From Eutreptiella sp. 'Long Island Sound 2002' (lineage: Eukaryota > Protista > Euglenida), in NCBI GenBank assembly GCA_964036045.1, contig OZ038378.1, forward strand, positions 199,888,001-199,952,000: a stretch of DNA of 64,000 nt, written 5' to 3'. This document shows, piece after piece, positions 1-64,000 of this stretch (positions are counted from its first letter, which is position 1; the number at the start of each line of letters is the position of its first letter). The notes below the pieces were generated by a model. It was not told the DNA's origin and ran no database searches. It saw only the letters and a program-made list of their open reading frames with translations. A program made the position numbers and the translations under genes.

Positions 1-71
1 TGTTGAGGCGGGTGCTGCAGCACTGGGCTGGGAGTGCGGCTGGTGCTGGTCAGCCGGTGGTTGTGGAGGTG

Positions 72-235
72 GTGTAATGGAACTCAGCACAGGTGTGCAT
101 CGCAGCGCATGCGCATTTAATCTGTGATTTGTGAATGTGATTCGCATTGAATCGCAATGGAATTTTATTATAAAACTATTGTGTTTTATCACAGAATTAC
201 AGGATGAAATTTCGTAATGGTTCCGATGTTTCTTG
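72..235 (+). repeat. 164-bp direct repeat, copy 1 (copy 2 at 2633-2796)
   Basis: GTGTAATGGAACTCAGC...GTTCCGATGTTTCTTG appears identical at 72-235 and 2633-2796; flanks differ on both sides. Confidence 0.9.
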
Positions 236-382
236 GGATTGCATGTGATCACGGATTTGGAATGGGATCGAGGAGCTGAAGGTTTGTGCCTACGCCAGGA
301 AAGATTCCACGGGGAAAATAGTCACTCTGGGTAATCCCATTACAATCCTGTAATTCGATTTCCGTGATTTCCTGGCAACGAG

Positions 383-1159
383 ATGGTGGACATACTTGGT
401 GAACCGCGAGAAGTTTTTGTCCGAGTTCTGGCACAGTGTGACCTCTCGAAGCCTTCTGGGAGTGATCGGCACATACGAACACTGAGTTTCGCTGGCAGTG
501 CGTCCACGATGGACCTTGATTGCTGGTTGCATTTTGCTATGTTGCGTTCTTGTGTTCTTGATCGCCTTCGTCAACTTTTCCCTAACGTACGTTGTCCTGG
601 AGCCCCTGCGTCGCTGCCCTGTACGGCTTTTGAGTGGGAACGACTGCAACAACATCGTGCATGGAGCACTGGGACTAGTTCTCATCTGGGAATGGGTTAT
701 CACTACCCCTTTGAGTATGTTAGGAGTTTTGCGGCGCTGCGGCGCGTGGAGCAGGAGCACCGGTATGCTATAGTAGTGCTGGAGAGCTGCTGTGTTGATT
801 CCCTGCTGCACGAACAGTACCAACTTTTCTACAAAGAGTACCAGCGCCTCTATGGAGCCCATGCCAGGCCGCCTCACGATGCAACTGTTCTGAAGGCGTT
901 GGCGGCATTGGGCATTGGTCTTGATCGGTTGACTTCTGGGCTGACACAGATAGAGACGGAAGGCCGGGCCCGCGTCGTACAGTCTATTGCTGATATGCCT
1001 TTGCGCTCGTTCGTGAAGAGTGTGTCCCGGGGCGCTGTGTTCGAGGATAATGCATCGCCCAGCGCAGTGGGAGCAGGTCCGAATACGCCAAGGAAAGAAG
1101 TGAAATTTCAGGGCAAGACGAGAAGAGGAACAGGTGGACGACGTCGACAGCGAAAGTAA
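383..1159 (+). pseudogene. Unassigned 258-aa ORF, probably the 3' part of a decayed mobile-element gene
   Basis: The same frame continues upstream to about 242 through two stop codons. It has a helical segment LLHEQYQLFYKEY..P....VLKALAALG and a basic C-terminal tail, and lies between the 164-bp repeats. No family recognised. Confidence 0.3.
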
Positions 1160-2479
1160 GCAGGTTCTTTATAACCTTTGGTTGCGTGCTGTTTTCTTTG
1201 TGTATTTTAAATTCGCGCCGTATCCGTGTGCATGCTGGTGTGTAGCGTCCTCGTGTGCGTGTGTTGGTAGCGTCCTGCAGTCTCTGTTGTGTTGTTTCCT
1301 GTTAGCGTGCAGGGCAGTCTGGCAGTGCAGTTTAGGCTTGCGTGGGCAGCGCTAGGGTGTTTGGCTGCGAGTGATTCGCAGTGAGTGTGGTACACAGCGT
1401 GTGAGCGTGAGGCTCCTAGCCCTGTGCGTAACCCTGTGCGCGTCCTGCTTGTTTCGGCTTCTGTTTAGGCTGTGTTTTGTGCTGCTCCAGGGCAGCCCAG
1501 TGGAGCTGAAGTGGGCTGCTCCACGGGCGCACTGTAGGGCTGCCCCACGGGTGTGCCGTCTGAGTGGTTTCTTTTTGCTCTGTTTGTTTCTTACACTGTG
1601 TGGGTGAGTACAGACTGGTACATTCAGGCTAACCTGAATCTGCATGCAAATGAGTTGCATGTAAAAATGAGTTTGTGTTCTGTGTTCAGTTTGTCAGTTC
1701 TGAGGTGTGCAGTGTGTTTGTATATGTATATGTATGACTAGGCTTGCTTTATTTTCTGTTGTTTTGCTTTGCTTTACCTATAGTCGTTCAGTGCTGTGTG
1801 GGCATTGATGGATTCGCTTTGCGCCGTGGGGTGCGCAGTGCCCCGATGGCACTGCTTGGGGCTAATGCTATATTGTGTATGTTTCTCCCTCCTTTTACTC
1901 TGTGCAGTCGTCTGGAAGTGGAAATATCAGAGGTGCAAGCGGAGTTCAAGAGAGGTGCAACTGATTTCAAGCGATTTAATGCAAAGAAGTAATTTATGAT
2001 ATGCGCAGTGTGGCTGCTGAACATTTGTATATTACTAAGTGGGATCAGCACTTACATTTTTTTTTGCACTGCGAAGCTCTGCTTGTATTTTGCCTCTGGT
2101 GTTTGCCTACCAACCTGCCAGGGATTTTTATTTGGGACATGTTTTTCATTTTTCTTGGTTAAAACACTCTTTGCAGTGGGGTTTTTACAGCCCTTGGTGC
2201 AGCGGGCTGATTTTTTTTTAAAGCAAGGACTGTTTGTATTTTTTTGCGTTTGTTGTCGTAGATAACATATCATTTTTCCTTTCTGTAGGTGTGAGTGCAT
2301 GCAGTGCATGGTTAGCTTTAAAGTCTAGCTGAGTGCGTGTGCACAGGTGTTTCAGTTATTTGGACAATAGCTTAGTGCAGCACTTGCTTAGCCACTGCTG
2401 CAAGTGTTCTTTAATACTTGTAGGCGGGTTAGTATTGTAGGTGTGCATTGAGTTGAGTCTTTTTCCTATTTTTTTCAGC

Positions 2480-2504
2480 ACACTTTCTGAGTGTCTATTT
2501 TTTT
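2480..2504 (+). other. Euglenid spliced-leader (SL) exon relic, not an SL RNA gene
   Basis: ACACTTTCTGAGTGTCTATTTTTTT matches the euglenid SL exon (ACTTTCTGAGTGTCTATTTTTTTTCG). It is followed by AGGCAC rather than CG plus the GT donor of the SL intron. Confidence 0.75.
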
Positions 2505-2632
2505 AGGCACTTGGAGGGTGTTGCTGTCATCTCAGTCATCCAATCTTTTTTTTGTGCTGTGCTGCGTCCATCATTCCTCTTGTCAGCCCTGTGCCTGGTG
2601 CCTCGGCACCCTGCACATGGCTTGTGAGGGGA

Positions 2633-2796
2633 GTGTAATGGAACTCAGCACAGGTGTGCATCGCAGCGCATGCGCATTTAATCTGTGATTTGTGAATGTG
2701 ATTCGCATTGAATCGCAATGGAATTTTATTATAAAACTATTGTGTTTTATCACAGAATTACAGGATGAAATTTCGTAATGGTTCCGATGTTTCTTG
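2633..2796 (+). repeat. 164-bp direct repeat, copy 2
   Basis: Matches 72-235. Confidence 0.9.
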
Positions 2797-5700
2797 CTGG
2801 TCGGCCGATGGGACTCGCTGATGCAGGAGTCCTGGTCAGTCCACTTCCTTCACGGTCGCGGCGCGGTCAGGGCGATGCTCTGGACGGCGCTGCTGGCTCC
2901 GTGACGAACTCGGCGCTGTCGCTGGATGGCGCTGCGAGCCGCTGCGCTGCGCTGCGAGACGCTGCGCTGCGCTGCGAGCTGCGAGCTGCGCCGCGCTGCT
3001 CGGGGTTGGTGGCCCCGAGTGGCACGCGAGGGCTGGGTAACCCAGCGGCGATGAAACGCTTTTGACGCGTTCCCCTGGGGGGCCTGGCCACGGGACGCTG
3101 CGGTGGACACGCGCAAGTGAGCAGGCAGGCAAAGCACTACGCTCACAGGGGCATCAATGCGCTCATGTCATGTGACAAAGCGTTTCAGGATCCTTGCCAC
3201 TCTGCAACAAGGGAACGAAAGTATGTACAGCAACACATCAGGATATGTACACATGGGGTTAAGACTGGACTGGGGTAAGGGCATCACAGGACAATAGACA
3301 CTCAGTCCTAACTCGTATCCCAATCCCAGGTCCGACCCTCTCAGTGGCTGGTGGGGGCGGGGGCTCAAACACAACCCATGCCCTGCTCAGTCCGGACCCT
3401 GAAACCCTGCCAATAGGGGGGGTGTCCTGCCCCGCCACAGGCAAGTTCCTGGGAACCAAGGGGCTCCAAGGCCAACCAACAGTGGCTCCCTATGCTCCTC
3501 TAACGGCAGGTCCCAACTCCTCTCTGAGCCAGAGATATGGCCCCGCCATTATCCCCTAGGAGTTGGTAGCTGAAAATGGGCTGTTTCAGCGAAAACTGAT
3601 ATTAGCTCAAAAATCACCAAAATTGACCCCTCGTCCGGACCCGCCAGAGGTAGGGACGAGGCAACTGACCCTATGCCCTTCGAGTACGAACTCCCTGGAG
3701 CCCTCACCCAACCTGGTTCCCTCTGAGGTCCCGGCATCAGGGCGCCACGGGTTCGCCAAGTGGGGTCAGGATGCCCAAAATGGCAAAGTCGGCCGTCTCG
3801 GGCGACCGTCCAGGGTAGGAAACCTTGGCGATATTGACGCGCTAAGCCTTGATTCACAACCCTTGATATCCCCTTTGGTCCCATGCCCTGGGTTATCGCT
3901 TGCTGTCACGCCGGCTGCTTACTGTTCACCGAGGGGATGACCACACGGATGGGGCAGAAAGCAACATGCGGTGCAAAGGTGGGGATCGTGGATCGCACCA
4001 AAAGTTGAATAACTCCGGATGAGCCGGAGGAGCAAATACGAAACTCAAGGGCGTTCAACCCTTGGTCATATGCTAAAATATGCGACCTTCCTTCCTGGCT
4101 AGATCCTGTGCCCCATGGAGATATGGTAATTCCAATATGGCATACAATGGCAAAAACAGCGAAATTTGGCCAAAATGGCCCGCACTCATGATTCCATATC
4201 TCCATGGCCACGGCGATGATCCTTTCAACCAAAGATGCGATAGACACATGGGACTTAGGTCCCAATATATGCCACTTGCCATCCCTCATGGTCGCCTCTA
4301 GCTATTTTTCCCATTGGAGGGAATGTGACACACGTATGGGGCAGAATGGCAACATGCCCCAACTTGGGTGACTCACAACTCTCCCATCGAGAGGAGAGGC
4401 CACATGGGGAAACATCCCATTTGATGCGGGTTTACGTGCCCTCTCCGAATTGCCCTTACCCTTGGTCAAGTGGCGCACGCAACCTCGGGGGTGAAATCAG
4501 GGGGAGAAGGAGTTTGTGGCCATTTTGGGCAAAACGGCCAAAATTCACCCAAAAGTGGTCCCTCCAAATATCGTATCTCCGTATCACGAGAGAAAGGAGC
4601 CTCGGGCTTTTGCATGGATGCAAACCGAAGCTTTGCTTCCCTTTTGCAACAAGGGTTGAGGTTCAAAACACAATGAAAGCATTTTTAACACCTCAATCCT
4701 TGAAGCACACTATTTATGGGAAAAAGTGCATATATCGGCGATATTGGCATGAACATATCTTTGGGACCTTGAGGAGCAAAAATATGAGTAAACACTTTTG
4801 GAGTAGGCCCATAGTAGGTGCTTTCAAAGATGCACACTATGGTTAGATTGTCTCCGCCCACTCGTGTCATTAGTGCTTGCATATGAGCGCGTGTGTAAAG
4901 AGGCAATGTGGCACGCGTGCTCACAAGGCGAAATTATATAAAATAGAAGACAAGGTTGTAAAAATCAACCAAGCCATCCACGATGTCCTTCGTGGTCTCT
5001 ACTTTACATATTGCCTTGGTTCGAGGCTCAACTCCCCATAGGCTTCGAATACGAGCCTCGGGGGTTTGGCCATTTTGGCCTAATTTTCGACCAAAACTTG
5101 CCCTCTTTTGAAAATAGAGTTTTGGTACGCATTGAATTGCGTGGAGCCATCGTTGAGTTGGCTCGAAAAACGAAAATGACCTCGGGCTTTTGGTCTTGTG
5201 AGCATTGTGTTCGGTCATTAACGTTCATGCTCACAAGGCCACAAAGTTAGCGTTTGCGCACGCAAACGACTTGGGTTTGCGAGACCCATAGGCTGCCTAA
5301 AACACCGCCATTGCCCGCTTCCCTAAGCAAGATGATATGCCCGCGTGAAAGGGGCATGGATGAAGGACATAGGGGGGAGATGTAGGGTTCCGTGCGAACT
5401 CATGGTCCTTGAGAAGCATGAGTTCGCACGATCGACGGAAAGCCTTGCGCGTTGATTTTTTCGAAAACGCAACGGCGAAAAATTCTGGTGAGCACACCAG
5501 ATGAAAGTACATTAAAAACCCTCTAGATTCCGCCCTTAAGTTCTCTTAGAGCCTCACAGGTACTCGAGAAAAGTCAATCACAAAACTCGCCACGGAGAAG
5601 CGACGAAGGCGCACGAACAGGCGACATCAGGCGGCGATTTCAGGACAATTGGAAATCGCGGTAGAAATCGGGTATTTCACCGATTTCTGACCGAAAATCG

Positions 5701-5940
5701 ATCAAGACAATAAAATTACGGTAATTCTACATCGATTTATTGGTTAGAAATCGGATTCCAGATTTCGCGGGTTAGAGAACAGGGAAAGCCGGTGTCAACG
5801 GCTTCCGCACGGGTGTCAACGGCTCGCAGACCTCCGGGCCATGGGCCATAACGGGTGTGACGGCTCACAGGCCTCCGGGCCATGGGCCATAGGTTCTGGG
5901 TACCGCTTCAATACCCTATTGTGCTAACTCTCTTCTCTAC

Positions 5941-7116
5941 GTGGATTTCATCCACGGCCTACCACGCTTTGGCGGCTATGAGAGTTGCCTCGTGGTCACC
6001 TGTGGTCTATCTCGCTTCACCCGAGTGTTCCCTTGTAATAAGAAAATCACAGGTGAGCAGACTGTGAAAATGTTTGTCGAACAATGGTTCGAACCCTATG
6101 GAGCACCTAAGCAGGTGCACTCTGATGAAGATGTACGCATCCGCAGTGACACTGGGTGGTACAAACGAGTGCTAAATGCCCTCAACGTGGAGGTAACCAC
6201 AGGTGTGCCCTATACCCACACGTCTAACCCTCTGTCTGAGAGACAGAACCGTGTGGTGGAGCAAAACTTAAGAATCCTGATGAAACAGGAGCGCACCAAG
6301 GACTGGGTACGCCTAGTGCCCTGGGCAGTGCTGTCCATGAACTCACAACGGAGCTCTTCTACGGGTTTCACCCCCCACGAACTGTTCCATGGAGGACGAC
6401 CTGCTTGGTTCTTCAAAACCCCCTTTCCTGAGGACTTCAAGAGCCCTGTGGGAGATTGGCTGGAACACAAGCAGTCTCTGGCTAACCAGGCTGGTACTAA
6501 CCTGAGGCACATTCGTGACCGTGAACAGAGCCGACGGAACCGCCTACGGCGACCTGCCAGCTTCAAGGTTGGTGACCTTGTTTTGGTACACCATTCACGC
6601 CTACCCTCCTGGCCACGTAACTGCCTACAGGACCCTTACTTTGGACCCTATCGTATCATCAGGATAGATGGATCCAGGATCCATGTCAGGTGCAGTCCAC
6701 GTCTAGGTGGTGAACTGCTGTGTGCACCTAAGCAGTTGAGGCACTATCACTCCCCTGACGACTCGTCTTGGGATGAGTGGCGCCTCAGCGACAGTGAGAT
6801 TGAACGTATAGACCTAGAGAACGCTGCCAGTCCAGAGGAGGCAGACGAACTCGAAGAGATGACTGCCGATGAGATGGCAGTCGATGGTTACTACGTGGTT
6901 GCAGGTATTGCTCGCCACGAGTATATACAGGGCTGGAAATTCCTTACCCTGTGGGATGGCTATGGGTTGTCTGAGGCGACCTGGGAACCTATGTCAGCCT
7001 TCATACAACCAGATGGGAGTATCAACCCCATCTTCCGCACTTACCTCGTTGAGAACAACGAGGGGCAGCTCCTAACCCGTGCTGAGACTATGTCCCAGCG
7101 TAAGAAGCGAAACTAA
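5941..7116 (+). mobile_element. Ty3/gypsy (chromovirus-like) pol C-terminus: rve integrase + GPY/F + chromodomain, 5'-truncated
   Basis: Motifs: VDFIHGLP (D1), VHSDED (D2), SNPLSERQNRVVEQNLR (E), W..LVPWAVLSMNS...SSTGFTPHELFHG, GPYRII, and chromodomain YYVVAGIARHE...KFLTLWDGYGLSEATWEP. The frame extends a few codons upstream (IPYCANSLLY) and is cut off near 5900. Confidence 0.9.
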
Positions 7117-7298
7117 TCTCCCTGTGTCAGTCTGTGCCCTGCGGACCCATGCCTATGGTTTCCAGCGTGAGCCAGGTGGCCGCTTATCATGATTGCAGCC
7201 ACCCAGCGAGTGTGTGCCTTGTTGACCATGTGTTGCATGGGTACTGCCCTAATGTAATGACCTTGGAGAGCCAACGAAGAACGGTGGCTTACTACACC

Positions 7299-8284
7299 AG
7301 GGGGGAATGACAAGCAAGGTGTTATGAGGTAAGGTGTGTCTTCCCTCCTTGGGACAAGCGAGCCCACAGTTAGGACCCCTGACTGGTCCAGACCCATGGG
7401 GTTCTACCCTTCCTTACAGGGTTTACCATACCCCTAAGTGTGCTACGTATGTCTATGTGTGTCTCACTTCTCTCCCCAGCGTGGCTCCCGGAGACCGGGC
7501 TTCGCTGACGTCGGACCGAAGGTCCTAATCAGGTACTATTACCACTCCTATGGCGCCCAATTTCTGTGCTGGCGCCTATCCTTGGGGTAAGACGGCAAAA
7601 GCCCTACCTACTAGAGGGGAGGGGTGGCCAAGTGTGCTAAGGGCATACAAAACGCCCATTTTTGCTACAGGCCAAAAGCTAACGCACTCCCCTGCCCACG
7701 AGGAAAAGCACGCGGGACAGGAGACACCACTACACTACACTCACTAACGCCAGCACCGGCCTTCGAAGGCAGGGTGAGCACTCATCACTTGCACTCAACT
7801 CCTGCCAGGCCTGCTGACCCTAACCCCTACACACGCTACTGGGTGCTGCTGTCGAAGATCACTCAGGCCCTAGTGGCCCTCCTGTGAAGAGTACAAGAGA
7901 ACACAGCGCTCCTAAGCAGCTGTGGCCTAACAGGGGACGCCACAACGCGTTTCCCCTGCTAGGGCTTGGAGGGAAGGGGTGCTCTCGTTGCGTGCACAGC
8001 GCAGATGTCGTTGAAGTCGAACTGCCCTCGCCAGTCCTGGCTGAGGCACAGTCATTTGATTTGTGATCAGCGCCCCTGTTTTGCTGGGGCAGAAAAATGG
8101 ATAGCCGCCGAAGGCAGCTGCTGCGTGCACCAATCACCCTTAACCTCTCCCACCTGTACAACAGAGGCAAATGAAGGGGTGTTTGCGGCGGAGGAACCAA
8201 GCCACACTCCAGGTATTATACCCTTCTCAGTGTGACCTATAATACACTGTCCGCAAACACGCTGACGGATCAGCTCCCCTGTCA
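7299..8284 (+). mobile_element. Polypurine tract (7299-7307) and probable 3' LTR (7308-8284, 977 bp)
   Basis: AGGGGGGAA lies immediately before TGACA, 182 nt after the integrase stop; the inverted terminus TGTCA is at 8280-8284. No second LTR copy is in the window, so the right boundary is inferred. Confidence 0.55.
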
Positions 8285-9321
8285 AGCAAGCAAGCTTTAA
8301 GAGACTCCTCAGGTTCTCTTAAAGAACGTACCGAGGAGCCTCTGGGTAACCTAAACAAGGTTTACCGTGCGCAATTCGCGTGGCCTACCCTTTAATGCAT
8401 CATGTGCACGCAGGGAAGGGAGGCTGAACCACTGACTCAACCAGGAGGTGGCTCCTCCTGGGCTAACCTACCTTACTCACCATGCATCGTGTGAATGCCG
8501 AATTCAAACGAACACAAAACAAGCCTAAGCGTTTTAAGCAACCCTACTTTAACGCCACGGCCACACACGAACAAACGCTTTCTTTACTTACCTGTGAAGA
8601 AGAAAACAAGGGTGAATTTGGGGTCAGGGAAAGCGTCACAGCGTGTGAATGCGTCGATTAGGCACATGCATTGCGAGCACAGCGCATATTCTAACCCTAC
8701 GTGCGCGTTGCGCGCTTCATTCGCATCGCATACCTTTCATTTCTGTTTTTACCTGTGCAGAGCACGAGAGAGGAACACCCGACCCCCCAACGAGCACAGC
8801 GTTGACAACCCTAACGTTTTAACGAAACAACCAACACGAACGCAATGCGTGAGTGTGAGGTGACACTGACATACCTGAGAGATGGGTTGTTGACCTGCTC
8901 TGTGGTGTGGGCTAAATTTGAATACTTGACTCTGAAGTTTATAAAAATTTTGATGCAACTGTGCAAAAATTTCCTTTAGAAGTTTAAAAACTACGGCTCA
9001 TACCTTCTTTTCCAAAAGCCGTTTACGCTTGCGCAACCCTTTTCTTGGAGCCCGCTTCCTTTGCGCTTGTCTGCGACTTTAAGTTATGTGTAAAAATGAC
9101 GATTTCCCGCGTGGTTTCGTCGATTTTTAACGATTTCACTTGCTAAATCGCGACCCCTTCCGCTAAACCGCAGGAATCACTCCCTGCTGGTTACATTTTC
9201 TATTTTTTCTAGCTCCTGGAGGTTTGTGTCCTCCATTGGGAGTATTGCTCCGCCCTGGCCCTTGGTCAAGACGTATACTAAAACGCTGTTTATACAGCGA
9301 TAGCCGTTCACATTAGAGCGT

Positions 9322-9392
9322 TCGACTGTACCCTAGTGGGCAAGCACATGTGCTCTAGGGAGGGAGTCCTGGGTTCAAACCCCACTACCCCC
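9322..9392 (+). repeat. tRNA-derived (SINE head or pseudo-tRNA) sequence
   Basis: A-box-like TAGTGGGCAAG and B-box-like GGTTCAAACCC at tRNA spacing; the cloverleaf stems do not pair, so it is not a functional tRNA. A similar, weaker relic is at about 45795-45865. Confidence 0.4.
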
Positions 9393-10273
9393 AAACTTTT
9401 TCCAAAAGTTTTCGTCGCACGCCGGCGACTTTTGAGGAATGCCCCTTCGAAGGGACATCATTCACGGTACATTGCACTGTTTTTCAAGGGTACCTACAGT
9501 GTGATAGGCTTCTATGAAGTGATGAGGATGTTTTTGGTAAGTTTAATGCATTTTCTGAGGTAATTTTGGGAATATTTGAGCCTTTTTCCTTGGTCCTACT
9601 AGCTTAGCTAACTAGTACTCCAGGGGAGAGTAAGAAAAAGTCACTGCCATGTCTTTCTTGGAGGGCTTGATCCAGGCCAAGCCCCCCTTAAAACCCTTTT
9701 GCTGATGCTAAGACAAACTTAAGTGTTTTTGTCTCTCTTTTGTTGCCTAAAGTACACTTTCTCAAAGTAACTAGGGTTGTGACCCTAGCCCTCCATGAAG
9801 TTCACCCCTACCACTCAACTGAGCGGAGGTACCTTCCTTCATGGAGGATATACCGAAATAAAACAGGCATGCTTTAGGCCTTGGAGGTTAAGCCTAGTGG
9901 TCTCCCACCCCAAGACCCCTATACTCAATTGTTTCTACCACTTATTGTGGTCCTACTTTGTAACTGTTTCTGAATTCAGTTGCCTGGCCAAGTCATTTTC
10001 TGTGTGGTCCTGACATCTATGCCCCACATTCCCAACCAGCACCATTACACCCAAAAGAGTGCACATAAAGTGCCTAATGCTATCTCTGAGGCAAGAGTCA
10101 GACCAATTTTCATATAAAATCTTTTGTATTGTCCATTTGTGATTGAATCTATGTGTATAAACCTGCTTTGTCTATCTGCAGCCCTTCTGTGTTACACTGG
10201 ATTCCAAAACCGATCATTGATTCGATCCACATCCTGTCCTTGCTCTACTTGCTGCTTTGGTTTGGGTTTTCAA

Positions 10274-11300
10274 CTACAAAACCTGCAGGAATACATCAAA
10301 ATATCTACGGCATAATTCAAGGACATCTTTCTCAACATGTGATGTTGTTGGTGTTGTTGTTGTAGTTGTTGTTGTTGTTGTTGTCGTAGCTGTTGTAGGT
10401 GGTCTTGCAGTTGTTGTTGTTGTAGTTATTGTCGTTGTTGTTGTCGTTGTAGCCGCCTGGCATATAGCGTCCCAAACCTCCACCAACATGTCTTCGTCAA
10501 CGTCAACGGGATCAGGGACATGATCTGGGAGCACACCAAATATCTCGTTTGTGGTGTCCATGTGGTCAGGGTTCTCACACTCATGGGGCCAGAGGAAAAA
10601 ATCCGGTGCGCCCAGCTTTCTTCGCATGATACGCCAATTGCGGTGATGCAAAAAAAGTGCAAGCTTGGCATGGGCATACTCGACACCATGCCGGGCAGCT
10701 TGCATGATGCGGTTAGGATCCTTGTGCAAGGTTTCGCAAGGTTGGGTTCCAACCTTGTTTTCGTCTAAGCATCCTTTCCGCACATGCCCCTTAGCGTTCT
10801 CAACGGCTTGTGCCAAGGTGCGAGTGCCCAAACCCTCCTGTATGGCAAGATTGTGCCACACATCCAACGCCTCCAAAATTTCTTCCCGCGTCCAATGACG
10901 ATCTCCGGTCAAATTTTTTTTTAGTTGGCCGGAAACGAACAGTTATCGGGGGTGTTTGGGGAGTGCGCAACGCAGGTGTTGTTTGAAATGAAAAGTATCT
11001 AAGTACACCATTACATCCCGGCCAAAAATGGTCTGCAGCATTTTTTGGTCAATGCAACACCGATCCGTGAAAACGGTTCGCACATGTGACTGGGGGCCTT
11101 TCAATGCAGACAGAAGATTTTTTATGGTTTGGTGCTTATTGTTGGCACAAAACTGCCATGCCACAACAAGCCGTTGATGCGTTGATAGAACTTCATGTCG
11201 TACAAAGGACAGATTGGGAGAGAATTGGGGTCGTGAATCACAAATCTGAGGTGCAATTGGGAACGTTCGGTGTTGCAATTTGTGTGTCACAAAAGTAATT
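10274..11300 (-). pseudogene. DDE transposase relic of the D/C-x-x-H (MULE/hAT/P/Kolobok-like) supergroup, one in-frame stop
   Basis: ORFs 10943-11317 and 10274-10912 are in the same frame, separated by a single TAA. Motifs: VLSTHQRLVVAWQF, VFTDRCC, VYLDTFH (DxxH), HVRKGCL, GTQPCETLH (putative catalytic E). A poly-Thr tail is encoded by a (GTT)n tract at about 10339-10450. Confidence 0.6.
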
Positions 11301-12263
11301 GCAACGATTTTCATCATTCTCTAATGCCGCAAGCCACATCCAATTCCCATGCCCGCCCGGGGCATACGGACCACAACAGTATGTGTGGTCCGTATGCCCC
11401 GGGCGGGCACGGGATTGAATCCCGCTTGCGTACAATACATACATGATTGGGTAACCTACATACGTGTAAATACAGTGAGGCAGTTCAGGTGGGAGTATGG
11501 TTCCGCTGAGCGTACCTCTAAAATTGAGTGTAGCTCGAAAGGTAAACGGAACCATACTCACGTGCGTTCCCCGGTAAAACGCTATGCCACCCAGAGGCAA
11601 ATCGGGGCTTGAATTGAGAGTATCATCCCCAACCACGATCCCGAAACGCGTCTAGCATCAACCAACTTTTGGAAATCTGAACCTCGATCGTTGCTTAGGT
11701 TCCTTAGCGTTGCTTATCTGCCTTATCTACACCATCCTACCACAAATGCAAACCAAAAAGGCAACCGTATCACAAGTCAAATTCAAGCTTTCACGAACCT
11801 TTCCTTAAATGCAATTTCTGCAGCACAACGAAACTGGAACCAAAAAATCAACCTGACTGTATTGCGATTCATCAAATAATTAATTTATTAACTGCGGATG
11901 CGACAAATGCATTCCATCATTCAACAGAACATTTCTGATCGTCTTTGTTTCATCATTTTTTGTCTGTTACCGCAGCCCTTATTGCAACCTTATTGCGACC
12001 TAATGTCGACCTAATGTCGATCGACTTAGGTCGACATTAGGTCGACAAACCCCCACCTAGTCAGTGTCAAATTTCTCCCCAGTTTTGCGAGTCGCGAATT
12101 CCGGCGCACGGTGCAACTTTGGGTATTAGGGAAAAAAACCTCATTACACAGGCCATGCTTTGGAGTGTCCTTTTTGACTTTTTGAGAAGGACATAGAAGG
12201 GTTGAACGGGTGCGCTTTTTCTTCGTAATTCATTCATGTTCATTCTCTTGCTCGGTTTTAGTA

Positions 12264-13570
12264 CTGTGATATTCCTAATTATAGCACACAGGCGATATTC
12301 CTAATTTAGCACTGGGTGATGCAAGCATGGACCAAATTCCTAATTTAGCACTCAGCTCCCTAGGAAAATGGACATATTCCTAATTTAGCACTCAACCCGC
12401 CTCCCTTTGCCTTTTGAAATGCACGGAACACAAGAAGCGCTTCACAAAACTCCACATTTGGTCTTTGTGCTCCTCAAGGTGAAAAGTCTTATTCATAAGC
12501 ATTGGTTGTGGCTTTACCCAACAAACAAGGCAACCACGTTGCCTTGCGCTTGGGGCGACCAGAAGCAGGAACCTGAGTTGAACTGGAAGTAGAGTCTTCA
12601 TTGGAAGAAGAAGCCTTTTCTTTTTCTTTCTCAATAGCACCTGCCACCTTTTGCCATTCTCTCAACTGCTGAACAGAAGTCTCAACCTGAGCCTCGGAGG
12701 GTTGGTTAGAAGAGCTACGTGGAGGGTCAACATCATTTTCTTCAGCCTCTTCTCCCTCAGGCACAAAATTCTGAGGAAGTATGACTTCCATAGTATCCTT
12801 CTTGTCACTCCAAAGGATTACCTTCATTCCCAAGTCAAAGGTGATGTTCTTCCATGCCTTACCTTGCTGTCGTTGTTCTTTGACGGATGCGTGCAAATAT
12901 ACTTCAAAGGCACTACGAATGTGCTTCTTGAAAGCAACATTAATGTGAGGTCCATAACTTGTAGAATAGGGGTCATGCCACCAGGGATGAACAACAAGAT
13001 CATCCATTTCCACCGGGCTTTCACCCACTCGCGAAACGATTCTGCTCGATGGACCGAGTACAAGTCAAGAATGACAATAGCATACTCCTCTCCCTGTCTA
13101 CGTTCTTCAAAAAACGGAGCAATGATAAGACGAAACAAAAATTTGAAAGTTTCCTCTGTGCACCAATGAGACGCAGACCAAACAGCTTGTCCCCGTGAAA
13201 AGCTTGCCCGATTAGCCGGTAGGCTCCGAACACTCTTACCTTGAAAAATCACTTGGAGCATGAGCTTCTCTCCCAACACATTTGCAGCCGGAGTGCTCGT
13301 TACTTGCCTACGGTCTCTATTGCCAACACACCTTGGGGAGCCAAGCGACAGGAACGCGCCGGAACAAGAATGACACCTGTGTCATCCAAATTAATGACCA
13401 TATCCTTACGAACATTGTATGCTTTTTCAGGCACCAGCGTCTGACCGCCTGTCACAGGCGCCCGCCCAAGGAAACCTGGCCAATATTGCTAATTTCGCAC
13501 TTTCTGGCCCTGAAAATCAGATATTCCTATTTTCGCACTCGGCCCAGTGCGATAATTAGGAATATCACAG
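12264..13570 (-). mobile_element. Internally deleted pogo/Tc1-mariner-type DNA transposon (1307 bp)
   Basis: 24-bp TIRs CTGTGATATTCCTAATTATAGCAC / GTGCGATAATTAGGAATATCACAG (1 mismatch), TA on both sides (12262-63, 13571-72), and subterminal ATTCCTAATTTAGCACT repeats. Confidence 0.9.
12489..13430 (-). pseudogene. pogo-family DDE_1 transposase pseudogene (frameshifted, DNA-binding domain deleted)
   Basis: Motifs: YNVRKDMVINLDDTG (D1), GEKLMLQVIFQGK, SHWCTEETF, ILDLYSVH (D2), IPGGMTPILQVMDL (D3), then a frameshift into INVAFKKHIRSAF. Confidence 0.85.
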
Positions 13571-13844
13571 TATTTCTACGCTTCTTTTGCTTCTGCCATG
13601 TTGCGGCGACCCATGAAGACTACAACTTTTACTTTTGGGCTCGGTTTTCCTCCTTTTGGGTTTTGGGCACAAGCCGCGGGCGGGAAGCATCCACATTTCG
13701 TTTGCCAATGAATGCCATTCTTTCTGCCCTGCCATTTTGACTACATTGGGCACACTTTTCTCAGGACATGGTAAGTTAGCGTGAAACGTGACTGTTCCAT
13801 CGGCCAAAACGGGGTTTGGAGAGTGGATTTGCACCCTTGGGGCC

Positions 13845-14071
13845 CTGCGCGCTGCCACGGCACGGCTCAAAGTCCATGACTACTTGTGTATTGCATGCAA
13901 CATGGTGTGTGGCTCAAATGAGCAATTTTCTGGTTCCCGAAAGCATGTGTCACATTGTACTTCACAGAGTGCTATGGGCGCAAGCCATTATTGTTTTGTT
14001 GCTTTTAACATCCTGCTTGCTTAAGTCCTGCTGACGAGGGTACCCAGAAATAGTATTGCAAATATTGGGAA
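13845..14071 (+). repeat. 5' pseudo-LTR of the PLE
   Basis: CTGCGCGCTGCCACGG...GCAAATATTGGGAA matches 20060-20286; no TG..CA termini, PBS or TSD. Confidence 0.9.
14031..14050 (+). ncRNA. Hammerhead-ribozyme-like core in the pLTR (second copy 20246-20265)
   Basis: CTGACGA-GGGTACCC-A-GAAA gives both conserved HHR boxes around a palindromic stem II. I could not fold canonical stems I and III by eye. Confidence 0.4.
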
Positions 14072-14154
14072 TTCATCAAGTTCAAGCCCCGCACGAAAGG
14101 CTTGTCCTAACGCCGCCCGACACTATCTCTTCGTGTCAATAATTTGATCATTCA

Positions 14155-15459
14155 TTGGCATTCTTCCACATTACTAACATGCCGCCGAAGCCAAAACCTA
14201 GCGCGAAACCCAATGCGAAGAAGGTCCTTTACTGCGAAGAACATGGCGTCAATTCAAGCCATGTTACGCGCGATTGCTATGTCCTCAAACGGAAACGAGA
14301 AGGCAAGGACGTCAACAAAGGTACTTGTGCCATTTGTGAAGGTGATCATTCCCTAAAAGATTGCCCTCTCGTTACCCAATGTATTGACGTCGACAAGGCA
14401 ACGGGGAAATTCAAGCCACGTGCGCGCGTTTGCTTCAATTGTGGTCGCCGTGGTTGTAAACCCAAGGATTGCCCTTATGAATGGGTGTTGAGCCGCATTA
14501 TCCAAACGGGAAAGGATTTTTTCCAAGCATTGCGTGATGGAAAAACGTGGATTGAACCGCCGCTTCCGCCGAGTTCTCAGTTGCGAAAGAAACACAAGCG
14601 AAATCCTAACGAAGACGTCAATGTTGATGCTTCCATGGTCAATGATTTGTCTATCATTGTTAGTGGTGTTTCCGATTGGGACAATACTGAAATGGAGCAC
14701 ATTAAAGAACGAGCGGATGGTTACACCAACATCACAATTGAGAATGGCAACGTTGTGGTGGGTTTTGACACCGTGGAGGCACGGCAAAATGCCACTTCTC
14801 TACTTACCGGATCCGTAACATCCAATGGTGATACTCTCTCCGTTCAATTTCCTCCACAACTCCCTTCTCATGATTCTTTTGTGCGTGCACTTACGCAACC
14901 TTCGTCCGTTGAAAGTTCGAGTGCATCTACATCTTCCCCGATGGACACGTTGTTGGATAAATTGGATGGACGCCTTGAGTCTCGCTTGAAGATCGCTATG
15001 GATGACCAAACCACGAAGCTCACGAAATCCTTTGATGGCATTCAAAAATCGTTGGAAAATTTGAACAACCGAATGGAGGTGCAAGAGAAAAAACAAAAGG
15101 AAAATGCCGATGCAATTTGTGATCTTCAAGGACGTATTCCTGGTACGGGCCGTGTCACCGAGGCATGGAACACACGCACATCTAAAACCCGCGACACCGG
15201 TGATCATGTTTGGGCCGTTGTGGGTGTGGGTGATGAGGCGCGTGTTATTAAGGCTCGTGTCATGCATACCGTGGAACAAAATGTGGGTGGAAAGCGTACC
15301 CAAGGAGCTCAAATCCAGGAAGTCAACGATGAAGATGTCCCCACTAGTGAGAATATTGTCATGGACAATGACCACATGTTCGACACCTTCGAGGAAGCCA
15401 AGCCTACTTTGCAACGTGCGACTGTCACCAAGCGGACGCGCACGCACGTTACTAAGTAA
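14155..15459 (+). CDS. PLE ORF1: nucleic-acid-binding Gag/ORF1p-like protein (3 Zn knuckles, RRM-like, coiled coil, Tudor-like C-terminus), 434 aa
   Basis: Knuckles CEEHGVNSSHVTRDC, CAICEGDHSLKDC and CFNCGRRGCKPKDC. RRM-like SIIVSGV...NVVVGFDTVEARQNA..LL.G....GDTLSVQF. Heptad-rich LLDKLDGRLESRL...LENLNNRMEVQEKKQKENADAICDLQ. Tudor-like GDHVWAV....KARV. Confidence 0.8.
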   Translation: MAFFHITNMPPKPKPSAKPNAKKVLYCEEHGVNSSHVTRDCYVLKRKREGKDVNKGTCAICEGDHSLKDCPLVTQCIDVDKATGKFKPRARVCFNCGRRGCKPKDCPYEWVLSRIIQTGKDFFQALRDGKTWIEPPLPPSSQLRKKHKRNPNEDVNVDASMVNDLSIIVSGVSDWDNTEMEHIKERADGYTNITIENGNVVVGFDTVEARQNATSLLTGSVTSNGDTLSVQFPPQLPSHDSFVRALTQPSSVESSSASTSSPMDTLLDKLDGRLESRLKIAMDDQTTKLTKSFDGIQKSLENLNNRMEVQEKKQKENADAICDLQGRIPGTGRVTEAWNTRTSKTRDTGDHVWAVVGVGDEARVIKARVMHTVEQNVGGKRTQGAQIQEVNDEDVPTSENIVMDNDHMFDTFEEAKPTLQRATVTKRTRTHVTK

Positions 15460-18400
15460 TGCACTCATACCAGACCCGACTCCGAACGGGAGCGATTGAG
15501 CGGAAACGTTGGACCTCACATATTCCCGATGCACATGATATCCCGTCACCAACACTCTCCGTGCATGAACACTCATTCGTGGAGTCACGCCGCGTATCTT
15601 CGCGGCCCAAACAATCGGTGGATCGATGGCAACCGGTTATTGCGGTCAAACGGAAAATTCGTGATCAACACCCGGATGCGTCGTGTACCACACCTACGTC
15701 GTGCAAAACTCGGAAGAAGGCCGGTCTCCGGCAACATCCTCTTCCAACAAACTATTGGAAACCATTGTGGAGTACACCCGTGACACGCCGACGCGCGAGA
15801 GCAAACAATCGAAATAAAAAATTAGGACGCCACATGCCTGTGTCACATGATGATGGTGATACTAATGAGAGCCATGACCACGATGCTAATTTGGCGCATA
15901 GTCATGAACCAACGTTGTGGAATTGTATCCATGTTCGTGGTGAGGGATTGGAAAAATGGGTCCATGATGTGGAAACAACACCTAATGAACCGGTTCCTTT
16001 TGAGCGTCAATTGCATGAAACACGCGCGTGGGTTGACCTCATTCAACATGCAGAACGCTTGCACATTCCGGAAGCACTGGGTGCAGCAAACAGTTTTGAC
16101 TTGCATTCGTGTCGTCCTAAGATCACTACTGCTGGTGCTTCCCGTCGGAAAAAATCACGTAGAAAACATGCTCGCCGAAGAAAACAAACCATTGTGCCGG
16201 GAAATCATGATGCCACCGATAATCCCCACCCATCTCCTCCACCCGCTCCACCGCCACTCCGCTCGGATGAACCTCTAAACTCCCCACCGGTATGTCCCCA
16301 CTCCGTTGCGAAGAGCTCTGATTCCACTGCCTCTTCGGTTCCATGGGATGTGTGGGCAACTGCCGACATGTTGCCTTCTTTGCGTCCTTTTCGTGATGAA
16401 GTTTTGGCATCCCCTGTTTTATCCACTTTGTGGACCGCCTTTGCTTCCACTGTGCCTCTCCTATCATGGGAAAGTGTGTCCGTCGATCATGCACTACAAT
16501 TTGTTCGTTGTGTGCGAGAGTTGACAAATGGCATGCAAACCCTGTTGTCCATGCATCCTGATTGTTGGTCGTTGCCTGAATCTTGGTTACAAACTTGGAA
16601 GGTCTCTCTTGGGGTACAACATACCATTGGTGTTTCGCCGTGCACAGTTTCTGATGGCTTATGTCATGCGGGTCTGGGTTTAAGTGAAGAAAAACCATTC
16701 GGATGTACTAACCTAAACCCCTCAGATGTAGGCCCAATCCTGTGGGCAGTGCAACCCCATCACCAATGGCATCATTTCTTACATCACCATCAACAATCCA
16801 GCCGCACATGGGTGCTGGGTGTGCCAGATGACAGGCCTGACTGGATTCATCAGTTAAATACTTACTGTGATCAGGGTGGGGCCTTTTGTGCCTTTACAGC
16901 ACATAAGCCTGGAGCCCATAAATTGTTACTGCATGTATCTGGAGGAAGAGTGGTGTGCCTGCCTGTACATGCTAACCCTTCTGTGACTGTGCATTGGTAC
17001 GTAGTCAACCGCTGTGATATTGATGTGCACCATATGATTGCTTGTCTCAGTAATTTAAGCAAACATGGTGCAGGGAAATGGACGATGCCACCAATGCACT
17101 GGCTTTGTACCCGTGGTCGCCTCATGGAGAGAGCACTGTTTACTGATCTGTGGATGATACTGAAAGCAGAACGTGCTCGCATGTTAAGTGAAGGTGTGCA
17201 GTGGCGTGACTTTGTGCAGAATATGGAACAAACTAAACGTCTGATCCCATTTGCGCCCTTCAACTGGCTTCGCCGCATTTTTGCGATTTCTAAAGCCTGG
17301 AATGTCCCGCTGGACCAGAAAGGCTCTTTCATTTACGCCTGTGTTTCTCCCTCTTCCTCAAAAGTGTACATTGGTCAAACTGGTTGTCGAACTGGGCGTA
17401 GAGCGTTAGCTAAACGGTTCAGTGAGCATTTAAATGGGGCTGCATTGTTTGCCAGAGGTAAGTCATATAAGAGGTTTCGCCATGAAAGCCCTGAGCGTTT
17501 TTATGAGGCCTTAAGTCATCTGGGTCGTGAGGATTTCATTATTGTCCCTCTGCAGTTCGTCAAACCGCGAGAAGGGGACACCAAGGAGATTCTCTGGATT
17601 CGGAAATGGGGTTCCCAGGTTTACAATATCCAGCACACCCGATGGCGTACTGGTAAACGCTGGCACTCCTTATGCGATGAACCTCTACCCAAACATGCCC
17701 TCACTACTAGCGAAGTCACTGCATTGATTCATCAACAGCTCAATAGGCCTCGTCGTGGACAGTCCCCCAATGACCTACTGCAGCTCTGGTTGGCTGCAGG
17801 TGGGGTCTCCAAACCACTGAAACAACGTCTTGGACATCGGCTTCGTGAAGTTGCCAAGGCCCGTGTCCACATGCATCTGCCTGCCAGAATCCCTATTCCC
17901 TATCCTGTGCACAATTCTGTTGATTTGTCCTGCTTAAAGAGTACAGTGCGGGACATCATCAATCACTTGCCTATACCTAAGTTAGTGCGAGCGTACCTCC
18001 AGACAGTTGTCTGCTTCGTGGCGCGCCGTCAGCAACCTGTGGGACGTGCCCTTTTCACCCAGGGTACAGCCCTAACCAAGGAGCAACTACATAAGCGCGC
18101 TTCCATGCAGTGTGCGTGTGCATCACTGCCTGATTCACTGCCCCGCGTTCAGGGGTGTGTCTGTGTCCGGTCTGGTCCTCAGCTTAAGCGTGTGGTGCCA
18201 GCACTTGCACCTACTCTCTGCCAGAACATGAAAAATGCTGCTCTGGGAAATAGGAAATACTTTCAGGATGCTTGCAACCAGGCCTGTGCTCGTTTACATA
18301 AATCATTCCCTGGTATTGCCAGCGATTGGAAATACTGGACCCGGAATGCTTTGCATCGGGCCATGGACCATATGCTGGATACCGCTGAGTCTGAGACCCC

Positions 18401-20021
18401 CACCTATATGCACCAACATCACCTTGAACAGGTCCGGGAAAAACTCAGTAAGCAATGGGAATGGATACCGGTTGACAAGAACCCTGGAAAAGGTTTCCTG
18501 GTCTGCAAAACCCTGTATGCCAAATTATTAGAAAAAATCTTCTACGACCCTGTGCAATTTGAGCCTGTTGCTTCACTGAATTCAAAAACTGATGCTATGA
18601 ATTTGGCTAAAGACTTACTGTTTCGTAATGCTATGAGGTGCGACGTTGAACATTTCTTTAAGAGTTCAGGTAAGACTGCGGCCCCATCAGCATTCATTTA
18701 CATCAAAAACAAATCTGATGAGTTTCATGGTGAGCTGAAGTGCCGCGTCCTGTTTTCTTACGCACGTCACCCGTTGAGAGCTATAGGAAAACAGGTGGGG
18801 CGAGCTTTGAATGTATGCATCTCTGTGGGTAAGTCGAACATGAATACCTTTGAAATGTTGAAAACGTCAGACCTTAAAGCATGGGTCCATGAAACTAATC
18901 ACAGCCTGCGTCACAAACACATTCGTGATCGTGATAACTTGAAGCTTTGGGAGCTGGATGTGCGTGAAATGTTCCCGAGGCTCCCAAGAGGCAATGTACA
19001 TAATGTTTTTGAGCGTCCACCTTCTGCTGATACCCCATGGTGTGCTGAATGGGGTGTCTGGGAGGCGTTCCAACTCCAAGGGTTGAGGGCCTGGGAGGCC
19101 CAGGGGCGTAGGTTTACTGCAGGGGCACCCTGGATTGCCTTGAACAAGTATTCCCGCAAGTGGGATCGGTTAGGGAAGGGTTATGACAATTTTTCCAACT
19201 TGTCTTGGACTGACGTCAGGAACTACATGATGTTCGATATCTTTTTTAATGACATCTTCGTTCTGGGGGGTCAGGTGCTCAGGCAGAAACGGGGGGTTGC
19301 GATAGGTGGATTTTGCAGCGCTCAGTGCGCGAGTATATATTGCATGCAGCGGGAGGACTTCTGGCACCGCCACTTGCAGGATAAGACTGTCCCATGGTGC
19401 CAGGACACCAACACACTGGGACGAAGACGAGTGGCGTTGTCCCTCCACTGCAGACCCTATCGCTTCCGTGACAATATGGTAGGAGTTAGATCCGGAAAAT
19501 CCAGTATTCAGTCTGTCTGCCAGTACTTTCAACGTGTGCTGGGCGTGGAATTGCAGGTGGAAGGTGAGGGCAAAACATGGACCAACCTGGAAGGATGCAT
19601 GTCTGTACATAACAGTCAGATTGACTTGCGGTTAAAAACCAAAATGACGTGGGATGTTCCTGAACATCGACGCCTTCTGCGTTTTCCTGATTGCTGCAGT
19701 CCTAACGCTAGGGCTGTACTCCAATCACTGGCACCTGCTCTCTGCCAAAAGGCACTTTTTTACGCCTCCACAGTGCAGGGAGTTACCAGTAATCTGTATA
19801 ATATTGTCCAGGAACTATCCTATAAGGGTTACCCCACTTCCTGGTGGGTCCCGCAACTATACCGCGTATTACACATGGCCCCAGGGCGACTTCAGGACCT
19901 GGGAGTGGATGACGCGGTCATGGAGGGGATGCCAGCTATTCGGGCCTCCCTGTCCGGCCTGTTGAAAGGCCCATGTGCACATTCCATGGGGCGTGACACA
20001 CAGGTATTTGGGTATTCATGA
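15459..20021 (+). CDS. PLE ORF2: GIY-YIG endonuclease + CxC linker + reverse transcriptase, 1520 aa
   Basis: GSFIYACVSPSSSKVYIGQT..R..EH...E..WI..YN (about 17322-17635); QCAC (18108-18119); VDKN; LWELDVREMF; RQKRGVAIGGFCSAQCASIY; YRFRDN (FRDN at 19464-19475). The ATG overlaps the ORF1 stop (TAATG). Confidence 0.92.
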   Translation: MHSYQTRLRTGAIERKRWTSHIPDAHDIPSPTLSVHEHSFVESRRVSSRPKQSVDRWQPVIAVKRKIRDQHPDASCTTPTSCKTRKKAGLRQHPLPTNYWKPLWSTPVTRRRARANNRNKKLGRHMPVSHDDGDTNESHDHDANLAHSHEPTLWNCIHVRGEGLEKWVHDVETTPNEPVPFERQLHETRAWVDLIQHAERLHIPEALGAANSFDLHSCRPKITTAGASRRKKSRRKHARRRKQTIVPGNHDATDNPHPSPPPAPPPLRSDEPLNSPPVCPHSVAKSSDSTASSVPWDVWATADMLPSLRPFRDEVLASPVLSTLWTAFASTVPLLSWESVSVDHALQFVRCVRELTNGMQTLLSMHPDCWSLPESWLQTWKVSLGVQHTIGVSPCTVSDGLCHAGLGLSEEKPFGCTNLNPSDVGPILWAVQPHHQWHHFLHHHQQSSRTWVLGVPDDRPDWIHQLNTYCDQGGAFCAFTAHKPGAHKLLLHVSGGRVVCLPVHANPSVTVHWYVVNRCDIDVHHMIACLSNLSKHGAGKWTMPPMHWLCTRGRLMERALFTDLWMILKAERARMLSEGVQWRDFVQNMEQTKRLIPFAPFNWLRRIFAISKAWNVPLDQKGSFIYACVSPSSSKVYIGQTGCRTGRRALAKRFSEHLNGAALFARGKSYKRFRHESPERFYEALSHLGREDFIIVPLQFVKPREGDTKEILWIRKWGSQVYNIQHTRWRTGKRWHSLCDEPLPKHALTTSEVTALIHQQLNRPRRGQSPNDLLQLWLAAGGVSKPLKQRLGHRLREVAKARVHMHLPARIPIPYPVHNSVDLSCLKSTVRDIINHLPIPKLVRAYLQTVVCFVARRQQPVGRALFTQGTALTKEQLHKRASMQCACASLPDSLPRVQGCVCVRSGPQLKRVVPALAPTLCQNMKNAALGNRKYFQDACNQACARLHKSFPGIASDWKYWTRNALHRAMDHMLDTAESETPTYMHQHHLEQVREKLSKQWEWIPVDKNPGKGFLVCKTLYAKLLEKIFYDPVQFEPVASLNSKTDAMNLAKDLLFRNAMRCDVEHFFKSSGKTAAPSAFIYIKNKSDEFHGELKCRVLFSYARHPLRAIGKQVGRALNVCISVGKSNMNTFEMLKTSDLKAWVHETNHSLRHKHIRDRDNLKLWELDVREMFPRLPRGNVHNVFERPPSADTPWCAEWGVWEAFQLQGLRAWEAQGRRFTAGAPWIALNKYSRKWDRLGKGYDNFSNLSWTDVRNYMMFDIFFNDIFVLGGQVLRQKRGVAIGGFCSAQCASIYCMQREDFWHRHLQDKTVPWCQDTNTLGRRRVALSLHCRPYRFRDNMVGVRSGKSSIQSVCQYFQRVLGVELQVEGEGKTWTNLEGCMSVHNSQIDLRLKTKMTWDVPEHRRLLRFPDCCSPNARAVLQSLAPALCQKALFYASTVQGVTSNLYNIVQELSYKGYPTSWWVPQLYRVLHMAPGRLQDLGVDDAVMEGMPAIRASLSGLLKGPCAHSMGRDTQVFGYS

Positions 20022-20059
20022 TGAGCCCCTCTCATGGCCTCCTCGCCGTGCCAGTTGCG

Positions 20060-20286
20060 CTGCGCGCTGCCACGGCACGGCTCAAAGTCCATGACTACTT
20101 GTGTATTGCATGCAACATGGTGTGTGGCTCAAATGAGCAATTTTCTGGTTCCCGAAAGCATGTGTCACATTGTACTTCACAGAGTGCTATGGGCGCAAGC
20201 CATTATTGTTTTGTTGCTTTTAACATCCTGCTTGCTTAAGTCCTGCTGACGAGGGTACCCAGAAATAGTATTGCAAATATTGGGAA
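20060..20286 (+). repeat. 3' pseudo-LTR of the PLE
   Basis: Matches 13845-14071, starts 38 nt after the ORF2 stop, and is followed by a short duplication (ATATTGGGAA). Confidence 0.9.
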
Positions 20287-21351
20287 ATATTGGGAAAGGG
20301 GGGCGACCGGGGTCCGAATGCGCGATCCGATCTTGGGGGGGGCTAGGGTTAGGAGGAGGCCCGATCCCGTCTCCGCGGACCGCCTAGTCCTCTAGCAGCG
20401 CTAAAAAAATCACCTGATGGGCTTCCCCCCAAACGGGGCCAAAGATGTTGGAGGCCTAGATGCCATCCTCTGCGTGGTTCAATAAAGGCGCTGGCACTAT
20501 GAGCAAAGTGGAAAGTTGTGAAAGATAAAGGGGTTCAATGAAATGTGACCAAGATCCAAACGAAGGCCCCATTTCTTTTTTGCGTAGGAGCGTTGAATCA
20601 GTGGCAAATTAAGTGAACGCCCCCAAAGTATGAAGATCCCGGATCGTATGTACCAACATGCAATTGTGAAATGAACCGTCGGCACATACCATCGCCCCCA
20701 TCCGTTTCCATATTCAATGTGCATGTTTTCAAAGGTGACTCAATCGAGATGGAGGCCATCAAACATAAGCGCTCTGCTGTGGCCAAGACCCAAAATCGCG
20801 ACGTCGCATTTGGCTTGGGCTTCAATTGCTCACTTTCACCACATGAGCAGCCTTGGTATGCACGCGAGAGGACCACTACTTCCATTCAGGTAGGTTAACA
20901 GACAGACACCTTGGGTTGTGCCTTTGTGCAAAATGACGTGCTTGTGCCTGTCATCCATGATTCTAGACCAATCGGACAAGAGCCTACTACATCCACTTGT
21001 GGACAATATATGTGTGATGAATCTTTTGAAATCTTGCGCATTAATCGCGCATTTTGGAGAAAAGGGCCCACCATTTTGAGGGTGAGTTGGGCTAATGTAC
21101 GTTCAAGGTTATGCTGAGAATAGCAACCTCTTCCCCCAAAATGGCCCCATTACCCAATTCCAAACCACGCGAAAAGCAACACGATGGATTCTATTGAAAC
21201 GTGGTCACACCGATCGATTGATTGGAGCGGCGGGTGGGGGGGACTCAAACACCAGTAAGTCCCCCGTGAGGGCGAGGCTTGGGGTGGCGCCTTGGGGCGG
21301 CGGTTGGTTTTTCGTGCGTTTCTCTACCTGCTTTGTTTTTGGTTTGCTTAG

Positions 21352-24300
21352 GACGTGTCCCCGCATGTTGACGAAAGGAAAGAGGATCCGCTTGTACAAG
21401 AGTTTGAGGAGCTGAAGCGGCAGTTTGAGGCTAAGCAGTTGCGGAAGTTGGCCAAAGCCAAGGTACCTAATGATAGGATGTTGGACGTTAGCATAGTGCA
21501 AACACGGCGTAGTCTACGTCAGAGATCATATCCGCCCCGTGGGTTGAGGGGCGCTAGCTGTTCATCGTGTTCGCATCCGCACCGTGGGTTGAGGGGCGCT
21601 AGCTTTTCATTGTGTTTTGGTCGACAACCTCTGTTCATGGGGGTATCCATAGGATGCATGGTGTTGAGTGTTTACGCCATTGACCGGCATGATCGTTGTG
21701 CGTCCATGTTATGTTTTCAAGGCCAAAGAAGAGCGCAGCAAGAAGAAGAAGAAGAAGAAGGAGCGGAAGGAGAATAGCAAGAAGAAACGAAAACAACATA
21801 AAATGAAAAAGAAGTCAAGCAAAAGGCACCGGAAGAGTAAATGTGACAGCACTACTAGTTCGAGCACCGACAGCGATACAGACACTGGCAATGATAGTGA
21901 CACAGATGGTAGTAGTGGAAGCAGCGGCCGGCGTTCCAAACGGAAAAAGGTATTTGTGTGGCTCTTTGTGCGATTACGTGTCAACTTCGGAATCATTTAT
22001 TTCAAACCCATCCCTCCTTGGCCATGTGGTAGACACCCAAACACGATGTCCATTGATTCTTGGCCTTGCGTGGTACAGGGGGGGGGGAAAAATGCGATTC
22101 GCATTTTTTCGCATTTTCCGCATTTTTTTTCGCATTTTCTGGGCAGGTCCCTTAGTGTAATGTTCAAGAGGATACATTCAAGTGGCATTGTGTAGTTCAA
22201 CTAAAGGGTAGTTTTGTAGTCAAGTCAGTGTTTGCATACCTTCCCAACACCGCCACTTTTGTTTGTTACATGGCTCCTTTTCCCTTAGACATGTCACATG
22301 CTATGCCCTCCCATTGCCCTCCTTCTGAGCCCACATCTGATGATGGAAATAGCCCACCCCGCCGCAAAGTAGTCTTCACATTGATGGAGCGATGGTGTCA
22401 ACAGATCAACATGCGTCTTGATAAACATAGGGGTTTTGGGAGTCCTATAGCATTTTAGCAAAACCGCATTTTATGCCGCATTTTTTCTCGCATTTTCCGC
22501 ATTTTTTCCGCATTTTTCCGCATTTTTTTCCAATCCCGGCGACCGCATTTTTCCCCCCCCCCTGGTGGTAGCGGGAAGGAGGGCGGTCGCAAGATTGAAA
22601 CGAATTTTCCAAACAACTTGTTTTCCATGTGACATTGAGGCCTTCTTGGTAGAATTTTTTTTGGTTAAGGATAACCCTTAAAGACAACGCCTAGAGACCG
22701 CCAACCGCCGGCAACAACCGCCAACCGCCACCCACCGCCAACCGCGACCCGCCAACCCCCACCCACCGCCGGCGTTGGGCCATAAATGTCGGAAGTTTCG
22801 TGGAAATTGTCTCGGTAGCGTTCAAATTTTCGAATTTCATGCGGTTTTAGAATGGTAGCCACCTTGCGATTTGGAGGGTGCATATGCAGCCACTAGAGCA
22901 AAGGCACCAAGTCTGAGAAGGTGTAGCTTGGGAGCTGTGTTGTGGAACGCGCCGCATGGAAGGAAGAAATGGCGTTTCCATTAGCAGTGCCATTTGTTTG
23001 CCTTCACATGATTTCCTACTCCGTATCATGTGCCAACCATTACTGGGCCTTTGTCACCGTACTAGGGTTGCCCTTTGCAAATTTGGACTAGTGGCCCCCT
23101 CCCGCTTTCACCAATGTCCCTCTGTCCTAGTTGCCTAGGCTCCAGCATAGGCTCCAGCATAGGCTCCAGCATAACATGCAACACAACCTCAAGTCCCTGT
23201 CACACCATTTTTGTCGATGTTTGTGCTCTTTTGTCATGTCATGTCTTTGGCACTTTGGCTGCATTTTCGCAGTTAGGGCTCCGGCTGAAGTCTATATGGT
23301 GACGGTGGAACAATTACCCACTACAATTGCCCACATCAAACTGAAAGCCGCTTTCTCAAATAATTAATTGACATCCTGCGAAGGGCAAGTAGGTCGGTGC
23401 CAAGTGTCCATGAAAGTCCCTGCAAAAGCCAACCCTGTTGCCTTCTCTAGAAGGTTTCCTTGACCGTCAGGCCCATGGGACGTGCCACGTCTATGCACTA
23501 TGGGGATCGGCCTAGGGGGTGGAGGTGTAAGAAAAAGCGTTGAAATGGCCTAGGAGAGAGCGACCAGCGCAAGCGCAACGTTTAGGAAGCGGACGTGCAC
23601 AAGCAAGGGTGTGGATGCGGTTTTTACAAGCGCTAGGAGAACAGCAAGCAATGGGAGTAGCTAATTGAGATAAGAGGCAAGCCGAAGCAGAAGGAGGGTG
23701 AGACATTGTTGCGCGCAACGCTCTAACACCTTGGCGTGAGAGGCACCGTGATGCTTTGTGCCACAGCGTAAGTGTACGATGGAGCTGCAGCTCAAGGCCA
23801 TAGAAGACGAAATTCAGTTTCACAAAGATATGGCGATGACGAAGGCGTTACAGCAGGAGGCGCGGAATGAGGAACCTTTACGAGCAGGTTCCCGCACCGT
23901 TCCAGTCGCAATTCATTTGTGGGGTGTCCGGGGTTTTTCTGTTGATGTTGACAACAATGGGCCCTGATCAATGAAGCAAAGCCGAGCATAGGATCCCACC
24001 CTAGATACCACCAAAGAGATACTTAAGATGACCATTCGGCTGACCATAATCCCTACATCAGCAGAATATCCTTGGGGGGCAGCAAACATGTGAGTTTCTA
24101 TTTGAGGGTCACTTGGATCCAACAAAGTGTGGAGGGGGGGGGCAGGGAGGAGTTGCGGAGAGGTTGCGGGTGTGTGCGGGTAGGTGGATGTGTGTGTGGG
24201 GATGGGGGGGGGCAGTGGGGGGGGTGCGTAAGGGGCGATTTCCCGCCAATTCTGGTTCACCCTTCCTCCCGCGTACTAGTCCGCTTTGTCTTTGTTGCAG

Positions 24301-24563
24301 CCACCTCCACAACATCAGAGGGCAGCCCCACTTCGACCGTCTTTGTTGGTGGTGTGCCACCAGAGGCCGACGAAGAGGAGCTGCGGCAGTTCTTTGCGCC
24401 GGTTGCCCTGGGGAAGATCCTGGAAGTGCGGCTGAAAAAAGGCTTTGCATTTGTGCAGTGGAGTTCTCCTCGTGCTGCCCAGGAGGCATGCAAACTGGGG
24501 GGCTTGCAACTGCTGGGGCGCTTTGTGACGGTGCAGCTGGACCGGCCGAGGCCACGACAGTGA
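21352..24563 (+). CDS. Spliced Lys/Ser-rich RNA-binding protein with C-terminal RRM (exons 21352-21462, 21722-21949, 23767-23887, 24301-24563; first exon uncertain)
   Basis: AG/GT boundaries with phases 0,0,1 join into one open frame. RRM: TVFVGGVP...EELRQFF...KGFAFVQW...AQEAC..L.G..L.GRFVTVQ. A candidate upstream donor GTAAGT at 21255 does not give a clean ATG in phase 0. Confidence 0.7.
22076..22564. mobile_element. 489-bp MITE in an intron of the RRM gene
   Basis: Perfect 21-bp TIRs CA(G)10(A)5TGCG, a 6-bp direct repeat GTGGTA on both sides (22070-75, 22565-70), and subterminal CGCATTTT repeats. Confidence 0.85.
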
Positions 24564-27500
24564 CTTTGGACAGATTGCCGTACACGCACCCGCTTGACCA
24601 GATGGGGCCGATTTCTTTTGTGTGCTTCAGACAGTTGATAAGGCCAGCGCCAGGTCAGCGGGCGAAGCATCCGGTTGATCCCGCAGGGTTGCGACATGCC
24701 GACGACCAATATTCAGTACTGCCGTGATTTATCAAACGAAAGATTGGTTGGGGATATTGGCGGGGGCTGGTCCCCAACGCCTGCTCGCAGGGCAACCTGA
24801 AAATTGCTCTGCGGGGGGGGGGGGGGGGTGACATGGACGCCCGCCGAAGGAGGGGGGGGGGGGTTGGAGAAATGGGGTTTCGTGTCGGGCCCTTTGTTTT
24901 GTGTAAGAACGGATGTTGGCGCCAAAGGCACAGGAACACAAAATTTGGCCCGAAAAAGTTTTTTCCACCAATAATCCCCCCCCCCCACATTTGAGTAGTC
25001 AAAATGATCAGCGCGACGTGGGTATCATTTTGAGCCATAGATGTTGGGTTGACCCCCCCCCCCCCGGCACGGCAGGTCGGGCACCCCCGCCCTGAACCCC
25101 CCCTCCCGTCACGGCGGCCAAGGAGGGAGGGGGGGGGTTGGGAAAATGGGCTTCCGTGTCACCCCCCCCCCCGCAGAGCAATTTTCTTCCCGCCCAGAGT
25201 CGGGGGGGGGGGGCGGGCGGTATGTCGATGCTCACACCTCCACGAACCACTGACCAGCGTTGTTCTGACCGCTACCCTGAGTTGCACTGACCAATACCTT
25301 GCAACCAATGACCATTGCCCGTACCAGGCCTGTGCTCGGTGGTTGGCCTGCCCCGGGCAGGGGCTTCGGAGATGTTGGGTGGGTGGGGGTGGAGGGGCAG
25401 GGCACCTGGGCCTCACGCACATGGAAACACAGCCAGGCAGGTCGGGGACGGCCTGAGGACGGGGGTGTGGGGACAGCAAAAACAGTCAAACGACCCCCGC
25501 AACAACCAGCACAATTCCAATACGCCAACTACCGGGCGCCGCTCACGCGCAAACGGCACATCCCGCCACATCCAGCACAGCCCCAGCACACCAACCACTG
25601 GGCTCCGCGGACGCGGAAACGACACCAGCAGGAGCACCGGCGGCAGCGGCCGACAGAAAGCAGCGACCCGACGCAACATGCGAAGGGAAGAACGGGTGAC
25701 TGGGGAGCGGTTGCATATGGTGACGAAACTTCGACGAACTTACGTGCTGAGGCGACAAGAATATTGCTCCGTGGAGAGGGGGAACGGAGGCCCGGCGAAG
25801 GAGGGGGCGGGGGGATGGGCCTCCGTGCCAGCCTGTTTGAGGACCAGCAGTGTCTCGAAAACCGGGCCAAGCGGCGTGGATAGCAAATATTCCGTGAGAC
25901 ATCCCTCAAAATGATCAGTCGTCCTGGGGATGATTTGACTCCAGGTTAGGGTTAGGGTTAGTATGTTGGGTTAGCCCCTGCCCCCCATCCCCGACTCTCC
26001 ATCCGTGACTGGACAATGGCACAGCCGCCACGATAGTTGGAGCTCCGCAATGGGAATGGGCCTCCGTACCACCCCGCCCAGGTCACAAACAAATTTCGAT
26101 GGATCATAAAGCTCCATCATCAACAATGAATGTCGGTGAGCATTTCTGCAGTTGTGTTAGGGAAGATGTGGAAGGGGGTCTGGAGAATGGAAAACGGTTG
26201 CTCCTATTGATGCAAGCCTTTCTCTCGTGTTCCGCTTTTATCCATTTCCCCATTGGTCCCTTTTCCCACACGTTTCTGGTTTCCGGTGATGAGTTGGTGA
26301 GTGTTGGTGTGCAGTACATTTTTGTTGTCTGCCAATGGATTTTGCGCGGTTTCCCCAATGTGACTGGGAAGGAATGGCTTTCAAATTTTGGAGGCAGTGA
26401 GATCAAGAGTGAAATTCCTCCTGGCTCTACACGCCTGGTCAAACGAGGTATTTCAGGTTTGGTACTGGATAGGGTTTGATAGGGCAATGGCCATCCTCGT
26501 TCATATGGTCAGCCTCTCAGGAGCAATCTTAACACAGCCCTGTTGCCATTCCGCTATGGACATCATTGGGTGGTTCCAGTTCACTGGTCATAAACATCCG
26601 TGCCCAGTGATGAGTGTGCTGTGTACCACCATCTCGAGACCCCATCCACAAATCCAATCTTGTGTTCCTCACATTTGTAGTACAATCAGACTTGTCCAGT
26701 GACCCTCCCATTTCACGTGATCACGGTCAAAGACCTGTCTGTCAGCCCGTGTTCTAAGCCTCCTCCTCTTCCGATGCATCCTTGGAGAGAAGTGCGCGCC
26801 CTGTGCGCCACTTTTTGGCCATTGTCTCCAGAATTGCCCCATGATTCCAAAACCCACCAGAAGCCCCACAGAAGCCACACAGAAATGGCATTTTTCAGTG
26901 AACATCGTGTGCCTGAGGACGCACACGTAACTGCAAAAAAAAAGTGAGAACATAAAGGGGTCTGGTCAAATGGCCAGCACTGAAATCAGTCAGCCTAGCC
27001 TCACCAAGGTGTTAAACCTTGTCAGAATAGCCTGTCCTAGCTGGCTTGTCTTGGTCTCTTTGCTGATTCTCTTGGTTTCAACGGCATCTCCTCCTTCCTC
27101 ATCGCCGTCGGCTTTCCACAATTGGACCCCGTCCCTCCTTGGAAGGGAGGTGTCCCTCTCATGCACTGAGAGAACAGGCTGACCATCAAGTTAAACATAT
27201 CATTGTGACAAGTGAACGTGCATCGAGCTTGGAAAAGTGCCCAAAATTGCCCTGTTTGTGCCATGCGGAGGGGCATTTCTTCTCAACATGTGGCACCCAT
27301 TTGGTGTATCCAGGTGCTCTCAAGCCAATCCAAACCTTCATAGCGCTAAAGAGCACAGGGCTGTCCTTAAGTTTCTTCAGGAAAACAAGCAGCCGTCCAT
27401 CCATGAAACTGCAAACAAGCAGTGATTTGGCAATCTAGTAGTTGAACCAGATGTTGTACCACGATGACATTGACATGCCCATGGACCCAAACCTACGCTG

Positions 27501-28471
27501 TCTGCCCCAAGTAGACACGGTTTGTTGATTATAGACACTGTCAGCATGTTGTAGACGCGAAGTGCCAATATTTGCCCTCTTTCCCCAAAACAGTCCGCTA
27601 ATATCATTTACCCGTGCGTATGGGCATTGCGGTATGTAGTTTGTAGACACGGTCTGCCCCAAGTAGACATGGTCTGCTAATTGTAGACCCTATCTGCATG
27701 TTGTAGACGCAAAGTGCCAATATTTGGCCCCCCTTTCCCCCCCCAAAAAATACTCACGGCGTTTACCCGTGCACATGAGAACGTGCACATGGGAGGCGCC
27801 TCCGGACCCCTTGGGGGGTGGCGGAACAGGGGGGGGGTCAAACGGGCTGTTTTACTGTAGATGGAGCCAATTTTCCACGAATTCAAGAGTTTTGACCGAA
27901 TGTCGTCATCCTCACATGAGAAAAATTGCCCCCCCCCGTATTTTGGACATGCTGAATCCAAAGAAAAAAAACAAGGGTTAGAGCTTGGTGAGACAGTGGG
28001 CTGGCTATGTTAGGGGTCGAAGTCAAGAGATTTGCCTGATTTTTGCCTATTTTTTGCCGGTGCGCGTAGCAGACATGGTTGTGCCCTGCATTCATGAATT
28101 TTCACCTATAATAGGGACCATTTTTGCATTTGGATCATGTACCCCCCTACTTCCGACACGGAGAATCCAAAATTTCAAGGTTCAAGGCTGCGCTGTATTT
28201 CACTGCCACCAGGTTGATTGCCATAACAAGTGGGGGCGCCCCCAGCGTAGTGCACCTATTTGGCAATCTAGGCAGCCTAAGCAGCCATGGCTTGATTTGT
28301 GGGCATTTGGAATTGGGGCAATTTGGACGCTTTGTGGGGAAATTGCGTTCCCGAAGTAGTGCGCAGTGCGAGGATTCCCCCATGATCTGGTGTGGTGTAT
28401 GCAACATGAGATCATCCATCCCAGCTTTCTCTTGTTTTCCCAGGTCTTGAGGTCTTGGCGATCGCTTTGAT

Positions 28472-29293
28472 ATGTCATATGATCATCACATGTCGCGCCC
28501 CTACCCTTGCTCTCCTGTGCGTCTGCACGCTGGAAGCCCCTTGTTCACAGCACGTCCACCAGAAGCAGTGCACCATTCCCCTGACGGGCTCCTGGACTTG
28601 TGGAATTTGTTGTATTTCGAGCAATGCAAGCACCGTCTGGCCAAAGACTATTTTGCGCTGCAAGACTTGTGGTTCATTGTCCTACCCAGCACTCTGTTTG
28701 GTCTACTGGCAGCAATCATGAGTTTCGTGCTTTCTTCCGAGACATTAGATGAAGATACACGCATCGCCGTGTCTGTCGCTGCAGGGTGCTTTGCGTTGTT
28801 CTGCACCTCCATACAAACGCTCGGGAATAAGCTCGGGTGGGGTTCGCGCCGGGATGCACATGACGCCGTGGCGCAGGAGCTCAAGCACATCCTTGACGAA
28901 CTGGACTTTCAATCTCGCAAGCCGGACCACCTACTGCGGAGTAGGGATGATCATGAGGTTGAAATTGTGCTCATTAAGTATTCGCAGATCCTCTCCCAGT
29001 GCAAGTCACTGCTGCCATCCAAGGTCCAGGTCCCATTCCAGTACTTGGAAGTCCAGGTACGGGAGTACGCATGGCGGATGGCCAAAACATGCGGTAACGC
29101 CGATGAGTTCTTTTGGCTGAACAGCAAAGCGTACCTTCTGTTACACAACAGGATTTATAACAAATGGTTCTGGCCGGTTCGGAACACCACCACGGACGAG
29201 GTGGACGAAGTGCTGAACTCTCTGGGTGTACCGTATGTCGCTGTGCGACAGCAGTTCCCTGAGGAACCAGTGCCTTTTAGATTTCGATTATGA
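28472..29293 (+). CDS. SLATT-like two-transmembrane protein, 273 aa (start uncertain; could be a terminal exon)
   Basis: Pattern H..A.DYF, TM1 WFIVLPSTLFGLLAAIMSFVL, TM2 IAVSVAAGCFALFCTSIQTL, then LGWGSRRDAHDAVAQELKHILDELDF: the 2TM plus R..H helix layout of SLATT domains. Confidence 0.65.
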   Translation: MSYDHHMSRPYPCSPVRLHAGSPLFTARPPEAVHHSPDGLLDLWNLLYFEQCKHRLAKDYFALQDLWFIVLPSTLFGLLAAIMSFVLSSETLDEDTRIAVSVAAGCFALFCTSIQTLGNKLGWGSRRDAHDAVAQELKHILDELDFQSRKPDHLLRSRDDHEVEIVLIKYSQILSQCKSLLPSKVQVPFQYLEVQVREYAWRMAKTCGNADEFFWLNSKAYLLLHNRIYNKWFWPVRNTTTDEVDEVLNSLGVPYVAVRQQFPEEPVPFRFRL

Positions 29294-30722
29294 AGCTGGC
29301 TGGGCTCTGAGAGCCTCCAAGAAGGACCACGGGGCGCACGCCTGTGCAACACATCCCACGCTCCTGTCAGTGCCCGGGCGGTGGCCATGTGCACGCTGCA
29401 TAACGGCTGTGTGTTGTGCACCTGTGGCGGGGGGACGGCTGTCCCCACATACGATGGCCTTAGTTCAGGGCTGCCCTGGGGACGCCCTGCCACTCCGCCT
29501 GCTGGTGCAGTTGGAGGTCTCGCAACGCCCACGCCATTGTGCCTTCTGGCCCCAACCGGGCCTGGGTGAGGCCGTCGCGAGCTCTGGCATGGGCCAGCCA
29601 GACCTTCTGTGACTCCCATAGCACCTGTCAGATTCTGTCCCCATATTGTGCGGTCACAACGTGCGGTATGTGTATGGCACACCCGTGATAGGCCTAGGGC
29701 CCTTTTCGGATGCCAAGTGGCCGCAATCTCCATGTCGGGGCGCCCCCCGGGGACGCCCCCCAGGAACGTGAACGTGTGCGCCCCCGAACCCACCGAAGTC
29801 CCGCTGGAACACACAGGTCACGATGGGCATCGGCACCCACAAGTCTACGAGGTCACAAAAAGGGGGGCGGGGGGGGGCGGGAGTCATGGCAAAGCCCTGG
29901 GCCGTACTGGTCTGCCATTGCCGAGGGGCGTCCGACACACCGCCCCCGAATGCCCGGCAGATCGGTACACCGCCGTCAGGGCCACGTATGTACAGTGAGA
30001 ACAGTAAAGCGCGTTTCCAACGCGCTCCCGTTTGGGCCAAAGTGGACAGCGGGAGGGGCCATCCGGGCTCAAGATTTCATGCCCCGACTGCACAAGCTGC
30101 AGGGACTGCCTTCACCCCGCTTCGAGTCGTGCATGGGCACATACCGCCACATGCATGGAGCACCGTGCACGCACAAGCATGGAGTCAAGCATGCACCATG
30201 CGTCAGCATGTGTATCTATCCCTGTGGGCCCACGTGCATGCATGCGTGTGAGGCCATGGGCTCATACACCGCTCGAAATCGGCCAGAAACAGGCTGCGCC
30301 GCCTGTACCCACCTTGACCAATGCATAGACGCCAGTGCATAGCCACACCCATGACAAATCACGGAGCCACGGTATGGAACGATGCCCATGAACACCCACG
30401 CAATCCAGCATGCAACATGCAGTGCACCACCACTACCACTGTCTGATCCTCCGGTGTCACTGGGGCACCAGCGCTTCATCAATCGCCCTTGAGTCGGGAT
30501 GTGACTGCCCTCCCACGCCCTGCCTTACTCATCTGCGAGTGACGGGAGCGTGGTCCGCTTGCTCTTTGCCCAACCCCGATTGAGCATACCAGCCAGTCCC
30601 GTCCCTGGCCTCCCCTTAGAGCCCAATCCGGGGGCCACAAGCTCCCACTCGTCAATTGGATATGATTCAGAACTGCTCCATGTGGAGGGACAGGGATTGG
30701 ACACATCTGTGTATTTGCATGC

Positions 30723-30982
30723 TATGGTCTGGCATAGTTTGCTCTTTTGGCCTGCAGTCCTTTCAATTCGCCGGTCTTTTGCCCTCAAGCCTACGGGCGT
30801 GGCAGTTTGCCACTGCATTCAATGGTTTAGCTTCTTCTCACCACGTGTCAGACCCACTACCACAGTTCCCTAAGGGGTCATTGCAGAATTGGACAGCTCT
30901 GAACCTTGATGCCGGGAAGCCTTCTTGAGCACCATACAATGAGCAGGCCACCCCAGCTCATCTTGGTCTGATCCAAAAAAAA
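30723..30982 (+). mobile_element. 260-bp 5'-truncated retroposed insertion with poly(A) tail
   Basis: 20-bp TSD ACATCTGTGTATTTGCATGC at 30703-30722 and 30983-31002, with an A-run just before the second copy. Confidence 0.75.
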
Positions 30983-33530
30983 ACATCTGTGTATTTGCAT
31001 GCATGCTTGTTGGTGTATATATTGCATTTGCATGTATATGATGTCTAGAGTGTTGTTTGCTGATTTAAGATTTCCCCAGAAATTTCACATTTTTGCTTTG
31101 AAACAACCAAAGGCAAACAAACATTTTTCCAATCCAAACGCGGAATTTCCGAACCGGAGTTGCATTTCTGGGATCACACCTGGGCTGATCACAGCAAAAG
31201 CACGAAGAAATTGCCAACATTCAAAGCCCACGGTGCTCACCAGTTAGATTGCAGTTGCAAACCGCTCAGCATATGTGAAATCGGTTCCCTGGTGTCAAGT
31301 GCGTGCATGTCTATTTCTTTGTACACCAAGACAGCGCCTACCCTACAGGTTAGTGGCTAGGTTGTGCTGAAGGGGATCTGTTTGATTCTCACCCAGATCC
31401 CAATCGCGGAGTTGACGATGCTGCCACCAATGAGTCATATCCTGAGGTTAGTCTACCTTATTCTTCCGGAGGTAGTGCATCCAACGTGCACTATAATCCC
31501 GCACCTACTCCTGATTCCCACACTGGATATTCAGGATATTCACCACTTCACTGTTACTAAGGTCCGGTGAGGTTTTTACAGTGAGAGGGTCTTCCAGTGT
31601 GACGATATAAGTTGTGTAATGACAATCCTCCAATAGTGAAATGCACCGCATCTGCGGCATGCTCTGCGGTTTAAATGTGGATGTGCACAGGGTTGAGGTT
31701 GCATTGTTGAATGTGTTGCCCTGCATTTGGTTGACTACCTTATTGCCCTCGGCCCTTCCTGGCATCATTTCACCCATTTTTCATTCTTTTTGTTCGACGA
31801 GTTTTCACAGCTAGAATCCTCACATCCTTTCTGTTTTAGTTTTCACAACATCGAGAATGTACTGGGCGCCATGTCAGGGCCCTGATCAGCATACAGTTGC
31901 GCTGTTTTTTCCGGGCCTGGTATTTATCATGCTTTTGTGAGCTCAATGCCCATAGCAGCCCATGAGAACAGATTTAAGTCTGTTGTAGTCAAATGCAGTT
32001 GGGTCTGGGAACGCAGAATGTAACCATGTCCTACGTTGTCAACCTCGACATCTTACATGGTTCTGACGACAAATTGCCAAAATTATACGGTGCGACGAGC
32101 CTTCTGGTGAAGCTCTCTTGGTGGCTTTGCTGCGGTGAGTGGAAATTGCCCATGCGTTTCCATTGCCCACCCTTTGTGACTTTGCTTGATCCCATTCGAA
32201 GCCTCGCTGCCTCAGCGTAGTTTTTTTGTAACACTTTCAGTGCTCGCATCACGCGCACTCGGGCATTCGTCTCAGTGTTTCACTTTGATTTGATTTGCAT
32301 TTCACCACACGCCTGAAGTGCCAACCCTGCGTTTATATCTATTGTGTTGGATTCAGAATGGCTTCCTGAACCACGTCTGGTTGTATTGAGACATTGCAAC
32401 AAATTGTCCACACTGGGGTGTGCATCAGTACTGTGCATTGTGGGAGTGAATAGGTGTATCCCACAGAATGGAGCTCCCTGTATTTATATATGCATTGAAG
32501 TTTGCTGACTTTCTTTGACTTGTGGAAGGAAGACGATATCTGTGCATTCCTGCAACATGCATGTCTCCTTCGGTACCTTTTTCCTGCTTCTGTTTGCCTC
32601 TTTCCTTGCGCACTGACACCAAACTCTAGCGGGCTACCTGCAAACTTGTGATACCAAGCACTTGGGTAATCAGGGCGCAGGCACATGGGGCCATCTCCAT
32701 CGGCTAGAGAGTGGGGGCGGGAGGCCCACATCTGCCTGTGCAGATGGTGTCCTTCTAAATTATCCTCTTGGTCTGTGCTCTGCAACTTGGTAGGAAACCC
32801 CAACAAACAATCATGCGCATGTGCCCTATGTTAGCCTCAATTGAACTAGTAGCTGTACTACAAATCAGCAGGTCTGGAAATATTGATTCTTTTGGAGGGA
32901 GATGATCACTGGGCGTACCCTCCAACAGTTCTGCTCGTTTTATGGCATCATAAATGCAACAGAATAAACTGGTTTGCTCACCCTGTACCCTGTGTGGTGA
33001 TATCAAAGCTGTAGGTCTGAACATCCCCATAGTATTGCCCACAATTCACTAAACAGAACAAATGATGTTATCCATCACTGGGCCTCAACAAGAGGTCCAA
33101 AAAGAGTGCCAACGGCGTCCATGACGGATGCCCTCCTTTTCCAACCTGTTCGCGATGGGAAGCACCACCGATGCCTCCACACCAAAGTAGTAGGCTCCGG
33201 CAATCTAGGTGGTAGGTGAGGGGGGGGCAGGGGCGGGTTGGGGGGGATGGGAAAGGGGCCAGGGTAGCCGAGGGCACGTTTTGACTCAAACAAGGAGCGT
33301 TAGTGCGCAGGGTGCACGCAGGGCAACTTTTTGGGCTACTTCTGATTCCTACCCCTGTTTTGACGGTGGATTCTACCCCTCAGATGGGTGTGTGGGTGTG
33401 TGGGTAGGATGGGACGATTTGGGATGACCTTCCGCATGGACTTGCCCCTTTCCGGGATATGGACTAGCGGGATGGCGGGTTTTCAAGTGAGGAGGGGGGG
33501 GGGGGTCAATAGAGCTCCCAAAATCTGGGG

Positions 33531-33870
33531 GGGGGAACCCCAAGAAGGCAGGGTGATGTGGCCAATTTTGATTTTGTCCCCTCTTTTGGCAACCCCGATA
33601 ACGCATTGGTTACATAGCAATTCTGCCCACTTGTGGGCCCCCGAGAAGGCAGGGGTGAGGTAGCCACTTTTGATTTTATTCCCTCTTTTGGGGACCCCCG
33701 ATAACGCAGGGGTTACATAGCAATTCCGCCCACTTGTGGGCCCCCAAGAAGGCAGGGTTGAGGCAGCCACTTCTGATTTTGTCCCCTCTTCAAGGGACCC
33801 CTGATAACAGAGGGGTTACACAGCAATTCTGCCCACTTGCGGGGCCCCGAGAAGGCAGGGGTGATGTAGT
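33531..33870. repeat. About 111-bp (two ~55-bp subunits) tandem repeat, about 3 copies; same family at about 46325-46485 and 45966-45990
   Basis: Recurrent GCAGGGGT(G/T)A(T/G)GTAGCCACTTTTGA...TGTCCCCT...GGGACCCCCGA(T/G)AA(C/T)GCAGGGGTTA units. Confidence 0.8.
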
Positions 33871-34445
33871 ACTTTCCACACTCAAAGTATGAAAACATAA
33901 GCAAGCCGCTGGTGGCACCACAAACGAACAATAGGGCGGAGGTATCAGCAGTCAGGGCAGGCTTCCGCGCTGTGCGCAACACCCAAGAGCTGTGCCTGTA
34001 TAGTGACTCTAAGTGGTGTGTGGATATTTTTAGCAATTTACAGCTATATAACCGCCGTGGTTGGATGGCGAAGGGTAAACAGCCAGTCAAGCACCATGAT
34101 ATATGGGAAGATATATACCAGTCATTGCAGGCTAGGGCGGCGACAGTGTGCGTCACCCATGTGTATGGGCACAATAAATTGGTATATAACGAGGCGGCAG
34201 ATGCCCTAGCCAGGGCTGGGGCTGCAAAGTCCACGGTACACAGAACGGTACGGCCCAGGGGGCCAACGGGTGAAGGGCCGAGGGCAAGGAGGCAAAAGCG
34301 AACAAGGACAAGGGGAGTAAAGAGGCAGGCAGCGGTGCAGGTCTCAAACAGTGACTCAGGCAGTGATAGGCCTACAGTAATCCGCCACAGGCAGCGGGAT
34401 ATGCGCAATGCGCCCATGGATATTTCAGATCCTGAGCCAGATTAG
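33870..34445 (+). mobile_element. 5'-truncated retroelement fragment encoding an RNase H1 domain
   Basis: YFPHSKYENISKPL, QTNNRAE, YSDSKW, HHDIW, HVYGH...NEAADALARAGA. The first catalytic Asp is missing because the fragment abuts the tandem repeat; a (CA)n tract follows downstream. Confidence 0.8.
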
Positions 34446-34648
34446 AGACAGGCAGAGCGCCGAGACAAAATGTACGTAAGTGACCTACCAACTAGCCTCT
34501 TTTTGTACTGCAAGTGTGTATAAAGAGCTCCAGAGAACTGCCAAAGGCACGAACAGAGCATGGATTGAATCACCCCCGACGCGGGGCAATTGGCAATTGG
34601 CACACACACACACCTCGCAGTTTGAGCTTGTATTGAAATACTTGGGCG

Positions 34649-34842
<194 letters not shown>

Positions 34843-35822
34843 CTAAGGTGTGAGATGGCGATTTGGCGCAGTACATGTCTTTGCAGCTGAAAGTTTTCCC
34901 CTGTCTACATACATCATCATCCATACATCTCCGATGATGGTCCAAACATGGTCCACTCATTATGCATAGACTATCTGGAGCTAGTCCATGGGTTGTCCAG
35001 GGGTGATCCATAGATTATCCCTGGATTGTCCCTCAACTTCATGGTTATGCCAAAGTTGACCCTTAGACAATCTATGCACCAGCCATACATGGTACATGGA
35101 TCCTCCGTACATCAGCTACACCTTCCCCAAAGATCCACAAATCATCCTTGACGTCGCTGGTTCTTCCACAGTCCATCCACAGAGAACCAGTGGACCAAAA
35201 ATACATGGTACATGGATAACCCATACATCATGCACGGCTTGTCCATAGATGATCCATACACCAGTTGACTTCCAGAGGATGTCTCTGGGTGGTCCAAGGG
35301 TGATCCATGGATTGTCCATGGATCAAGCATCAACGTGATACTTCTTCCACAATTTATCCATACACCATCCATGGACCAAAAAGTTGCTGTTACCTTCTTG
35401 GGCCGCAGGTAAACGGCTTTTCCCACGGCGTCCTTGTCACCTCTTTTTCGTCGCTCTAATGCTCCATGTATGCCACGTTGATATGCCAAGTCTGTACCAT
35501 TTTCCACATGAAGCTGACAGTCTTGCCCAAGCCTCTACCAACAGATCTTGCCTTCCTTTTCGCATGTTTATGCACCATTTCTGTGCGGTTTCTGTGGGGT
35601 TTGGAGTCTAGGATTTCTGCTGACCACAGCGGGGCTGGCTCGGGATGGGACCCTTCCGGTGGTCTTGCATCCCGCAGTGTTCGCTTTCGGAAGCAACCCA
35701 ATTTGTCCCGTTCCCCCTGTGACAGTCGTTCACCTCTCTCCTGCAGCAACAATGTAGTGCCGTCGTGCAAGCATTCCCGTGGAGGCCTTTCAGAGGTGTC
35801 CTTGCTCCTCGCCGGTTGCTTC

Positions 35823-37664
35823 ATGAGAGGCTCACAGACGTACGTCAATACAGTCATTGCCCTGCTATGCTTCATCCTCATCCCCTGCCTGCCGATCGTG
35901 CCCCAATCTCCGAACCCTCGGAAACGAGGTGGAGGCACCGTCGAGACCGGCTCTCAAAGCGTACTGCACAGTTTGGTGCACGACATCGTCAACCCCCTGC
36001 ACGCCATAGCGCAGGAAGACGACGACAAGGAGAAGCGCCAGGCCAGAAGGCACTTCCACATCCACCTCGGGGGGGCGTTCGGGAGACGCGAATCGAATGC
36101 TCTCGGGACCACGGTGGCTCTGCACGGGGGACTGCACGACAGTACGGTGCTGCTGGCCACGGACTGCACAGTGTTGGTGGTCGGCACACTGGAGACGGTG
36201 ACGGGGGTGCCGAATTTCGGCATCAAAGACATCGGGGAGGCCTGGCCAGTGATGTGGCCAAGCCTAAAGCCGTTCCTGGGGGACAGGTCCACGATCACCA
36301 CCGTGATATTGGGCAAGGGGGACAACGTGGGTGACGACGTCATCCCTCGGAAGAGGACGTACCGTGTGGGGCACCACCTCGCGCACGCGACGTACGCCTT
36401 CTTCGACTCCCCCTTCCGTACGGCGTTGGTGCTGAGCGTGGACGGGGGGGGGGATGACCAGGCCTTCACCGTCTTCAACGCCTCGCGCCAGTCGGGCGAG
36501 GTGGCTCTCATGGCGGCGCCGTGCCCCTACCTCGGGATGGCTTGGACGCGGTTCACGCAACACCCCAACCTGACCGATTTGCCGTCCAGACTGACAAAGA
36601 GTCGAGGAGGGGGCTGGGCACGACCGAGCGTCGGGCTGATGGACTATTCGATGCTGGGGCGTGTGCGCAAAGAGTGGGTCGAAGTGATGACGCAGGTTGT
36701 GAGGCTCTGTCCATACCACGGCCCGAAGGCCAAAGAGGCCACCGCACGGCTGTACTCCCAAGTGTCCCTGACAAGTCAAGAAGACCACAGGGACTACGCC
36801 GCAACTGCGCAGGACGTGCTCCAGACCGCAGTCTTCGAGGAAGTAGACCACTTCAAGGCCTTCATAGATCAGGTGGATGGCATTGCATTCGCCGGGGGCG
36901 TGGCCCTGAACACCCTCCTGAATACCGAGCTCGCCAAAAGGTATCGGAAGCCCATCCACGTGCCTGCGTGCCCCGGGGACGATGGCTTGTCCGTGGGGAT
37001 GCTGTACAAGCAGGGCTGCACCAACCCGGAGCCGCTGCTGTACAACGGCTTCAACCTGAAGGACAAGGACAAGGTATTGGATTTTGTACTGGAGTGCGGG
37101 GGTAGGCACTTCCCCCGCGGCACCAGCGTCAAGAGCATGGCCGGACTTGTTGCCAAGGGCTCTGTGGTTGCAGTGTTGAGGGGCCGGCAGGGGACGGGCA
37201 GCGTTGTAGGACATCGCACAGTGTTTGCGTCCCCCACCGCAGAGAGCAAGCGCAAGATGTTCAGTTTGGTGAATGCCCAGTGGTACAGTCAAGTGCGTGT
37301 GCTGATCACATTTGAGGCAGCTGCTCTCTATTTTGCGGACCCCCAACGGTCCCCTTACATGTCGTTTACAATGCAGCTGAAGCCTGAGCACAGAGAGCGC
37401 TTCAAAGAGGTTGCAAATGCCGGGCATCGGTTGCTGGTGCAAACGGTTACGAAGGCCAGCGAGCCTTGGCTGTATGACGTGTTGCAAGCCCTCGATGGGC
37501 AGACGGGACTTCCGATGATGATGGCCGTGGGATTCATGCATAAGGAGGTCGCCATCAATTCCATCCGCGATGGTTTGAGGCAACTTCATGCGCAGCCCTT
37601 GTTGCAGGGTTTGTTTATCGAAGATTTCTTGTTTCAAAAGGATTCCCCATGCTCTTTGGATTGA
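35823..37664 (+). CDS. NodU/CmcH-family O-carbamoyltransferase homologue with N-terminal membrane anchor, 613 aa, intronless
   Basis: Kae1-like domain: LHGGLHDST, HHLAHATYAFFDSPF..ALVLSVDGGGD, AATAQ, AGGVALN..LN, PGDDGLSVG. YrdC-like domain: SPYM, QTV. The ATG at 35823 precedes the hydrophobic TVIALLCFILIPCLPIV; the ORF-track start at 35466 adds non-homologous sequence. Confidence 0.85.
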   Translation: MRGSQTYVNTVIALLCFILIPCLPIVPQSPNPRKRGGGTVETGSQSVLHSLVHDIVNPLHAIAQEDDDKEKRQARRHFHIHLGGAFGRRESNALGTTVALHGGLHDSTVLLATDCTVLVVGTLETVTGVPNFGIKDIGEAWPVMWPSLKPFLGDRSTITTVILGKGDNVGDDVIPRKRTYRVGHHLAHATYAFFDSPFRTALVLSVDGGGDDQAFTVFNASRQSGEVALMAAPCPYLGMAWTRFTQHPNLTDLPSRLTKSRGGGWARPSVGLMDYSMLGRVRKEWVEVMTQVVRLCPYHGPKAKEATARLYSQVSLTSQEDHRDYAATAQDVLQTAVFEEVDHFKAFIDQVDGIAFAGGVALNTLLNTELAKRYRKPIHVPACPGDDGLSVGMLYKQGCTNPEPLLYNGFNLKDKDKVLDFVLECGGRHFPRGTSVKSMAGLVAKGSVVAVLRGRQGTGSVVGHRTVFASPTAESKRKMFSLVNAQWYSQVRVLITFEAAALYFADPQRSPYMSFTMQLKPEHRERFKEVANAGHRLLVQTVTKASEPWLYDVLQALDGQTGLPMMMAVGFMHKEVAINSIRDGLRQLHAQPLLQGLFIEDFLFQKDSPCSLD

Positions 37665-40577
37665 GCAGATGGCAGTGGTGGGCAGTTTGGGATCCGATCC
37701 CATTTTTTCGATTGAAGTGACCCCACATTCAGTCCATGCCGAAGTATTTCGTGACCCTTATTCTACCCTAATACTTGCCCCAACTTGAAACAGGCAGGGG
37801 AAAAGAACGACACACGATGGGTTGACAGGGGAACCTGCAAGGAGTGACCAGTCCGCCCCAGAATGCCTCCCACGATGCCCTGTGCAACATATTGGCATAG
37901 TTGTTTTGGGTGGACATCTGCCCGCTCTGGTATTTTCAATCCTAAAATCGGCGTTTTTACAATCCTAAATGCACTTGGTTACTACATTCTGTGTTGGAAT
38001 CACATCTTTTTATGCACTGTATCCCATAGTGCATGGACCAAAGGCTATTTTGCCCCTTCTAAAGTGCTTGGCGCACGACAGGCGACCCACTGGTTGGGTA
38101 TTTGGGGTCTCGGCAGTATTGTTATTGGCTTCGAATGGTGGTGATTTTGGGGGCAAGGGCAGCGTTTGGGTCATGGTATATCCATTTTGATGCGCGTACA
38201 GTCTGTTGCTGCGCAGGGGGCCCGGGGGTCATTTTGGCGGCGTTGGAGAGAGGGAGCAACATAGAGGCTGGGGAAGTACCATCCAAAAGTCGCATGTAGT
38301 GTGTGTGCACAGTGCAAGGATTCCCCCAAAGTTGCGCAGCAATGTAGATGTAGATGTAGATGTACAGAGTTGAAGAGGGATGCGAGGGTTGTGGATGGAG
38401 ACGGCTTCTGGAGCCCCCCCGCCAAAAAAACAAAAACAAAAGGGGACAAAAAACCCAGCAAGACACCAACACGGGCAAAAAAAAAACGCGATGGGGGGGC
38501 CACCTCCCTGCCTCCCCAAATACAGTCCCCCCCCCCCACCCTTTACAGACAGATTTAGAATTTTGGACACCTGTGCCATGCTCCGAGCCTCTGGATTGGG
38601 CCGACCCCACCCAGCATCAGATGTCTCAGGTGTCTTACCTTATGCATCTGGGACACCCCCTGCCTGCCCGTTTTGACCAACAGGCTGGCTTCAGGCTCAT
38701 AGCTGATGGACTCTCCTCCCAGCTCGCTGACCCAGTACAGACATTGAACCGTGTTCTGTTAGTCAATAATGTTTCCCCCTAACAGCCATGCAGCTGCAAG
38801 ACCTGTCCCGAAGAATTGAACGCTTTGGATTTGCTGTGTGTGGCTTTTCTGGCTGTTCTGTTTCTCTTTTGGTATTTTTTGCTTCCTCTTTCTGCAATCT
38901 CAGATCTGTGCACCCAATCATTCATTGTCTCCGACTTCTTGAATGACAATCATATGGAATAGGCCGATGCCATCTAGGTTGGTTTCAATGCAAATGGACC
39001 CCTCCATGGACATCCTGGGCACCCAAACTGCCCCCCAAAAGGGCATTTTTGGGCCATTTTTGACAGAATTTGGGGGCACCTTAAGCGCAGTGCGCGTACA
39101 GTGCGCACGCGCAGTGCAACTATTTGGGCGTCTGGCCGTAGTAGACCCCCCCACACCCAAATGGGGTAAAAAACACACCAAGAGGGTCTAAAACATGTTT
39201 TTCATAGGATCATTGTAAGTGGTCACAATATCCAAAAAATGTTTTGCAAAATTTTCCATTTTTGACCTGTAGAGGGTGGAAAACTGCTTTAGCAGTTCGT
39301 GCACCCACCAAATGCCATTGGACCACCTACAAACAGCAATTTTGAAGCTTTTGGGGGGGCCATGGCTCGGGCTACATGGGCCCAGTGGCCACTACGTGGG
39401 TCCCCATGGGTGCTCAAGTACCCGTATTGTCACCAAATGATCATCCAAACCCATCCTACGGGCAACAAAAGGGTTTCGGGAAAAAATGAAACGTGAAAAA
39501 CTTTTCAACACACCTCGGGCAGCCTTAGCCCAAACAAGTTTAGTGGGAGCATCATCGGAGTCACTGGAATCATCACTTGAAGAAGAGGACTCAGAAATGG
39601 GGTGGGTTCAAGTGGGGAAACACTCACAACAAATGTGCCCATGACTCTATGTGACTGGCAAATTCGTGAAACCCATGTTGTATGTGGCTGCACTACGTTT
39701 CGTACCGAATTAAAATTTGGTACCAAATTAATACGGTCCCTACGCCTACTGTAGCTTGGACAATTACGTAGCTTATATAAGGGGGGGGGGTACCAGGTTT
39801 GGCAAGCAAGCAGCAAGCAAGCACATGCGAAAGGGGCAAAAAGCAGAATGTTGTCGTCAATCATACAAAATATAAGCAAGAAACTCAACGGTGTCGGCTA
39901 GGAACAAGTGTCGGAAGTGGCAGACCTAGGTTTTGAAGGGGGAATCCTTGCATTGCGCGCACATTGCGCGCTAAACCCCCCCCTATCATTATCACGCACC
40001 GAAATAATATCACACATGCATGATAATGTTTTATACATCCAAAATAATATCACGCATGCAATTCTTGACGTCAGAGGTAGCAACACAAAAGGCGGAAACC
40101 AGGATTTCTTGCAACACCATTGCTACTTGGTCCAGTTATTTGGAGAGAAATGCGGACATTGACAGCTGCCTTGAAACTGGTTTAGGGTTGGGCTTGGGCT
40201 TGGGTTGGCCAGCAACTTGGCGGTCTGGCGTTGCTAAGCAAAAAGCGCAGCAGCGTTCTAGCGACGTTCTAGGCAACTGTTCTAGCAACGTTCTAGTGAC
40301 GTTCTAGCGACCGATCGTGCTGCCTAGGTCAACACTAGAACCATTCCCTAGAGCATCGATAGAACGCACAACAAAATACTTGTTCCATGATCTGCTCGAT
40401 CAAATCTTGCCAGGTTTCTATAAATCTGGGTTCAAAGGAATTTAACGGTATACGAATGACGCTTTTGAGTCGCATTTAACCCTATCCTTGCTCTCATCCC
40501 TTCCTCTCCTGCTTCTCAAGTGAATCAATGAGAAAAAGACGACATGGATTCGTGACTGTCAGCAAGATACCTGATTC

Positions 40578-40799
40578 GTGACGGAGTCAGACGTGAGGGA
40601 TCGAGGATTCTACAGTTCTCTCCCTATACTCTATTGCAGGAACTCCCTGCTACACGTTGATCTCGTCGCCCAGAAGAAGTTCGGCAGCTACAACAACATT
40701 TTGGTGGCAACCCCCTCCTTGCCCCGATATGCTCAGGTCTACCCCTTCAACATCAAGTGCACCAGCGAGGACGTTGTCAAGACGCTCGTGGAGACCTAA
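40578..40799 (+). pseudogene. Second, diverged gypsy integrase N-terminal fragment
   Basis: LPILYCRNSLLHVDLV...FGSYNNILV....LPRYAQVYPFNIKCTSEDVVKTLVE aligns with IPYCANSLLYVDFI...FGGYESCLV....LSRFTRVFPCNKKITGEQTVKMFVE at 5.9 kb. Confidence 0.7.
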
Positions 40800-41105
40800 G
40801 TGGAGGAGTCCATCTTCAGCCGTCCCAACCACCGTGGCAAGAGGTCGCAGGCCATTGGAGCGGGTGTAGAACACCCTATCCCCAATATTGAGATCCATGG
40901 AGAAAATGGGCCTGAGAAATGAGGAGGGAAGTATGATGTCCTGTAGCAGGCACCATCAAAGTGTATGACCATATCAATCAACCGAGAAAAAGAGTAGATG
41001 TAGTGGAAATGGGTAAAAAATGTGTGCAAAAAAGTAGAAATGGGTGAACAGGGTGAACATCCAAAAATGCCAGATTCCCACCACAAAATATTGGTTCGGG
41101 GGGTA

Positions 41106-42635
41106 GGTCCACCCTAGACACTAAAGAGGGTCATAAAACCAAGATTGGTTCCACCAGCCCGGGGACCCTATCCCTAACCCTAATCAAGGCTGAATATTGG
41201 GACCGAGCTGGTGGGGGAGGGAATATTAGCTACGGGGCTGAGTAAGGATTCATGTCGAGGGACACAAAGAACGATTCCCGCCACTTCTCCCCTTATACCG
41301 CCCTCAAAACCCTTCCTCGCTCGTTGGAGAGACACGCCCTCCGGAATCCCCCCCCCCCCCCCGCATTCCTCCTCGACCCCCCTTGGCTGCACCGCCAGTC
41401 CCAAAATTGTCCATTTCAAGGCTTTTTTTGAGCTTGCATGGGCTCATGTGGGTCCAAGATGGCTCAATATAGCCAAACCACTTGTTTAAGCTCCCCAAGT
41501 GGTCCAGGAACAATTTTGGAAAAAATCATTGTTGACCACTTTTGGAGTCATCAGTGACCCCGTAACCCCTCCCCAAGCATGTGCACTCTGCATGCCGCAC
41601 CACTCCAATGGGGCATTGAATGGTGTTGACTGCGCGGAAATAGCTTGCAAGTGATCTCCTTCATCATTATTTCTCACCACAAGGATGCCTAACGCAATCC
41701 ATGGCATTCAAACACAGTACATTCCCCCCGGACTCCCTTGTACGCACCATCGGCCCTAAAATTGCCCATTTCAAGCTTTTTGAGGAATTTGGATGGGCTA
41801 ATATGGGTCAAATATGGCTCAAGATAGCCTTCAACCTCTTGTTTGAGCACCCCAAGTGGTCTCGGAACAATTTTGGAAAAAACAATTTTTGAACACTTTT
41901 GGACCCACAGGTGACCCCCGTAACCCTACCCTAGCACGTGCACTCCTTGGGTTGGTGGTGCCAATAGGGCATTGTAGGGTGTTGACGGCATGGAATTACG
42001 TTGCAAGTGATCCCGTTCATCATGATTTATCACCACAGGGTTGCCCAACACAATCCATGGCTATGAAACCCAGCACAAGAAGGTGGACCTTGAAAAAGTA
42101 TGCAAAAAGGGTCCTTTGCGAGGGTGATTTTCCCGTTATTTTGTCCCCCCAAAACGATTGTTCGGGCCGCTAAATGGGTGCCAAACCCAGTAGATGGTGA
42201 TCAATGGTGTTTGTTCATCATCTAGGTTGGTTCCAATGCAAATGGATGCCTCCATGGACATCCTTGGCATCCAATCTGCCCCCCCCCCCCCCCAAAGGAA
42301 TTTTTTTGGCTATTTTTGACAGATTTTGGAACCTTGGTCTGCCACCTGCGACACCCGTTCCCACCCGCCACGGTTGAGTCTCTTGCCCAAACTTTCCGTG
42401 ATTGTCCCTCACACCCATAGGTATCATCCACCAAAATTTCACCAAAATCCCAAGCACCACGACGGAGTTCTGATTTTGGTCCATTTCGCGCTTGCTTGCA
42501 GCTTGCTTGCTACTGCTGCTTGCTAAACTTGGTAGGACCACCCTAGACACTAAAGAGGGTTATAAAACCAAGATTGGTTCCAACAGCTCAGTGACCCTAA
42601 CCAAGATTGAATATTGGGACCGAGCTGGTGGGGGA
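41106..42635. repeat. Dispersed repeat family fragments (41106-41218 resembles 42535-42635; 38961-39040 resembles 42218-42300; internal ~165-bp duplication within 42720-43000)
   Basis: Shared strings CCACCCTAGACACTAAAGAGGG..AACCAAGATTGGTTCC..GAATATTGGGACCGAGCTGGTGGGG and CATCTAGGTTGGTT.CAATGCAAATGGA..CCTCCATGGACATCC. Confidence 0.7.
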
Positions 42636-43791
42636 AGGAGCATCGTCAAGGAGACTTCAACGACAAATGAGGTACGCCCTGAAGAGTGGATGAGAGCGGA
42701 GAGATGAAAATGGGCTGTTTTAGGACCAAAAATTAGTCAAAAATGGATCAAAAATGTGTTTTTCCAAAGATACTTTTGGATTATTTGGGGTACACAAACA
42801 AGTGGAATGAGCCCATTTTGAGTCCATTGCAAGCCATTTTGGCCCCTCCAAAGTCACAAAATGCCTTGAAAATGGGCTGTTTTGGGACCGACAATCAGTC
42901 AAAACTGGATCAAAAATGTGTTTTTCCAAAGATACTTTTGGATTATTTGGGGTGCACAAGCAAGTGGAATGAGCCCATTTTGAGCCCATGTTGAGCAATT
43001 TTGGCCCCTCTGAAGGCCGAAAGGGCCTTGAAAATGGGCCAATTTGGGACCACAAATGGCTCAAAAAGGGGTCAAAACCATGGTTTTCCAAAAATGATTC
43101 TAGTCCGGTTCTAGTGCCCAAACGGATGAATACAGGTCATTTGGAGCCGCTCTCATCCACTCTTCAGTGCGTACCTCATTTGTCGTTGAAGTCTCCTAGA
43201 CGATGTTCCTTCCCCCACCAGCTCAGTCCCAATATTCAATCCTGGTTTTGGTTTGGGGCCGTTGGCGCCCAATGTGCACAAATTCTGCGCCTTTTGGGGG
43301 CCTTTTGGGGGCGGTTCGCGGACATATTGTGGAGTTAGAGGGCCCTAGAGGACCCTTGAGCACGGGGAAGTCTAGCTGCATGTGTAGAGTAGCCACTATT
43401 TCCCTTCATTTGGCCCCTTCATTTGGCCGTTTTCAGCAGGTTCTAGGGCAGTTTTGGACAAAAAAAGGCTGATTTTGGCCCTAAATTGCAGATTTTCAAA
43501 TGGATGTCCGGCACTTGCGACGCCCGTTCCCGGCCGCCACTGTTGAGTTTCTGGCTCATACTTTGTGTGCTTGTCCCTCACATCCATAGGTAGCATCCAC
43601 CAAAATTTTGGCCGAATCCGAAGGACCACGACGGAGCTGTGATTTCACGTGCTCCTTCGATGAGTGATATAGCCGGCTCGTCTTTGACTGGCGGATGGAC
43701 AGCCGATGTACATAATGTTGGTGAGTGTTCGTATTCATCGTGGTCTCAATTTCATTGGACTGAATGGAGGTTGTGGGTGGCGGCCATCGCC

Positions 43792-43849
<58 letters not shown>

Positions 43850-43941
43850 AGGATCCCCGGCTCACTCAACCAGGCTAAGCGTAGGTAGTGTGAAAACCCC
43901 AATACACACACAACACATGGGGCGACATGGCAATGACGGGC

Positions 43942-44785
43942 CAAGCCGATTAAAAGTGGGGGTAGGGCCGGGGGCCAAATCCAATTTACGCGGTAAATTA
44001 CGTAAATTTTTGTAAATTGCGCAAAAAGTGGCGTAAATTTCTGTAAATTTTTGTAAATTCGGTGTAAATTCGGGAACCCATGTCTTTTGCATGCTACTAG
44101 ATGTTGGGAAATATCATAAACACCCCCCCACATTGCCCACATGTGATGTATATTTTTGTTTTTACCATGTTTGTACCATGTTGCTGCTGCCTACTTGGTA
44201 CATTGCAGCATGAACTACTACTGAGCGCCAGATTTCGCAAGACGAGGCGCTATACAAATGTCGTTTGTTGCGAGGTGCTTTCAGCGCGGATTAGCAAGAC
44301 GGGGCGCTGTACAAATGGTTTGTTGCTACCTGAAGATCTTGCATTCGGAGCAGTATTTTTTTGTCCTTGTGACAGCACAATTTTTGGACCACAACCTGGG
44401 TCCATGGTACATTTCCCAGCCCACGATACCCCCTCCACCCCCGGCAGTGCTTGGGCAAACCCACCTAAAAAAAAAACCCAGCCTGCCGGTCTATATAAGT
44501 ATGTACACACAAACAATTTTTTAGTCCAAACACGAAACCAATCATACAAACGGTGGGAAAACGCCACTTGGGGTCACAAGGCCCAAGCAACCAATGTTCA
44601 AAACACCATATTACAGTGTTTTGAGTTTTTGTAATTGGTTGAGCTGTTGAGTGACACCGTCCGTTTTTTAAATTTACACTATTTTTACAGAAATTTACGC
44701 CACTTTTGGGAAAATTTACAACAATTTACACCATGTGGGGGCCGGGGGCCAAAACCACTGTAAACCCCCGTAAATAATCGGCTTG
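43942..44785. mobile_element. 844-bp non-autonomous hAT-like element
   Basis: 11-bp TIRs CAAGCCGATTA / TAATCGGCTTG, 8-bp TSD TGACGGGC (43934-41, 44786-93), and subterminal GTAAATT / AATTTAC repeats. Confidence 0.85.
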
Positions 44786-45040
44786 TGACGGGCTCATTGA
44801 ACTATTACCGTGGAGCTGGCCCGGCGGAAGCCACGGAGCTACCACCCCACTTCCAGGGTGGTCCTGGGGCAGCGAGCCACGTTCGGGCCTCAGTGCATAT
44901 CGCATTGGTCGAGGGGCAATGCAGGGATGTACCCCTGGCCTGCACCGAAGGCCTACTATAATGGGGAGCGACCCGACCCGAGGACGCTAGTGTGGCCATA
45001 CAGGTCCAACCAGGAAGATCTGGTAAAAACGGTACTACCC

Positions 45041-45071
<31 letters not shown>

Positions 45072-46003
45072 TTTGTAAACCACCTCCACCCACAAAACAA
45101 GCCGGACCACAAACTGACAATGAATTTGTGCAGCAACGATCCCGGCTTGAGGGCCTGAGGGGGGTCTTGGACCCTCGTGATATGGCCACATTCGCCGTGG
45201 ACCCGCCTGTGCTGCTCTGTGAGTGCCAAAATAGCCCATGCGATTGACACAATTGGCGTTTTGCATGCACTGTTGCAGGTACAGTTTTGTGGTGCCAGCC
45301 CCCCCCCCCGCGCATGTCACATCATGATCCCCCCCCCTCCGCCCCGCACGGACCATCGCAACAAAGGGCAGGAGAGGGGTATGGGCACTTAATGGGCACC
45401 TACAGGTCGCCTGATGGGCACCCAATGAACGCCTTGTGGGCACATAGTGGGTGCCTGATATGCGCATATTTGGCAAGAGGGTGCATAGGGGGAGGGTTAG
45501 CGCCGGGTGTGCGCTGGGCATCTTTTTTGACCCGTGCCCCACCGGTGACGTTTTAGGGGGTGCACTAAGCGCAGTGCGCTCGTAGTGCAACTATTTGGAC
45601 GTCTAGCCGTCCTAGAACCCCATACTTTGTGATACCATGGGCATTATTGTAAAGGGTAAAAAAATGTGCGTTCACCCCATGTGTCTATACTCAGTATACT
45701 CGGAATTTGTAGGAGAATTCAAAAATGGGCAAAACTTGGCACTTTTCAGGTAGCACAAAATTAGTATCCCATCTCTGACCACCAATTGTCAGAGATGGCC
45801 ACTACCCTACTTGGTGGCGCACTGCACTTGCAACTTGAGAGTTCTGGGTTTAATTCTTGGTTCTGACAGCATTGGGCCACAAGGTGATAAGGGTGGTATG
45901 GGGCTGGCAATGTTTCTTTCTTTTTTTTTTTTTTGCCAATGCCTCATCAAGAATCTTCTTTTCCAAGGCAGGGGTTATGTAGCCACTTTTGAATGCTACA
46001 TTT

Positions 46004-46306
46004 TCAAGTCAGGCCGGCTGACGACGCCGCCACCCACCCTGGGCGCCCCCCGGGGTCAGAGGTGCAGCCTGTGAGGGGCAGACGCACCACTGCCTCACCA
46101 AGTGTGCTCCCACCAGCTGAAGCCCCCTCTGGGCCAGGTAGTCTTCATCTACCGGCTGGAGCCCCTTCTGGGCGTCTCGGTTCCGTCTGAACCTGCAGCG
46201 ACTCTCCGTGTTCCGTGTGCGTGTGTTCGGCCAGACGTCTTGCCGTCGGACGCATTTCGCGGGCTGACGGACGGTGGTAGCTGGCACTACGTGACCTGAC
46301 CTGACC
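46004..46306 (+). mobile_element. 303-bp retroposed insertion with (TGACC)3 tail
   Basis: 14-bp TSD TGAATGCTACATTT at 45990-46003 and 46307-46320; the short tandem-repeat tail is typical of LINE/SINE 3' ends. Confidence 0.75.
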
Positions 46307-49300
46307 TGAATGCTACATTTGCCCTGCATTCTCGGGAGTCCCCAACAAAGGGGACCCCGAGAATGCAGGGGTTATGTAGCATTTCCGCCCAGTTTTGGGC
46401 CCCCAAGCCGGCAGGGGTGATGTAGCCACTTTTGAATTTGTCCCCTTTGTTGGGGACCCCCGAGAATGCAGGGGTTATGTAGGGAAGGTGTGCAGTCCAA
46501 CGTGTTCTACTTGGGGGGCTTCTCCATGAGGGTAAATCTGGGGCTGAAGACGGGATAGTTAATAGAAAAGTAGCACGCCGCACATGTGCCGGGCAAACAT
46601 TCCCCCATAATGGGTGCCTATTGGGCACCTACCTCCCCCCTCCCTTGAAATCCCCCCTGGCCCCGGGGGGAAGCGTCACTCGACCAAACAAGCATAGGAA
46701 ATACCAGGCACTGCAGAAAATTTTCTTCAGGCTATACTGGAACTGCTGCAGTCTTAGTGCTACCATCGTGTGGTGCATCCCTCCCCCCTGGGGGGGGGGA
46801 GAGCCGTCACTTCATGACTGTCCCCCCCCCCCCTAGCGGGGAACCGTCACGACATGGGGGGGGGGTTCAAGCCGGGGGCAAGGTACAGTGTGCATCTGCC
46901 TAAAGCGAGAGGGCACCTGAAGCGCACATCATGGGTGCCCACTGGGTGCCTAGGGAGCGCCTTGTGGGCGCATAGTGGGTGCCTAATGGGTACCTAGAGG
47001 GTGCTTAGGGGGTTCCATGTGGAGGAGGAGTTTCACTGTGCAGGAGGGGCCTTCCTGTGTAGCAGGCGTTGTCGGTGAGCCCCCTGTCTGCGTTACATCT
47101 TGTCCAAGCTACACGTGCCACAGGGACTGCGTTAATTCGGGATTTGTATTGATTCAGTTCCATTCGGACCATCATTTGGGTGTGCGCAAGCTACGCCTTG
47201 TCTCGGCTAGACTCCTGCTAGACTGCTGCAGGGACGGTACTAATTTGGACTTGGGCATGGTTTTGACCAAGATGGGGTAAGAGAGGTCATTGGTTTGGGA
47301 GAGGGCTACAAGTGCCGGAGATGGAGGGCTAGTGCAGCAGGGGTGATAACTGGAGGAGTGCTGAGAGGGGGAGGCAGGATGACAGGGTATTGGTTGAGGA
47401 GTCATTCAGGAAGGGTGATCTGTGAAGTAGAGGGTAATAGGTTGTGTAGAGAGTAGGAGTGTTCGTACCCCCTCCCCCCCTTGTAATCCCCCACCCCTTG
47501 CAATCCCCCCACCACGGCGAAGTCAAGGCAACATTCGGTCCTCGTCTGAGGTATGCTGCAGTGCAGCAAGTCAAACAATGAACTGAGGTTTGTGGCAATG
47601 ACCATATGCCTGGGACACGGGCGTATACGAGAGCTCTGTATCCGTTGCTTTATGGCCCTGGTAATCCCCCACCCCTTGCAACCCCCCCCCCCCCCCGCCA
47701 TGGGGGGGACCGTCACTTGCCCCAAAAAGCATAGGAAACACTAAGCGCCAAAGGCGCCGAAGAAAAATTGGGGTTGGGGGGGGGACCGTCGCTTGGTGAC
47801 CGCCCCCCCCCCCCATTATGGGACCGGCCGACATTGGGGGGGGGGGATTGCAAGGGGGGCAGGGGGTAGGTGGAGGAGGGGTTACAGTTGGAGGAGGGGT
47901 TGTGGGTGGTGGTGTGACAGACACATTTTTGCAGAACCTGCCCACACATCCCCCAATTGACAGGCCGGCCGGTTGCAAAGGAGCGGTCCGTGCAGCCCAG
48001 GCAGGTCTGGGCGGTGGCGGTATGGCATGCCCTGCCCTCTTCAGGGAGGGTGGTCGATCTTCTGGGCTGGTCCCGTGTGCGTTGCATTTAGCGTTTTGTT
48101 GAAGCTGATGTCCGGGGCAATGATCTGTGAGTCGCTGGAAGATTTGAGTCGGCTGCACGAGTACACAGTAGTCGATTTTTGGGGTATGTCCTAGTGCTCT
48201 GGTGTTGGTTGTGGGGGCATTGCAGTGCCTTCAGTGGCAGTTTCTATGTTGTGCCTGTGTCCTCTGAATGGACTGCCGATGAGAACAAGGCCCAAAAGAT
48301 ACACGAGGCACGGACCCACTGTATTGAGCTGCAATCGAAGCAACAGGGTCTTCCGCACGGGGAGAGGCTGCACAGCCACCAAATGGGATTCAGCTGGGGT
48401 GATGGGGAAGCGAGGCAATGGATTGAGCACTAGCAATCCTCGTAGGATATGCCATGTCGAAACGGCTCAAAATGTGGACGACACTATTCAGTGCAGCCAA
48501 TGACCGGGGGCAAATTCATGATCTCTGCAGATGCACTTGCAGGCTCTTCCAAGCAGAAATTAGTGCGGCCTTTGTCCCCCGGATCACCCTGGTGGCGGGC
48601 GTAACACGTAGTGAGCTGAATTAGATACCCCCCCCCCCCTCTGCACAACAACCAGCAATGTTTCACCGCCCGACCAGCGGCTGGTCATTGGGCAAAATAG
48701 CGCCACCATGCACTGGTCCTTAGGCAAAGCTGTGGACACTTCTGCATCCTCAAAAAACTCTTTTTCGTTTTCCTTCGCTCAGGTTCACATCCGCAAACAT
48801 CTGCAAATTCCCAACACAGGTGTAGACAACCACCAGGGTAAACCTAAAATTGCCGCGACAACATGCAAAGCATGCACCAACATCTGCAAAGCATTTATGC
48901 AAGTACAGAAGCACACATATCAGCATGCATGATCCATAGACACGATCCTGTTATGGTCTGCATTCTACATCACCGAAGACTTTTGCACCCACCGTCTAAA
49001 TCAGTACCAAGCCGGCTGTCCCTGCCCGCGCTATTACCACAGTAGCAGTGCTGTGCAGCACAGAAGGACTGCAGCTGAGCCATACGCCCCAAAACTGTTA
49101 GACATTGGTTTTGGCATGCGCACACTGCATACCTCCTCAACGCTTGTGAAAGGAGCACGGGATCGAGCAGGCAACCCCGAAGCCCTTTTTATTGCGCTTT
49201 TCTGGCGCTAAAAATTCAGCACATTCCCACACCCGTGCCTACCTTCGGGGAGGAGTGGCGGAAAAGAGCCCGCCCCGGTGGCTAGTAGACGAATCATGCC

Positions 49301-51007
49301 GGAACGGTTGTTCTACGTGGACTGCAACTCGTTCCGCACCCATGAGAACACAGTACTGTTTCAACAAAAGTAGTGTCATGAGGAGCGCCATTGGACCAAG
49401 GGTTCGTCATTGGTGCACAAGGGGTGGGGGGGTGGGGGGGCACGAAATCCCCTCGAAGAGAACTTGTTGGATCCAGGGGCCAATGGGGCCAGAATGTGCC
49501 GGGTCGGACCCTGGGGGAACCTGGGGGAGGCCCACACCCTCAGAGGGGGAAAGCTGGGGAGAACCTATGGTGGAAGTCATCCCCTCCGTCAGTGGCGGCC
49601 ACTAGACAAAAAGGGGATGTGTCGTTAGGCGATTTCAATTCGGTCGCCCAACACTCACTCATTCACTCATTCTCATCATGCGCTTGTTCAAGATCTCTTA
49701 AGCCCGCGGCATAGTCATGAAGGTTTTGTGAAGAGGAGCATAAAGCATAATGGAAAGTCGTAGTTCATGTGATGGTGTTTTGCAGGGCGCGGAAAGTTGT
49801 GTATGTTGTGGTACAGTTGAAGTGCAGGTTGCCTGTTGTTGATTAACAAGAGGAGCCTGTCCAACATGGGGTTGGGGTTGAGGCTGATAGAGCCCTCACA
49901 AACCGCTTTTTCGCTGGTGAACATGATGTGCACAACGTGTGGTATGCCATGGAGAAGGGGTAATAATTCTTCATTTGTGGAATCATCACCTGCGAAAGGG
50001 AGGCAAGGAGGAATTGAATGCACATATGGAATGCCCCCAAGTTTCGTGAGGTTGTGGGGGGTGGGTGGCAGCAGGACCGGTGGTGACACCCCCCCGGGGT
50101 GATAAGGCAGATCGTTTGGCTGAATAGGGACGCATGTCCCATCTGCGCTTCCCTAAACCAAGTGCACCTGCGTATCACTAAGCAGACCATCAGACACCAA
50201 AAGCACCCAAATGCCAGAAACTGGTTTCCGTTGATCTCTCCCCCTTGATTTCCACAGCTCTTGTTTTCTCTCCTTCAACACCCCCCGCCCGCAGTTTCAG
50301 TCAGTTGAAACGCAGGCAGCACTCTCTGCTGTCCAACTCTTTGCTTTACCAGACCCAGAATCAGAGGCAGAGGACTCGGGGGCAGACACATCAGGCACTG
50401 TGAGTGACACAAGTGTGAGCAACTCGGAGAATGACAGCAACTGCTCCTGCTCCACAGACTGCAGCTGTGAGTAGCTGAACACATTGCATGTTTGCCCCTC
50501 TGCATGTTGCATTGAGTGCACTGAAACACAAATCTGTCATTGGTAAGGGTTAGGTCGAAGGAGTGCCTTACAACAGTGGACGTGAGAGTATACAGTCTGC
50601 CCTTGGCAGACGCTTGCAGCAGCTCTTTGAAATGGACTGATTGAGCGACGCCCGTGGCAGTGTACTCAGCTCACCGTAACCCACCAGTGCGTGTGACTGG
50701 CACAGCATTGTCCGTAGTTTGGACCTGTGTGACATGAAACCACTCTGGACCAACGGCTGGCAGTGTCTATGGTGGGGACATTCAGTCCATCAGCACCGAC
50801 CATTGAGCCCCCGGGAACGGTGCCGCACCAGGTTGGCACGGCGGCGCCCCCTTCCATCGCCGCACTGCGCGCGTGTGTGTCTGTGTGCAGCGCCTCCGAT
50901 CGGTGATGGCGTTGCTGCCCATCCCGACCCCCTGCGCCTCTCGTGCACGCCACCTGCCCGACGAGTGCCATCCGCCTCCCAACCCGAGGCACGTGCTCAG
51001 TGACGAG

Positions 51008-51152
<145 letters not shown>

Positions 51153-51153
51153 G

Positions 51154-51191
<38 letters not shown>

Positions 51192-51881
51192 CCCCCCGGT
51201 AACCGGGTGCAACAGCAAACTGGTTCATGTAGACTGGGGTTGTCGGGGAGTAGGTTGAGCGGACAGAGATGAGCAGACAGCGGTGAACCATCGGGAATGG
51301 CTATGGCTGGGCTGGGCTGGTCTGGGCTTCTCTGGGCTGGGCTGCACAAGCTTTCGCTGGAATGAACTGGGCTGGGTCGAGGGCAGGCTGTGCTACCCCT
51401 GACCCTGCAACCTGTGGCAGTGCTGTTGGCAAGGCAGTGCTGCACGTTCTGTTCTTCACAGCTGACGCTGAGGCGAGCTGCTGCTGGACATCTCATTCCT
51501 GCTGTACCTACAGAAAGGCGCCTAGCGCATACCGGAGAGGGGGATATTCTGCGGGGTGGAATTTCTGTTTAAAAAATTCTGTGCGAACTTTTTGTGCGCA
51601 ATTTGTTCGGTGTTTTTAAGGATTTGCACTGCTACACATTAAGCCTTGCCTTTGTCCACTTGTACCACGCCAGAGGAATTGGTTAATGATAGTTTCTTCC
51701 CGATTGACATACTGGTGTTTGCATGCTCCTTGTGCTGTCCACACATTGTGTAGTGTTGCACTTTGTGCCTCTGGGTACACTACGCAACCGGCGAGTGGCT
51801 GGATTCAAAGATTTGTGGTACCTAGCTTTTTTTTGTTGTTTGTGATTGTGTCCAATGCATGTCATGTGCACTTGTAATGCT

Positions 51882-51976
51882 GAAAAAGCGCCAGGAAAAG
51901 CGCCAGAAGCGCCAGAAAAAGCGCCAGAAAAAGCGCCGAAAGCGCCAAAAAAAGCGCCAGAAAAAGCGCCAGAAAA
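51882..51976. repeat. (AAAAAGCGCCAG)-type minisatellite
   Basis: About 8 AAGCGCC-cored units of 9-12 bp. Confidence 0.8.
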
Positions 51977-52591
51977 GGTTCCAGAGGCGGGAATTGTACC
52001 TATGACCCCACAATTGTACGCACATGCATGTACCAACTCGGCTATGACATGTCTCTGCTGACATATGGCTTATTGGTGGTATACATTCTGAACATATTTT
52101 GGTGATTGGGGTCACCACGCAATGCCCTGCTGAGGGTTAATCATGCACAGCCCACCTGGAAAAAACAGCAACCATGCAAAGTCGACCATTTCATACTATG
52201 ACCAATTTCTGGGAACCATACATAATTTGTTCGCTCATTTTTAAGAAATCATACAGAATTTCTTGCCGCGGAATTTGTAGATTTAAAATTTGTTAGACAT
52301 GGAATATCCCCCTCTCCGGTATCATGCACTGCTTTTGTGGCCTGCCATGACATGCGCCTGATGAAAATCTTTACACTCAGCGCCTTTGTAGTGCCTGTTT
52401 GTCACGTTCATCGTGTGTGAAGGGGTGGGTGGATGCGTGGGACCTGAGTTCAGAACCTTTTGGGGGGGCAAGTCCGGACCGACCTCCCCCCCCCACCCAA
52501 GGCCACGATCACTGGCAAAGGGAAGGGCTCGTAGGGTCGTCCGTCTAAGGACCTGCTCTGCCCCTTCCATCGCCACACACCGTGTGCGCAG

Positions 52592-54527
52592 AGAAGGAGA
52601 TCGGCGATGCCGGGGCTTCCGCCATCGCCAATGCCTTGAAGACGAACACCAGCGTTCAGGAAGTGGTCCTCAGTCGTATGTTTTGTGTGCGCTCTCACAG
52701 GAATGTGTTCTCTTGTCGCCCCCCCCCCCCCCGTCCCCTCCGCCGCACAACAAAAAAGGGAAGGCCCCGAAGCTGTTCACCGCCGTGTTCGGTTTTGTGC
52801 GATCATGAGACGCTGCACAACGGCGCGGACACAAGGGCATTTCTTTTTTTTCTGCGGTGCGTGGGACTTGAGTTCAGGCCTTGAGGGAGGAGGCATGTAA
52901 GGACCTCCCCCCTTCCTCCCCCCAGGGCCACGGCCATGGCCAAGGGCAGGGCTCGTGGCGTCGTCCGTCTAACAAATCGTTTTTCTGGCGTGGGCACACA
53001 CACATTCATCAGTCTGAATTTCCATGACACTCAAACAGAAAGACCCATGCACTTTTTTGTTTTGAACCTAAGGGCCTGCCCTGCCCCTTCCATCGCCACA
53101 CACCCTGTGCACAGGGAACAATGTCGGCGATGCCGGGGCTGCTGCCATCGCCGATGCCTTGAAGACCAACACCAGCGTTCAGAAAGTGATCCTCCGTCGT
53201 ATGTTTTGTGTGCGCGCTCAGTGGAATGTGTTCTCTTGCCCCCCCCCCCCCCCCCTCCGCCGCAGTAGAGTCGGATGGGCCTATGTCGGCTCCCACCACC
53301 GGGACACGCAATTGCGGATGCCCCTCCCGGGGACGGTGCTATCCGGATGAGGCAGACGCACCACTGCCCACCAAGTGTGAACAATCGTGCAGTTTCTGCA
53401 CCCAGGCTGGTTACGCACACAGGTCTCCCAGACAAAAGTGGTCATCAACGAGATTTCATAAGTGGGCTCAACAGATACTAATGGTGGGAACCAGTGTGCC
53501 GGCGAGTGGTCCTGACTTATTACGAAATTCTGGTTGCTCCTTGTTGTGATTTTTCTGTCCTCTTGCTAGTCAAAGCGGTTTGCCAATCTATTGCAGTTGC
53601 GGTATGTATGTCAGTGATTTGTCTGCGCTAATGAAGGGTGAACTCGGTTGGCGGTTGATCGGTTGTCGGTTAGCAACAGAGCAGGATTAGGCCCATGGGC
53701 GGATGATCCGTGTGGTCTGACCGCAATCGGGCTACTGTAAGCAACACACAGAATTCACATTAACTCTGAAGAGATATCTTTTGAGTACTGAGCTTTGACT
53801 AGTTCAGGTTTAAATGGGATGAGGAGGACTTAACGTGCATGCCAGTGAACAGTGCTTCTGATGCGGTTTGGGTGCTGATGGAGACCACGAGCGGGTGCAT
53901 AGGGCCGCCGAGCCCGTCACTGCTTTGCCAGGAGATGGCCCTGGTCAACCAGAACCAGAACCAGAACCCCTCCGCCGCACTGTCTGCGGAAGCTTCCACC
54001 GCTTGGCAGTGCCCTGTCGCCTCTGAAATGGCGTGGCAAACTCGGGCTGTCCCGAGTAGTAGGGGTGTACAAACGCAAGCACTGGCCGTGGTGGCTGTCC
54101 CCCGCACACTGGTCGGCAAATTCCGATCCTCCCCCCCCCCGCACGCACCACCTCAAGCTCGGCAGCCAGCAATCTGACAGAGCCCCCATGCCCCCCCTCC
54201 CCCCCCCGGCCTCCTATACACACTGCCCGTCTGCCAGCAATCTGGCGGGGCTTGCACGACAGCCAGTGATCAGGCAGCGCTGGCACGCCTTCCCTCCTCA
54301 CCCCTCCACCTTCAGCGGTGTCCAGCGGGCACTGAAACTACCAACCGGCACCGGCAATTTGGTGCAGCGGGTACAAGCAACCACACTGCATAGGCTGTGC
54401 TCTGCCTGACGGCCAGAAACCAGCCCCCCCCACACAGAGCCCAGGTGTGCTGCCTCTCCACCGCGCTGCACGGACTGCACGCCATGTAGAACGCTGAGTA
54501 CTCAAACACGTGGCTGCAGCGGCGGTG

Positions 54528-54564
<37 letters not shown>

Positions 54565-56585
54565 CCACACACACAGTGGCACCAACAGCAGCGATTGCGG
54601 GCGGAGGGCGATCCCATGGCAGTGCACACGTGTGCGCACATGCACACACACATACGCACAACAGCAACCGCGGCAGCCCTGGACCCCCCCCCCCCCATGA
54701 GGCCGCCTCGGCACTCCCTTGGCGGATCATGGGGCCGCTCAGTTTTTCTGCCAAACGCCGGCACTTTTTTTTTGTGGGAAACGGCGGGTGCCCCGGAACC
54801 CACGGCACCCTCCCAAGCCCTAGTTGAGGTGCCCGTAGTTGAGTTTCTCTCCAGGGAGTAGCCTGCAGGCGCAGCCTGGGGCTTGGGGGAGGCCAAGGGT
54901 ACGTGCCCCCCTCCTCCCCCCACGCACACAACCCGGCGTCCATGCGACATGCTTATGCACATGGCAGACCTTAGACCCCGGGACGTCAATGGTGCACACA
55001 ACAGGTGGTGGCCGAGTGGTCATGCACCCCTTGTGGCGGCACGTCTCACCTTGATTCGAATCCCGGTGGGCCTCCCGTCCCGCAGAAGCAGTGGCAGTGG
55101 GTGGTCCCAGTTTTCGGGACACCGGCGAGCGCCCCAGCACCCTCGGCACCCTCCTGAGCCCAACAGAGGCGCCCCTTGTGGAGGCTCCCACTGGCATGAG
55201 CACACCAGCACTACGCACACGGCGCCACCGCGCACGCTGTATGGTGCGGTGCAGCACGCGAGTACCATGCGCATGACGCCGCTGCGCCCGCCGCAAGGCT
55301 CAGCACAAGGTACGCGCGCCCGCACTTAGGAAGGCGTGTGCCCCGGCCAGCCCGCCACGTGGCGGACCTGGTGAGTGTGGTACGCCTTGCCCAGCTCTCC
55401 TCACAGGGGCAACCCATGAGCCCATAAGGCTCTCATCGGGCAAGGAGAGAATAGCCCAAAGCCCAAAACCCCCCTCCGCCGCACAAAGAAAAAGGGAATG
55501 CCCCGAAGCTGTTCACCGCCGTTTTCGGTTTTGTGCGATCATGAGACGCTGCAAAGCGGCGCGGTCACAAAGGCATTTCTTTTTTTTCTGCCGTGTGTGG
55601 GATTTTTGGAGGAGCGTATTTATGCCCCCCCCCCCTTCCTCTCCCCAGGGCCACGGCCATGGCGTGGCGTCGTCCGTCTAGCAAATCGTTTTTTCTGGCG
55701 TGGGCACACACACATTCATCGGTCTGAAATTCCATGACACTCAAACAGAAAGACCCATGCACTTCTTTTTTTTTTTTGAACCCAAGGGCCTGCCCTGCCC
55801 CTTCCATCGCCACACACCGTGTCCCCAGAGAACAATATCGGCGATGCCGGGGCTACTGCCATCGCTGATACCTTGAAGACCAACACCAGCATTCAGAAAG
55901 TGACCCTCAGTCGTATGTTTTGTGTGCGCGCTCATGTTTTCTCTTGTCGCCCTCCCCCCCCTCCCTCCCCTTTGCCGCACAACAAAACAAGGGAATGCCT
56001 CGAAGCTCTTCACCGCCGTTTTCGGTTTTGTGCGATCATGAGACGCTGCACAACGGCGCGGTCACATGGGCATTTCTTGTTTCTGCTGGGATTCGGTTGT
56101 GGCCATTGTTCTGCACTCAGCCCCGCGGCGGCGGCAGCGGCCCCTTCGGTCGCCGCACTGTGTGTGTGTGCAGCGCTGACTCGCGGTGCGGCGCCTTCCA
56201 TCGCCACACACTGTGTACGCAGGGAACGAGATCAGCGATGCTGGGGCTATGGCCGTTGCCGATGCCCTGAAAACCAACACCTGCCTTAAAGGAGTGGAGC
56301 TCGACCGTATGTTGTGTGCGCGCTCTCTGTGGACTGTGTTCTCTTGTCGCCCCCCCCCCCCCTTCCGTCGCACAAAAAAGGGAATGCCCCGACGCTGTTG
56401 ACCGCCGTTTTTGTTTTGGCGAGAGTTGTGGTCCATAGGTCAGTCTGATGTGATGGAGGGACCACAGGGGGAGGGGGAGGGTCGTACAGCTCCCCCTGCC
56501 ACCCCGCTCCCCCCTCTCCCCCCATGCCCCGGGCCCGTGCAGCCAACCCACTGCGATGTTTTGCAGTTCTCAGCGTGTGTGTGTG

Positions 56586-56632
<47 letters not shown>

Positions 56633-59600
56633 CGTGTACTGGGAAACACAGTGGGGGGATGTGACCCTGTGTCAGTTTAGGGACAACCTTCTCATGGCTA
56701 CATCCTTCCCAAACCACCCGACAGTTGGCATAGTCCAGCGTGTACTAACCATACTACAGTTGGCTTGGGGCCTGAGGGTGTTGTGCCCCTGTGATGACAC
56801 ATGTCGTGTAACGTGCCTCAGCACGTCGGCAGTTGCAATGGGTTACTTTTTGGTGGTGTCCACGGAAGGCTGTGCATCAACGTACATCCAGCCAAGCTCC
56901 CTCACTCCACAATGGGATCTTAAACTTGGTCCACCGCTAGTCTCTCCTCGCAGTGCGCATCCCAGGTACCTCCACGGGATTTTCACGGGACTGTTGTCAA
57001 ATTCACAGCCCTGGGCTAAGAGCCACCTGGCACAGCTTCTCACTGTAGCAGCTTGGTGCCAAGTGGTAGTCCTATGTGGCTACACTCAACGAGACACCAA
57101 ACGCGCCATGCACAGTGCGATAGTGCATAGCTATGCAACCTTGGACCACGATTACACGAGGACAGTTGCATACATGCACCAGGTGGTGCTTCGGGTTCCA
57201 CAACCCCGCTGTTGCAATCTCCATCGGGCACTACAATGGGTTAAACGCCACGGGATATGGGCACACCACTCCTATGCTTCATGGCGCCTCCCACCACGTA
57301 TCCGTCGATGGTACAACGGGAGACTGGTGCAAGGACCACACCACCCTCTTCCAACATTGGGCTGACACAGTGCCAGCAGGGCATGTGTGTGTGTGACACT
57401 ACGCTTGCGTGGTGCTCCAATAGGTAGAAGATCAATGTCTCCCACTCCCCCCTACCTCAGCGACCATGCAGTAGTAATTAGGGACCGGCCTGACTCCTCT
57501 CCTGATACGATGTTGACAGTGCGCGCAGTTGGCTCTGAAATGATACCCCTATTGACGTACATTGCACTGTTGTGTTCCCTGTCACATCAAAAAGGCGCCT
57601 AGCCTTCAAACAACCATCACTGCTTTGTTTTGATTGGCTTGACGAGTCGTTAAAGACCAGTGCCCTGCCCTGCCTGCCTGTCGATCTACAGTGGGTTGGT
57701 TGCTCGGTTTCTTGGTCACCTCTCGCCGTGTGTGTGTGTGGGTGCGTGCGTGCGGGCGGGCGGGCGGGCGGTGATGGCGTTGCTGCACATTCCGACCCCC
57801 TGCGCCCCTGGTGCACGCCACCGGCCCGATGTGTTGAAGCCGTTTGCCTCCCTACCCGAGGCACCTGTTCAGTGACGAGGGGTGTGTGCGTGAAGGGCAG
57901 GTGCGTGTGTGGGACCTCAGGTCTTACTTTTTGTAGGGGGGGGAAGTCAGCCCCCCCGCCCCCCCTGTTCCCTAATTGATTGTAATCAAACATAATCCTC
58001 TGTTTTCTGTTTCAGACACAGTGTGTGTCTTGAGGATGAACCAGGTTTGGCATAGAGAATAAAGATGCACTTATGCCTGACTGTGGAATGCATTGCCTCT
58101 GGTTTGCATTGATCTGTTTTGTAATTGCGCCCCCCCCCCCCCCTGTTCCCCCCAGGGCCACGGCCATGGCCCAGGGCAGGACTCGTCGCGCCGTCCGTCT
58201 CACCAACCGCTTTTCTGGCGTGGGCACGCACACTCTCATCGGTCTGAAATGTCATGACACACACAAACAGAAAGACCCATGTACTTTTTTTGTCTTGAAC
58301 CCAAGGGCCTGCCCTGCCCCTTCCATCGCCACACACCGTGTCCCCAGAGAACAATATCGGCGATGCCGGGGCTACTGCCATCGCCGATGCCTTGAAGACC
58401 AACACCACCATCGAAGACGTGATCCTCAGCGGTACGTTTTGTGTGCGCACTCTGTGGGCTGTGCTCTTTCGTCGCCCCCATCCCCCCCGCCCCTTCCACC
58501 GCCGCACAAAAAAGGGAATGCTCCGAAGCTGTGTTACCGCCATTTTCGTTTTCGTGCGATCGTGAGACGCTGCACAACGGCGCGGTCACAAAGGCATTTC
58601 TTTTTTTCTGCCGGGATTCGGTTGTGGCCGTTGTTCTGCAGCGGCCCCGCAGCAGCGGCGGCGCCCCTTCGATCGCCGCACTGTGTGTGTGTGCAGCATT
58701 GACTCGCAGTGTGGCATACGGGAGGGGGCGCTGGGGTGGGGGGGGGGGTCGGACCGGGCGCTCATCGGGGTTCTGTCACACGCGTCTCGGGGACGAGGTG
58801 GAGCGGGGCAAGTGTTGTGCTGTCCTCCTGCCGTCCACCCGCTCTGGACTGTGTTCTTTTGTCGATGGGGGCATGGCACGTTCCGCGTAGCAGCCCACAG
58901 ACAGTGTGTGTGGGGGTGTGCACGCGGCCGAGCGGAGACTTGTGGTCCATAGGTCAGTCTGATATGACGGCGGGACCAGAGGGGGAGGGGGAGGGTCGTA
59001 CAGCCAACCCCCCCCCTCCAAACACACGGACCCCCCCTCCTCCTATGGTTGTCAATGGGATAGTGCCGGAGCAAATTTTTGTGGTTTTTGTGGTTTTATT
59101 GGAGTGCAATGTCCTGTCAGCCCCAACCAGCAGAAGGGGAGGGGTTGGGTTGGGTTGGGTCACGGCTTCGGCCAAAGGCGGTGTCCCACGGCCAGTGTAT
59201 CCTTACCTCACCGGCTCGACTGGGCACCCTCCTCCGGTTGTCTGGTCTCACAGTCGCCCCAGACTCCTGGCAGCCCCTGAACCTCACCAAGGCGCTGGTG
59301 AGAGGGAGACACCGCCGTGCCTGTGTGTATGTCGCGCGCACCCCAAGGGGGGGTTCAGGGCACTGGATTCGGGCACAGTTGCACACCTTTCGTCTCCATC
59401 AGGATGCGGTTCTCCTGTTGGCGTGTGGGGAGGGATGTGTGTGCCCGGTGGCCAGAACCCCCCCTCCCCCCCCCCCCCAAACCCCCCTCCTGTCTTCCAA
59501 TACATGCTGTGGGTCTGCCCCTCCTGGGAGCCGGCACGGGTGGCATGGCGCCCGCTAGTGGAGGCGGCGGCGCGCCCTCTCCCCACGCTAGCTGTACCGT

Positions 59601-62600
59601 CTGCGTGGCCGGCCTGTGTGCGCTCGGCGGGGCTGCTCCCGCTGGCCCTGGTGCCCGACAACGATGCGCTGCAGCTGGTCAAGGACCTCCTGTACCGCCT
59701 GTACGGAATGTTCCCAGCCGTGCTCGCGGCGCACAACACGGCATTGGACGCTGCCAACCACAGGGGTGACCACCGTTCAACCGTCTTCGGCCCGGCGCGG
59801 GGCCGGGCTCTGGACGCACGCACTGCCTATCCGTGGCACCAACTTGGGGCGGGCCCACTGCCCATGCCCCCGGCCCGACCCCCGCTGGATGCACCTGAGG
59901 GGCTGCCGCCGCATTGGCCGTGGGAGGCGACGTTTCTGCATGCCTTGCTGCGGTGGGCAGGGGCCCTGTTGTGGCTCCCTGGCCAGGGCCAAGTCACGTA
60001 CGTGGAATTGGCCCTAGATTTCGAAGAGCATGCGGGCCGGGCCCTCCCAACGGCTCCGGGGCACAAGTTGGCGGGGCGTGTCCTGCCACTTCGTGAATGT
60101 GCGCACGTGCTCAAGCTCGCGCTCGACAAAACGCAACAATTTCTGCGAGCTGGTGAGCTCCTTGGGGGCCAGCTGCGCCCGCTTTGCAATGCACTTGTCC
60201 CGCTTGGAGGCTACAAGTGCATGGGTCGCACGGAGAGACCCGTGTTCGCGTGCCGCCAAGCCATGCAGGAGCACATGCGCTGCCTTGAGGTGCACAGCGT
60301 ATCGCGGCGCGACGGAAGGACCTGGGCCTCCGTCCTATGTGGGATCCTCTGAGGAGCGACCCTTCCCAAACCTCGGGCTGTGCGCTCCCCCATCCACGCC
60401 CGCACGTGCATCTGCGGGCGCAGATGGGGGATCACACAGCCCGAGATCTAGGCAGGGACGCTCCTCAGAGGATCCCACATAGGACGGAGGCCCAGGTCCT
60501 TCCGTCGCGCCGCAATACGCTGGGGGGCGGGGGGGGGTAAGGGCCTTCCTTATATATCTGTATGCAGCTGTATATAGATGAGCTCTCACCCGCTAACCCT
60601 CTGAACCCCTCAATCGCTCTAGCGTCCAGGACTTGAAAAGGCGAATGCCTCCTGTCTTCCAATACATCCCTGCCCTGCCACTCGCATCACCACACACCGT
60701 GTGCACAGACAACAAAATTCGCGACAGCGGGGCCAGAGCCCTTGCCAATGCCTACAACAGCAGCACCAGCCTTGATACAGTGGACATGAAGGGTATGTTT
60801 TCTGCACGCGCTCTGGGGACCATGTTCTTTTGCCCCCCCCCCCCCCCGCCCCCCCGCGTCCCCCGCACAGAAACAGGGAATGCCCCGAAGCTTCACCGCC
60901 GTTTTCGTTTTGATGCGCTCAAGGGGCGCTGCACAACGGCGCGGTCACAAGGGGGAGGGGCCTCCCCAGCGGTGGTCGGGCGGGGGGGTTCGGCGGCTCA
61001 GGGGCCTTTGAGTGGTTGCCCCATAAATCGCCGAAGTGGGGCATTGCGTGTATCTCCCGGACTGCTGCCGCTGGTGCAGAATTCATCGGATTCCCCTCTT
61101 GCCTTTGGAATTCGCCCCCCCCCCCCTTTTCCCCGTGTGCAGGGATGCATTGGAAGGGGGCAAGGTACCCACTCCCCCTTCACGGTGCCCAGCCTCTGCC
61201 CAGCCACTGTCTGTGTCATGGGCCTGATCACTATGACAATGTCACTGGCCGTGCCACGGTCCCTGTCGCCACGACCCGGGATGCATTGGAAGGGGGGAGC
61301 CCCCCCACCCCCCCCTCCAGGGTGCCCAGCCTATGCCCAGCCACCACCTGACGGCAAGTGCCAGGCTCAATGGCACTTGTAACCGACAGTAACCGCCCCC
61401 AACCGCTTTGGCAACCTCCTCCAACCGCCTGCCCAACCGCTTCTGGGGCCGCCTCTGAGGTCCCTTCCCTTCTGGTGCGTTTGTGCCGCAAAGATCGGCT
61501 GTGGCCTCTGGTGCGCCTGACCGGAGGGGAACGGTGCGCCGTCCCATTTCCAGATTCTGTCACAGGGCCATGCTCATCATCAGCCGCCCCCCTTTGCCCT
61601 CCGCCACGCTCCCCCCCCCCCCCCTGCCCCCGGCCATGCCGGTAATGCATGGTGTCTTTATCCGACACTGATTGCTGATGTCTGACTGACAGCTACTGAC
61701 TGTGATTGTCTGACTAATGTAGTCAGACATGATGTTCTGTTTTCTGTTTCAGACACAGTGTGTGTCTTGAGGTTCAACCAGGTTTGGCATAGAGAATAAA
61801 GATGCACTTATGCCTGACTGTGGAGTGCATTACCTCTGGTTTGCATTTGTCTGTTTTTTAATTAGGTCACACCCCCCCTGCCCCCGCTGTGCTGCATGCA
61901 GTGGTGCCAGTCCCTCGCACAGCCCCCTGCGCCACGTGCCTCGACCCCATTATCTGCGTTCCGCTGGTTCGTTAGCGGATGCTGATTTGGTCCGTGTCCG
62001 GGGATGCATTGGAACGGGGGAAGGTAACCCCCCCACCCCCCCCTCCAGGGCGCCCAGCCTCTGCCTAGCCACTGTCCCCCTGACGGCAAGTGCCAGTTTT
62101 GATGGCATTTGCAACCGACAGTAACCGCCCCCAACCGCTTTGGCAACCTCCTCCAACTGCCTGTCAGACCACTTGTGGCCGCTTGTGCACCGTCCCACTT
62201 CATTCGCAGGCAACCCCATCTCTGAAAAAGTGCAGGATGAGATTTTTGCGCAACGGCGGGGAGCAAGAAACACCAAAGAAGAAGAGGGGAAGAACGAAGA
62301 TCAAGGTACACTCCCTTGCAGCGGGTCCCCTATGTCTCCCTTCGTTGCGGCAAGGGCTGTGCCGCAGCATGATGCTGCCTCAACAGTGCCCAATGCCGGG
62401 ACGCTGCGGGGCTGGTGACTGCTTTGGTGGCATTCATTCCGCAGTGTCGGGCCGGTGCAGGGGCTCTGCAGTGCCGGGGGATGTGCAGGGATGTATTAGA
62501 ACGGCTGACAACCATAGGAGGAGCCCCCCCCCCCCCCCCGGGGAACCCCTTCCCCCCGCCCCCTCAGACCCCCTCCCCCCACCCTCCTCCCCCTTCCGTT

Positions 62601-63185
62601 GGGGCTGACACGACATTGCGCTCCAATGCAAAACAACAACCACAAAAATTTTACTCCTTCGGCGCCATCTTCCATTGACAACCCCAGGAGGCTTGGGCCA
62701 GAATTGGAGGTGCAATTCACCCAACAGTGATCATTGTATTTAACCCCTGTGCAACTCAAAGGAATTCAAGCTCTATCTCCGTCGAAGCTTGATTGGGGCT
62801 GGATTCTCCAGATAGTTTTGCTCTGTAGCCTCCCCCTGTATTAGCCCCCTATATCTGCCCCCTAGCTTCCGTAGCTTCCCCCTTTAGTTCCCCTGATAAC
62901 CCCCCCCCCATGGCTTCTTCCATGCGTTGCTTGGGGCAAGTTCTGTGAAGACAAAAGATTTTTTGCTGTGGTAGACTTTTTGATGAAGGCACCGAATTGA
63001 TCAATGGCCTTTTCTATTCATTGCCTGCACCAACTGTCTTTGCAGAGAACAAGAAAGCGGAGGAGAATGTAGCCGTCGTTGAAGTGGAGGTTGCAGAGAA
63101 GAAGAAAGCGGAAGATATTGCACCCATCGAAGGGAGGCCCAAACAGACACACGAAGAGAAAGAATGTGGGTGTGTCTGTTTTTGA
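52592..63185 (+). CDS. RI-like (28-aa) leucine-rich-repeat protein; exons 52592-52675, 53115-53198, 55829-55912, 56223-56306, 58348-58431, 60709-60792, 62210-62305, 63046-63185; 5' exons not identified
   Basis: Six exons of exactly 84 nt, all phase 1-1 with CAG/GTA borders, each encoding a xN.IGD.GA.AIA.ALK.NT...V.L-type repeat. These are followed by a GNPISEKVQ capping exon and an acidic tail ending ECGCVCF*. All joins stay in frame. Confidence 0.88.
53265..55468 (+). mobile_element. 2.2-kb TSD-flanked insertion in LRR intron 2, no long ORF
   Basis: CCCCCCTCCGCCGCA is duplicated at 53250-53264 and 55469-55483; the repeated intron cassette resumes exactly after the second copy; the 3' end is GCCCAAAGCCCAAAA. 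Confidence 0.7.
56631..57365 (+). mobile_element. 5'-truncated RT C-terminal fragment of a second PLE family, abutting a (TG)n tract
   Basis: LCQFRDN (FRDN at 56676-87), IVQRVLTILQLAWGLRV, SPRSAHPRYLHGIFTGLL and VVLCGY align with YRFRDN, SIQSVCQYFQRVLGVEL, CSPNARAVLQSLAPAL and LSYKGY of the 15-20 kb element. Confidence 0.65.
59506..60647 (+). mobile_element. 5'-truncated non-LTR retrotransposon (ORF2 C-terminal region) in LRR intron 5
   Basis: 20-bp TSD CCTCCTGTCTTCCAATACAT (59486-59505, 60648-60667). Protein motifs MLWVCPSWEPAR and FLHALLRWAGALLW...VTYVELALDFEEHAGRALP are typical of LINE ORF2 tails. Confidence 0.75.
60295..60522. repeat. 228-nt fold-back: 64-bp outer arms (63/64 complementary) plus imperfect inner stem
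   Basis: 60295-60358 is the reverse complement of 60459-60522 with one mismatch; inner arms CCTCGGGCTGTG/CACAGCCCGAG, TCCCCCATC/GATGGGGGA and CGCCCGCA/TGCGGGCG also pair. Confidence 0.9.
61278..62165 (+). repeat. Short interspersed repeat, copies at about 61142-61210 (partial), 61278-61473 and 62001-62165
   Basis: Shared GGGATGCATTGGAA...CCCAGCCT.TGCC.AGCCAC...CTGACGGCAAGTGCCAG...AACCGACAGTAACCGCCCC.AACCGCTTTGGCAACCTCCTCCAAC. Confidence 0.8.
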
Positions 63186-64000
63186 TGTGACTGGAGAGAG
63201 AGAGGGGGGGGGGGGGGGCAGACAGTGCAGAGAAGTGAGTGCCTAAAACGCTCAGATGCAGGAGCCATCCGCCTGTTTTTGATGTTCAGCACAACCACGG
63301 GGTATGGTTTCATTTCTCCATATCCTCTCTTTTCTCCGCGGTTTATCTATTCTGCATCTATTTTCTGCGCACTGATTCGATCTGTTTTCTATATATATGT
63401 TGTATTTTTGTTTTTCTTGCTCTTCTCTGTGCCTTGTTGCTAATGCACCGTGATATTGTCTGCAAACGTGCTTAGATGCGCTTTACGATGGCACATGCAG
63501 TCCACCACCCCAGCACTGAGGCCTCGCTTTGTGTTGCCAACTACATGCACCTGTTCGGGGGTGGCGCCTGCCCTTATGGTGATTTGATGATGGTCTGTCA
63601 TGACTGACATGCCACGTCGCCCTTAAATGGCACCACTGCAGCCACGGGACACACATATGCATGCTATCAGTGGGAGGGGGGTGAGTTTGATTGAGGCACC
63701 GTATTCTGGTTTCATCGCAACGTGTGTTCTTCAATACACTGCGCAGGTGCTACAGTCATTTGCATTTTTCATTATATGGCTGTGGATCAATGTGTTGGTC
63801 GTGCAGGCGGCTACGTGCAAGAGTATCAAGCGAAAGGTAGGCGTTTTAGTTGTTCGCTGTGGGAATGTTTTTCTGTTTTACTGTTGCAAATGACATCGCG
63901 TTCTACAAACCGAATTCTGATGAATGTTTATTGCCCTTGCATCTGATCCTGTGTGCCTTTGGAGCGTTGCAAATGGTGGTCCGTTTCGTGATGGACAGAA

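Follow-up and report, generated by a model that had tools for sequence, protein, structure and literature searches.

The 64,000-nucleotide stretch of DNA analysed here (the window), from the genome of Eutreptiella sp. 'Long Island Sound 2002', contains what is very likely a full-length, recently transposed Penelope-like element (PLE) of the Chlamys type, within the N-terminal-endonuclease Naiad/Chlamys clade, in a euglenid genome; the assignment is based on domain features and structure. The retroelement is complete, 6.4 kb long, lies on the plus strand at positions 13842-20286, and has the layout pLTR-ORF1-ORF2-pLTR. Within ORF2, the order is a basic tail, a conserved domain of about 320 aa, a GIY-YIG endonuclease, a CxC motif, a DK motif and a reverse transcriptase (RT). 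The first-pass annotation had described an intact two-ORF PLE with matching pLTRs, a GIY-YIG domain lacking CCHH, CxC and a PLE-type RT, and this was confirmed by coordinates, motifs and models; its Chlamys-type call, made from the N-terminal GIY-YIG, the CxC and the lack of CCHH, agrees with both motifs and domain order. A euglenid host had also been proposed, and is supported by a spliced-leader-like sequence at 2478-2503 and by a sister TE family that shares at least 90% identity with a protein from a Eutreptiella gymnastica transcript. No report of euglenid PLEs of this kind was found in the literature, and the euglenid host is new here.

The direct terminal repeats are about 227-230 nt in length (13842-14071 and 20057-20286), with an exact identical run of about 227 nt and one mismatch close to the 5' edge (blastn). 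They are pseudo-LTRs, the downstream one forming the end of the 3' UTR and the upstream one being a copy of that end. The 5' UTR, as read from the sequence, extends from the pLTR to ORF1 (14072-14178), and is followed by ORF1 (14179-15459, 426 aa, ATG at 14179 and stop at 15457-15459) and the ORF2 polyprotein (15459-20021, 1520 aa, ATG at 15459), both unbroken. The terminus of the element reads ...ATATTGGGAA, and in the window copy the final 10 nt occur once more at 20287-20296.

A survey of the genome (ENA ERZ25074135) recovered at least six copies at separate loci with identities of at least 99.9%, which excludes a chance origin of the element. Both ORFs were intact in five copies, the near-identical copies differed by 1-5 substitutions per 6.4 kb, and the sixth carried an in-frame deletion within ORF1. 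The view that this is a young, potentially active lineage was borne out by these copies and their intact ORFs, and the sequence data indicate that the element is young and very probably active. Metatranscriptome contigs matching the element were short, with ORF1 outside their span, and one of them extended into genomic flank, so that DNA carry-over is possible.

As far as sequence comparison with a decayed sister family (L011) indicates, purifying selection acts on every coding segment, ORF1 and the N-terminal extension of ORF2 included, with pN/pS values of 0.24/0.66 for ORF1, 0.35/0.72 for ORF2 aa 1-295, 0.26/0.81 for aa 296-615, 0.14/0.77 for the endonuclease and 0.17/0.81 for the RT. The sister family keeps the order of ORF1 and ORF2, at amino acid identities of 52-77% and 43-78%, respectively, as does an older copy that is 98.6% identical to the element (L012). 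The linkage of the two ORFs in other copies, a point raised by the earlier reading, therefore holds in full-length copies, in the older copy and in the diverged sister family, and ORF1 is not a one-off capture. That ORF1 was a host gene acquired once, by the window copy of an ancestrally single-ORF element, would fit Craig et al. (2021, PMC8557442), in which described endonuclease-bearing (EN+) PLEs are mostly single-ORF, as well as the lack of a recognisable upstream ORF1 in L001 (P0152 family) and L010, and a copy (L013) without most of ORF1. It is nevertheless extremely unlikely, and was rejected for the element family by copy comparison: the ORF1 protein is identical at five loci whose flanks differ, each time with an open ORF2 downstream; ORF1 is constrained and present in the same order in L012 and L011; and an upstream ORF is found also in family L003, where it is analogous, and in metagenomic contig L002. 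The two-ORF architecture is thus old within euglenids, as seen from the sister family and from L003.

The ORF1 protein contains two zinc-knuckle-like motifs (CX2CX3HX4C at aa 50-62 and CX2CX4CX4C at aa 85-98) and a coiled-coil-prone stretch at about aa 255-320, followed by a C-terminal region. Pfam matches were weak (zf-CCHC_4, E 0.07, below cut-off; Myosin_tail, E 0.006). Language-model neighbours at 0.76 were clusters of CCHC and RRM type, a lead only, and aa 145-235 gave no Pfam match to an RRM even at E ≤ 10. The earlier description of ORF1 as RNA-binding was therefore too firm, its basis being only the two Cys/His patterns, which fall under Pfam thresholds, with the RRM not confirmed.

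The ORFs meet at TAATG (15457-15461, from sequence reading), whose TAA closes ORF1 and whose overlapping ATG opens ORF2, with ORF2 read in frame -1 with respect to ORF1. Coupling by a UAAUG stop/start overlap is a known strategy of some non-LTR elements, such as SART1. The same junction occurs in the sister family (8687-8691 of L011), where it has been kept although the surrounding sequence has diverged, and this conservation of the overlap across two families is new here. That a -1 frameshift or read-through of the stop, and not reinitiation, yields ORF1 and ORF2 as one Gag-Pol-like fusion is suggested by the frame relationship and by family L003, in which both ORFs are in one frame with TGA and 51 stop-free nt between them; a frameshift can also set off ORF1 in Athena PLEs, according to a figure legend of PMC8557442. 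However, the ORF2 frame is shut by TAA at 15453-15455, one codon ahead of the ORF2 ATG, leaving no space for a slippery site, and together with the retention of TAATG in the sister family this makes a fusion improbable, so that reinitiation is preferred.

The extension ahead of the endonuclease is about 620 aa long and includes a conserved globular domain. Its first part (aa 1-295, 15459-16343) is poorly conserved by alignment and rich in P, R, S and H by composition, with an NLS-like basic cluster at aa 229-242. The conserved domain (aa 296-620, 16344-17318), recognised from alignments, was modelled with a pLDDT of 72, and the model has a fold resembling the methyltransferase PCIF1/CAPAM. PCIF1 matched with Z 9.6-10.3 over 180-195 residues, and was the sole match with Z ≥ 8 among 48,161 chains (PDB cluster representatives); ORF2 aa ~307-535 superposed on PCIF1 residues ~417-670, at a sequence identity of 12%. 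By sequence, no methyltransferase was found when the extension profile was compared with PDB sequences, and Pfam was likewise empty. The catalytic motif of PCIF1/CAPAM N6-adenosine methyltransferases is NPPF (PMC8868631), and no [DNS]PP[FYWH] was present in any of 10 homologues, in which only W-x-M-P-P was conserved (ORF2 aa 541-545). The extension thus differs from PCIF1/CAPAM, a cap-specific adenosine N6-methyltransferase, in missing both the WW domain and NPPF. A PCIF1/CAPAM-like fold without NPPF, as predicted by the model, is new here.

The GIY-YIG core (aa 621-728, 17319-17642) lies N-terminal to the RT (aa ~1080-1480) in one protein, and relatives P0088, P0061, P0100 and P0154 likewise have a Pfam GIY-YIG match N-terminal to the RT. 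The Pfam match of the element itself was weak (E 0.18), and the domain was identified also by its family profile, which matched I-TevI at E 3e-4, by a model that superposed on I-TevI with Z 11.4 and rmsd 1.9 Å, and by motifs. The core residues are FIY (624-626), VYIG (636-639), R653, H657, E710 and N723, the last four of which align with R, H, E and N of I-TevI in the profile alignment. There is one, non-conserved, Cys between GIY and YIG and no upstream Cys cluster; without a Cys pair inside the core there is no CCHH, and both CCHH and the CX2-5CxxC linker are absent from ORF2.

Between the endonuclease and the RT, a region (aa 855-1060, 18021-18640) superposed in the model on the TRBD of TERT. 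It includes the zf-CDGSH-like CxC, as CAC (aa 885-887) and CVC (aa 900-902), which is also conserved in the family consensus, and the DK motif VDKNPG (aa 1005-1010, with DKN at 1006-1008; family consensus DKNxG), the third residue of which is variable in Chlamys according to PMC8557442. The RT fingers, palm and thumb (18702-19960) were delimited by motifs, profile and model, with motif 1-2 (KNKS...KCRVLFSY...HP) at aa 1083-1105, motif A at about aa 1165 (D1167), motif B at aa 1279-1291 and motif C (RFRDN) at about aa 1335-1339. The 114 aa from A to B were modelled with helices and strands and may form an IFD-like insertion. Pfam RVT_1 did not detect the RT. The AlphaFold model (pLDDT 86) placed TERT first in three independent libraries: the best 17 rows of the Foldseek PDB search were all TERT (E down to 3.5e-9), as were the best 14 rows of Swiss-Prot AFDB, and in VIA-align TERT gave Z 12.4-18, while group II, LINE-1 and R2 gave Z ≤ 11.4. 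From position 255 of its range onward, the RT model aligned to TERT starting at the TRBD. As had been supposed, the RT is thus, by structure, telomerase-related and not LINE- or DIRS-like. The best AFDB cluster matches to ORF2 (E 1e-27 to 1e-13, named CCHC-type, GIY-YIG, RT or RRM) were A0A388* entries, an accession block of Chara braunii, and the other best AFDB matches were algal models.

These results bear on the nature of the terminal repeats. Were ORF1 a gag gene, ORF2 a pol gene and the 230-nt repeats genuine LTRs, the element would be an LTR- or DIRS-type retrotransposon; in favour of this, its ends are direct repeats, its zinc-knuckle ORF1 is gag-like and its second ORF overlaps the first. 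But neither Pfam nor fold searches revealed a protease, an RNase H, an integrase or a tyrosine recombinase, the nuclease is GIY-YIG and the RT is closest to TERT. Among copies the pLTR measures 221-240 nt, its 5' edge shifting by about 20 nt and its 3' edge staying constant, unlike LTRs, and no target-site duplication was present at any of the six insertions inspected. An LTR or DIRS origin is accordingly so improbable as to be nearly negligible, and the repeats are best regarded as pLTRs.

Motif C has DN rather than DD in 32 of the 34 relatives covering motifs A-C, among them every family seen in the host genome, and this feature, read from aligned sequences, is new here. It could mean that the RT is catalytically dead and that the family depends on another PLE for mobilisation in trans, several other PLE families being present in the genome. 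This is very unlikely: as all of the families seen there have DN, no DD-bearing helper is in evidence, and the RT segment is constrained, with ORF2 open in all five full-length copies. Recent spread and selection instead suggest that the RT is catalytically competent.

In the proposed mechanism, transcription would run from within the upstream pLTR to the far end of the downstream one, and the resulting RNA would be terminally redundant, which could explain the near-constant pLTR length, ragged 5' edge and fixed 3' end. ORF1p, Gag/ORF1p-like in having zinc-knuckle and coiled-coil features, would be made first, presumably as an RNA coat or chaperone, and ORF2p would come from a minority of ribosomes reinitiating at the overlapping AUG. 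The GIY-YIG domain of ORF2p would then nick target DNA, and the TERT-like RT would extend from the 3'-OH (target-primed reverse transcription). The PCIF1-like domain, which does not have the NPPF catalytic motif, most likely functions in RNA or cap-proximal binding, not in methylation. More speculative, and unlikely at present, is the proposal that euglenid Chlamys-type PLEs are a distinct lineage, marked by the recruitment into ORF2 of a catalytically altered, PCIF1-like domain that binds the cap-adjacent adenosine and by an RT using Asp-Asn, not the near-universal Asp-Asp, in motif C. If true, the domain might give cis-preference by recognising the capped mRNA of the element itself, which may be A-initiated and carry a spliced-leader cap.

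The relationship to described elements can be drawn from the available sections of PMC8557442. The first-pass annotation had taken the two-protein layout as a new gain for the clade, but Chlamys-2_cBra of Chara braunii already has an upstream ORF, for a gag-like zf-CCHC peptide, and Chlamys-3_cRei of Chlamydomonas reinhardtii an N-terminal extension (Craig et al. 2021, section 9). Its claim to novelty was overstated. It had itself named, as something that would refute it, that described Chlamys families already have this ORF1, and this is partly the case, an upstream zf-CCHC ORF and an extension being on record. Those sections contain no mention of a PCIF1-like domain, a TAATG junction or a DN motif C for Chlamys-2_cBra, which differs from the euglenid element in its streptophyte host and in having a canonical 3' hammerhead ribozyme; none was detected here at E ≤ 1 (Rfam scan, window 13000-21500), and most Chlamys elements lack the canonical form. 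Chlamys-3_cRei resembles the euglenid element in its pLTRs, a 5' UTR across the pLTR/body boundary, an extension before the endonuclease and RT, and recent activity, but is described as single-ORF, with an intron at the 5' end and an inserted PHD, whereas the euglenid element has two ORFs and no evident intron. The metazoan Naiad elements, as covered there, share the EN-CxC-RT order and the lack of canonical hammerhead ribozymes, and have an IFD-like insertion to which the long A-to-B segment of the euglenid element may correspond, but carry CCHH, a CX2-5CxxC linker and DKA, whereas the euglenid element has neither zinc motif and has DKN. At the level of layout, a separate upstream coiled-coil, putatively nucleic-acid-binding protein recalls LINE ORF1p/ORF2p and the ORF1 of Athena PLEs; LINEs, however, use an APE or RLE nuclease, and the euglenid element combines GIY-YIG with a TERT-like RT.

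The Penelope-like element (PLE) at window 13842-20286 was bounded by direct repeats of 230 nt (13842-14071 and 20057-20286), the sole long repeat pair within window 12500-21500. The strictly identical run within them was about 227 nt, with one mismatch at the 5' edge by blastn, in agreement with the matching 227-bp terminal repeats (pLTRs) of the first-pass annotation, and blastn found no second copy of the element in the window. The two unbroken ORFs of that annotation were likewise recovered, both open on the plus strand: ORF1 (426 aa) runs from an ATG at 14179 to a TAA at 15457-15459, and ORF2 (1520 aa) from an ATG at 15459 to 20021. Stop and start share one base in the sequence TAATG, which was kept in a decayed sister-family copy (L011) although the adjoining bases had diverged. 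Frameshifting between the ORFs was ruled out, because a TAA one codon 5' of the ORF2 ATG closes the ORF2 frame. Elsewhere in the window, at 2478-2503 and adjoining a T-rich tract, the genomic DNA reads cactttctgagtgtctattttttt, which matches the euglenid spliced leader and served solely as a pointer to the host.

Copies were sought in ENA assembly ERZ25074135, in which exact-protein matches put the window on contig ctg9622. Exact-protein look-up placed the identical 426-aa ORF1 product at five loci on five contigs. Across 6.44 kb the alignment of the five elements was gap-free, each copy differing by 1-5 substitutions; both ORFs were open in all five, and the flanks of the copies were unrelated. 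Where gene calls in the other copies are shorter, this is only a gene-caller artefact. The C of the window copy at window 17006 is a private substitution: G is found there in the contigs of runs X4 and X6 and in each of the other four full-length copies. A sixth young copy (L013, 1751-7339) was 99.96% identical and kept both pLTRs and ORF2, with an in-frame 858-nt deletion in ORF1 that removes codons ~111-396. An older copy, L012, was 98.6% identical and has a broken ORF2.

The 3' end of the element was fixed among copies (...ATATTGGGAA), and the upstream repeat began at positions spread across about 20 nt, so that repeat length ranged from 221 to 240 nt. A search of the junctions of six insertions found no target site duplication. 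GGGAA-like sequence followed three of the six junctions on the 3' side, including just downstream of the copies at L007 and L012, and the window copy ends in a tandem duplication of its last 10 nt (ATATTGGGAA, 20277-20296); together these hint that priming may have used microhomology or that the template may have slipped. At 50 nt beyond the 3' end of the element there is a short telomere-like stretch (ctagggttagg, window 20336-20350), which may be due to chance. Other transposon classes occur near PLE insertions, as neighbouring genes at L012:1-468 and L007:805-1224 encode domains of the Phage_integrase (PF00589) and hAT dimerisation (PF05699) families.

ORF1 is part of the element. Each of the five young full-length copies has it, as does L012, and in the sister-family copy L011 an ORF1 (52-77% amino acid identity) is followed in the same order by an ORF2 (43-78%), N-terminal extension included, so that the linkage of the two ORFs, which the first-pass annotation proposed to check in other genomic copies, holds across both families. 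Comparison of L011 with the window copy by the Nei-Gojobori method gave pN far below pS in all five segments compared, with synonymous sites near saturation: 0.24 against 0.66 for ORF1, 0.35 against 0.72 for ORF2 aa 1-295, 0.26 against 0.81 for aa 296-615, 0.14 against 0.77 for the endonuclease and linker, and 0.17 against 0.81 for the CxC and RT segment. The ORF1 product carries zinc-knuckle-like motifs at aa 50-62 (CX2CX3HX4C) and aa 85-98 (CX2CX4CX4C), and weak coiled-coil-type Pfam matches at aa 255-359. Pfam searches of ORF1, whole and as cut-out segments, gave no zf-CCHC or RRM match above threshold; its language-model neighbours fell in CCHC and RRM clusters at scores of up to 0.76, and serve as a lead only. 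We infer a putative Gag/ORF1p-like nucleic-acid-binding protein.

An exhaustive HMMER search with ORF2 aa 601-1520 recovered 458 relatives, mostly fragments, of which the best full-length one (P0001, 1613 aa, from a JGI metagenome) was 37% identical and likewise has a long N-terminus. Word-indexed protein searches with the same region and with the family alignment A1 matched the genome's own copies only. In the family alignment, the GIY and YIG motifs of the endonuclease read FIY (aa 624-626) and VYIG (aa 636-639), with catalytic R, H, E, and N at aa 653, 657, 710, and 723, followed by two CxC motifs (CAC, aa 885-887; CVC, aa 900-902). The GIY-YIG core lacks a Cys pair and is not preceded by a Cys-rich linker; CCHH and CX2-5CxxC are thus both absent, and the annotated N-terminal GIY-YIG without CCHH, with its CxC linker, stands. 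Further along are a DK motif (DKN, aa 1006-1008), RT motifs 1-2 (KNKS...K.R...S...HP, aa 1083-1105), motif A (ELDVREMF, aa 1165-1172), motif B (GVAIGG..SAQ, aa 1279-1289), and motif C (RFRDN, aa 1335-1339; window 19461-19475).

Pfam detected GIY-YIG in ORF2 below threshold only, several relatives reached or approached the cut-off at an N-terminal position, and no Pfam RT (RVT_1) match exceeded threshold on whole ORFs or cut-out segments. The family profile matched I-TevI (E 3e-4) and, at E about 4-8e-3, also Drt2, DGR, and group II RTs, the alignment pairing RYrDN with RYCDD. AlphaFold, run on aa 601-1520 with 34 sequences, produced a confident model (pLDDT 86, pTM 0.77), which had TERT as its top 17 Foldseek matches in the PDB (E 3.5e-9 to 6e-5) and its top 14 among Swiss-Prot AFDB models. 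VIA-align also ranked TERT in the top 17 places (Z 12.4-18, against at most 11.4 for group II RT, LINE-1 ORF2p, and R2), the superposition beginning at the TERT RNA-binding domain, and placed I-TevI on aa 621-728 (Z 11.4, rmsd 1.9 A). The predicted fold is thus nearest to TERT in all three comparisons, which bears out the PLE-type RT of the first reading. The best matches among AFDB fold clusters were A0A388* models (E 1e-27 to 1e-13), annotated as CCHC-type, GIY-YIG, RT or RRM domain-containing, from an accession block belonging to Chara braunii. An Rfam scan of window 13000-21500 found no hammerhead ribozyme or other family at E <=1.

Among 34 relatives covering motifs A-C, motif C had the form R-[FY]-x-D-N in 32 and D-D in two, both of the latter being long-branch outliers in an unlabelled tree without named references. 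Given the evident mobility of the family and the strong constraint on its RT, the DN form most likely retains function, and its conservation throughout an evidently mobile clade merits specialist attention.

The N-terminal extension of ORF2 comprises two parts. Residues 1-295 show little conservation, are enriched in P, R, S, and H, and include a cluster of basic residues at aa 229-242, and residues 296-620 form a conserved globular domain common to a Eutreptiella transcript protein and several other families, with invariant residues that include W513, W541, M543, P544, and P545. For a model of aa 296-620 (pLDDT 72), Foldseek returned weak matches, all to N6-adenine methyltransferases (RlmJ/DUF519, PCIF1, and CcrM), and an Atlas shape search returned RlmJ and Dam; the Atlas search by features was uninformative for this domain. 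VIA-align gave PCIF1/CAPAM at Z 9.6-10.3 over 180-195 residues, the next match being at 6.7, and in a wide search independent of Foldseek PCIF1 alone reached Z >=8 among 48,161 chains. The PCIF1 catalytic motif NPPF (PMC8868631) was absent in all ten homologues inspected, and neither Pfam nor profile comparison with PDB sequences detected likeness to methyltransferases. We read the domain as a PCIF1-like fold that probably does not act as an N6-methyltransferase; that it binds RNA or a cap would be speculation. A search of the literature linking PCIF1 to PLEs returned nothing, and the conserved fold ahead of the endonuclease also merits specialist attention.

A distant family in the same genome (L003:3977-10987; protein P0157) has 294-nt identical terminal repeats and the same overall layout. 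In its 485-aa ORF1, a pair of N-terminal zinc knuckles is accompanied by a coiled-coil-like stretch, and its ORF2 (1580 aa) lies in the same frame, separated by a TGA and 51 stop-free nt, making it a read-through candidate. Comparison of the ORF1 profiles of the two families matched the zinc knuckle only (E 0.058), with no homology detected beyond it. The L003 element is preceded by a long tandem array (L003:1-2655; units 94-97% alike, with a period of ~32 nt or a multiple of it) and followed by a DUF5906 (PF19263) gene (12496-14091). In a metagenomic relative, L002, an upstream ORF ends 237 nt before ORF2. Among 20 homologues whose clusters were looked up, a single cluster included a member with an organism name: P0014, from another PLE family of the same assembly, shared a cluster at >=90% with Eutreptiella gymnastica A0A7S4CSN5, an entry taken to be transcriptome-derived. 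With the spliced-leader match, this points to a euglenid host, probably Eutreptiella.

Transcription would start in the upstream pLTR, in keeping with 5' ends that are ragged within a narrow range and with Chlamys-3_cRei, where, according to Craig et al. 2021 (PMC8557442), the 5' UTR spans the pLTR/body boundary. ORF1 would be translated first, and ribosomes would reinitiate at the overlapping AUG to produce ORF2, whose GIY-YIG domain would nick the target for target-primed reverse transcription by the TERT-like RT. The element was represented in estuary metagenomes at a word share of 0.44-0.73, and partially in estuary metatranscriptomes, where, as weak evidence at the RNA level, short contigs matched the pLTR and ORF2, one extending into the flank of the copy at L005; no ORF1 match or bicistronic transcript was found among these contigs.

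This is a very young, multi-copy, and fully intact family in an alga found in estuary metagenomes. To our knowledge, PLE retrotransposition is still without an in vitro model, and the family therefore offers a practical system for its study.

No literature was found on PLEs in Euglena, Eutreptiella or Euglenozoa. By its domain features and predicted fold, the element is a PLE of the Chlamys type and adds a new host supergroup, extending the endonuclease-bearing, permuted (Naiad/Chlamys) PLEs to Euglenozoa (Discoba). The hosts of the N-terminal-endonuclease clade given in PMC8557442, which defined it, are animals, the green lineage, and a slime mould, and the euglenid occurrence supports either an ancient, eukaryote-wide origin or horizontal spread of the clade. 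The LINE-like two-protein layout on a TERT-related RT, put forward as a novelty by the first-pass annotation, is not one, as Chlamys with a zinc-knuckle ORF1 has already been published: in the same paper, Chlamys-2_cBra has an upstream gag-like zf-CCHC ORF, Chlamys-3_cRei an N-terminal extension, and Chlamys elements measure 3.3-8.2 kb. The window element shares the features that in this account define the N-terminal-endonuclease clade and, within it, Chlamys, and its apparent lineage-specific traits are the predicted PCIF1-like domain, the DN form of motif C, and the TAATG coupling of its ORFs.
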